DNA of 64,000 nucleotides from Raja brachyura (taxonomy: Eukaryota). The notes below the pieces were generated by a model. It made no database searches and was not told the DNA's origin. It worked only from the letters and a program-made list of their open reading frames with translations. Each line of letters starts with the position of its first letter. The stretch's first letter is position 1. The translations under genes and the position numbers were made by a program. The stretch covers positions 143,840,001-143,904,000 of the forward strand of contig OY740781.1 of assembly GCA_963514005.1 (NCBI GenBank), read 5' to 3'. Positions 1 to 64,000 of this stretch are shown here, piece by piece.

Positions 1-560
1 TCATTCGCAGGTGAAGCAAGAATGGGAAGATGATCAGTGCACAGATTTCTTCTTCTGTACCATACCATGTACGTTTGTCTATAAGGAATTTATCTAGCTC
101 GCATTATTTTTGTGGGATTTGAGTTTAAAATCTGTGTGTTGCACATTAGGCAGCATAATTTTTATCTTCTTTAGCACCTGTTGAAATTCTTGTGTATCTT
201 TTTCCACTTGTTTTACTGTGATGCGGATCTATGGCCCTGTCAGGTTGCTGTTTTGACACCAGGTTCCTAGGTTACCAGGCATATTTACCAGCTAGCGTTC
301 ACTGAAAGCCATTCCATGCTGTGGTTGCACTGGATAGTCATGCAGCTCTATCTTTATGCTAATGCTGTTACCATCATGTTAACTTTTCAGTATGATTGCT
401 AGCTATTTGCTTTCCATTGTCCAGCTCAGTCCATGTATTTCCCCATTGAACCAGGGCATATCCAGTGAGGTCAACCTTTCTTACTGCCACGCCATTCATT
501 TTGATCTTCCCAAGCATCTGTCATTGCCCTATTTTTCTCACCCACGTACTGGCTCTTGGT

Positions 561-1022
561 AGAATCATAGTCATAGAGTCATACAGCATGGAACCAGGCC
601 CTTGGATACCTACACCGACCACCAAGCACCATCTAATCTAGTCCCACCTAAATGCTTTTAGCCCATATTTCTCTAAACCTACCCTATCCATGTACCTGTC
701 TAAATGTTTCTTAAACGTTACCTGCCTCAGTGGTACCTGCCTCAGTGGTACCTGCCTCAGTGGTACCTGCCTCAGTGGTACCTGCCTCAACTACGTCCTC
801 CAGCAAATTGTTCCATACACCCTTTTGTGTGTAAAAAAAAGTTACCCCTCAGGTTCCCATTGAATCTTTCTCTTATCTTATACCTAGGTCCTCTGGTTCT
901 CTATTTCCCCTACTCTGTGCAAACGACTCTGTGCATTTAAACAATTAAACAATGTATTCCTCTCCTGATTTTCTACAGCTCTATAAGATCACCCCTCATC
1001 CTCCTGTGTGCCAAGGAATAAA
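561..1022 (-). mobile_element. CR1/HER1-type LINE 3' fragment
   Basis: Tail catagtcatagagtcatacagcatgg and 3' UTR shared with many copies in the window. Confidence 0.8.
719..789. repeat. 15-bp tandem repeat (TACCTGCCTCAGTGG) x4.7 inside the CR1 fragment
   Basis: Four exact units plus a partial unit. It produces the spurious YLPQW-repeat ORF. Confidence 0.95.
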
Positions 1023-1764
1023 ACCTCGATTCCTGATGGTAACACCATCTGCAGATAAGGTGTACGTAGACTAGTGACCTCTATTGTGGTGTCTCTTGCA
1101 CTTTTATATGCATCTGTGATGTTGTCATTTTTTAATATCCAACATTTCGGGTTTCCAAAACTATATGCACTGGTCAGTTTTGTTTTCCCCTCCGATAGAG
1201 CCAGATTTCCTCAGCATTGTTTTCAGTCTTAAACGGAAATTCCAACCTACATTTGTCCTTTACTGAATTACATCCGTCTACTCTAACCCCCCCCATCAGG
1301 CTCCAAACTCTTCCTCTAACTGAGGCTTGGTATGTATTTCCTCAACTTTAACTCACTTTTTTTTAGCTTTTCCATCAGCTGCCTTGGCCTCAAATTACTT
1401 AAGTAATTGGCCCACATATTTGGCATCTTTTACTCTTCCTTCCTCCTTTAAGATCCTCTGTAGTTACCACTTATTTTACCAACTTTTTGCCCATCCCTCC
1501 TAATACGAACCCCTGATTTAGTGTCTGTTTATTCTTTGGGTGGCATTTTTGCATTTAGGTACATTAAGCAAACAATTAAATGTAATTTATTCTTTTAGAG
1601 ATCAGTTTTGCCAGCTAATTTATGCACAGTGCGCTCTTGAAAATAGATTAAATTATTAATTAGCTGATTAATTGTCAGTTAGTCTGATTTTCATGCTGTT
1701 AGATTTGGAAGGAATGAAGATCCAAGCAATGGGACGATATGATCGTGAAAGCTTTCACATCAGA

Positions 1765-3490
1765 TCAGATATATCCCAGTACACTTTGGGAAGCTAGAGA
1801 GGAAATTGCAGGAGCCCTCGCTGAGACTTTATGAGTGGTTAAATACAGGCGAGGTAACGGAAGACTGGAGGGAGGCAAATGTTGTGCCTCTTTTCATGAT
1901 GGGCTGCAGGGAAAAGGCTGGAAAGTGCAGGCCGGTAAGCTTAACACCTGTAATCAGAAAGTTACTAGAGAGTAACTTAGAGTTACTCAACATGGTTTTG
2001 TATGTGGGAGGTCGTGTCTCACAAGTTTTTTTGAACATGTGACCAAAAAGGTTGTTGAAGGCAGAGCTGTACACGTTGTATACATAGGATTTAGTAGGGC
2101 ATTTGACAAGGTTCCCCATGATAGGTTGGATCCCATGGAATTCAAGGAGAGAGAGCTGAATGGATAGAAAATTGACTTCATGGAAGGAAGCAGAGGGGGA
2201 TGGTTGCCTTTTGGGCTGGAGGCCTGTGATTAGTGATGTGCCTCGGGGTTTGGTGCTGGTCCCGTTGTTGTTTGTTCATCTATGGCAATGACTTGGATGA
2301 GAAGGTGCATGGCATGGTTAGCAAGTTTGCAGATGACACAAAAGTAGGTGGTATTGTAGATAGTGAAGATGGTTGTCAAAAAATGCAGCAGGATCTTGAT
2401 CAGTTGGGCTGAGGAAAGGTTGATGGGATTTAATACTGAGAAATGTGAGGTGTTGCATTTTGGGAGCACTAACATGGGCAGAGCCTACACTGAAAGATAG
2501 GACTCTGAGAAAGGTTAAAGAGCAGAGGGATCTAGGAGTATGTAGGTACATGGAATGTTGGAAGTGGCATCATAGGTAGATAGGGTGGTCAAAAATGCTT
2601 TTGACACATTGGCCTTCGTCAGTCAGAGCATTAAATATGATCTATCTTCTTTGAATATAAAGTTGGGAGGTTATGTTGCATTGTATAAGACATTTGTGAG
2701 GCTGCATTTTGAGTATTGTGTTAATCGGGCCGTCCGTAGGGGCGACTACGGAGGGTTCATGGCCCCGACCATGGCGAACAAAGGAGGAAGATTGACTGAA
2801 CATAATTGCCTTCCATCACAGTGAGGAATGTTGATTCCACTATGGTGGATGTTTATGTTAAATTCTATTGTGTATTGTGCTATTTTTGATTGTATGGCTG
2901 CATGGTAACTAATTTCACTGTGCCTTAATTGGTGCGTGTGACAAATAAATGTAAACTGGAACTTGAACCATGTTAAAGGAAAGATGTTGTCAAGCTGGAA
3001 AGGGTACATAGAAGTTTGCAAGGATGTTGTCAGGACTCAAGGGCCTGAGCTATAGGGAGAGGTTGAGCAGGCAAGGACTCTATTCCTTGGAGTGCAGGAG
3101 GATGAGGGGTAATTTTAGAGGTGTGTAAAATCATAAGAAGAATAGATCAGGTTGGCGCATGATATCTCTTGTCCAGAGTAGGGGAATCGTGAACCAGCGA
3201 ATATAGGTTTAAGGTGAGGGGGGAAAGATTTAATAGGAATACGAGGGGTAACATCTTCACATAAAGGCTGGTGGGTTTATGGAATGATCTGCCAGAGGAG
3301 GTAGTTGAGGCAGGTACTATCGCAACATTTAAGAAACGTTTAGGTTTAGATAGGTACATAGATAGGACAGGTCTGGACGGATTTGGGCTAAATGCAGGCA
3401 GATGGGATTAGTGTAAATGGGACATGTTGGCCGGTGTGGGCATTTAGGGCCGAAGAGCCTGTATCCAGACTTCTATGACTCTTATCTATT
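1765..3490 (+). mobile_element. Decayed CR1 LINE (RT region to 3' tail), interrupted at about 2722-2965
   Basis: Remnants EDWREANVVPLF, RPVSLT, FDKVPH and KFADDTK, with frameshifts and stops. Confidence 0.9.
2722..2965 (+). mobile_element. Short non-autonomous retroelement fragment, same family as 8340-9040 and 20245-21060
   Basis: Shared ttgccttccatcacagtgagga...ggtggatgt stem-loop and gtgacaaataaa tail. Confidence 0.6.
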
Positions 3491-4049
3491 TATCTGAGCT
3501 GCAGTTTGGTATCATATTCAAAACTTGTCATCTGAAACATTGCATTTGTTGAATTGGCATCTAGCATATACTCAAATGCTGGAGTGACAGGTGGATCCTT
3601 AAGCTTTTGATTTATTTGGTCAAGCTGACCTTGGAGTGAATAGAAACGAGCAAGTGGAAAACAAGGCAAAATATATTGCCAAAGTGTGTAGTGGATGCAT
3701 CTGAAAATAATGTAAGGGTACAGGTCACACTCCAGTCTTTTTGGAACATCCATCTTTGGGGAACTCCTTCCTTGGAATTTATAATACCTTTGTATTTTCA
3801 CCATTATGTTTATAGTCAGTGATGGAAATAAAATGTTAATCAAGTTTGGAAACGCAATCTATTCTATTAATAGTACCCAATATTTTAATGTCATTGGTTG
3901 AACTCAAAGGTTAGATTCCATATTAGACACTTCCAAAGCTTCAGAAGGACAACTTGGATACCTGTTTTTATAGTAGTCCCCCCCCCCCCCCCCCCAACAC
4001 AAAAAATGTTTAAAATAATCTATATTTTGATCTTGACCCTGAGCTGGTT

Positions 4050-4530
4050 ACCCTTGCTTTAGGAAGGATGTCATCAAACTGGAAAGAGTGCATAAAAGAT
4101 AAGAACATTTAATATAATGTTACTGGGTCTGGAAGGTTTAGACTATGAGAGGTTGGGTAGATGTTTTCACCCGGTATATAGGGGGCTGAAGAGACACCTT
4201 ATCAAAGGTTCTAAAATTATAAGGTAGCACAGTTAAGGTGACCACAGTCTTTTCTCCAGGGTAGGGGTGTAAAAGACTAGAGGGCATAGATTTAAAGTGA
4301 GATTTAAAAGGGGGCTGTGGGGCAACTTTTTCATACGCATGGTGGTGGTGGTGCGTATATGTAACAAGGTGCCAGAAGAAGTGATAGAGGTGGAACATGT
4401 AAAGATACTTGGACAGGTACATGGATGGGAAAGGATAGGATATGGGCCAGGCACTGGTAATTAGATTGAGCTTGGTTAATCAACCTGGTTGGCATGGACA
4501 AGTTGAGCTGAAAAGCCTGTTCTCTATGTT
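4050..4530 (+). mobile_element. CR1 3' fragment
   Basis: aggaaggatgtcatcaaactggaaagagtgca ... ggacaggtacatggat ... 3' UTR typical of CR1. Confidence 0.75.
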
Positions 4531-4689
4531 GTTTGGTTCAGACTGTGTCCCTAATCCAATTATGAAAATTCTAAATGCTCCATAATCCCAATCATAAAAC
4601 CAGACTACATCATTCTCTTAAAAGATGAGCATATGCAAAAAAAATCTTACTTTTCTGTTTGCTACCAAGACCTCATAAATAAAGGAGTG

Positions 4690-5570
4690 AATTAATAAGT
4701 TTATTGGCCAAGTATTCACATACAAGGAATTTGCTTTGGTGCTCTGCTCGCAAGTGGCAACATGACATACAGTGACAGTTAGGAATGACACATAAAACAT
4801 TAAACATTAATAATAAAACATTATCGATTAAACATGTGAATTAAATAAATTACCAGAGCAAAAGGATGCTACAGATTTTTGGTTATTGAGTAGAGCTACT
4901 ACTCGTGGGGAAAAAAGCTGTTTTTATGTCTAGCTGTTGCAGCTTTGACAGTCCGGAGTCGCTTTCCAGAGGGAAGTGATTCAAAGAGTTTGTGGCCAGG
5001 GTGGGAGAGGTCAGAGATGACCTTACCCGCTCGCTTCCTGGCCCTTGCAGTGTACAGTTCATCAATGGAGGGAAGGTTGCAGCTAATAACCACCTCAGCT
5101 GATTGGACAATTTGCTGCAGCTTCTGTATGTCGTGCTTGGTGGCTGAGCCAAACCAGACCATGATGGAGAAGATGAGGACAGACTCTACGATGGCCGTAT
5201 ACAATTGGACCATCATTGCCTGTGGCAGATTGTGTTTCCTCAGCTGCTGCAGGAAGTATGTCCTCTGTTGTGCCTTTTTGACTGTGGAGTCGATTGTGGC
5301 CTCCCACTTAAGGTCCTTGGAGATGATGGTTCCCAGGAACTTAAAATACTCCACAGATGTAACTGTGGTGTTGTTGATGGTGAGAGGAAGGGGAGTTCTC
5401 CTAAAGTCTACAATCAATTCCACTGTCTTAAGAGCATTGAGCTCCAGGCTTTTGCGATGGCACCAGGACGCCAGCTGTGTCACTTCCTGTCTGTAGGCAG
5501 ATTCCTCCCCATCCTGGATCAGTCCAATCAGGGTTGTGTCGTCCGCAAACTTGATAAAGTGACGAACCCT
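4690..5570 (-). mobile_element. Rex1/Babar-type LINE, 5'-truncated, with an open RT C-terminal frame
   Basis: ORF 4899-5624 encodes KFADDTTLIGLI..EESAYRQEV..LELNALKTVELIVDFRR..FKFLGTIISKDLKW..NSFFP. The 3' tail carries AATAAA near 4700. Confidence 0.85.
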
Positions 5571-5899
5571 ACCAGAAAACACTCGGCGATGACACAGGCT
5601 AAATACCCGATGACAATTAGACAATTTGAAAGGAAGTTAGTGTGTTAATTAATTTATTGTGTGGCTTTCTTGTGGCTTCTGCCAGTCAATGTGGAGATGA
5701 TCACTTGGCATGTCACTTTTAGAGCCTGAGAGAGTGCACTGAAACATTTGATAGATGCCTGTAAATTGCACGTTTAAAGTAGAGGGATAATATGCCAGGC
5801 AACTTATGAAGTTTAGTCATTGGACAGAGAATTTGCACATGGCATTTAATAATAAGAAATAAATGTAGATAACTAAAGCATTATGCATTTTCTTTTTTT

Positions 5900-6370
5900 A
5901 TGACTCGCAGATTCAAGCAGATTTAACAGGGCTTGGATTTGGGTTCTGGATTATCTGTTTTGCCAGACCAACAGAGATCATGACCTCCGAGCGTAGTCGA
6001 CTGGACTGCCTAGGTTGCTGGGGGACCGGGATACCGGCCTGGATGTGGAGATGGATCTGCTGGGTGGGCATTCAAGAGCCCTGGCAGCAGGGGACAATTT
6101 CGACCCACAAATCAGCCATGGAAGTCGGATGTGGGTGTCGATCTGCCAGCCCTGGCCGGGCTGGAGTTCCAGAGCTCCAGCTGCAGGGGGCAAATTTGAC
6201 CCGCCAATCAGCCGCAGATGTTCCAATAGGGTCAAGGTCGGTCGCTTCACCCAGCCGAGGCACCACTTTTTTGGGGCTAAGTACTGGGGGTGAATTCCAG
6301 TACGCTCTTATAATTCTGTCTGGATTAAATGAGGTCCACCACCAGTTGTCAGAAAATTGGTTGTGGACCT
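5900..6370. repeat. Unclassified GC-rich interspersed repeat with an internal ~50-bp duplication
   Basis: GC/CpG-rich block. gcaggggacaatttcgacccacaaatcagcc (~6087) resembles gcagggggcaaatttgacccgccaatcagcc (~6183). Confidence 0.4.
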
Positions 6371-6514
6371 GTTTCTGCAGTTCCTTGCGTCTCCTGCCTT
6401 CGATTCATACAGCATGAAAACAGGCCCTTCAGCCCAATTCGTCCGTGCCAACATGATATCCCATGCAAAATCGGTGAAGGACGTGTACCAGTGTGCCACA
6501 ACTGCTTCCTACAT

Positions 6515-7100
6515 AGAGACATAGAGTGATACAGCGTCGAAACAGGCCCTTCGGCCCAACATGTCCCAGTTACACTAGTAGCACTTGTCTGCGTTTGGCC
6601 CGTATCCCTCTAAACCGGTCCTATCCATGTACCGGTCCAACTGCTTCTTAAATGTTGGGATAGTCCGTGCCTCGACTACTTCTGGCAGCTTGTTCCATAC
6701 CCCCACTACCCTTTGTGTGAAAAAGTTATCCTTCAGATTCCTGGTAATTGTTCTTTTTCCCCCCCATCACCTTTAACCTGTGTCCTTGATTCACCTCTGG
6801 GCAAGAGACTCTGCATCTACCCGATCTATTCCTCTCATGATTTTATACACCTCTACAAGACCACCCCTCATCCCCGCCCCGCTCCAAGGAATAGAGTCGC
6901 AGCCCACTCAACCTCTCCTTATAGCTCAGACCTCGAGTCCTGGCAACAACCTCGTAAATCTTCTCTGTACCCTTTCCAGCTTGACAACATCTTTCCAATA
7001 ACATGATGCCCAGAACAGAACACAATATTCTAAATGTGGCCTCGCCAACGTCTTATACAACTGCAACATAACCTCTCAACTTCTATACTCGGTACTCTTT
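6515..7100 (-). mobile_element. CR1 3' fragment
   Basis: The minus strand encodes [17 protein letters not shown]. Tail catagagtgatacag. Confidence 0.85.
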
Positions 7101-7369
7101 GACAGATGTGACTACCATCACATGCTAGTCTCCCTCTCTCACTTGTGAGCATTGTTAAGCACTAGATTTGACACCGACTGGAGCACAGAGCTGGCAGAAT
7201 TCGCAACCAATGTTTTCTCTCATTGGAAGATTCATTTTGATTTTTTTTTTTTCAATTTGTGCTTTAAAAATTTAAGGACATTATATTAAAAAAAAATGTT
7301 CTCCATGCTCAGAACTCAGTTTCACCCGGTGATTTTGTAATGATGACAAGACGGAGTATATAAAAGGGA

Positions 7370-8090
7370 CATTGACTTCAGGAAAAAGGGTGGAGTACAC
7401 TCTCCAGTCCGTATCAATGGTGCTGAAGTGCAGATGATCAAGTGCCTCAAATTTCTAGGTGTAAATATTACCATCAATTTGTTCTGGCCCAACCACATTG
7501 ATGTTACACCAAGAAAGCACAGCAATGTCTCTTCTCTACTTCCTTAGAAGCGCAGACTCGTACAAATGTCGACAGATGCACAATAGAAGCATCCTTACCG
7601 GTTGCATCACAGCACGATAGGGAATTGTCGAGAGTCGTGAACATAGTCCAGTTCATCATGCAAAATAGCCTTCTCCCCCACCCCACTCATCGACTGGATC
7701 TACACATCATGGAACTTCGGGAAATCAACCAACATAATCAATCACCACCTTAGTCATTCTCTCTCCTATCTTCACCTGTCAGATGGAAGATACAGATGCT
7801 TGAAACCATCAGATTCAAAGATTCAAAGAACAGTTTCTTCCCCCTGGTTATCAGACTCTTGATGGACCTCTCGCATGTTGGAGATGAGCTTACAGAGCAA
7901 CCAATCTACCTGATTGAAGCCCTTGTTTTTTTTTGCCTGCACTTCCTCTGCAGATAGCTGTAACACTATTCTGCACTTTGTTTTCTCTTTTGCTCTGCGT
8001 AATGTACTCGTCTATGGAGTATTTTGCCTGGATAACATGTAAAACAAAGATTTTCACTATATCTCGCTATACGTGGCAATAATAAACAAG
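7370..8090 (+). mobile_element. Decayed Rex1/Babar-type LINE 3' fragment
   Basis: Remnants IDFRK, KFLGVNIT, CTIE and NSFFP, with tail gtggcaataataaac. Confidence 0.7.
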
Positions 8091-8339
8091 CTTCAAATCC
8101 TGGTTAGTCCAGGCAAACTTTACGCTTTATAATATGATAATGGTTGGGGTTTTGTCCTTGGTATGCCTCAGTTGCCCATTGGAACTGGAATGGTTCTCCC
8201 AGTGCGCATGCACACATACACACACTCGCGCAGCGCCCCCCCCCCCCTTTCCATCTTCCTTCACTGCTTGCAGTAAGAGCGAGTTCAACTTGGTTAATTG
8301 CAGGAAATAATCCAAGACCGAGGGTGCCTTGGTCTTTGA

Positions 8340-9040
8340 TTTTATTTTATTTTATTACTTGTCATTCGAACCTCAGAGAGGCTCGAACGAAACTCCGTTT
8401 CTACAAGCCATACAACAGAACAATTCATAACAAAATACACAGACAATTCAATTCACACAAACATCCATCACAGTAAATCTCCTCCTCACTGTGATGGAAG
8501 GCAAAGTCTTCTCTCTCCCCCGCACCATTTCTCTCCCGAGGTCAAAGCCCTAGGCGGGCGGTGGTAAGTCCAACGGCCATTGAGGCCGCGCTGGGCGATG
8601 TACGGCCCCGCTCTAGGCCCAAGGGTCACAGTTGGAGACCCTGGCGGGCGCTGAAATGTCCCGCGGCCATTAAAGCCCGCGCCGGGCGATGTATGGCCCC
8701 GCTCCGGGTCGCTCCAACCCCACGACACGGGCTGGAGAAGCTGTGTTGCGGAAGCTCCGGAAAGCGGTCTCCCACCCGGACCCGCGAGCTCCCGATATCC
8801 CGACAGTCCACCGTTCTGCAGCTGCAGCCAGAGCTGGAGCTCCGGAGTCGGGCCGCAGCAGCGAGCCACCACCACTCCCCGCGCTCCGAGGCCGGCCAGC
8901 CCCACGATGGTGAGTCCGCAGCTCCGCAGGCTCAGTGAGTTGACCCCCCACACATACACAGTTAGAAACAATACAAAAAAAACACGAACAACTACATTTA
9001 ACTAGACAAAAAATTAAAAAAAAAGTCAGACAGGCTGTAG
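8340..9040 (-). mobile_element. GC-rich non-autonomous retroelement
   Basis: CpG-rich core with internal duplications, a 3' stem-loop (8463-8500) and gaatgacaagtaataaa tail on the minus strand. Related to 20245-21060. Confidence 0.65.
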
Positions 9041-10317
9041 TGAGTCCCTTTTTCCCATTAATTTATTTCTATTCACTACACAGTTCCATTTCTAATAAAA
9101 ATGGGAACTGTCTTAAAGTGAGAGTCAGCAGGTTCAAGTGAACGCACTCATCTTGTGTGCATGAGAAATTGAGCCACGGTAGATTTTAAGACATGAATCT
9201 TCTGACCAGGCGAGGTGATTACTACTGATGAGTTCGCCTACAAATTAACTGAGATGGAGGTATCATTATTTTGAAACCTCCCCCACGTCATCCTTTGAAA
9301 ATGTGTGTGATTGCACGGAAAGCTTGGTGAAAGTCTGTGGCTGTGCTCTCATGGAATGTTATGTCGCCTTGGGTGCTGTCATATTCAGCTTCCCTGTGGT
9401 GAGCCCAGTTATGCAGTCTGCCTGCGTTCAGCATTTGTCAACAAGCCTACACAAATGTCCTTATTAAGACTTTATTGTGGAGCAACTTAGTCCGAGAGCT
9501 AGATTTAGCCAGGTAACAAAGAATAAATCCAAAAAAATGCAGTCATTTAGAACTGCTGTTGATTTCTCAGTAATAAGGGCCATTTGGAAACCACGTATTA
9601 AGTTACTACAGTTCCAGAAATTGTTTGGAATCCGATTTATTTTGAGCATCCCATTTACATGTATTTGCATCGGGCAGAAAAAAAATGGTGCTGCACTTAA
9701 AATATTTTAACATTTTTCTCCCACTTAATCAATTTTTAAAATGACCTGAAGAAAATTTAGAATGTGAATAAAAATGATGCACAACCATTGAGGTTGAAAA
9801 TAGTTGCAATTGGTGAACATGGGTCTTGGCTAAGTTCATTCTTCAGATAGTGAAGCAATTACACAAGTTATTCTCGAGGTCACATTGCTAACAATAGTGG
9901 AATAATTCAATCGCTATCCTTGTTAAGTTAATTAAATTGGCCTTTTTCATTAGTTACCAGAATATAGACCTTACACAACAGGGGGTATCCTAAATGAAAT
10001 GATATCTGATGTACTGTTATTAGACCCCAGGTGGCTGATATTCGATGTACTAGGTGTACTATGGGCTTGCTACTAGCCTCTGGAGACTTTAACAGAGATA
10101 GTAAATTGTAGTTGAATTGAAGATCTCCAGGCCCATTGCTTGTCTCAGGTACTCTAGTTGCACTATAGACTGGCATCCCTTTCCACCAAGTCTATCGTAC
10201 AGACCTATAATCTCTTTATGGGTCAGCATCATTCCTTTACAGCACCGAAGAAAATCTCTTCGAGGAATTGGCCACTTTGCCCCAGTCCCATGCTCATTCT
10301 GCATAGTCTTGTATAAG

Positions 10318-10596
10318 GTAGACACAAAATGCTGGAGTAACTCAGCGAGACAGGCAGCATTTCTGGAGAGAAGGAATGGGTGACGTTTTGGGTAGAGGCC
10401 CTTCTTCAGACTGATGTCGGGAGTGGGCGGTACAGAGATAAGATGTATTCGGAGACAGTGAGACTGGTGGGAGGAAGGGGAGGGGGGGTTGGAGAGAGAG
10501 GGATAGCAAGGGCTAATTGAAGTTAGAGCAGTCAATGTCCATACTCCTGGGGTGTAGGCTACCCAAGCGAAATATGAGGTGCTGTTTCTCCAATTG
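10318..10596 (-). mobile_element. Penelope-like element 3' fragment (GIY-YIG C-terminus plus pLTR)
   Basis: The minus strand encodes QLEKQHLIFRLGSLHPRSMDIDCSNF*, followed by ctgaagaagggcctctacccaaaacgtc and the gctgagttactccagca terminus. Confidence 0.8.
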
Positions 10597-11149
10597 TATA
10601 ACTTCCCTTTTCACGTATTTACCCAATTATTCTCTGAAAGCTGTCATTACATTTGGTTCTGCCTACCTTGAAGGCTGTACATACTGTTTCAAACCAAGAT
10701 GCCCAATTTAAAAATATTCTAAACCTTGCAATATATAAATTTATACATATGTCACCTGTATAGATCCTTACTAGATTTTGTAAGTTGAGATATCTTGTGA
10801 CAATAATGCCCATAGCTACTAATATTTTTACCTCTGGGGAATTGGATTGAAGTTGCTCAGTGTCCACCTGACTTTCATAAACCACCCTTGCCTTGAAACA
10901 CTTAATTCATCCCAGGATTTATTGCTACACTCTCTTTAATTGCTTACTTATAGACCCGAGACCTTGCTAAATCATGCTAATTGTACATTACATTTGGCTT
11001 TTCTTTCTAACTCTGATGGCAACTTTAACATGTTTTACTTTTGCACATTAATGGCTCTAGGAAGTTTTGATTCCCCGCCCTCCCCAACTCATTAGAATGG
11101 TTTTCACTTACAATACACATGCGGATTTGGTGAAAAAGAATCACATTGG

Positions 11150-11300
11150 TGCGATATTGAGGGAGTGTTGCGCTGTCAAAGGTATCCTTTTTCTGGATAA
11201 GATATTAAATAAAAATCTGTCTTGTCTCCAGTGGATATCAAAGAAACCATGACACAATTGGTAGAGGGTAGCTTTTCCCTGGTGATTATTTCCCTGCATT
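11150..11300 (+). mobile_element. Old Deu-domain SINE fragment (SacSINE1/AmnSINE-like)
   Basis: tgagggagtgttgcgctgtc...gtggatatcaaagaaaccatgacac resembles the Deu core as recalled, and the copy at 15160. Confidence 0.5.
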
Positions 11301-12309
11301 TGTTTGATATTTTGATTTGTTGAATATATTTCATTTGTTTGTTCAAATTTATCTATTATTTCTTTTTTTTTTGTTTTAATCCAATGTTCTCTGTGGCATA
11401 AGTAAAATACTTGGCCTGTGGGGTTTATTGGAGGGGGAGGGGTTTTGACCAGTTAGAAAATGTTCTTTTTTTGGACGCTCACTGCTTAGGAGAGTTAAAA
11501 TTGTTTTCTGCCATAACATGATCAAAATGCGATGCCGAGGAATTGATCTGCTCAGTGTGTAAAGGAACGTATAGCTTCCACAGAATGGAGGATGCTAACT
11601 CAAATGGAATTTATTAAATTAATCCCTTAAGTAACAAAGACTTATATGCACATGAAATTTAAGTTTAATGTACGGTCATAATTGTCACACGTCATTGGAA
11701 TTGGAATCTGACCTGCATCCTGACTAGTTTTTTTGTTTTGTTCTTAGCTGAAATATTCACTACTCTTTCCATTTTGGATTCTGATGACATTGGTGTGTTG
11801 CTGGCATTTCCTGTTTTTAGTTCAATAACTTGCATGGCTGTGGTTTAGTGAATGTTCACCAGAAACAAGCTGACTACTTCTTTTGAATAGTTTTTCTTAA
11901 TATCCAGCGTTCAATATGCAGCGTTCCATATGCAGACTTCAATTTATGTTTAATATTGCTAGATGTAGAGGAAACTAAAGCATGCACTAGTCTTCTCTCC
12001 TGTGGTTTATAATGACCTAAAATTGTCCATAAAGTGATATTGGACACCTTCCCCAGACTAATTACTGCCTGATTTCTGAACTGTTCTTCTAATATTTGAA
12101 CAAAAATGCAGGGAACCACCAGAGTACACCCTAATGAGGTATTTGGAAACCAGTGAACAGAATGTGTTCAGTTAAAGCTCCACAGGACTTCTTAGAAACA
12201 TCATGTTTTCTGTGTCTTTGAATGTTTATTAGCTTTCCTGTTGAGGATTGGTGCAATGGAACTCCAGACATAGGAACAGACAGCATATTACTTGTTTTTG
12301 CTTTTACAG

Positions 12310-12500
12310 AGTAACTGATGAAAAGAATAAAGCGGTGATATTTTCTAGACCAAGGAAGTATATTCACTCATCGGGATCTGAGCCACCAGAACTTGGCTAT
12401 GTGGACATCCGCACACTTGCTGACAGTGTGTGTCGCTATGATCTAGATGATATGGATGTGGCCTGGCTTGAACTGCTAAATGAAGAATTCAGAGGAATGG
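12310..12500 (+). CDS. JADE1: JADE1 (PHF17) coding exon, EPC/EPL1-like N-terminal region
   Basis: ttttacag|A...ATGG|gtatgt. Encodes [63 protein letters not shown], matching the JADE1 motif [26 protein letters not shown]. Confidence 0.96.
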
Positions 12501-12699
12501 GTATGTCTTTAATGTGCCTAATGTAAATGGATCTTGTCTCCCTTACAGCTGTATGTAAGAGCCTCTTTTACAGGAGCTTTACAAACCAGTGTGTGAATGT
12601 GAGTTTCACAACAACCCGTAGTGATTTATAGTGGTTGATGTATTTTGGCGCGCAGGTTAATGGCGGAATCCTAGCAGTCAGCCCAGCTCAATACAATGT

Positions 12700-12870
12700 G
12701 CTAACAGACCAAGTAATCTATTTTTATAACTGCTGCTGGTTGAGGTATGAGTGTGGTACTGAACACCAGGAAAATACCCCCTGCTTATTTCTGAATGGTG
12801 CTGCGAATAAATCTCACTTTGACTGTAATTTACCTCACTCTGTCATATTAACAATATCATTTCTCTGCTA
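12700..12870 (-). mobile_element. Old Deu-domain SINE fragment, reverse orientation
   Basis: ctggttgagg...acaccagg aaaatacccc ctgct...ctcactctgtcatat is the reverse complement of Deu-type sequence. Confidence 0.45.
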
Positions 12871-13189
12871 GGAGCAAAGATGGTATTATCAATGACACAG
12901 TGACTGAACTTCTAAATTAGATCATTGGTCATTATATACTTGGGAATGTTGTGAAGCACGCACGTTTATATGGTTATGAGTTTCCAATAAAAGATGCTCT
13001 TAACATCTGCAACTTTTCCAGTCATTGGATTTGAATTTGGGTTATTACCTTAGCATAATAATATACAAGTGACACTGTTAGAGTTGAGACTTGTTTGTAC
13101 AGAGTTAACATTTATTGTACTAGTAGAACAGCCAATTTTGTGGTAAAGTGTGCCTATTTTCCCGTGATACAGTCATGTTGCTTTTGAAA

Positions 13190-24959: not shown

Positions 24960-25110
24960 AAAGGCTTGGCAGGTACATGGATAGGAAAGGTTTGGAAGGA
25001 TACGAGTTAAATGCAGGCAGGTGGAATTAGTGTAGATGGGACACCTTGGTTGTCAAGGACAGTTTGGGTCGAAGGGCCCGTTTCCATGCTGTATGATTCT
25101 GTGACTCTAT
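24960..25110 (+). mobile_element. CR1 3' tail
   Basis: aggtacatggatagg...gggcccgtttccatgctgtatgattctgtgactctatgac. Confidence 0.75.
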
Positions 25111-25404
25111 GACCCATTCGTGATGTATATTTCTTGCATAATATTCAGAATTATGCCCATTGGCTGGAGCCAAGATAAACATTATTTTACTCGCTGGAGA
25201 TTTGGCTTGGGTTTGGAAAAGTAATAAAAAGACTTGTTTTGTTTTACTGCTCAGCGAAGCATAATTGTTATTGAGATAAAGACAATATTTCCTTTGTCTC
25301 TGTGTGTACTTGTGACGGTCTTCACCCGTGACATTTATTTCATTTAATAAAAAGAAAAATCATTCTAGTTTAGTTGACACTTTTCTTTTTGCTTGTTTAT
25401 TTAG

Positions 25405-25521
25405 GTTAGCATAGGCTGTCCAGAAAAGATGGAGCCCATAACAAAGATATCACATGTTCCTGCCAGCAGATGGGCATTAGTGTGCAGCTTGTGCACCGAG
25501 AAGGCTGGAGCCTGCATACAG
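25405..25521 (+). CDS. JADE1: JADE1 coding exon, PHD2 start (not in the ORF track)
   Basis: tatttag|GTT...ATACAG|gtttga, 117 nt. Encodes [39 protein letters not shown]. Confidence 0.96.
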
Positions 25522-25686
25522 GTTTGAAAAATAATAATCGTACTCTTATTTTCCAGCAAGTTTTCAAGTATAACATCAGATAACTGTTTTCGTATTAATG
25601 AACATGAGGTAAAGTTTCATCAAATGAGATTTAAGCTCATTTTGTTAAAAGGCATACCTTAAAAATAATTAGGAGTATGATATTTA

Positions 25687-25901
25687 CAGTGCCATCCATT
25701 ATGTTTGGGACATGTATTTATTTGCCTCTGTACTCCGCAATTTAAGATTTGTTATAGAAAAAACATCACGTGCTTAAAGTGCACATTGTCAGATTTTAAT
25801 AAAGGTCAATTTTATACATTTTGGTTTCACCGTGTAGAAATTACAGCAATGTTTATACATAGTCGTCGTCGTCCCCCCCCCCCCCCCCCCCATTCCAGGG
25901 C
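25687..25901. mobile_element. Solo TIR of the same Tc1 family
   Basis: TA|CAGTGCCATCCATTATGTTTGGGACA..., colinear with 22687-22900. Confidence 0.85.
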
Positions 25902-26250
25902 TTGGTTCTCTGCATGGGCGGAAATCGCTTTTAAAACAAAGAGGAGAGAGGGCAGAGGAGAACGATCGCATGTTATAACGCACTGCTGACACATTCTGAC
26001 CACCGCTGCCGAACAACCCCCCCCCCATTACACCCTTCTTCACGGCGGCCCTGTTATGTCTTGGGTCTGACAATTCGAGGGACCTACCCAGTAACAACAC
26101 TAAGAGCAGCTCCGGGCCGCTGTGCTCTCCAACTCGAATTGACTCGACTCCTAACTGACACGCTCCATCCTGCGCTGAGCTTGCTGCGGGCCAGACAAAA
26201 TCTCGTGGCAGGCCAGATGTGGCCCGCGGGCCATTGTTTGGAGACCCCTG
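25902..26250. mobile_element. hAT (Charlie-like) DNA transposon end fragment
   Basis: Ends ggccagatgtggcccgcgggccattgtttggagacccctg (reverse complement CAGGGGTCTCCAAAC), typical of hAT termini. The other end was not found. Confidence 0.55.
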
Positions 26251-27314
26251 ATGTATGTGTACGTATGTACGCATGATACGGTAATTACAGTTAGCACTGG
26301 CTTAATTGGGAAGAGTGCAGCGCTAGCTAGCTTCCGTCAGAGGTGGGTGGGAGCACTTAAAGGGGTAAAGGGGCCGGAGAATAGGCCAAAGTTACATTTT
26401 GACATACAAGAAAATATGGGGGAATGTCCCCAACTCTCGAAACATGGGGAGACACATTCTCATTGGGGTAATTTTCTACCCCAAACTGCATATTTATCAA
26501 CATCATTGCAACAGGTTCTAGAAATTGGATAGAAAACCAAAAATATCTGGAAGTATTCAGCAGCTTAAGAGTGTCTATGGGGAAAGAGCACCAAACTGGA
26601 AAGTTTACTCTGATTCTTCACAGATGCTTCCTGATTTACTGTGTATTTCCAACATTTGCTATGTATTTTAAATCAGTAACTTTTGGTTAGAGTTTACTTC
26701 CACTGGCCAGTAGATTATTCTTTGTTCTTTGATCCTCATTATTTTGAACATCAATTTAAATCCATCCTCTCAAAGAAGCTCAATCTCCACTTCTCCAGCC
26801 TTTCCCCATTACCACGGTCACCCACCCCTTGCACCTTTCTTTACAGAGCTACCCCTGGCCTCGAAGTCTTTCCTATTAATTGATGCTTCAAATTGTTTGT
26901 TGCATCACTGCACAGCTGAGTCTTATCCCAATTACTTTTAAAGAATCAGGGTAATTTCCTTCATTACACTCTATAGTTCTTTGTATAAAGTTAAATAATG
27001 GATATATTTTATTCCTCTCTAAATTAAACAGTTTCCTTGATTTTTAGTTACATTAGGTAACTGTTCCCAGCATTGAGGGTAAGAAAAGGCTGTTTCTCTC
27101 CACTTAAATCAGATTTATGTTTTGTTCTTTCTGTTAGGATAGCAATATGGTTTTGATCATGTTCTTAATGGAAATTTGCACTGATTTCCTCCCCCTTTAA
27201 AATTAATTAACACGATTGCAAAGGAATAGCTGATGTAGGAGAACAGTCTACATGACAGACTGAAATATACTGTCTTCTATAACGACTATGCTTTAATTTT
27301 GTTAATGCCTACAG

Positions 27315-27824
27315 TGTTCAGTGAAGAACTGTCGAACAGCCTTTCATGTGACTTGCGCTTTTGATCGCAGTTTGGAAATGAAGACCATACTGGCGGAAAA
27401 TGATGAAGTGAAGTTCAAGTCATATTGCCCAAAGCACAGCAGCAAGGAGCCAGGCGAGGGAACCAAAGACTATTCCACTACGGAGATGGAGGAGAAGCCC
27501 ACCATTGTGGAGAGCGCTCTGGACAGCATGGACCAGACTCAGGCGGAGGCTGAAAGGATCAGTCTCCGAAAGCAGAAACTCCAACAGCTGGAGGACGAAT
27601 TTTATAACTTTGTCAGCATCTCTGAAGTGTCCCAGCACTTGAAACTGTCCGAGGAGCTTGTGGATTTTATTTACCAGTACTGGAAAGGAAAAAGGAAGAG
27701 CAATTTAAACAAGCCTCTCTTCACTCCCAAAAAGGACGAGGAGGACAATCTGGCAAAGCAGGAGCAAGATGTCTTGTTCAGACGGCTGCAGCTCTTCACC
27801 CACCTCCGACAGGACCTTGAGAGG
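27315..27824 (+). CDS. JADE1: JADE1 coding exon, PHD2 end and ING/MEAF6-binding region
   Basis: cctacag|TGT...GAGAGG|gtgagt, 510 nt. Encodes [17 protein letters not shown]...KFKSYCPKH...[17 protein letters not shown]. Confidence 0.97.
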
Positions 27825-29784
27825 GTGAGTGCTGTTGCTTGGAGCTGCAATTCTGCAATTTAATATCATCCTCCCTGCAAATTTCCCCTGCTTTTAGCAA
27901 ATTCATGTTGTGATTCTGAATGTTTTTGCCATTGCTTTTTATTCAGCTGGTCTTTATAAGACAAATTCAATTTTTATTCTGTCTGTCTTTGAAGGATATT
28001 CTTCCATTTGTAAAATTCCCACCATCTAGATGGGTGCACGTTTTCATCACCATCTGTGCTGCGTCAAACTGGAAGAAACATGTTGGATAAATTATCCCAT
28101 GCAAGGGGATGCAGATTGGTGCTGAGTCATCAGTAACTCACTTAGTAAAGCAATCCAGCGCACTTCAAGAATGTTAACCTTATGGTGCACTGTTTTGCCC
28201 TCGGTCAGGGAGAAAGTTCTACTGCTGCCATCAGTAAAATCTTCCAACTCTCCACCCCCCAGTTAAGCTGTTCAAATTTGACTATTGAATAAGGAAGAGG
28301 CAATAACATTTTGAAGGAATTTCTGTCCATCCAAAAACTCCTTATTGGTGTCACTCTATTTTTATGTAAAATAAGAATTCCTTTTGGAACTCTGCAGTAA
28401 ATATTTGACAATAGTTTTGCAATTGGTGACCAAAGTACTACATTTAAACACAGAGCGATATTTTCCGTGCTGGCATAAGGGGGTGTTCTGTCACATCTGC
28501 ATTAATTTATTTGCATTGAATTGGAGAAGTAGAACCGTGACATTTTGATAGGAAAGTAAAGAACATTATTGTAACTGCAGAATAAGAAGTTGTTGAGCTT
28601 GCTTATAGTTTCACTTCTGGTGCTTCTAGGCACAACCGTGCTGGCTGAGTTGACTGCGGAATGAAGAATTTGGATCCTTGTTAACTGTTCCTGCTGATGG
28701 GGAAAATAGAGGGGAAATGTTCTGCTGAAGCTCTTGTTTGCACTGATTGAGAACTTAACCGCTGGGAAGATTGTATTTGTTGTGAGAACAGTGGTTTCCC
28801 ACTGGTCAACTCGCGGGACCTATTCATCTTAATTTTTATCAAGGTGCTCAAGCCAGCCTTTGTGTTTTCAGCCGTGCCCCTCAATGGCAAGATTTTAATG
28901 GGCAGCCTGGGGTGGCTGCACCTTATCATAACCGCTTCTCGGCAACTACCTTCCAACACTTCATATATGGGAAACTAAGCAGTCTCAACGTTGTGTCCAG
29001 AGTGGTTCTGTGCCAATAAAGAGTGATTTGAATTCTATAAAGCCTCAGCTGAAAGTCAGGTTGATATTTTGTAAACTAGAAAATATACTCTTCAGTATTT
29101 GAAAAAATTGATTTAGGAAAGATTGGTTGGTCAGACAATCAGGAAGGTATGAGAATCAGACACATGGTACATTTTACAAGAAGAGTGGTGCTTTATATTA
29201 TTTCAGAAGATCCAGTTTTATTTTGCAACTTGTCCTCCTCCAAGTTGTTTGTTTACTGGAAAGATGCTTGGTGAAAAATCTTGTTTTTTGCTTTTTATTC
29301 TCCTCCCTTCACCATTGGAGACTTTGGCTATTAACGTAACAACTAAAGGAGTAACTTGATTAAATTTGACTTGAAATGCACATTGTTTCCAATATCACAT
29401 TTCTCTTCTTCTATGAGTGTTTGCCACCAGGAAGGGAAAGTTCCTCTGGAAAAAACCTAAAAGGAGTTAAATAAAATTAGGTACTTGGAGTAGCAAAATG
29501 CACTGTTTATCTGCTGTGAGTTTGAAACCTTCTGAGGGCACAAATGATTATTTAAATCTGAAGTCAATACACATCTTTCACTTCCTCGTATACTTAACTT
29601 GAAACAGAAAACGCTTGAAGTGCTCTGCAGGTCACTTCTAAGTTTTCATCAGAAGTTTTGTTTACAAAGTTCAGTTTCAAATTTTATAGGTAAATCCTCG
29701 CATGGATGCAAGTTTTGTGAAGACATGAAAAAGGTATTGTAGATATTTTCCCAGAGAACTTAAAGCATCCTACAAAGATGTGCA

Positions 29785-29940
29785 GCTGCTCCTGACGTCC
29801 CCTCTCTCCCCCACATCCCCTCCGAGTCCCATCGCATGACAGGCTGAAGAAGGGTCTCCACCCAAAATGTCACCTATTCCTTTTCTCCAGAGATGCTGTC
29901 TGACCCACTGAGTTAGTCCAATTTTTTTTTTGCGTCTCTC
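29785..29940 (+). mobile_element. Penelope pLTR fragment
   Basis: ctgaagaagggtctccacccaaaatgtcacctattcc...gatgctgtctgacccactgag, with a decayed hammerhead core. Confidence 0.7.
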
Positions 29941-31688
29941 CTCCCTATACCTTCCCTGTTCATCGCTTCAGGTATTAAGCAAAGGCTCTAAAGATCTTGC
30001 CATTCCACTGATTATCACTGGGAGGTTGGTGGATTTCTGGAAGACCACAAAGTAACCATGTGCCATGCATTTTTTGCACCAGGACCTGCAAATCCCAGGC
30101 ACTTGTCTCCTAACTATTGAGGCCACAAATTCTCAGCTTTGTTCCTGATCCAAATGGAATAAGTTCCTTCTTAATGGAGCAATGGCAGATTAAGGAAGGC
30201 AAAAGCATTCATGAGTTTCTCCAGGTTGTTACCCTGTTGCATGGATATGGAGATGATGGAGAAATAGGTCTGGCTTCCTATAACACTCACTGCCGAGGGC
30301 AATAAATGAATCATTGCCATTAGGTAAGGAATTGGAAGACGAAACTGCCTTTGGAACAATTCCTCGGCATTAAATCAAAGGCACACCAATACTTTATTGT
30401 TTCTTTGTTGAAAATACTCGATAACTAAGCTCCAGAATTCTGCGGGCGGGATGGGAGCACGTTTTATTCAAGATTAACAAAGCCGTAATAATGGAAATTG
30501 TGACTTTAATGCAGCAAATATTACAAACGGTTGTTAGTTCTCCTTGTTTTTCTGTAGATTCATATTAAGAAATTCTTAAGAATTCTGCCATTATTTCTCC
30601 TTCATGTGGCTTGCCATCTTGCCACTTGTGTGGGGCTCCATATTCAGGTTAGCTTCCCCATTTACCTTTCCATTAGTTGTGACCGCACCTCAAGCAGCAA
30701 TTCATCAGTTGCCATCTGAGGATGTAATAAGATGTTGCATCAGTGCTACCCCTGACATCCCCCCCCACCCCACATCAGCAAGTTATTGATAAATGTTAAC
30801 AACCTTAATGCTTGAATATTGTTCTGGGGATGGGTGGGGGGGACGTCATAGAGTTTGCATCATTCCTCTCTGGATTGCCCCTCCATGATTCCTAGTTTCC
30901 ATTTGAAGCTTGAGAGCGAGTCTTTGGCAGTGAAGATGATGGATTAATTTGACATAGTGCAGCATAATATATTTTATTTTAATTTTATTTTATATATAAA
31001 CTATGCATTATGTATGTTATATATTATATACATTGTATATTACATGTATATAAAATATCTCTCACACACACGATTTTCAAAAGTGCAGAAATTGTTAGCC
31101 TTTGGCTAATAGGAAATAATTTGGGCTAGTGACGGTTATGACTGCTAGCAAAACTGTAATGATTGTTTAAAGGTTTATGTCCATAAAATTACACTTGTCT
31201 ATTTCAACAGTTAAGTAAATGTGCCGACCTGCATTAAACTCTGCTGTTATGAACTAAGTCCTCCAACTACTTTATAAATCAGTAAATAATATTTATTTTT
31301 ACCATTTTTCTAGTTGTTTATTTGTGTTATATTTCTTTATATCTCAATCTCAGGGTTTGTATGACATTCATGTGCAGCTTGATCTGGGCGTGCAGCTTGT
31401 GAAATATCTTCTAGTCTCGGGTAACCTGCTGTGCACCCAGCATAAGGTCATGCAGCATGGAAACTCATGGTGTATGTGATCAGCCAAAAGTGTGTTACGC
31501 CTTTTAATTCACGTTGGGTTGGTCCTTTGTTTTAGTTTTTGGCCTGCTTTTAATTTGTTGTGTTTGTCCATCTATTTACGTTGGTGCTTAGTTGTTGCAA
31601 CTTATTAATAATCTGTGAATGCCAGCAGATTGGCTGCTGAAACTGTACAGCAGAGAATGAGTCAGGCGATTGTGAGCTCCATGTGGGT

Positions 31689-34670
31689 ATAGAAACATAG
31701 GTGCAGGAGTAGACCATTCGGTCCATCGAGCCAGCACTTCCATTCAATATGATCATGGCTGATCATCTAAAATCAGTACCCCGTTCTTGCTTTTTTCCCC
31801 ATATCCCTTGATCACAGCCCTAAGAGCTAAATCTTACTCCCTCTTGAAAACATCCAGTGAATTAGACTTCACTGCCTTCTGTGGCAGAGAATTCCACAGA
31901 TTCACAACTCTCTGGGTGAAATTTGTTTTCTCCTCTTCTCAGTCCTAAATGGCATAACTCTTATTATTAAACTGTGACCCCTGATTCTGGACTTTCCCAA
32001 CATCGGAAACATTTTTTCCTGCATCTAGCCTGTCCAATCCTTTAAGAATTTTATATGTTTCTATGAGATCTCTTCTCGTCCTTATAAATTCCAGTGAATA
32101 GAAGCCCAGTCGATTCATTCTTTCATCATAGGTCAGTCCCGCTATCCCAGGAATTAACCTGGTGAACCTACGCTGCACTCCCTCAATAGCCATAAATGTC
32201 CTTCCTCAAATTAGGAGACACAAAATTGCACACAATACTCCAGGTGCGGTCTCATCAGGGCCCTGTACAACTGCAGTGGGACCTCTTTGGTCCTAAACTC
32301 AAATCCTCAAAGAGGGCCAACATGCCATTCGCTTTCTTCACTGCCTGCTGTACCTGCATGCTTACTTTCATTGACTGATGAACAAGTACCCCCAGATCCC
32401 GTTGTACTTCCCCTTTTCCCAACTTGACACCATTTAGATAATAATCTGCCTTCCTGTTTTTGCTACCATAGTGGATAACCTCACATTTATCCACATTAAA
32501 CTGCATCTTCCATGCGTCTGCCCACACACCCAACCTGTCCAAGTCGCCCAACATTCTCATTGCATCCTCCTCACAGTTCACACTGCCACCCAGCTTTGTG
32601 TCATCTGCAAATTTGCTAATATTACTTTGAATCCCTTCATCTAAATGGTTGATGTATATTGTAAATTGCTGTGGTCCCAGCACCGAGCCTTGCGGCACCC
32701 CAGTGGTCACTCCCTGCCATTCTGAAAGGGACCTGTTAATCCCTACTCTTTGTTTCCTGTCTGCCAGCCAGTATTTGCAGTTCCTTCTTACACAGTTCTC
32801 TATCCATGTCAATGCCCTACCCCCAATACCATGTGCTCTAATTTTGCACACTAATCTCTTGTGTGGGACCATGTCAAAGGCATTTTGAAAGTCCAGGTAC
32901 ATTACATCCACTGGCTCTCCCTTATCCATTCCACATGTTACATCCTCAAAGAAATTCCAGAAGATTAGTCGAATGTGATTTCTCCTTCATAAATCCATGT
33001 TGACTTTGACCGATCCTGTCACTGCTTTCCAAATGCGCTGCTATAACATCTTTAATTATTGACTCCAGCATCTTCCCCACTACCGACATAACGCTAACTG
33101 GTCTATAATTCCCTGGTTTCTCTCTCCCTCTTTTCTTAAAAAGTGTAGTTACATTGGCTACTATGCAGTCCACAGTAACTGATCCAGAGTCTATAGAACT
33201 TTGTAAAATGATCACCAATGCATCCACGATTTCTTTGGCCACCCCCTTGGGTACTCTGGGATGCAGACGATCAGTCCCTGGAGATTTATCTGCCTTCAGT
33301 CCCAACAGTTTACCGAACACCATGTCCTGACTAATGTGGATTCCCTTCAGTTCCCTCCTACTAGATCCTCAGTCCCCGAGTATTTCTGTGAGATTGTTTG
33401 TGCCTTCCTTAGTGAAGACAGAACCAAAGTACTTGTTTAACTGGTCTGCCATTTCCTTGTTTTCCATTATAAATTCACCTGTCTCTGACTGTAAAGGGCC
33501 TGTCCTACCAGCATCCGACTCCATGCGATGAACGCGATCAAACTAGAAGCGGGGGCCGCGCGGAGGTCGGGTGATCCCCTGTACAGGGCCGTTCCCACCA
33601 GCATGCGGCAAGTGCGACCAAACCGGCTGCAGGGGCCGCGCGGAGGTCGGGTGAGTGGCGCAACGCGGCGCAAAGTGAGGTGAACTTCGAGCGAAGTCTA
33701 AGGTAAGTTCGCCAGGACAGAGAGGGGCACACAGAGAGGGGCACAGAGGCACACACACACAGAGGGCCACGGAGCCACACACATAGAGGGTCACGGTGGC
33801 ACCTACAGATAGGTTCACGGAGGCACGATGTCGAGGTGGTGTGTAATGCGTCGAGGCGACTGCGAGCCGACAAGCTGTTGCCGCGCGGAATTTTTGAACA
33901 TAGTCAGTTTTTCGGAGCCCCGCGCGATGTCGGGCCCAATTCCGCACGTCTCCGGCGATCGAAGTGGGACCGGCCCCGCGACGCCGGACGGCTCAAGCGA
34001 CCACGTTAGGTCGCGCTAATCGCATAGAGTTGCATAGAGTAGGACAGGCCCTTAAGGGACCTACATTTGTCTTCACTAATCTTTTCCTTTTTACATATCT
34101 AAAGAAGCTTTCCGAGTCAGTCTTTATATTCACCGCAAACTTTCTTTCATGCTCTTTTTTTCCTCCTGTTAATTAACCCCTTTGTCCTCCTCTGTTGAGT
34201 TCTAAATTTCTCCCAGTGCTCCGGTTTGCTGCTTCCTCTGGCCAACTTCTGGTCTCTTCCCTGGATTTACCACTCTCCTTGATTTGCCTCATTAACCAAG
34301 GTTGAGCCGCCTTCGCAGTTTTATTTTTTCACCAGACACGGATGAACAATTTTTGGAGTTAATCCATGCAGTCTTTAAATCTTTGCCATTGCATCTTTAC
34401 CGTCAACCCTTTAGGTATAATTTGCCTGTCTATCCTAACTAATTCCCATCTCATACCTTGAAAGTCTCCTTTCTTTAAGTTCAGGACCCTAGTCTCTGAA
34501 TTAAGTGTGTCACTCTCCATCCTTATGCAGAATTCCACCATGTTATTGTCACCGTTGCCCAGGGGGCTTTGCATGACAAGATCACTAACTAATCCTTCCT
34601 CATTACACAATACCTAGGATGGCCTGCCCTCTAGTCGGTTTTTCTACATATTGGTCTAAAAAAAACATCC
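31689..34670 (-). mobile_element. CR1 LINE, about 2.4 kb of ORF2 plus 3' tail, interrupted by a MITE
   Basis: ORFs 32946-33323 (KSPG.D.LHPRV, NYRPVS, QHGF), 32255-32929 (YLDFQNAFD, GVPQGSVLGP, KFADDTKL), 31945-32193 and 34359-34610. Confidence 0.95.
33495..34052. mobile_element. PIF/Harbinger-type MITE, 558 bp
   Basis: TAA|AGGGCCTGTCCTAC...GTAGGACAGGCCCT|TAA. Removing it restores the CR1 sequence gactgtaagggacc. CpG-rich, with a duplicated ggggccgcgcggaggtcgggtga. Confidence 0.9.
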
Positions 34671-37600
34671 TGTATGGAGCGTGTAGTTGTTTCATGCATT
34701 AGGATTTTGGGAGATTACATCCAGTTAGCACAGAGCCACCTGCTTTTGTGGTTTTAAAGCATATGGGGATTCTGTAATAACTGTGGCACAACAAACACTT
34801 CCTTCCTACCACATTGCAGGAGAGATCAGATCATTTTCAGACAAGCTGCTTTACATTTGGCACAAAGCTGTATTGCACTTTTAAATTATTTGATTGAACT
34901 TCGATTGTGTGGATTTTTTTTCTGGGGTTGTGCAATAAATGAAACACAAATGAGCAAGAGGCAAAATGTTTGCTTAAATGGCAAGAACTGTTTTGTAAAA
35001 CTGCTTATTTTTGTGGTCCTGCCTTTTGGGATCTGTTCCATTGGTCTGCACTGCGTTCCCTCGTCATGTTCCAAAGTGTTCTCATAACATATCAGTGATT
35101 TTTCTTTCTTTTTACTTGGTACTAGTAGAGTTGCTGATCTAACATACAGTTTTGGCTTATATTTCCACATATCTAGAAATAGCTGTAATGCAAATAGCAC
35201 TGTGCTATTTTTTACCTTGTGGCATAAATATAGAATAATGACCAATGAAGGATGAGTTACAAGGAATTAGATTAGCAATCTAATGCGCGAGTTCATGCTA
35301 TTAGATTTCGATTGGATTACAACTCTGACCTTGCACTCTAATATCAATTTTCTGTCATTCATGGTTTAAAAAAACAACCAAATTCCATTTAACATTTTAA
35401 GTATTCATCCTTTAGGTATAAAACTTGCAGAAAATGAGAAGTGTAGCAGTGAGAATGGATGATTGGATTTGGGGTGAGTGGGTCTGAATTTGCTTGTCAT
35501 GTGCAACCATGCAGATTGAGGGACTTATTCTGATATTCTCTATAGGAACAGAAACCTAGTTACTGATTATTCTGCCTCGGTTTGTCATCTTTGAGATGAT
35601 GACATGTGCATTTCACACTATGTGGAACTGTCCCTAACTCTCGATCATTCAGATTGTTAACCATGCATAATCCTGATCACTTTTTAAAGGTTCCTTAGTG
35701 AATTAGCTATTCATTCACCAGACTAATTGAGAGGGCATAACTGTGAGAAAGCGCCCACGGATATGGTCAGCTATGTCTATGTGCATGGAGATTCTAGAAT
35801 TAAAATCATAATTATTTCTGTGGTATTGTATTAACATAATTTCTGTGCTGTTCTCTTAATGCTTATTTCAATTGTAGCAGTCAATCTGTTAAACACAGGA
35901 TTTCAGAAGTGATTCCATTCAGGCAGCTTGATGAGGTTCATATGGCATCAGGAATTGAAATGTAATTAATTTCCATCTGTACTGGTGCTATTAATTTGAA
36001 TTGATGTTGTTTTTGTTTTGTGATCCAATTTGGTGAATATTTTCATAAATCAACTGTTTTTAGCATGTTGAAAGGAGCCACTTTCTTCTGCAGAATTGAT
36101 TGTATGGAGGTGATTATTTTTCCACTTGCCTTTAAATGCAGCGTTAGAATTGATAGTGCCAGACAATCAGATTTTGGACATCCTCCATTCCATGATGAAG
36201 TGTGCTAAGTAGCGGTGTATCCAAAATATTTTGTGACAAAATCTTGTTGAGTTTGCAATGAGGACTGTGCCTGTTCTGGGTTTGAGGGGTAAGGTCCATT
36301 GTAACAGTTTGCAGTAGGGAATAAGCTGTAGATATTTGCTGTTGCAGCGTTACCCTGTATTCTTTCTAATCTGTACCTGCAAACAGGTGTGTCTCTGCTT
36401 TTCCCTTTATGGCTTTACTTTTCTTTCAAATTGTTGGCATTTACTTCTGTGCAGTATTGAATGTACAGTATTATGACATGTACTGTAATGAAATCCAATA
36501 AAATTGGGTCCATTCTTTTATATTGTACATACTGTGTGATTGACCTTATTTTCTGCTCTTATTCCTATCCTCTCTGAACCTGTCTTCTGAACTATTGCCA
36601 GCATAGCACAGTAATAATTACTGCATCCTCTTAGATGTGCACTGCTCTACCTCTCCATTTGCTAACAGTTACTGTTGTGTCGATTAATAGCTCCTTTCCG
36701 TGCATGTACATCTCACACTCCTGCGTACAAGCAATTTTTAATTGGTGTTGTGGAAATGCCTTGCGTGCTTAGGGTGAGGGAGTTGGGAGCACTTGCCCAA
36801 CACTATTCTCAATAGAGCAGATTTTACTCAGGACATTCAGTGGCTTCTAACTGAGTATTCAGCTATGGTAATCATTTCCATTAAATACTTTTATTTTTAA
36901 AACAATGTTTGGATGAAGGCCTCCCTTGGTGAAGGAAAGGTGTTAGATTCCTGGAGAACCCTTTGAACAATAATACAATTTGTATAGCGGCACATAAAGT
37001 AAACTCTTAGGTCTCACACAGGATACCTGTTGCTGTGGATATAATTTAATAAAACTGTCAGAAGCTGGTCAATCTCCTTTCCAGTAAAGATGCAGTAAAG
37101 CAGAAGCGATCACGTTTGTTTTCACAAGGTGAGATTGATCATTCATTCACCCTATTGCTTGATGGAGGAGTGTATATTTTGAAGACAGTGTTTATTTCAA
37201 AGACTCCTTCCCTGATGAAATGTTACTGGTTTTCAGGGACTTGCGTATGAAAGGTGGCATCCAAATGTGTTCCTTATTGTAGTCATGCTGGATGGATGCC
37301 GACCAAGGTGTCACACCTAAGCTAGTTGCATTTGCCCATGCTTGGCCCATATCCCTCTAAATCTTTCCTATCAATGTATCCGTCCAAGTGTCTTTTGATG
37401 TAGTGAAAAGCTGTCGAATGAAGGTTCGCTAACCGGGGGAGACCTATACCATATTAAATAAGTAACAGATGCCAGCAGTCTCCAGTGGTATTGCTGATGG
37501 TAAGTGCTGTAAAGGTGAGAGTGTTACACCAAATGTTGCCCTGTATGTAAATAACACACTCACTATTCTTCTGTCAAGTCTTTAAGACTATAAGGTTTAA

Positions 37601-38208
37601 TTGTTGCAAAATAAGCATAAAATGTTTCAAGGAAAGCATCTTTTACTTTTGTCCTGGTGTCTCTCTTGCTCCCTTTTGTTTGACAGCTGAAATATGATGG
37701 GAACTCTTAATGCTTTTACGGAATAAATTTGTTTCCTGCCCCTATTTTAGTTAATGTGTGGTGGTAAGGCTGCCTTCAGACATCTTGAGCTGTGATGCTT
37801 TTTGAAATGAGGTCAACCTCTCGTGGTGGGGGAAATGTATAGTCATCTCGGTGAGTCACAGATGGATTTCATAAAACTCATTACCAATCCATTGTGTTCC
37901 ATAATCCGTAGTTAAATATCAGGAAAAGTTCTGAACAGGCCAAGAAATTCATGTGTCTTTCTCTTGCAGTCACTGACTGACCTGCTGTTCCAGCAGTTTC
38001 TGTTTGTATTTTAGGTGGACTAGTATTAAGTTTTTTTTATTTTTTTTTGAAGAAGGCAATGTGGGTAAGTTTTCAGACAAGCGGCATTTATTATTAACCG
38101 GTGATTCGTAGAGTTCCGATCATTATTTAAGATGAGGAATGCTTTCTTGTGTTGATGTTAACTAGTTCTGAGTGACTGGGATTACAGCTTCCAATGTTCC
38201 TCCAATAG

Positions 38209-38326
38209 GTTCGAAACCTTACTTACATGGTGAGTCGAAGGGAGAAGATTAAGAGATCAATCTGTCGAGTCCAAGAGCAAATATTCCACCATCAAATGAA
38301 ACTTCTCGAAGAAGAGCGCATTTCTG
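38209..38326 (+). CDS. JADE1: JADE1 coding exon, long-isoform part (not in the ORF track)
   Basis: ccaatag|GTT...TCTG|gtaagt, 118 nt. Encodes [39 protein letters not shown]. Confidence 0.96.
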
Positions 38327-38334
38327 GTAAGTCA

Positions 38335-38650
38335 TAGAAAACATAGAAAATGGCCTACTCCTGCACCTATTTGGCCCTTCAAGCCAGCACGCCATTCATA
38401 TGATCATGGCTGATCATCCAAAATCAGTACCCCGTTCCTGCTTTCTCCCCATATCCCTTGATTCCTCTAGCCCTCAGAGCTAAATCTAACTCTCTTGAAA
38501 ACATCCAGTGAATTGGCCTCCACTACCTTCTGTGGCAGAGAATTCCACGGATACACAACTCTCTGGGTGAAATTTGTTTCCTTATCTCAGTCCTAAACCA
38601 GGGCCCTGTACAACTGCAGAAGGATCTCCTTGCTCCTATACTCAAATCCT
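38335..38650 (-). mobile_element. CR1 3' fragment immediately after the JADE1 donor site
   Basis: catagaaaacatagaaaa tail. Very similar to 31690-31950. Confidence 0.85.
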
Positions 38651-40727
38651 CGACAGTCCAAGAAAGTGGTAGGTCAGCCAAGCCACCCTTTCCCAGACCA
38701 CCGCTCCCAAATGATGTGGCCTAGAAAGCCTCGAGAATTTGTGTGGGTAGTATTTAAATTTGAAAGACTCGCTTTTAAGATTCTGAGCATTCGTGGTCAG
38801 AATATACCATGGACCAGGTGTGGACCAAGTTCCAAATGGAAGTAAGGAGAGGCTTGGTGGGTACATACACTGCTCAAGATGCCACTGGCAATTTGTAAAG
38901 TTGTGAAGTGTTTTGAGATTTGCCTCAATGCTTGCAACCTTGTACATTCAGTGCTCTGTCAGGCTTGGTATTCACTCCCCTTTCATAACACTGAATCTAT
39001 ATTGCATCGACACAGCTGTGGAGCAATAACAATAGTTAATGCTGCAGGTTTCCATCTCCTTCCCTCCTAATACAATGATGTGTTTCATGAGCACCAGGTG
39101 TTCAGATGCTGATCTTTGTTTTGGTGTCATGGACTTCCGCTCCATTTAACACTTCCATATACTTTAATTAACGACTACCTCTGTGTCGGTGATTCCCAAT
39201 TACTCATCTGTTTACCCTCTGTGTGCCTGAAATGCAATTGTTTGTCTTTTCCTTTGTCCGTATGGAGTTTTAAGAGCGCTAAAAATCTTAGACATTTCTA
39301 TAGCTACCTGTGTAAGTAAGATTAATTTTGGCTTTTACATTTTTCATTTACAGGTTTAGTTGAGGGGTTAATTTCCATGTGTTGACTTATTGTAAATAAA
39401 ACAATAAATTAGGTTTTATTTTTAGTTTAGTTTGAAAGCATTGAGTCAATTGTGGGGTGAAGGCTGATCTGGAGTTTAGGGAGTTGTCAGTGCTGGCCAT
39501 CTACATGACTAAGCCACGTCTAGTGCACGAGGTAACAACGTACTGGCTTCATGTTGTTGTCGTTTGTGGTGATAAGCAGATTCCATCAAGTGAACACAAG
39601 AACGTCCATCTCCAACACTAGATTTTTTAAATTCCTTACACTGAATTATTTCCCAACTTATTAAATGTCGGCACCTGCCTTCTATCCATTTCTATTTACT
39701 CTTTAAGATAACTTTCTGCCTCTGGAACGCTAACTCTTAGTCATTTGACTTCAGTCAGACTCTAATTTCTGAAAATGTCATGTAATGCGCACACCATAGG
39801 AGATGAGAAATAAAGGTAAGTGTAAAATGAAAAATGTATCTACGGTCACCCAGTGTTACAATCGGATTTCTTAAAACTACTGTTGGCAGGAACTTCATTG
39901 CTCAGCTGTAAAAATCATATGATCTGCAGTCCAACTGGTCACTTTCAGTGATCATGATACATCTTCCATAAAGTGGAGGCAGTATTGCCTAATTAATGAC
40001 TGTGCTTGCACCACTTTCTCATCTCACTGCACCAAGTTCACATCTGGGGTTTCTGCTATTCTTACTTTTAACACTCTTGTTATGGTTCCATTCCCATGCT
40101 TTCCTGTGTTGTTGGTTTAATAAGCAAGATTAGATAAAATGCATGTGGTCTGTGGTTTGGGGAAGTGAGAATTGGAGAGAAGAGTTCTCCAAGGTGGGTA
40201 CTACTCGTCTTGAGAATAGACACACCAATGAACCAGCATGCTTTCTTTATATTTAGCTTATTTTCTAATTTACTTTTATTTCTCATCTCCTGTGGTGTGC
40301 TCACTATAGGAAGTTTTATAAATGTTAAGTCTGACTGAAGTCAAATGACTAAGGATTGTTATTGAAATGCTCAAGAGACAGAAAGATATCTTTAAGAGTT
40401 CGTTGTAGAAATGGAATGAAATGTAGGTGCCCACTTCACTTTAATCTGTCGGGAAATAAATCAGTGATTTTTTTCTTAATTGATGTCCCATTTTGTCTGT
40501 TTGTTGTTTTAACCTGAGAAAAGCTGCTCTATTGTTGGAGGTCTTGCTTGTCAACAAACCGATTCTTCCACCTCGTCCAAGGCAGTTCCTAAGGGGCAAG
40601 GCTTCTGTTCAATTTGGTGCATTCTGATCTGACGGATGATGTCTATCAGACCAGCGGACTGCCACAGTAGGTGCTTGACAGGACAGGTGGGCATTTTGCT
40701 AAGTGTTGAGATCCTGTTTTCTAAAAT

Positions 40728-41292
40728 AAAAGACTCAAAGTGCTGGAGTAACTCAGCGGGTCAAGCAACATAGACTGGAGTAATGCTGGAGTAGCTCGGT
40801 GGGACAGGTAGCATCTCTGGATAGAAGCATTGAAAATAGGTGCAGGAGTAGGCCATTTGGCCCTTTGAGCCAGCAAGAAGGAATGGGTGACAGGGGAGAG
40901 GGAGTTACAGAGATAATGAAGTGTAAGGTGTGAAAACGAGACAAAGGTGATGAGTATCAAAGGAAAATGTAGAATAGACCATTGTTAGCTGGGAGAAGTT
41001 AACAGCAAAGCAAACAGAGATAAAAATGTAATCAAGGCCATTCAGGCTGGTCAGAGAACTGGGAAAGGGGGAGGGATCGAGAGCAAGGGTTACTTGGAGA
41101 GGTCAATGTTCATACTGTTGGGGTGTAAGCTGCCCAAGCGAAATACGAGGTGTTCCATCAATTTGCGCTGGGCATCACTCTGGCAATGGAGGAGGCCCAG
41201 GACAGAAAGGTCATTGTGGGAATGGGAGGGGGAGTTAAAGTGTTTAGCACCGGGAGATCAGGTAGGTTTAGGCGGACTAAGCGGAGGTGTTC
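40728..41292 (-). mobile_element. Penelope-like element 3' fragment (GIY-YIG endonuclease C-terminus plus pLTR)
   Basis: The minus strand encodes KHFNSPSHSHNDLSVLGLLHCQSDAQRKLMEHLVFRLGSLHPNSMNID. The pLTR end is gctggagtaactcagcggg. Confidence 0.85.
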
Positions 41293-42119
41293 AGTGAAAC
41301 TGTGTTGCTCGTCGAGCCTGTGTTGTTCTTGCAAGCAACGTCACTGGAGAGTATGGATAGGTGACGTTTTGGGGAAGGATCCTTTGGAGCTCCTTCTGTT
41401 GTTTTTTCTGCTGGGCTTGAAGTTCTCACACCCATCCCAAATGCTCCTTGCAGATTGAGTGGTCACAAGTCTAAGATTCCCAAGAGTGGGTGAAGATGTT
41501 GCCCTTTCTGAGATTCCTTAAGTCTTTTTCTTGCTTTACAACATACGGTAACAGGCATATAATTGATGAGGTATGCCCAGTGTTTCAGTGTTTGCCCAGG
41601 CGAGGACGATGGTTCATTTATGTTGCTGGAATCTCTCCAGTGCTTTGTAGCGTTGCTATCTCAGAGGCAGATAGGAGAATCGGTATCACTGCTGCCTGAT
41701 AGATTGTGAGCATTATGCCCAACTTGTAGTCTTGATCTTCAGGCATTGCTTCTGAAGATGAGGATGAATTTTACATTTGTTGCTTGCCTTTTCCCTTAAG
41801 GTAGTTCCCAGGATATGGGAAGTGGTCCCCATTTTCCATGGTCTTCCTGTGGACCTTTATTGTCAAAGGTTGTTATTGTACAGTGGAGGTTGGTAGAGGG
41901 TCTTTCCCTTACACTTGTTAAGAGTAAGATCAATTCTTCCATCTGCTTTGGTAAATGAATCAATAATGCACATGAAAGGACACATGGATAAGGACTGTTT
42001 GTTTATCGTGCCCTGATGATTGAAGTTGGGGGTGACCAACAGGAAACCTAATGATGAACAGGAGTGTGAAAGAATGAGGAATGTATTGGTGACATCTGCT
42101 CTTTACCAAACATAGATTC

Positions 42120-42265
42120 AGTATAGTCTGAAGGGACCTGACCCGAAACGTCACCTATCCATCTTCTTCTTATCGAGTCCGCACACAAGATTAGAAGTTG
42201 TTCAGCCAGAGCTGAAGTTCTTCAGGGATACAGGCTGAGTTACTCCAGCACTTTCTGTCTTTTTT
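42120..42265 (+). mobile_element. Penelope pLTR fragment
   Basis: gtctgaagggacctgacccgaaacgtcacctatcc...gctgagttactccagcacttt. Confidence 0.7.
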
Positions 42266-43349
42266 TACCGATTCAGTATACCTGAGGTAGATTGTTAATG
42301 AGAAATTTAAAGTTAAAGAAAACAACGACTTGCTGTTTTCTATATCTATCATTGCTGTTGTGATGAACTTTTGCATGAGGCGATGTGGATTTTATCAGAT
42401 TAAACCACAGTTTAAAAAAAAAACTAATTCAAACTTTGATGTTTGTGGTGTCGGTGGGTTGAGTAGAATGGAGGCGATGGCGCGGGTAGGGGGTGGGTAT
42501 ATGTGGCAAGTGGAGTCGGTGTTTTGAATAGTTTCTTTCATTGTGTAATTAAAGGATTAGTCCACGATAACTGGTCTAAGAAACATTTATCTTGGAGGAA
42601 ATGGAAAGTTAATTATAGAAAAAAATAATGTCAGCATTACTGTAGTTTCTATAATCTGAGGATATTAAACATTGCAGAGCATTGGTTTTCCTTGAAATCC
42701 ATGCAAAACCCTTGAACCTTGATTGGTATTTACACTGCCATTGAAATTGGTGGAGATGAGTTATGGAAATTGGTTTACTGAGTTACTTTCGGTATGTCCT
42801 TCTATCAGCCCTGTCCTTTGTGAGAAGGGATGCTGTGGTCATGATACTGATGTTGGCTTCTCTCCAATCTTCAGTACTGCAGCAAACCAACCGTATGCTG
42901 CACCTGAATTAATTGCTTTTCCTCCTTCAGAATTCAATGTTGTATGAGATTGCTTGCTCAATAAATTGAAAGGATATAAGCTTCTGGGAGCTTAATGTTT
43001 CCTCCCATTTTCGTATAAGTAGATTTGCAGAATTGGAGCTTGTGCTTTATTGGATGCCATTCTTTGGGGCAATGCTTATGAAATCAGCATTTTAAATAGT
43101 AGTATGGAGAACTTACCAGTGATTAAACGCCAAACTTCAGTGTTGGTTTCCTGACTTGTTACTGCTCCGTGACAGCCTATTTCCATCAAATGTTGTTTGT
43201 TGCAGATGTTTTTGTTAGGCTTTATGTAGTGTGGATTTACTGAGCTAAATGTTGCTCAGTATTGTGATTTCAGCTTTATTGACAACACTTTGTTATCCAA
43301 TGAGTATGCAACAGATTGAAAACGGGCATCATCACTCTGCTTGTAAAAA

Positions 43350-43475
43350 CATGGAACTGCAGATGCTTGCTTACCAAGGAAAGACACAAAGTGCTGGAAT
43401 AACCTAGCGGGTCAGGCAGGCAGCATCCCAGGGGAACATGGATGGGTGACGTTTCGTGTTGGGAACCTTCAGAAT
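43350..43475 (-). mobile_element. Penelope pLTR fragment
   Basis: ggaactgcagatgc...agacacaaagtgctgga...gggtgacgtttcg. Confidence 0.7.
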
Positions 43476-44978
43476 GATTACAGGGGTGGGGGGCAAGGGT
43501 GGGTTTGATTCCGTATTCATGCTTCTTGTGATTGAGAGCGATTGCAATAACTAAATGATGACCTTGACACTATCATCACTGTAGTTGAGGATGTATTTTT
43601 CGAGTTATTGCATTCTCAGGACGTGGAATTTTCCCACACAAAGGATGTTTGTTCGGCCTTGTCTTTGTGAATGTTAATACTCTGCACAGTCTTGCCTCAT
43701 CTCACTCTAACGCCACATACTTCATTCTTTTCTCCTCAAGCTTCTCCGTCATAACGCCCTGTGCTTAATATCTGTCTTCCCCTTAAATGCTCCCTTGCTG
43801 ATTGCCTCAGTCACCTAATTAAAATTCCACATTTCATCAATCTGAGCAAAATCAGCTGATGATAGCACTCCCTGGAATTCTGGTCAAGCTATGGATTGTT
43901 GGGAAGTATCACTGTATAAGCCTGCCTGTGTAAGTTATAAACACCATGTGAATTATCTCTTCATGACTAGGTCTAATGTCTTTAACGACCTCCAACATCA
44001 TAAAGTATTCTACAGTTGCCATGCACTCTTGGAGAAAACATGACTGCAATTTTTAGAGGGAGTTGGTCGAGGGAGAAGTACAATACATGCTGACTGCTGG
44101 AACATTCATTCTACATGCGGAAAGGTGCAATAGAATATCTTGTGTTCACCTCGGGGATGCAGGTGGCAACTTGGTTTAACACTTTAATCTGACGATTACA
44201 GCCCTCTTTGATATTGCAAGAGAATGCTTTCCAGTCAAAGATGCCATCATCAGTCAGGTCTTTGTACATTTGTCTCCGGAGTGAGATTCGAAGGGGCAAC
44301 CTTTTGTACTCGGAAATAAAATTGCTACTCCTGAGCCACGGCTTGTACCCAAATGCAAAGTGGCAACTTTGGAACTATGCAAAATCGCATCCTGAAACAT
44401 CGTATTGCCAATCCTTTTCTCTGCAATGATATTGGTTGGTGTGACATACAAAAGCGAAGACTACAACCCTGACTATATGATTCATTCAATTAAAGCATGC
44501 ACAGCACAAATTACCCTGCAAGCAGTTTGGAAAAACTAAACAAATGAAAAATGAATGACGTATTACTCTATGGGGAAAACCCCAGAAATTCTACGACATT
44601 TCACAATTGATGCTTTTTCATTTCTGTGGAATATTTCCCCATTTTACAACTTTTCTGAAGTTATTTAAATAGAACTTACCAAGGTTGAAAATTGGATAAC
44701 ACTAGAAACTAATCTTACTGCTACAATTTGACAATATTCAATTATGGAGGCTGGTATTGCATATTTAATGTCAGAAAAAAATAGCTATTTGTGTTTATAT
44801 TTTTGGAATCATTTTTCACTGCCGTCTGTTACCAATGCACCACCTTTGCAAAAGAATAAAGAATAAATGCTTTCATTGAATGTTAAAAGTTAAAGTTTGG
44901 GCTTAATGTAATGCAAAATGAGAGCAGGCCTTCAAAGAATATGATACCATCTGAATAATGTGTGTGCTTTGTTTGTAG

Positions 44979-45947
44979 GTGTGCCTTCAGCATTCCCATC
45001 ATCAGATGCTTTATTCCTTGGTTGGCTGGCACAATCTCATCCGGTTTCCAAAACGGGTGGTTTACAATGGAAGTTGAACAGCGAACTGGAGACGAGCCAA
45101 CATCCTGATAAAGTCTGGTGTGAAAGGAGTTCGCGGTTGAGTGGCAGAATGCAAAGCCACACTGAATCTGCTAAACAGAGCTTATTGAAACAATCAAATC
45201 GATCCAGTGAATGCAAAAACACACCCAACCTTCACAGGGTCAAGGAGGATTATTCCAGCCCAAGCCTCCTTCTGCCATATGACATGATTCGTGGCGAGGC
45301 CAGAGGTAATACTTGTGAGAGGAATGATGGTCTGACTACCACTGACCACAGGAAGAAAACTGACGTCAGTAGACGTAGTACAGGAGGTAGAACTGAATCG
45401 AGAGAGAGAGCTTGTTCAAAACGTGACAAATCTTACATGTCTGCAGATTTGACCTTACGGCAGTCTGAAAACAAGCGAGCTTTGTGCGCTACTGTGTGTA
45501 AAGTTCCCTCTGTTAGTATTCGGAGGTTATCTGGGGATGGCAGTCACATGCACACCAAATTTAACGGTACCTTAAGTAAGGTAGTGTGCAATCAGTCTGC
45601 TGTCCCTCCTGGACAACAAGGAGTCAAAGTGCCTACAACACCTACGAGTCCAGTGAAAAACTGGGGTGGGTTCAAAATCCCCAAAAAGGGAGAAAGGAAG
45701 CAACAGGAGGAGAGACCGGAGGCTTGCAGGCAGATCTCCGAATCCACCCAATACCAGCGAACCTCGCCCAAGGAAAGAACCAAGGTGAGACAGCTGCCAG
45801 ACAGTGAGAACGATGGCTACAGTCCTGACGTTGAGATGAGTGATTCGGAAACGGAGTCAGACAATTGCAAGCCGCAGCGGCTGAACTCAAATAGTGAACA
45901 GGAGGTATGGGACAGATATTATTCGAAGAAGCATCCTGGCCTCCTGA
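44979..45947 (+). CDS. JADE1: JADE1 last coding exon. As given, the main frame stops at 45979, but the conserved C-terminus lies in the +1 frame and ends at TGA 45945-45947
   Basis: tttgtag|GT GTG CCT TCA (GVPS). Contains KVPTTPTSPVKNWGGFKIPKKGER and ENDGYSPDVEMSDSE. The +1 frame at 45897-45947 reads NRRYGTDIIRRSILAS*. Confidence 0.9.
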
Positions 45948-47099
45948 TCTGGGGTTGTGGTGTAGGGGTGCGGCCATAGAAGTCCACTCCTCGTCTGATA
46001 ACCAATACCAGTCTCAACATTATTTTATCTACATGCCTTGTTGTGATACAATGTTTCTTCAGGCCAAGTATTGGTACCCAGGGACATTTCCTGTCGTGGA
46101 ATGTTTGTCAGTAAAACACTTGTGTTTAAGTCACATGCTACAGTTTTGCAGCTAATGAATCTGCCCCATGTATAGTTACCAGGTAGACCTTTTGAAAACA
46201 TTATTGGGGAGTAACTAGATCATTAACATGTCAGCTTTAAACATTAAAAACCTTAAACACTTTACAAAAACATTTCAAAAATAATTAATTTAAGATCTCA
46301 GTGGTTGAACGGTTAGTGCACCACATTTCATTATTGTTTATTTTTTTAAAGCATGATTTAAAACAAGTTTTAAATAACTTAAAATCATTAGGCCTTGTGA
46401 TAGGTCAGACCAGACTTTATCTAGTATTCTGAATAAAAACAGACTGCAAAGTAAATGCAGCAAATTCTGTGCCTCAGCAGATATAACTTTCATTTCAGTA
46501 AATTGATGAAAACCCAGTGTTCAGCAGTATTAGATTGTAATTACAAAGTTCTTCAAAGTATTCACTGGTCAGGGTGAACCACACTAAGCAGTGTACGCAG
46601 AGAGGTTCAGATAGACAGAACTTGAAAGGAGTCCTGTATTCTTCATAAATTCTGCAATATGTACATGCGAGGATTGCTTGCAACTTAATGAAGGATGGCT
46701 TGTCACTTAATGAGTATGTGAAGTTGTTACATGATTTTTCCCCCCCCCAGAATTTTGCGATGTACCCCATTTTTTTTCCTTCCTGAAAAACTGGAGTACA
46801 ACTCATTTAGTATGTGATAATATGTAAGATTATTACGCTTTTATCGTTTTAAAAGATCACTTGTCTGTTCCATGCAGGTATTGCCAATATTTTAGACTGA
46901 TCTTTTAAATGCTATTGACTCATTCCACATACTTGAATCAGCTGGCACTTGTATTGAATCTGCAGTTGGGCGGGATTTGTAATGCAGAAATAGCCCAGTC
47001 CAACAATTAGGCAGAAGGAATGAGGAGAAAACTACAGAATTGTCAAGACATTTTTCGTTTTCAGTTTTGTTTTGAACAATTTGAACTATGGATTGAAAA

Positions 47100-47215
47100 T
47101 GTTTAGAGGGATATGAGGCTAATGTGGGCAGGTGGGCCTAGTGTAGATGGGGCAACTTGGTCGGTAAGGGCAAGTTGGGCCTAAGGGCCTGTTGCCTATT
47201 TCTGAACTGTATGAC
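47100..47215 (+). mobile_element. CR1/HE1 tail inside the JADE1 3' UTR
   Basis: tttagagggatatg...ggcaagttgggcctaagggcctgtt. Confidence 0.7.
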
Positions 47216-49157
47216 TAATGAGGAATGGGGTGCATTATCCATTGGGGTTGCAGCATCAGTATTATCATGAGGGGCCAGAACATTTCCAATTCGCCATTTT
47301 GAATTGTCCCCCTCTGAAAGTCTAACCTGCAACAATATTGGATAAGCGACAGTAGAAAACTGTTACTTTTGTATTCATTAGTAATCCGCATGAGTCTTTG
47401 TTTAAAATTTGTACAAGTGAAGGGGTACAAGAGCAGCACTAAAAAAAAGATTTTTTAAGGCAACTTAATTCTTAACCTTTGTAATCCAATTTTTAATTTA
47501 GTTACTGGACATTCCTTTTTGCTTTAAATTTTGGTACAGTTTACCTGGGATTACGTGCAGTGAGGGATGCGCTTGACCAAACATGAATCCCATTAGGGAT
47601 TAGGAAAATGATTCAACATCTCAAACCCACTGTTGTTATTCTCAAAGAAACGTCAACATCGTACCCCCATATATGTTTTAAAACACAATGGCCATATTTA
47701 GTAAATTGTGGGGAAACCTATTTAAACTAAAAATCTCAAAATCTTAATACATAGTGTTGCATGCACTGTATTGAATTATGTCCTGCTCGTGCTGTAATGC
47801 ATTTGAAAATATAGACATTATCAATATTGAACATGTATATTTAATTTTATTAAGTGGCCTTTTCTTATCTTTATTCAGTGCAATAGCTATGTGTTTATTT
47901 TTAAAAATTGTAGAAAGGTCTTTTGCTTACATGTTTGACATGAGTATTTATGCATCTTGGACATGCAACTTAGTTTGAAATATTTGCAGCATTTTAATTT
48001 TTGTTAGTGTTTAACATGCAGGTTTCATCACATTGTGCTGTACATAAGAAATGTTAGTTAATTTTATGCCTAACTGATTTACACCTGCACTAAATAATCT
48101 TTTGGGTAGAGATAGTCAGTAAATTAATAGTTTGAGTACAATGGTATGTTTGATGACCATAACTTAGACTGATAGTTTCAAGTTAAAATTTATTTTCCCC
48201 ATATTGTGTTTAAATTATGAGTTTCATATTATATAGACTGTAGTTTAACATTAGGCTAGTTGAGCTACTGTGTAGTTGCTACTGGTATGCATATATAGTT
48301 TTACACTAAAGTGATATAAAAGGGACAGTTTTTACACATCCCCTTTCTGATTGTTCCGTACAGACCTGCTGAACAAACTTTGCAGTGTGGTGTTGTACAG
48401 AAGAAATCTATCACCATGTGCCTAGCAAAGTTTAACTCGTGTCCATTTAGTTACAAAGAGCATGAAAATAAAAGGAGAAATAAAATTTATACAGAGATTA
48501 CTATTTTAAATTACCGGCTCTTTGATGTATTTATTTTTCTTGTAAAATATTTATAAAACTACTTTTAAAAGAGAAAGTTCTGTTCTGTGAATGTTGAAAA
48601 TACTTAGATGAATTGTGCCTTTTTGTGTTTGATATGTTGAGTTTACATCAGTAGTATGAGACTAGTACAACAATCTGTAAAATATTTCTCAGAATTAAAT
48701 CTCATCTGGAACCAACAGAAGGAGACACTGGGCTTCTTTGTGGGTCTGTGTAGGCCAGAATAAAAATAAGGGTCTGCACACTGTCTTTTATGTATCTGGA
48801 ATGTTTTCATAAATTGAGATTTTAATTAAATTTTCATAATTACAATGAATCTGGACTTTAAGGCAGTGCTATTATAAAATACACTATCTAAATGTTGGGT
48901 CTGGGAAAATCATTCTTTTCAAAGATTGTTCTATACATTTCCTATGCAAAGCAACACAACAGAATCTTAAGTTATTTAATTCAAATACGCTTTCTCTGCC
49001 AGATGTTAATTCCCTTTTATGGCAACATCTGGTGTTGTAGGCTGAAATATTATAGGTTTCTAATTCTTGTATAGAAAACCTTTTTTTACAAGTACTGTGG
49101 GAGCACTGAAATAAGGCACTGTGCTTTAGAAGACATATGTACCAGTCTGCACCATGC

Positions 49158-49163
49158 AATAAA
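49158..49163 (+). terminator. Candidate distal JADE1 polyadenylation signal
   Basis: AATAAA followed by tgtatatgtttgttttc and a downstream tgtgtttttt element. Confidence 0.5.
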
Positions 49164-49285
49164 TGTATATGTTTGTTTTCTCCCCAGTAAAGTTGAACTA
49201 CAATATACACTTTTGAGATGTGTTTTTTATCAAGTTAAGATTTTGGTAATCTCACTCTACTATTTACAGGTAAATGGCATAAATA

Positions 49286-49291
49286 TTTATT
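49286..49291 (-). terminator. Candidate SCLT1 polyadenylation signal
   Basis: TTTATT on + (AATAAA on -), about 1.15 kb downstream of the SCLT1 stop. Alternatives lie at 49342 and 49722. Confidence 0.4.
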
Positions 49292-50447
49292 GTACTTCAA
49301 GAGATCTACGAAAAACTAATGGCAAATGAACCGAGTCTTGGTTTATTATTGTCATGTGTACCAAAACTAGAACCAATTTAGAAAATTGGAGACTTGGTGC
49401 TTCATAGCAAACATGTTTGTACATTTTACATAAGAAATTTTCATAAGAAATGTATTTTGAACAAACATAACAGTATCCAATATAAATTGTGTTAGGTTTC
49501 TAAAAAAAGAATTACAGCATACAACTCCGGATCAAAAACATTTGATTCCATCCTGGAAATTTGACAAATTGTCCACGGCTTTCAATTTTTGGGATACCAC
49601 TGTACACCGTTTGAAACAATGCTGTCAATTGCAAATTGTTCCGATTTGTGAGCCCACACGTTGAGGCCGAGTACAAGTTGCACAATTTTAACCTGCAGAA
49701 TTTCTATTTAAACAACACTGATTTATTCAGTATGTGAAATGCGTGCACACACACACACGTGTAAAAGGAAAAATGGGTCAAGATAGCCCTCCCAAACACG
49801 CAATAAAATTAGCGTTTGTAAATGTATTATCTCCAAAAAATATACCTTACTCAAAATTATGCAGAGCTACTTTCACTATGATCAGAAGTTTACAGTGCCC
49901 AAAAAAACCATTTGGACCATACTGTCCAAAAATTGATAATTTGGGTTAATCACACTTTGTAGTGTTCCATCTCTACCACCTTTTCAGTCAAGTGGGAAAA
50001 ATATTGCCACACCTTGCCAACCCTTCTACTGATTCACAGGAGCTCGGGCATGTTACTTTGAATTTTATGTTGTAAGTCTCCGAATAGAGTGGTTTAGAGT
50101 TTCACGGAGGTCACATTGTGCAGAGTTCAAACCTTGTTCTTCAAAATTCGAATTCTGAAAGATTAATAAACCACCACTGGTTTTCATGTGTTCTGGTGAC
50201 AAGATTAAGACAAATGGGCACCAAACAAAACTCCAACATTTCGGCAGAACCCCATTAGATTTCATGAAGAAACTTCATCTATCTATAAATTGGAGTGATG
50301 GGATGTTTCGTCCAACACTGTCAATCCATATAGCAGGAGCTTTAATTCAGGTGATGGCTTGTAATGCAGACCTGGATTTATTTTTGGTAATTTTGACAAA
50401 TTATACTATTGCACAGGTTAGCTGCTTATTTCCGCTGGTTCAAGTAC

Positions 50448-50519
50448 TCAATGATTTATAATGCTTTCCAGATCAAAAAGTGTGTCGGCTTTTCTTCTCT
50501 GTGATGCCACTGTGCTGAG
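50448..50519 (-). CDS. SCLT1: SCLT1 last coding exon
   Basis: ttactgcag|CTC...CAT TGA. Encodes LSTVASQRRKADTLFDLESIINH*, resembling the SCLT1 C-terminus (QRRKA...LE.I). Confidence 0.9.
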   Translation of the reverse strand, partial: LSTVASQRRKADTLFDLESIINH

Positions 50520-51519
50520 CTGCAGTAAAACAAAATTCAAAGTCATAATCCAGGCTGTCCAAGTCTATTCTACTGACTATTCACGATTGTCAGCAGAGAA
50601 ACGAAAGATGACAGTGTTATTGAGTGATGTTTACTGAGGTTTTGGCAATATCTTTTTGCTCCATTTCTTATTCAATATAAAAAGGGTGAATTCCAAATGA
50701 GGATGAATGGCTGTTCTTGATGATGAGGCATCACTGATTGACTCAAGGGGTCTTGTAGAATAGAATGAGGAGCAAGGGAAAACTCCCTGCTACAAGAAGT
50801 CACATCTAACCCAAGAGGAAGGATGATCAATGACCACTGGAGATCCTTGGGGCAGCTTCATGAATACAACTGCTATGGCTGTTTCATTAATTACCTTCCT
50901 TTCATCATCACATAAGTAGGGTTGTCTACTAAAAGAACACCATTCTATTCCAGTGAAATTCCCCAATGACCATCTCTTGTAAGGGTAACACAGCTTTGAA
51001 ATCACTTCCCATCGTGTTCAGTGGCTCTGCCAGTGCTAGATCTTGACTATCAATATTCTCAGGATTATCAGAAACCAAAAGCTCAATTGGAACAGCTACA
51101 CATACTGTGGCTACAAGGATAAGGTTGCCGCTTTGATCATTCTTCCTTCTTTCCTTCACCCCAGCAGTGAACTTTAGCAGCAATGTACATAACCTGCCCC
51201 ATCCTGGATTGTGACAGACCATACTATACATAGGAAAGTGGGACAATAAGTTCTTTGTCTGAGAGAAGATCTTGGTTTATTATTGTCACGAGCACAGAGA
51301 TACAATGAAAAAAAATCATCTATGTACTATTTAGGCAAGTTATGCCATAGTGGAAAACAGGTAGTGCCAAAAAAAGCTTGAAATGTACATTGATAATTCC
51401 CGATACTCATCCTCTTCTCATAACCCTGCCAATTCTTTCCTTTCATGTACCGATACAATCTCTTCTCAACACAATTGATTCTGTCACCCATACCATCTGT
51501 TATTGCCACCCCAGTGAAT

Positions 51520-51785
51520 TACAGGCCCTTCGGCCTACTGATTCCATGCTGACCAGCGATCACCCCATACACTAGCACTATCCTACACACTAGCAACAAT
51601 TTACAATTTTTACCAAAGCTAATCAACATACAAACCTGTGTGTTTTTGGAGTGTAGGAGGTAATCTGACCACATGGAGTAAAGCCACATGACAAATGAAG
51701 AACATACAAACTCTGTACAGACTGCATGCGGAGTCAAGATTGAACCTGGGTCTCTGGTGCTGTAACAACTCTACTGCTGCACCAT
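51520..51785 (-). mobile_element. HE1-type V-SINE
   Basis: Reverse V-domain gaagaacatacaaactctgtacagac and head attgaacctgggtctctgg. Confidence 0.8.
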
Positions 51786-52843
51786 CCTGATATTTGAAGT
51801 AGACTCCAACATGAATATCCACATCTCATGTTCTTCGTCCCTGGAATCATTTTGGCAAATTTCTTCTGCACCCTCTCCTAAGCCTTCACGTCTTCCTTAA
51901 ATGTGGTGTCTGGAACTGATGACTAAACTTCAGATAAGGCAATGGCTGAACCAGTGTTACCTAAAAAATCACCTTGATTTGCTTGTTTTATTGAATACCT
52001 ACAAATAGGATTCCAGTTACAATTAAAACAAAATAAAATCTCTTCTTACAATTTATGTCATGTTCACACACCTTTAAATTATTCTTCTGAACAAGCAACT
52101 CTGGCTTCTATTTCTTAACTCTTATGGGAATGCATTAACACTATGGCTGAAATGGTGCCTCTGAAGGCTTCCCATCAGTCAATTAGTCTTGCAAAGCAGG
52201 TTTATTTCCAATTACCCAGGCTATATTTGTTCTCACACTGAAAGTGACCTTCCTCCAGTTGGCTATTTTTACCTTGGAGTACTCTGTATTATGCTGTGAT
52301 ATTATGATCACTGCTTCCCCCCCATTGATCCTTACTTCACCAGGCCCTGCTCACTTCCAAGGACCAACATTCCTATCAACTTCTTTGGGCCAGAAACATA
52401 CTGCTCTGAATACATTTAAGAAAGTACCTTCTTTTTGCCCATAATGCCATTTCTGAACCAGGTTAGAAATTGTATAGTTAAGTCACTGTGGCTTTTGTAT
52501 TTGTGAAATTCCCTACAAACTTGCTTCGTAATATCCTTTCCAGCAAGTAGCAGTCTGAAATAGTCTTAGTATAGTAGAATCTCCATTGTTTCTTAAAACA
52601 ACAAATACATTCTATCAATTATTCCAGAACACATTCTCTCTCTCTCTCTCTGTGCAATATCCTCCTCCATCGATGCCCAGGTTTACACTTGCCATTTCTA
52701 AAACCATTTGAAGCCAAAGAAGCTTCCAATGGCCATTTTCTCTGTAATTAATACTCTGTATTTATGGCACAAAAGGAGAAAACTTATTTTAAGTTTAAAG
52801 GACCACTGTTGTTAACCAGAGTATCTGATGAAGTGTCATTTAC

Positions 52844-52939
52844 CTTTTGGTAGGCTGTAGCTGCTCTGTGTTCAGAGTGAGTCAGCCGCCTTTGAAGTCT
52901 GTTAATGTTTTCCTGATTTTCCGACAGCTGTTTTTGATA
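52844..52939 (-). CDS. SCLT1: SCLT1 coding exon
   Basis: ggaacag|TAT...CAAAAG|gtaaat, 96 nt. Encodes YQKQLSENQENINRLQRRLTHSEHRAATAYQK. Confidence 0.92.
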
Positions 52940-54662
52940 CTGTTCCAAATAAAAATGGAAATGTGTAAAAGATGCATTTTTTCTAAGAAAGAAAAATGAA
53001 TCAAAAGGCTTTCATGATAAAAGATTTTAAAACCTTGTAAATTAATGTAATTTTTATTAAATATGAATGGAAAATGTAATAGATCCCAGCAGTAGAAGAA
53101 ATGGTGAATGAAAATATGGACCTTTCAGTATCAGTGTGAAAAAGGGATGGGGTTGAAGTTACAATTTGCTATAAATTATTGGATGATTTATGTTGATTAG
53201 CAATGTTTAAAAACTGGAAGAATTACCTACTCCCACACCGATACATAAAATACTCCCATACATAAAATCAATTTTTGGTCATGGCCACTTTTGGGTGAGT
53301 AATTCATATTATATAGACTCTTAATAGTAAATATTTATGGTCCTCATGTGCCACATTTCACTGGTGGCCCAGAATTCTGTTGTTCTAAATGCTTTAAAAG
53401 AAAAATAAATCCTCTCCATCTCTTCTTCCTCTTTATCCTTCAGTCTCATTCAATTATTGTCTCCATCTATTTATTGTTCTTTTTGTTTCGATGGTTCAGG
53501 AGTTAGGCTATTAGTTCCACCTTTAGTAGACCTGTTACATATAATCAATTTGCCTCCCTACAGTCAAATGGGGGGGGGGGGGGGGGGGGAGGGGAGAAAC
53601 AAAATGTTACAGTGAGGTAAAGATTCCAAACCGTAGCAAACACCATCAGATTCACTAATCCAGAAATGTTCGGGCCGAAATGTTTTCTTGTGGAGAAAGA
53701 TAGTTAACTTTTTCTTGTGGTATTGTAAACCACAATTCCCCAGCATTTGAATTGTAATATGACCTCAAAGGATTAGATGAACTGATGGCAAGTGTATACA
53801 TTAAATATCAATTCAACAAATATATTCATGAATCAAGTTAAAATAAAATAAAATTCTGATAACAGAAAAGGAGGAAGCTCTCCCAGCTCATACTACTTGT
53901 TCCTTCTGCTACAATAGCAAAATAAAGGCAATTAAGGATTAAAATTGCAGTAAAACATTTAGCATTTGAAGGGAAATTAAAAAGAACTACAGCAACAAGG
54001 AACCAGATGCTGGTTTACACAAAAATATACAAAGTACTGGAGAACAGCAGATGATTTGAAAGGAAAAAAAAGTTAACTTCTTCAATGTGTAGCCACAATG
54101 TATAAATAAGCACAATGCAAGGATTAAGGGCAATGTACCCACTCTTCTGCGCAAGGAGATGGATTCATTTTAAATACTGTCTGCAGATGTGGAGACACAA
54201 GTTGCTTAAGATCATACCATGTGAAAATGTTTAAATTCAAATTTATACCACCAGGTTCATATTTAAGTATCAAAGCTATGAACAACAGACTAGCGAACAA
54301 TAAATCGTGTAATGCTTAACATGTGCATACATAATTAGAAAATTACAGCCCTATCTCAGATGTTTCACTGTGAGTAATCTGCATTGATTGCTACTTATAT
54401 TGGGAATACCACTAATACCATTACAAGGGATAATTCAGGTTGTACAGACGATGAAAATGTATTTGCTGTACATGGATAATACACTTTTCTCAGTGGTTTT
54501 TAAAAGTTCAAATCTAGCTCAAAAAAGTTAAGACTATATTCAGGGGACATCAAATTATGTGGGTACCAAGCTTCAATTACAATGATCAATTCCAACTCTT
54601 AAATGAGGATGAAAAATAAATCTGCTATTGATTAGAGTTGTGATTTAGATCAATCACCTCAC

Positions 54663-54741
54663 CTCTGCCACTTTCTCATGTGTAACCTCCAGCTGGCAAA
54701 CCAATTCCTGGGAGTGCTGTTTTTGTCGACTGAGCTCTGTC
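54663..54741 (-). CDS. SCLT1: SCLT1 coding exon
   Basis: ttggcag|G ACA...GCAGAG|gtgagg, 79 nt. Encodes TELSRQKQHSQELVCQLEVTHEKVAE. Confidence 0.92.
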
Positions 54742-55761
54742 CTGCCAACAGAAGGAATGAAAGGAGTATTTAATGTGTATTACTTATCTCAGAAATTAAT
54801 ATTCCCAACCCATCTAGGCTACAATGAGAGTTTGAGATGATTATTATCACAACTTTAAAAAGAGTCAAATAACATAATTTGAAATATTTCAACTTTACGG
54901 AGATGAAAACAAAATGGAGTGCTGGTTTTATTTTCAGCATCTGCAATTCATCAACAAAATTTGGTTTGCTACCAATTATGTTAAAAAAGTAAAACACGCA
55001 AAATACACTTTGGGAGGTTTCATACAGACAGACACAAATACAGATTCATTGAAAAGATTGCAAAAAATTAATTGAATTCTAACTTCATGATATACACAAT
55101 TTAAAGAAATATTTAGCAGGAGATGTGCTTATGAATTAGAGCTTTCTGGTTGGGGACCAAATCCAAGCATTTATGACACAAATTCATATTCTATAAATTT
55201 TCTGATTGCATGCTCATAAAAATCTCACAAATAGGCTGGGATTGGGAGCAGTTGTTATGCAATATTTAAAGTTTTTTCACTAAGCAAGATCCTAAACTGC
55301 AAAATAGTTATTGATGAATGCAAAATTAAGAGCCCTAGAAAACTTCAGAAAAACAGAGAGAGAGAGATCCTAGCCAAGCGGGTGAATAGATAACTAATGT
55401 AGTTGAAAATAAAGTAGTATATTGAAAATGTTGGGAAAAGTAAAATTGCATTTTTAAACAGGAAAGTTATTTTTGTCTCAAAGCGAAAGTGCAGTTGAAA
55501 AGGCCACCTGGCAAATGATTTCAGACTGTGTGCGCAGGGATAGTGCTTACAGAAACTAGAAACCAGAACCATATTATGGCATAAGAGGCAACCATTCTAG
55601 TACTCAAGGCCATCTTGTTTCTTTGTTGTGCAATCAGGTCAGTTACACATTGGAAGCAACTGGTGCTCAGGTGATATATGTACAGTTTTAACATTGAAAT
55701 AAACTACTTAGAGTCCCTCCTCTTAACCTTTAAAAGGTCTAAGTAAGTATAATTCACTTAC

Positions 55762-55958
55762 TTCAGACTGTTTTGTTTAGTTTCAAAGGCTTCAGTTAGT
55801 TTCCTGGCTTCATCTCTCCACCGACTGGCTGCTTTCTGCTGTGCTGCTAATAAGTGTTTCAATTCAGTGTTGGAATTCCGATTGGTATCCTCCAGTTCCC
55901 TTAGTTGGATTTCGAATCCACGTTCCTTCAGAGAGCACTCATGTTCCAGAATGGCTAC
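55762..55958 (-). CDS. SCLT1: SCLT1 coding exon
   Basis: tgtgtag|GTA...CTGAA|gtaagt, 197 nt. Encodes VAILEHECSLKERGFEIQLRELEDTNRNSNTELKHLLAAQQKAASRWRDEARKLTEAFETKQNSL. Confidence 0.94.
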
Positions 55959-56429
55959 CTACACAAAACAAAATATAGACTAATTTTAGTATATTGCTGC
56001 CCCATGGGCATATATTTCTGGATGTAAAACAGTGCAAGGGCATGCAAGTACAACCTGAAGAGAGTTAGTGGGAGAAATCATTGCTGGAAAAAAAGTTGAG
56101 CAATGGAATTGTTTTGTGAGACACCATGGATTTGATGGGCTGAATGGCCTCTATTTTAAGGACATTGAAAATATGGCTTACTTGCCCAGTTCATCAGATT
56201 GAGCTAGTCAGTGCAAATTGCTAATCAGAGCAATTTGCAAATTTGATAGTGTTTATGCATTCAAAAATATTTTGGCCAAGACCAGCAGCAAAGGATTTAG
56301 AGTGGTTCCCAATTATGGGTGTCAAGCTGATGGAACCTTGGATGCTGGTGAATTGTTATCAAACATAAATGTGCATAATAATTCTCAGCTCTTCACCACT
56401 AATGATTCACATACAGGAAAAACTGAAAC

Positions 56430-56690
56430 GTACAGTGGTGCAGCTGGTAGAGCTGTTATCTCACATTCCTGGCCTCGGGTGCTCTGTGTGGAATTTGCAC
56501 ATTCTCCCTGTGACCATGTGGATTTCCTCCAACATCCCGAAGATGTGCAGTAGGTTAATTCGCCGCTGTAAATTGCCCCTAATGTTTAGGCAGTCGATAC
56601 AAAAATGGGATAACATAGAATGAGCGTGAACAGGATGGTTGGGGTGGATTTTGTAGTCTGAAGGGCCTGGTTCCACATTATATCTCTTAA
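56430..56690 (+). mobile_element. HE1-type V-SINE
   Basis: cagtggtgcagctggtagagct...tctgtgtggaatttgcacattctccctgtgacc. Confidence 0.8.
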
Positions 56691-56834
56691 CTTGCAGTAT
56701 CACACAGAAGATCATCAGAATGCATCTTTTCTAAATTTCAGAAAGGGGAAGTCATGATTACCAAAAATAACCAACCACATTGCTCAAACAATTTTGTCTT
56801 TACAAAAGACTGCCTGCACAGTTAATTTCCTTTC

Positions 56835-57120
56835 AGTTTAGTTTAGAGATACATCATGTAAACAGTCACTTTAGCCCACTGTCTATGCCGACCATCGATC
56901 ACTCGTTCATAGCGGTTCTACGTGACCCCACTTTTTCATCCACTCCGGGCAATTTACAGAGGCCAATTAACCTACAAACCCACATGTTTTATGGGATGTG
57001 GGAGGAAACCCATGTGGTCATAGGGATAATGTGCAAACCTCATACAACACCCGAGATCAGGAACGATCCCGGGTCTCTGGCACTGTGAGGCAGCAGTTTT
57101 AGCAGCTACACCATTGTGCC
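56835..57120 (-). mobile_element. HE1-type V-SINE, inverted partner of the 56430 copy
   Basis: ggccaattaacctacaaaccc...gatcccgggtctctggcactgtgaggcagc. Confidence 0.8.
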
Positions 57121-57364
57121 ACTCTTCATTTAGTTGGAGTGACAAATTAAATATTATCTCACCTAAATGTCTTTCATTAAATTAAGTGTTTGCTGATTGT
57201 GTTAGGAGACAGAAGACACAAGGCAAGTATTAAATATGCAAGCATACAATCTCATAAAAATGCATACACCTATTTAATATTTATAGTTTGACCAACGTGT
57301 GCTACTTGCATTGCCGTTTTAATTATATTATTCTGTTCCAATGTGACTATATATGGCTTACTCC

Positions 57365-57385
57365 GTGTGTGTGTGTGTGTGTGTG
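57365..57385. repeat. (GT)n microsatellite
   Basis: Direct reading. Confidence 0.95.
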
Positions 57386-58321
57386 CGCGCACGCAAGTGA
57401 TCCTACACACAAGCTTTGTTGAAATTCCCCCAACCTGGGGCACCTCTAAGGATTGTTTAATACTTTTAAAATAAAAAATATCCTCTGTAAATGAAGAACG
57501 AAGAAGTATTAGTGTTTCTTTCTATTCTTTCTATTTCTTTCTGTTTCCATCATATTCCGTTCTCTCCTATTGATAATAGATAAATCAATGTCTACAGAAG
57601 ACGTTTACTTATTGTTCCCGAGCTGCGTTGGTTACCACTTGAACAATTAAGAGCTCATCTTCGTGTCCTACTTGCATCCCATACCCTTGAATCTCAATGA
57701 CCGTGGAATGATTATCCAAATCCTGTTTGCATGGTCAATGATATCTTCTACTACTTACTGCCTAGTCCCAAGGTCTGGAACATTGTGCCAGAGATTTGAT
57801 TGTATCTTATCTTAAGAGCTGGGGAAATACAAATTGAAGTAATTAAATAAAAAAATTATTTAAAAAAGCCTCCGTGACTATAACTGTGAAACTTCTGGAT
57901 AAATGCCCATTCAGGGAAATAGATCTAGCACTTACTCAGTTTGACCTATGCACAACTCCAGATTAGCAATGCAATTGACTTAACTGTCTCCTAAGATCAA
58001 GAGGAATTAAGTGGCAGGATTGCTTGAGTTATCCACATTCTGTTAAATCTATTCAAAATAATTCAAGATTGTGTTTCTCATACGTTCAAATCATCTTTAT
58101 GTTCAGCTCAGAACGAAGTGATGCTATCAGGGGAATCACCCTCTCCAGTTCTTCTCCAACTCAGTTCATTAACTATTGATCTAAGCTGCTAGACTGCACT
58201 TAAATTACAACAAGACTTTCCCCAATATCTTGATGTTTTCCTCTACTTTTGCAGTAGTATATACTATTGGACGCTTTGCCATCTTAAAATATCTACAATT
58301 ATTTTTGTACAATCTCCATAC

Positions 58322-58514
58322 CTGTTGCTTTGCTTTCCTTTGAGTGTCCATGCTAACTTTCTTGAGTTCTTCCATCTCTTTATGAAATTGCTCATTTTCT
58401 CTTTGCAGCTTCAACCGCTCTTCACTGACCGTATCACAGTCGCTGCGAATGTTGTCCAGACTGCTCTGCAGTTTCTGGATCATTTCTTTGCACTGGGAAA
58501 TTTCCTCCTCGTGA
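58322..58514 (-). CDS. SCLT1: SCLT1 coding exon
   Basis: ttttatag|T CAC...CAACAG|gtatgg, 193 nt. Encodes HEEEISQCKEMIQKLQ...VSEERLKLQRENEQ...QRKAKQQ. Confidence 0.93.
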
Positions 58515-58724
58515 CTATAAAACAAGCACAATTAAATAGAATGTTAAGCACAATGACTCCTGTAATTACTGACAACCTTTACTGCGAATATGGAAATGTT
58601 ATTATTTGTCAATAACCATTCTTGAAAATTCACCCCAACTTTCTTCATGGAAATTAATAATTTGGGTTATCTCTTGAAAGATATCAGTACTTCAAGCCCG
58701 AGCACAAAATGACCAAACAATAAT

Positions 58725-59260
58725 AACCATATAACAATTACAGCACGGAAACAGGCCTTCTCGGCCCTTCCAGTCCGTGCCGACCATTCATTTTCCCCTA
58801 GTCCCATCTACCTGCACTCTGACCATACCCCTCCATTCCCTTCCCGTCCATATACCTATCCACTTTACTTTTAAATGTTAAAATCGATCCTGCCTCTACC
58901 ACCTCTGCAGGAAGATCATTCCACACAGCCACCACTCTCTGAGTAAAGAAGTACCCCCTCATGTTACCCCTAAACTTCTGTCCCTTAATTGTCATGCCCG
59001 CTTGTTTGAATCTTTCCTACCCTCAATGGGAAAAGCTTATCCACGTCAACTCTGTCTATCCCTTTCATCATTTTAAAGACCTCAATCAAGTCCCCCCTTA
59101 ACCTTCTGCGCTCCAAAGAATAAAGACCTAACTTGTTCAACCTTTCTCTGTAACTTAGTTGCTGGAACCCAGGCAACATTCTAGTAAATCTCCTCTGTAC
59201 TCTCTCTATTTTGTTGACATCCTTCCTATAATTAGGCGACCAAAATTGTACACCATAATA
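58725..59260 (-). mobile_element. Well-preserved CR1 3' fragment
   Basis: [56 protein letters not shown] and FFTQRVVAVWNDLP. Confidence 0.92.
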
Positions 59261-60219
59261 ATATATTTTTAATTGCAACACTGAGCTCCAGAGAAGAAGT
59301 TTTTAAGTTTTCCCTTTCCAATCCTCTCACTGAGGCACGAAAGAAAAATGTCATTGATTGCTCCTTAAGCCAACCAGCTACCTCTTCCCAACAACTTAAC
59401 CCTGGCCTATAGCACTTAGTGACAGGTGGTGTATTTAGTTTTAAAATAAACCAAGACATTGGAGAAAATTAGTCGCAACTCTGCCATTTTTCACACACAA
59501 CAATTACTTAGAGCAAAAGAATGTTTGTGTTCATTGACTATTTAGTGAAATATCAATCACGAATTGCATGGAGCTTGTAACCGTAATGACAAACTTTAAC
59601 ATGAGTGAATTCAACCTGAAACATTCAAGTTGAGGTCCAAATGTAAGTGCATAACATTCAAACAAATTATTCGGCGACTCATCAAGAACAAGCTAAATAT
59701 AGTACAGTCACAATGTTATTTAATAAGGACAATTTAATAAGGACAATTTTAAAAAATTGCAAACGCTTAAAATCTGATATAAAAAACAGAAAATGCTGGA
59801 TCTGGCAGGTCAGGGCAGCACTGTGGGAAGATATAAAGTTAATGTTTCAGGTGGAATGCTCCTTCATCAGAACTCTATATTGTTTTGATGAAACGTTTTC
59901 AACCAGAAATTTTACCACTGTTTCTCCTTTCACAGAAACTGTGCGATCTGCAACATTTTTTGTTTTTAGAATAAAATGAGAAATATCTGAATGGAAATGA
60001 GAAGACCTGGGGATAGACAAGTCAAATGGGAGAGGTATTAAAATCTTGTTTAGGTTTAGTATATTTTGGGGAGGTAGAACAAGTAAATATGACACTAGAT
60101 GACAACGTGAGTAATAATTGTTTTTAAAATAGAAGGGAACATATATAAACTAATAAAGGATGAAACTCTTGGTCTGATGAATTGCATCCACACAATTTTC
60201 GCTAATTAGGGAAGAGATA

Positions 60220-60510
60220 TTTAGTTTAATTTAGAGATATATCAAGGAACAGGCTGGCCCGCCGAGTCCATGCTGTCTTTTGATCACCCGTTCTCATTAA
60301 TTCTACAATATCCCACTTTCACATCCACTCCCTACACATTAGCGGTAATGGCCTATTAACCTACAAACCCACATGTCTTTAGGATGTTGGAGTAAACTGA
60401 ACCATCTGGAGGCAAGCTACATGGTCACGGAGAATGTGCAAACTTCAAAAAGGTCAGGATTGAACCCCGGGTCTCCTGCTTTGTGAGGCAATAGGTCTAC
60501 CAACTTTGCT
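60220..60510 (-). mobile_element. HE1-type V-SINE
   Basis: ggcctattaacctacaaaccc...ggtcaggattgaaccccgggtctc. Confidence 0.75.
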
Positions 60511-60659
60511 GTGTGATATTAGAAACATTACTACACATATTTAATAATTTATTAGAAAATATATGGTGTCAAGAGTGGTGGATGTCAAACTAATACCTCA
60601 TTTGAAGAAGCGGGAAATAACACATCCAGAGAACAAAAAACAAAAATTGTCAAGAATAT

Positions 60660-60835
60660 TTTGCAGATGACGCTAAAGAGGGTGGTATCATTGATAGTGA
60701 AGATGATTCTAAAGTTACAGCAGGCTCTTGATCAGCTGGGACAGCAGGCTGAGGAATGGCTAATGAGGTTTAATGCAGATAAGTGCGAAGTTTTTCATTT
60801 TGGCAAGTCAAACCAGGGCAGGACCTTCACTGTGA
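60660..60835 (+). mobile_element. CR1 RT fragment
   Basis: Remnants FADD.., LQQALDQLGQQAEEWLMRFNADKCEV. Confidence 0.75.
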
Positions 60836-61095
60836 ATCTTGCACAAAACACTACACACTGGAGGAACTCAGTGGGCCAGACAGCATATATAGAGCTAATG
60901 AACAAGCAATGTTTTAGATCAGAACCCTTCTTATGCTGCATCAGATTTACGAGAGTATTGACAAACATGGTACTTGGAAATGCGACTAGGATACTCCAGG
61001 TGCAGCCCTTTGCAATGTTGATGCTACCACATTATATTTTGAGATTGATAAACACTTATACCACAAGAAAAAGTAAGTTTGTAATCTGTTCTTAC

Positions 61096-61241
61096 TTCAT
61101 CTCGAGTTTCCTGATTTTGTTCTGTGCCGCCTGCAGACTAATTGCGACGTCATCTTTTGAACGTTCTGCATTCAGATATCGCAGGTGCAGTTCATCAATT
61201 TTTCTGCGATCTTCTTCATTGCCTGCACTGGTCCGATAAAT
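61096..61241 (-). CDS. SCLT1: SCLT1 coding exon
   Basis: ctattccag|ATT...ATGAA|gtaag on the minus strand, 146 nt. Encodes IYRTSAGNEEDRRKIDELHLRYLNAERSKDDVAISLQAAQNKIRKLEM, similar to SCLT1 (ERSKDD motif). Confidence 0.92.
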
Positions 61242-62594
61242 CTGGAATAGAGGTTTTGTTGTTAGAATTTAAAATCTGCTGGTAAACTTGGGATTTAAAA
61301 GAAAGCATCGGGGAAAAATTAAAATGATAAAACGAGTATGGATGTCTGAGTATCAATTCTCAATTGCTTCTCTATTTTAAAAACATAGAAACAGTTCAAT
61401 TTCAAATATGGATAACACTAGTGATATTCCTTCTAGCACCAGATGCATTAAAACCAGAATGTAATGGTAAAACATACTGGAGTAGATGACATCTGCTTTT
61501 GGAGAAACAGAGTGAATGGGCAAGATTTTACTGGAATGCTACGTCCAAGCTTAATGTGTCTGCTTGCAGAATGCCTACCCTGTTGCGCCGAAGTGTTCCA
61601 GACTCCAGTTGTGTCGAGCAACTCTAACCCAAAAAATGATTGAAATCTTTACTTTCACAATAGGCAAAACGTGCTGGCTGTCAGTCTTATGAAATGTCTC
61701 TAAATAACTCTGCATCATTACTGACAGATCTGAATGTCATAAAAATCAAAAGCTTTTAAACAAATATTCTAAAATTAGATTTATTAAAAAAAGAAAATGC
61801 AAACAATATTGAAATAATCAAAACATTTAAAAAACTTATCAGTTCAGTACCTTCTCTGTAAGCCCAATAATCCCCCAATAAGATCAGTGGGATCATTCAT
61901 CTACCCCTCTGCTGGGGAACCCTCAACAGGATGGTATTTCAGTACTAGGGAGCTAAATTAATCAAACATTGAGAGATATGGCAGCTGTATCTGCCAAATT
62001 ACTTCAGGACTTTTGCATTTAATACATATGCGAAGAAGCTCCCTACACACTGGCATTTAACAGCATATCCAAGCGAAGTCTTCTAATTAATCCTTCTCCA
62101 CTGGTGCAGCCAACTCTGCTGAGTTTTCCAGCATTTTCAGTTTTGTTCCAGTTTTCCAACACATAATTCTGCTTTAATCTGTGTTTCCATAATACAAATT
62201 GGTTATGTGACCAACGAATGAGAGACCGGGAACTGGAGACTGCTTAAAAATTACTTTAGAAGCTTTACAAATAATGATTGTACTAGTCTTAACTGATTCC
62301 AGGTGAAATATGTGCATGGATTGCCAGAGTGTTGTAGGATAGCGGCAAATAAATGATAGAATTGTTGTATCTCCTGCTGATCACAATTTAGTGATACTTA
62401 GAGAATATAAACAAATGATTGAGTATCTTGATGAGTAAGCAACTAATATCAGCACCTTTATCTTCTCCAAGTTGCTCAGTGTTTTAATTTGGGCAAGTAT
62501 TACCAGTTCTTTACCTGTCACTTGGTCAATGTCGTGGAATTTTCCCACTCAATGGCACCAGGATGCCATCGTAGTTCTTCATTACTAGATCGTG

Positions 62595-62925
62595 AAAGGA
62601 ATAGATCGGGTAAAAGTCTTCTTGCCCAGAGTCGTGGAATCGAGCACAGAGCAATGTGGCTAGGGTGGAAAGTTTTCATAGGAACCTAAGGAGTAACTTC
62701 TTTTTCACACAAAAGGGAAATGAGTGTATGGAATGAGCTGCCGGAGGTGGTATTTGAGGCAGAACTATGATAAAGTTTAAGACATTTGGACAGGTACATA
62801 GTTGGGATAGGTTTGGAGGGATATGGGCCAAGGTGGAAATAATGTAGATTGGGCACAGTTGTTGGTGTTGTCAAGTTGGGCTAAACGGTCTATATCTACG
62901 CTGTATGACCCCTTTACTCTATGAC
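62595..62925 (+). mobile_element. CR1 3' fragment
   Basis: tggaatgagctgccggaggtgg...catttggacaggtacat...tail. Confidence 0.75.
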
Positions 62926-64000
62926 TCAAGCTCACTGGATCTGCCTCTGACCACTTTGTATATTGAACATTCATTTAAACCTAGTCGGATGCTAAGAGAT
63001 GTATTCTCCATTAACTTCTGAGCATCTACAAAAATGGGCTTCTGACTGCAGACTAGCTTTAGATTTTAATAAATATACATTTCTGTCTTTATTGGAAATT
63101 TGCTTGAAAATAGTATCTGGTATTTTCTTCTGATGCATGAGGAAATTCTACCTAAATGAGTACCTATAATCTTAGAATTTAGACTACAAATTAAAATTGT
63201 CAATGGATACACCACATTCTAAGTTCTATCGTATCGTGTTATTAAGTCTCGGAAGAAGGCATATAACTGAACTACAGTTATTCAATATGCTGAATTTACG
63301 CACACCGTTCCAATTTAACACACTTATAATAGTTAGAACCTTGAACAACAATAAAGATGTTCATAGCTCTGAAGCCCAGCAACACACCCAAATTTTATAT
63401 TCTTCAGAAGGCGAATGCAATGACTTTAAAATGTAATATTGTTCAACTGATTAGAGAAAAAAAAACAATTTATTTTCATTTCCTTTCTTTTTGCAATTAC
63501 CAAACTAATTATTTCAGGCCCGAATGCTTTACTGCTTATGCCAAATTTGCATGGTCACAGTTTGCAAAACAAGATCAGTCAGGCAGGATCATCATGGAAG
63601 AATGTCACAGGACAAGGGTAATTGTCAAAGGATCACATATTAGGTCATTAGGTCAATATTTCATGTAAAAATGCAGAACTAAAGTGATCAAAGCAAGACT
63701 AACGGTAAGAATTTTAACAGTAATTAAGGCACATTCTGATCAAAGTATGGCCAGCAACCAAAAATCTTAAGAACAAGACCAGGAAATCCATAAAATATTA
63801 GTTTAAAGAGAAAATCTTTCACCCTTCATAGAAAGACATCCGACACATATCGGATCATTTTTCCTTTCTTTAAAATTATAATTCGATTTGACCCCTTGCT
63901 CGGATCCCACAGATCCAAAGGACTTCTCATACCCTCTATTTATTTGCCCAAGCGCGAGTTAGTGTGTGCAGGTTGTTCAACCTTAAAAGCCTCACCATTC

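Follow-up and report, generated by a model that had tools for sequence, protein, structure and literature searches.

The stretch of DNA analysed here, called the window below, is 64,000 nt long (143840001-143904000, within a 2.7-Gb genome) and encodes JADE1 on its + strand: the EPL1, PHD and zf-HC5HC2H domains are present, and the product matches a little-skate Jade-1-like protein at 99%. Seven JADE1 exons were placed on the window by tblastn. The penultimate coding exon (VRNLTYMV...EERISG) lies at 38209-38326 (+) with a phase-1 donor at 38327, and the last coding exon of the long form lies at 44978-45979 (+); the last intron, delimited by tblastn and by donor and acceptor context, spans about 6.65 kb (38327-44977, +) and hosts the inverted repeat that is our subject.

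Long and short splice forms of JADE1 are already known (PMC9247007). At 44016-44056 (+), an AG is followed in phase by VAMHSWRKHDCNF and a stop, a homologue of the alternative last exon of a stingray Jade-1-like X5 model (P0125); judging from this homologue, a short JADE1 form ending in the last intron may be common to skates and rays. This short stingray isoform maps outside the repeat. Three further features of the gene deserve mention: two tandem AATAAA words followed by a T-rich tract at 39395-39430 (+), 200 nt upstream of the left arm, a possible intronic poly(A) site; a read-through past LRQDLERV at 27825-27863 (+), which adds 15 residues where mammalian JADE1S-type proteins end; and an exon at 25405-25521 that is missing from a thorny-skate isoform model (P0124).

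The inverted repeat and its copy number

A preliminary description of this DNA had reported an imperfect inverted repeat with arms of 260-290 nt around a perfect 26-bp core. The repeat is real, with secure arms that are shorter, about 190-207 nt: the left arm occupies 39639-39828 and the right arm, an inverted copy with degenerate splice signals, 40260-40466, on either side of a unique 425-nt loop at 39833-40257 (all +). The core (39736-39761/40328-40353) pairs at 26 of 26 positions, and four of the other blocks stand as described, namely 39698-39723/40374-40399 (23/26), 39670-39678/40423-40431 (8/9), 39639-39657/40448-40466 (17/19) and 39789-39819/40270-40300 (29/31, both deviations being G·U on the + strand). 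The last of these grows to an unbroken 33-bp helix, 39789-39821/40268-40300 (+), with 30 Watson-Crick and 3 G·U pairs. The outermost block is less secure: 39561-39585/40536-40561 matches at 9 of 25 positions ungapped, and is marginal when gaps are allowed (39562-39596, +, with 40525-40559; gapped score 29, P = 0.049). The arms have no inner extension (P 0.79), and there is no pairing beyond 39540/40580 (P 0.36). A secondary hairpin claimed for the loop (40005-40185) is what chance gives, with z +0.92 and 169 of 200 shuffles folding as well.

The alignment of 39639-39828 with 40260-40466 has a score of 200, where the null mean is 32.5 and none of 2000 resamplings gets as high; 154 of the 192 columns are Watson-Crick, 10 are G·U, 9 A·C and 19 other, with 19 gap positions. 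An apparent G·U excess in a wide alignment (72 vs 36) was discarded, as it stems from long chance-aligned flanks and vanishes in the core alignment. The RNA fold of 39639-40466 is predicted at -301.5 kcal/mol (z -16.2; 0 of 20 shuffles as stable). Sense and antisense folds are similar (-338 vs -329.5). The 33-bp helix is more one-sided: all three deviations are G·U on the sense strand, giving -52.7 vs -43.5 kcal/mol for the antisense. The repeat had also been called the strongest local duplex, a rank it does not keep, since four repeat-made inverted pairs in the window outscore its 117 bits; the top one consists of the terminal inverted repeats (TIRs) 22692-22917/24289-24521, at 263 bits. It is the strongest pair of the window among those with non-repeat arms. 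In the window self-comparison, the arms match only each other, and they pair with no coding exon.

A genome check for a MITE family had been proposed along with the preliminary description. Searched with the left arm or with the entire 1.4-kb region, the genome yields only the query itself and the partner arm, and two 26-nt blocks on which both arms agree are found only at the locus with 2 and 3 mismatches allowed (2 matches each). As positive controls, three repeats were put through the same DNA search, which returned 594 to 2201 candidates; one of the three is an old TIR family recovered at about 80% identity. Within the limits of BLAST and pattern searches, in which frequent words are passed over by the DNA search and a tiny or far older family could escape, the repeat is single-copy in the 2.7-Gb genome and is therefore not a MITE. 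The 23-nt donor block had no match in a metagenome scan, and Rfam returned nothing for the repeat, either at the gathering threshold or at E 1. Around each of two JADE paralogue exons, 30 kb of sequence held only repeat-made inverted pairs and, near these exons, only chance-level matches of 17-36 nt to the arms.

We consider it very improbable that the arms are the TIRs of an extinct, very low-copy DNA transposon. Their length, near 200-300 nt, does resemble that of the TIRs of the Tc1-type element in the window, but both 26-nt consensus blocks occur only at the locus at 2 or 3 mismatches, and no transposase remnant was found between the arms, where the sole ORF of at least 70 aa has no Pfam match at E 0.1; one has to keep in mind that MITEs may lack transposase anyway. 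Likewise, no target-site duplication was seen at the three candidate end pairs inspected, the true ends being worn and altered by deletion. As for the Tc1-type element itself (22692-24521), it is decayed, with TIRs of about 230 nt at 85% and a third TIR copy at 25685-25882, and its HTH matches fall below the curated cut-off for HTH_SB. The window holds another inverted pair, 16093-16151/18963-19021 (59 nt, 85%, 2.8 kb apart), which has no other copy in 1.26 Mb sampled.

In order to see how common such fold-backs are, we used a sample of 1.2 Mb in 120 pieces of 10 kb, of which 100 were spread across 26 contigs and 20 flanked the window. It contained 114 inverted pairs of at least 100 bits with a spacer of up to 3 kb, 54 of them within 1 kb. 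Five loci looked low-copy: three proved multicopy, one (L050) had sample matches on one arm, and one (L042, positions 3332-3909; C4:55003332-55003909) is a single-copy fold-back, with 203-nt arms at 74% and a 186-nt spacer. Its statistics are near those of the JADE1-intron repeat (150 Watson-Crick pairs, 13 G·U, 10 A·C, longest run 25). One such locus per 1.2 Mb implies roughly 2,000 single-copy fold-backs genome-wide, with a wide range of about 60 to 12,000.

Divergence of the arms among relatives

Parts of the stretch are present in six organisms, and single contigs of three relatives (C, D and E) span both arms; F covers 38663-39224 at the 80% identity threshold, outside the repeat, on 86% of its sequence. 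This gap does not speak for absence of the repeat in F, since E, too, gives no cover at 89% although it spans both arms at 80%. Base-level changes come from C and D only, with the rows for C running through 40504 (40 of 169 substitution rows) and 38 of the 39 differences of D within 39640-40470 counted. Across these two relatives, 5 of 193 places changed in the left arm, 28 of 425 in the loop and 16 of 213 in the right arm; changes are scarcer in the left arm than in the right (p = 0.04) or in the loop (p = 0.05); the right arm changes at the loop rate (p = 0.74). The quietest part, 39778-39897 (+), is a 120-nt stretch unchanged in C and D that continues into the loop for about 70 nt beyond the arm (longest gap, P = 0.02), and the best 258-nt segment contains only 4 changes (P = 0.002 by scan). 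Local rates vary in the intron: the unique stretch 38660-39330 (about 670 nt) has only 7 differences in C, and D, E and F cover it at about 95%.

None of the 21 changed arm places belongs to a two-sided compensatory change, a count with low power at 3-5% divergence. The perfect pairing of the 26-bp core is interrupted in both relatives, at 40353 in C and, in D, at 40337, with a wobble at 40339 as well. Ten places are paired only in D and three only in the window; DNA-level homogenisation between arms could also make D appear more paired. Changes at ancestrally paired places number 17 vs 22.5 expected (P = 0.14), and those at window-paired places 6 vs 10.5-12.6 expected (P 0.03-0.10, under an assumed branch split). 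In C and D, both halves of the 33-bp helix are unchanged, which has P 0.07-0.10 when the branch leading to the window is left out of account. At 39635-39639 (+), the relatives carry extra letters, 27 in C, 23 in D and at least 7 in E; by eye (not computed), those of C and D resemble the reverse complement of about 40467-40490 and continue the pairing, which suggests that the window lineage probably lost part of its left arm (23-27 nt at about 39638). This pattern points to an old pairing that is for the most part drifting, under mild constraint at best.

These counts do not show a duplex preserved by selection: there is no compensatory change, and the right arm keeps to the loop rate. The preliminary description had seen the repeat as an excellent substrate for ADAR, pointing to its A·C mismatches, or for Drosha/Dicer. 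The mismatches are no signature: 9 A·C stand beside 10 G·U, the same mix as in the unrelated L042 (10 vs 13). Nor does this ratio lend support to a fossil of past editing. As for Drosha/Dicer, a pri-miRNA has a stem of about 35 bp with a short terminal loop, and here the loop is 425 nt long and Rfam gives no match. We find it improbable that the duplex was selected as an ADAR substrate or a small-RNA precursor: a very stable predicted fold on the transcribed strand, somewhat fewer pair-breaking changes than expected in C and D, and a 26-nt run longer than random placement gives (P = 0.04) speak for it, but the arms pair with no coding exon, G·U and A·C are about equal (10:9), compensation is absent, and neither the long loop nor the blank in Rfam suits such a role. 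Moreover, such duplexes are plentiful, given the 114 pairs in 1.2 Mb, and L042 has a run of 25 too. That the duplex on the transcribed intron strand could be edited by ADAR is plausible in view of what is known of long intronic duplexes.

A candidate cryptic exon in the left arm

The preliminary description had overlooked the exon-like character of the left arm, which bears a predicted donor and acceptor around a stop-bearing candidate exon. The donor consensus is MAG|GTRAGT, and AAG|GTAAGT at 39813-39821 is its only perfect instance in the 6.65-kb intron. Its pairing with U1 is -12.5 kcal/mol, vs -6.4 to -11.2 for five real JADE1 donors. A candidate 3' splice region at 39655-39707 (+) is predicted from a branch-point-like word and a pyrimidine tract (82%) that is AG-free back to 39621, followed by AAG; this acceptor lies 108 nt upstream of the donor, and the A at its -3 position makes it weak. 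Other AGs occur at 39740, 39754 and 39759, within the 26-bp core and just after a CTAAC word. The predicted cryptic exon would thus be 108 nt long (39708-39815, +), with an AATAAA at 39809-39814. Read in phase, it would add DNFLPLER and then a TAA at 39731-39733, 82 nt before the donor, with three more stops after it; on sequence evidence, the candidate splice pair frames a premature stop whose distance to the last junction exceeds 50-55 nt.

How often would this arise by chance? Perfect donors occur in the sample at 0.011-0.028 per kb, so that one is expected in 580 nt of arms in 0.7% (non-repeat) to about 1.6% (all-sample) of cases; for donor and acceptor rule together, the figure is 0.05-0.1%, under a rule that was set after seeing the candidate and that none of the seven real JADE1 acceptor regions passes. 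The donor sits inside the 33-bp helix. In the predicted fold, its unpaired probability is 0.01 and that of the AG 0.05 with the right arm present, vs 0.24 and 0.45 without it. What is new here, as read from the letters, is the combination of the only perfect donor of the intron, enclosed in a sense-strand helix of 33 bp, with a candidate acceptor 108 nt upstream and an in-frame stop.

A possible but doubtful reading is that JADE1 uses the left arm as a poison (or alternative terminal) exon, with its own inverted copy in the right arm acting as a switch. U1 would bind before the right arm, 450 nt further on, is transcribed, and afterwards both splice sites would be locked. A long-form mRNA that includes the exon would have its stop 82 nt ahead of the last junction and be degraded by NMD, a way for elongation rate, helicases or ADAR to tune JADE1L. 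The one-sided constraint would then reflect the exon, its mirror needing only to stay roughly complementary. The perfect donor, the AG-free pyrimidine tract and the 108-nt spacing fit, and so does left-arm constraint reaching past the donor, an extension typical of alternative exons. The 33-bp helix fits as well, with three deviations out of three being G·U, a gain of 9 kcal/mol on the sense strand and no change in C or D, as do the joining of donor 38327 to another acceptor in the stingray gene model P0125 and the precedent of BRD2/BRD3 (PMC10789245).

Several points weaken this reading. No two-sided change occurs, the right arm changes at the loop rate, and the unchanged helix reaches only P 0.07-0.10. 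The acceptor rule was fitted to the candidate afterwards, 0 of 7 real acceptors pass it, and its -3 base is A. A low change rate is also found upstream in C (7 in about 670 nt), and base-level data come from two relatives. Finally, no batoid isoform ends at the candidate exon among 15 of the 20 cluster members, and NMD targets are rarely listed anyway. In its most specific form, a poison exon of the skate lineage whose off-switch is its own inverted duplicate, with inclusion and long-form decay depending on whether U1 binds before the second arm is transcribed, and with ADAR possibly reopening the sites, we hold this idea more tentatively still.

The one-sided constraint could also have a cause at the DNA level. 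The left block (about 39640-39897) would then be a constrained element, such as an enhancer or a protein-binding site, the right arm a neutral copy, and the RNA pairing and splice words incidental. Constraint beyond the arm, a neutral right arm and the absence of a G·U excess agree with this; the perfect donor and acceptor are left unexplained, however, and the block has no match outside the locus, so we rate it unlikely.

Origin of the repeat and known systems

A skate-shared, single-copy intronic fold-back is real at this locus, and the interpretation given in the preliminary description is supported in part. The reading that we prefer, with about even confidence, is that of an old local inverted duplication that mostly drifts and would keep a stop-bearing pseudo-exon silent, any ADAR editing being a by-product. 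One local fold-back event would have produced a mirror copy of the left arm. Since the arms differ at 38 of 192 columns, vs about 5% between the window and D, we infer an event some 3-4 times older than the split from D. The pre-mRNA is predicted to zip into a duplex of about 190 bp, which would bury the strong donor and the acceptor; a harmful pseudo-exon with signals stronger than real ones might then be tolerated because it is paired, while the rest of the repeat decays and any ADAR editing stays incidental.

In favour of drift, there are no two-sided changes, the right arm evolves at the loop rate, and the core is broken in C and D; in favour of burial, the intron's only perfect donor sits inside the 33-bp helix. 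Other observations fit less well. The left-arm deficit of changes and the quiet stretch about 70 nt beyond the arm count against this reading, as passive masking does not account for them. Also against it are the partial pairing that the donor region shows even in the absence of the right arm (0.24 unpaired), the greater pairing in D than in the window, the few changes at window-paired places, and a perfect donor in the arms, expected in only about 0.7-1.6% of cases. Because the pairing is likely drifting, the candidate exon is more probably a false exon passively silenced by an old duplication than a tuned switch.

A repeat that only drifts would be of little importance, one intronic duplex among many. 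Should the left arm be in use as an exon, one inverted duplication of unique DNA would have created a compact, testable splice switch, in a histone-acetyltransferase scaffold gene with known long and short forms, and it would point to a class that can be screened genome-wide, that of single-copy fold-backs covering splice sites. There may be hundreds to thousands of such fold-backs in the genome and, if the left arm is indeed a poison exon, they would offer a way for new cryptic exons to arise in a silenced state and be recruited later.

We found no literature joining JADE1 with a poison exon (subscription journals and bioRxiv supplements being outside the scope of the search), nor, going by the entries listed, any such case in work on JADE1 intron RNA structure or on skate or cartilaginous-fish editing at inverted repeats. 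Among known systems, MITEs and Tc1 long-TIR elements (such as window 22692-24521 and the L116 family) likewise have inverted arms of 200-300 nt around a spacer; unlike them, the JADE1-intron repeat is single-copy, with no target-site duplication seen and no transposase trace. Inverted SINE/Alu copies in introns form duplexes that are edited by ADAR and can mask splice sites. The present repeat shares with them a long imperfect duplex within 1 kb of pre-mRNA, any editing of which would likely be a by-product, but its arms are unique DNA and not repeat copies.

Closer parallels come from poison exons. In a survey of cryptic poison exons in conserved human intronic regions, 25% are reported to have a flanking complementary pair (PMC11632617); its main text does not mention JADE, nor does one of its supplements mention JADE1/PHF17. 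Like those exons, ours is an unannotated exon-like element in an apparently constrained intronic block; unlike theirs, its conservation is compared among close relatives only. The nearest case is that of the poison exons of BRD2 (3b) and BRD3 (5b), for which it is reported that blocking the complementary regions raised inclusion and that compensatory mutants restored it (PMC10789245). Here too, a chromatin-regulator gene carries a candidate intronic cryptic exon with a stop, and complementary regions are predicted to suppress its inclusion. The JADE1-intron repeat is seen only in skates, is known from sequence, and lacks the looped-out-exon geometry of BRD2/BRD3. In the latter, it is the flanking introns that contain the complementary regions, and inclusion has been measured (PMC10789245), whereas in the skate gene the candidate exon and both of its splice sites form one arm of a 190-bp duplication.
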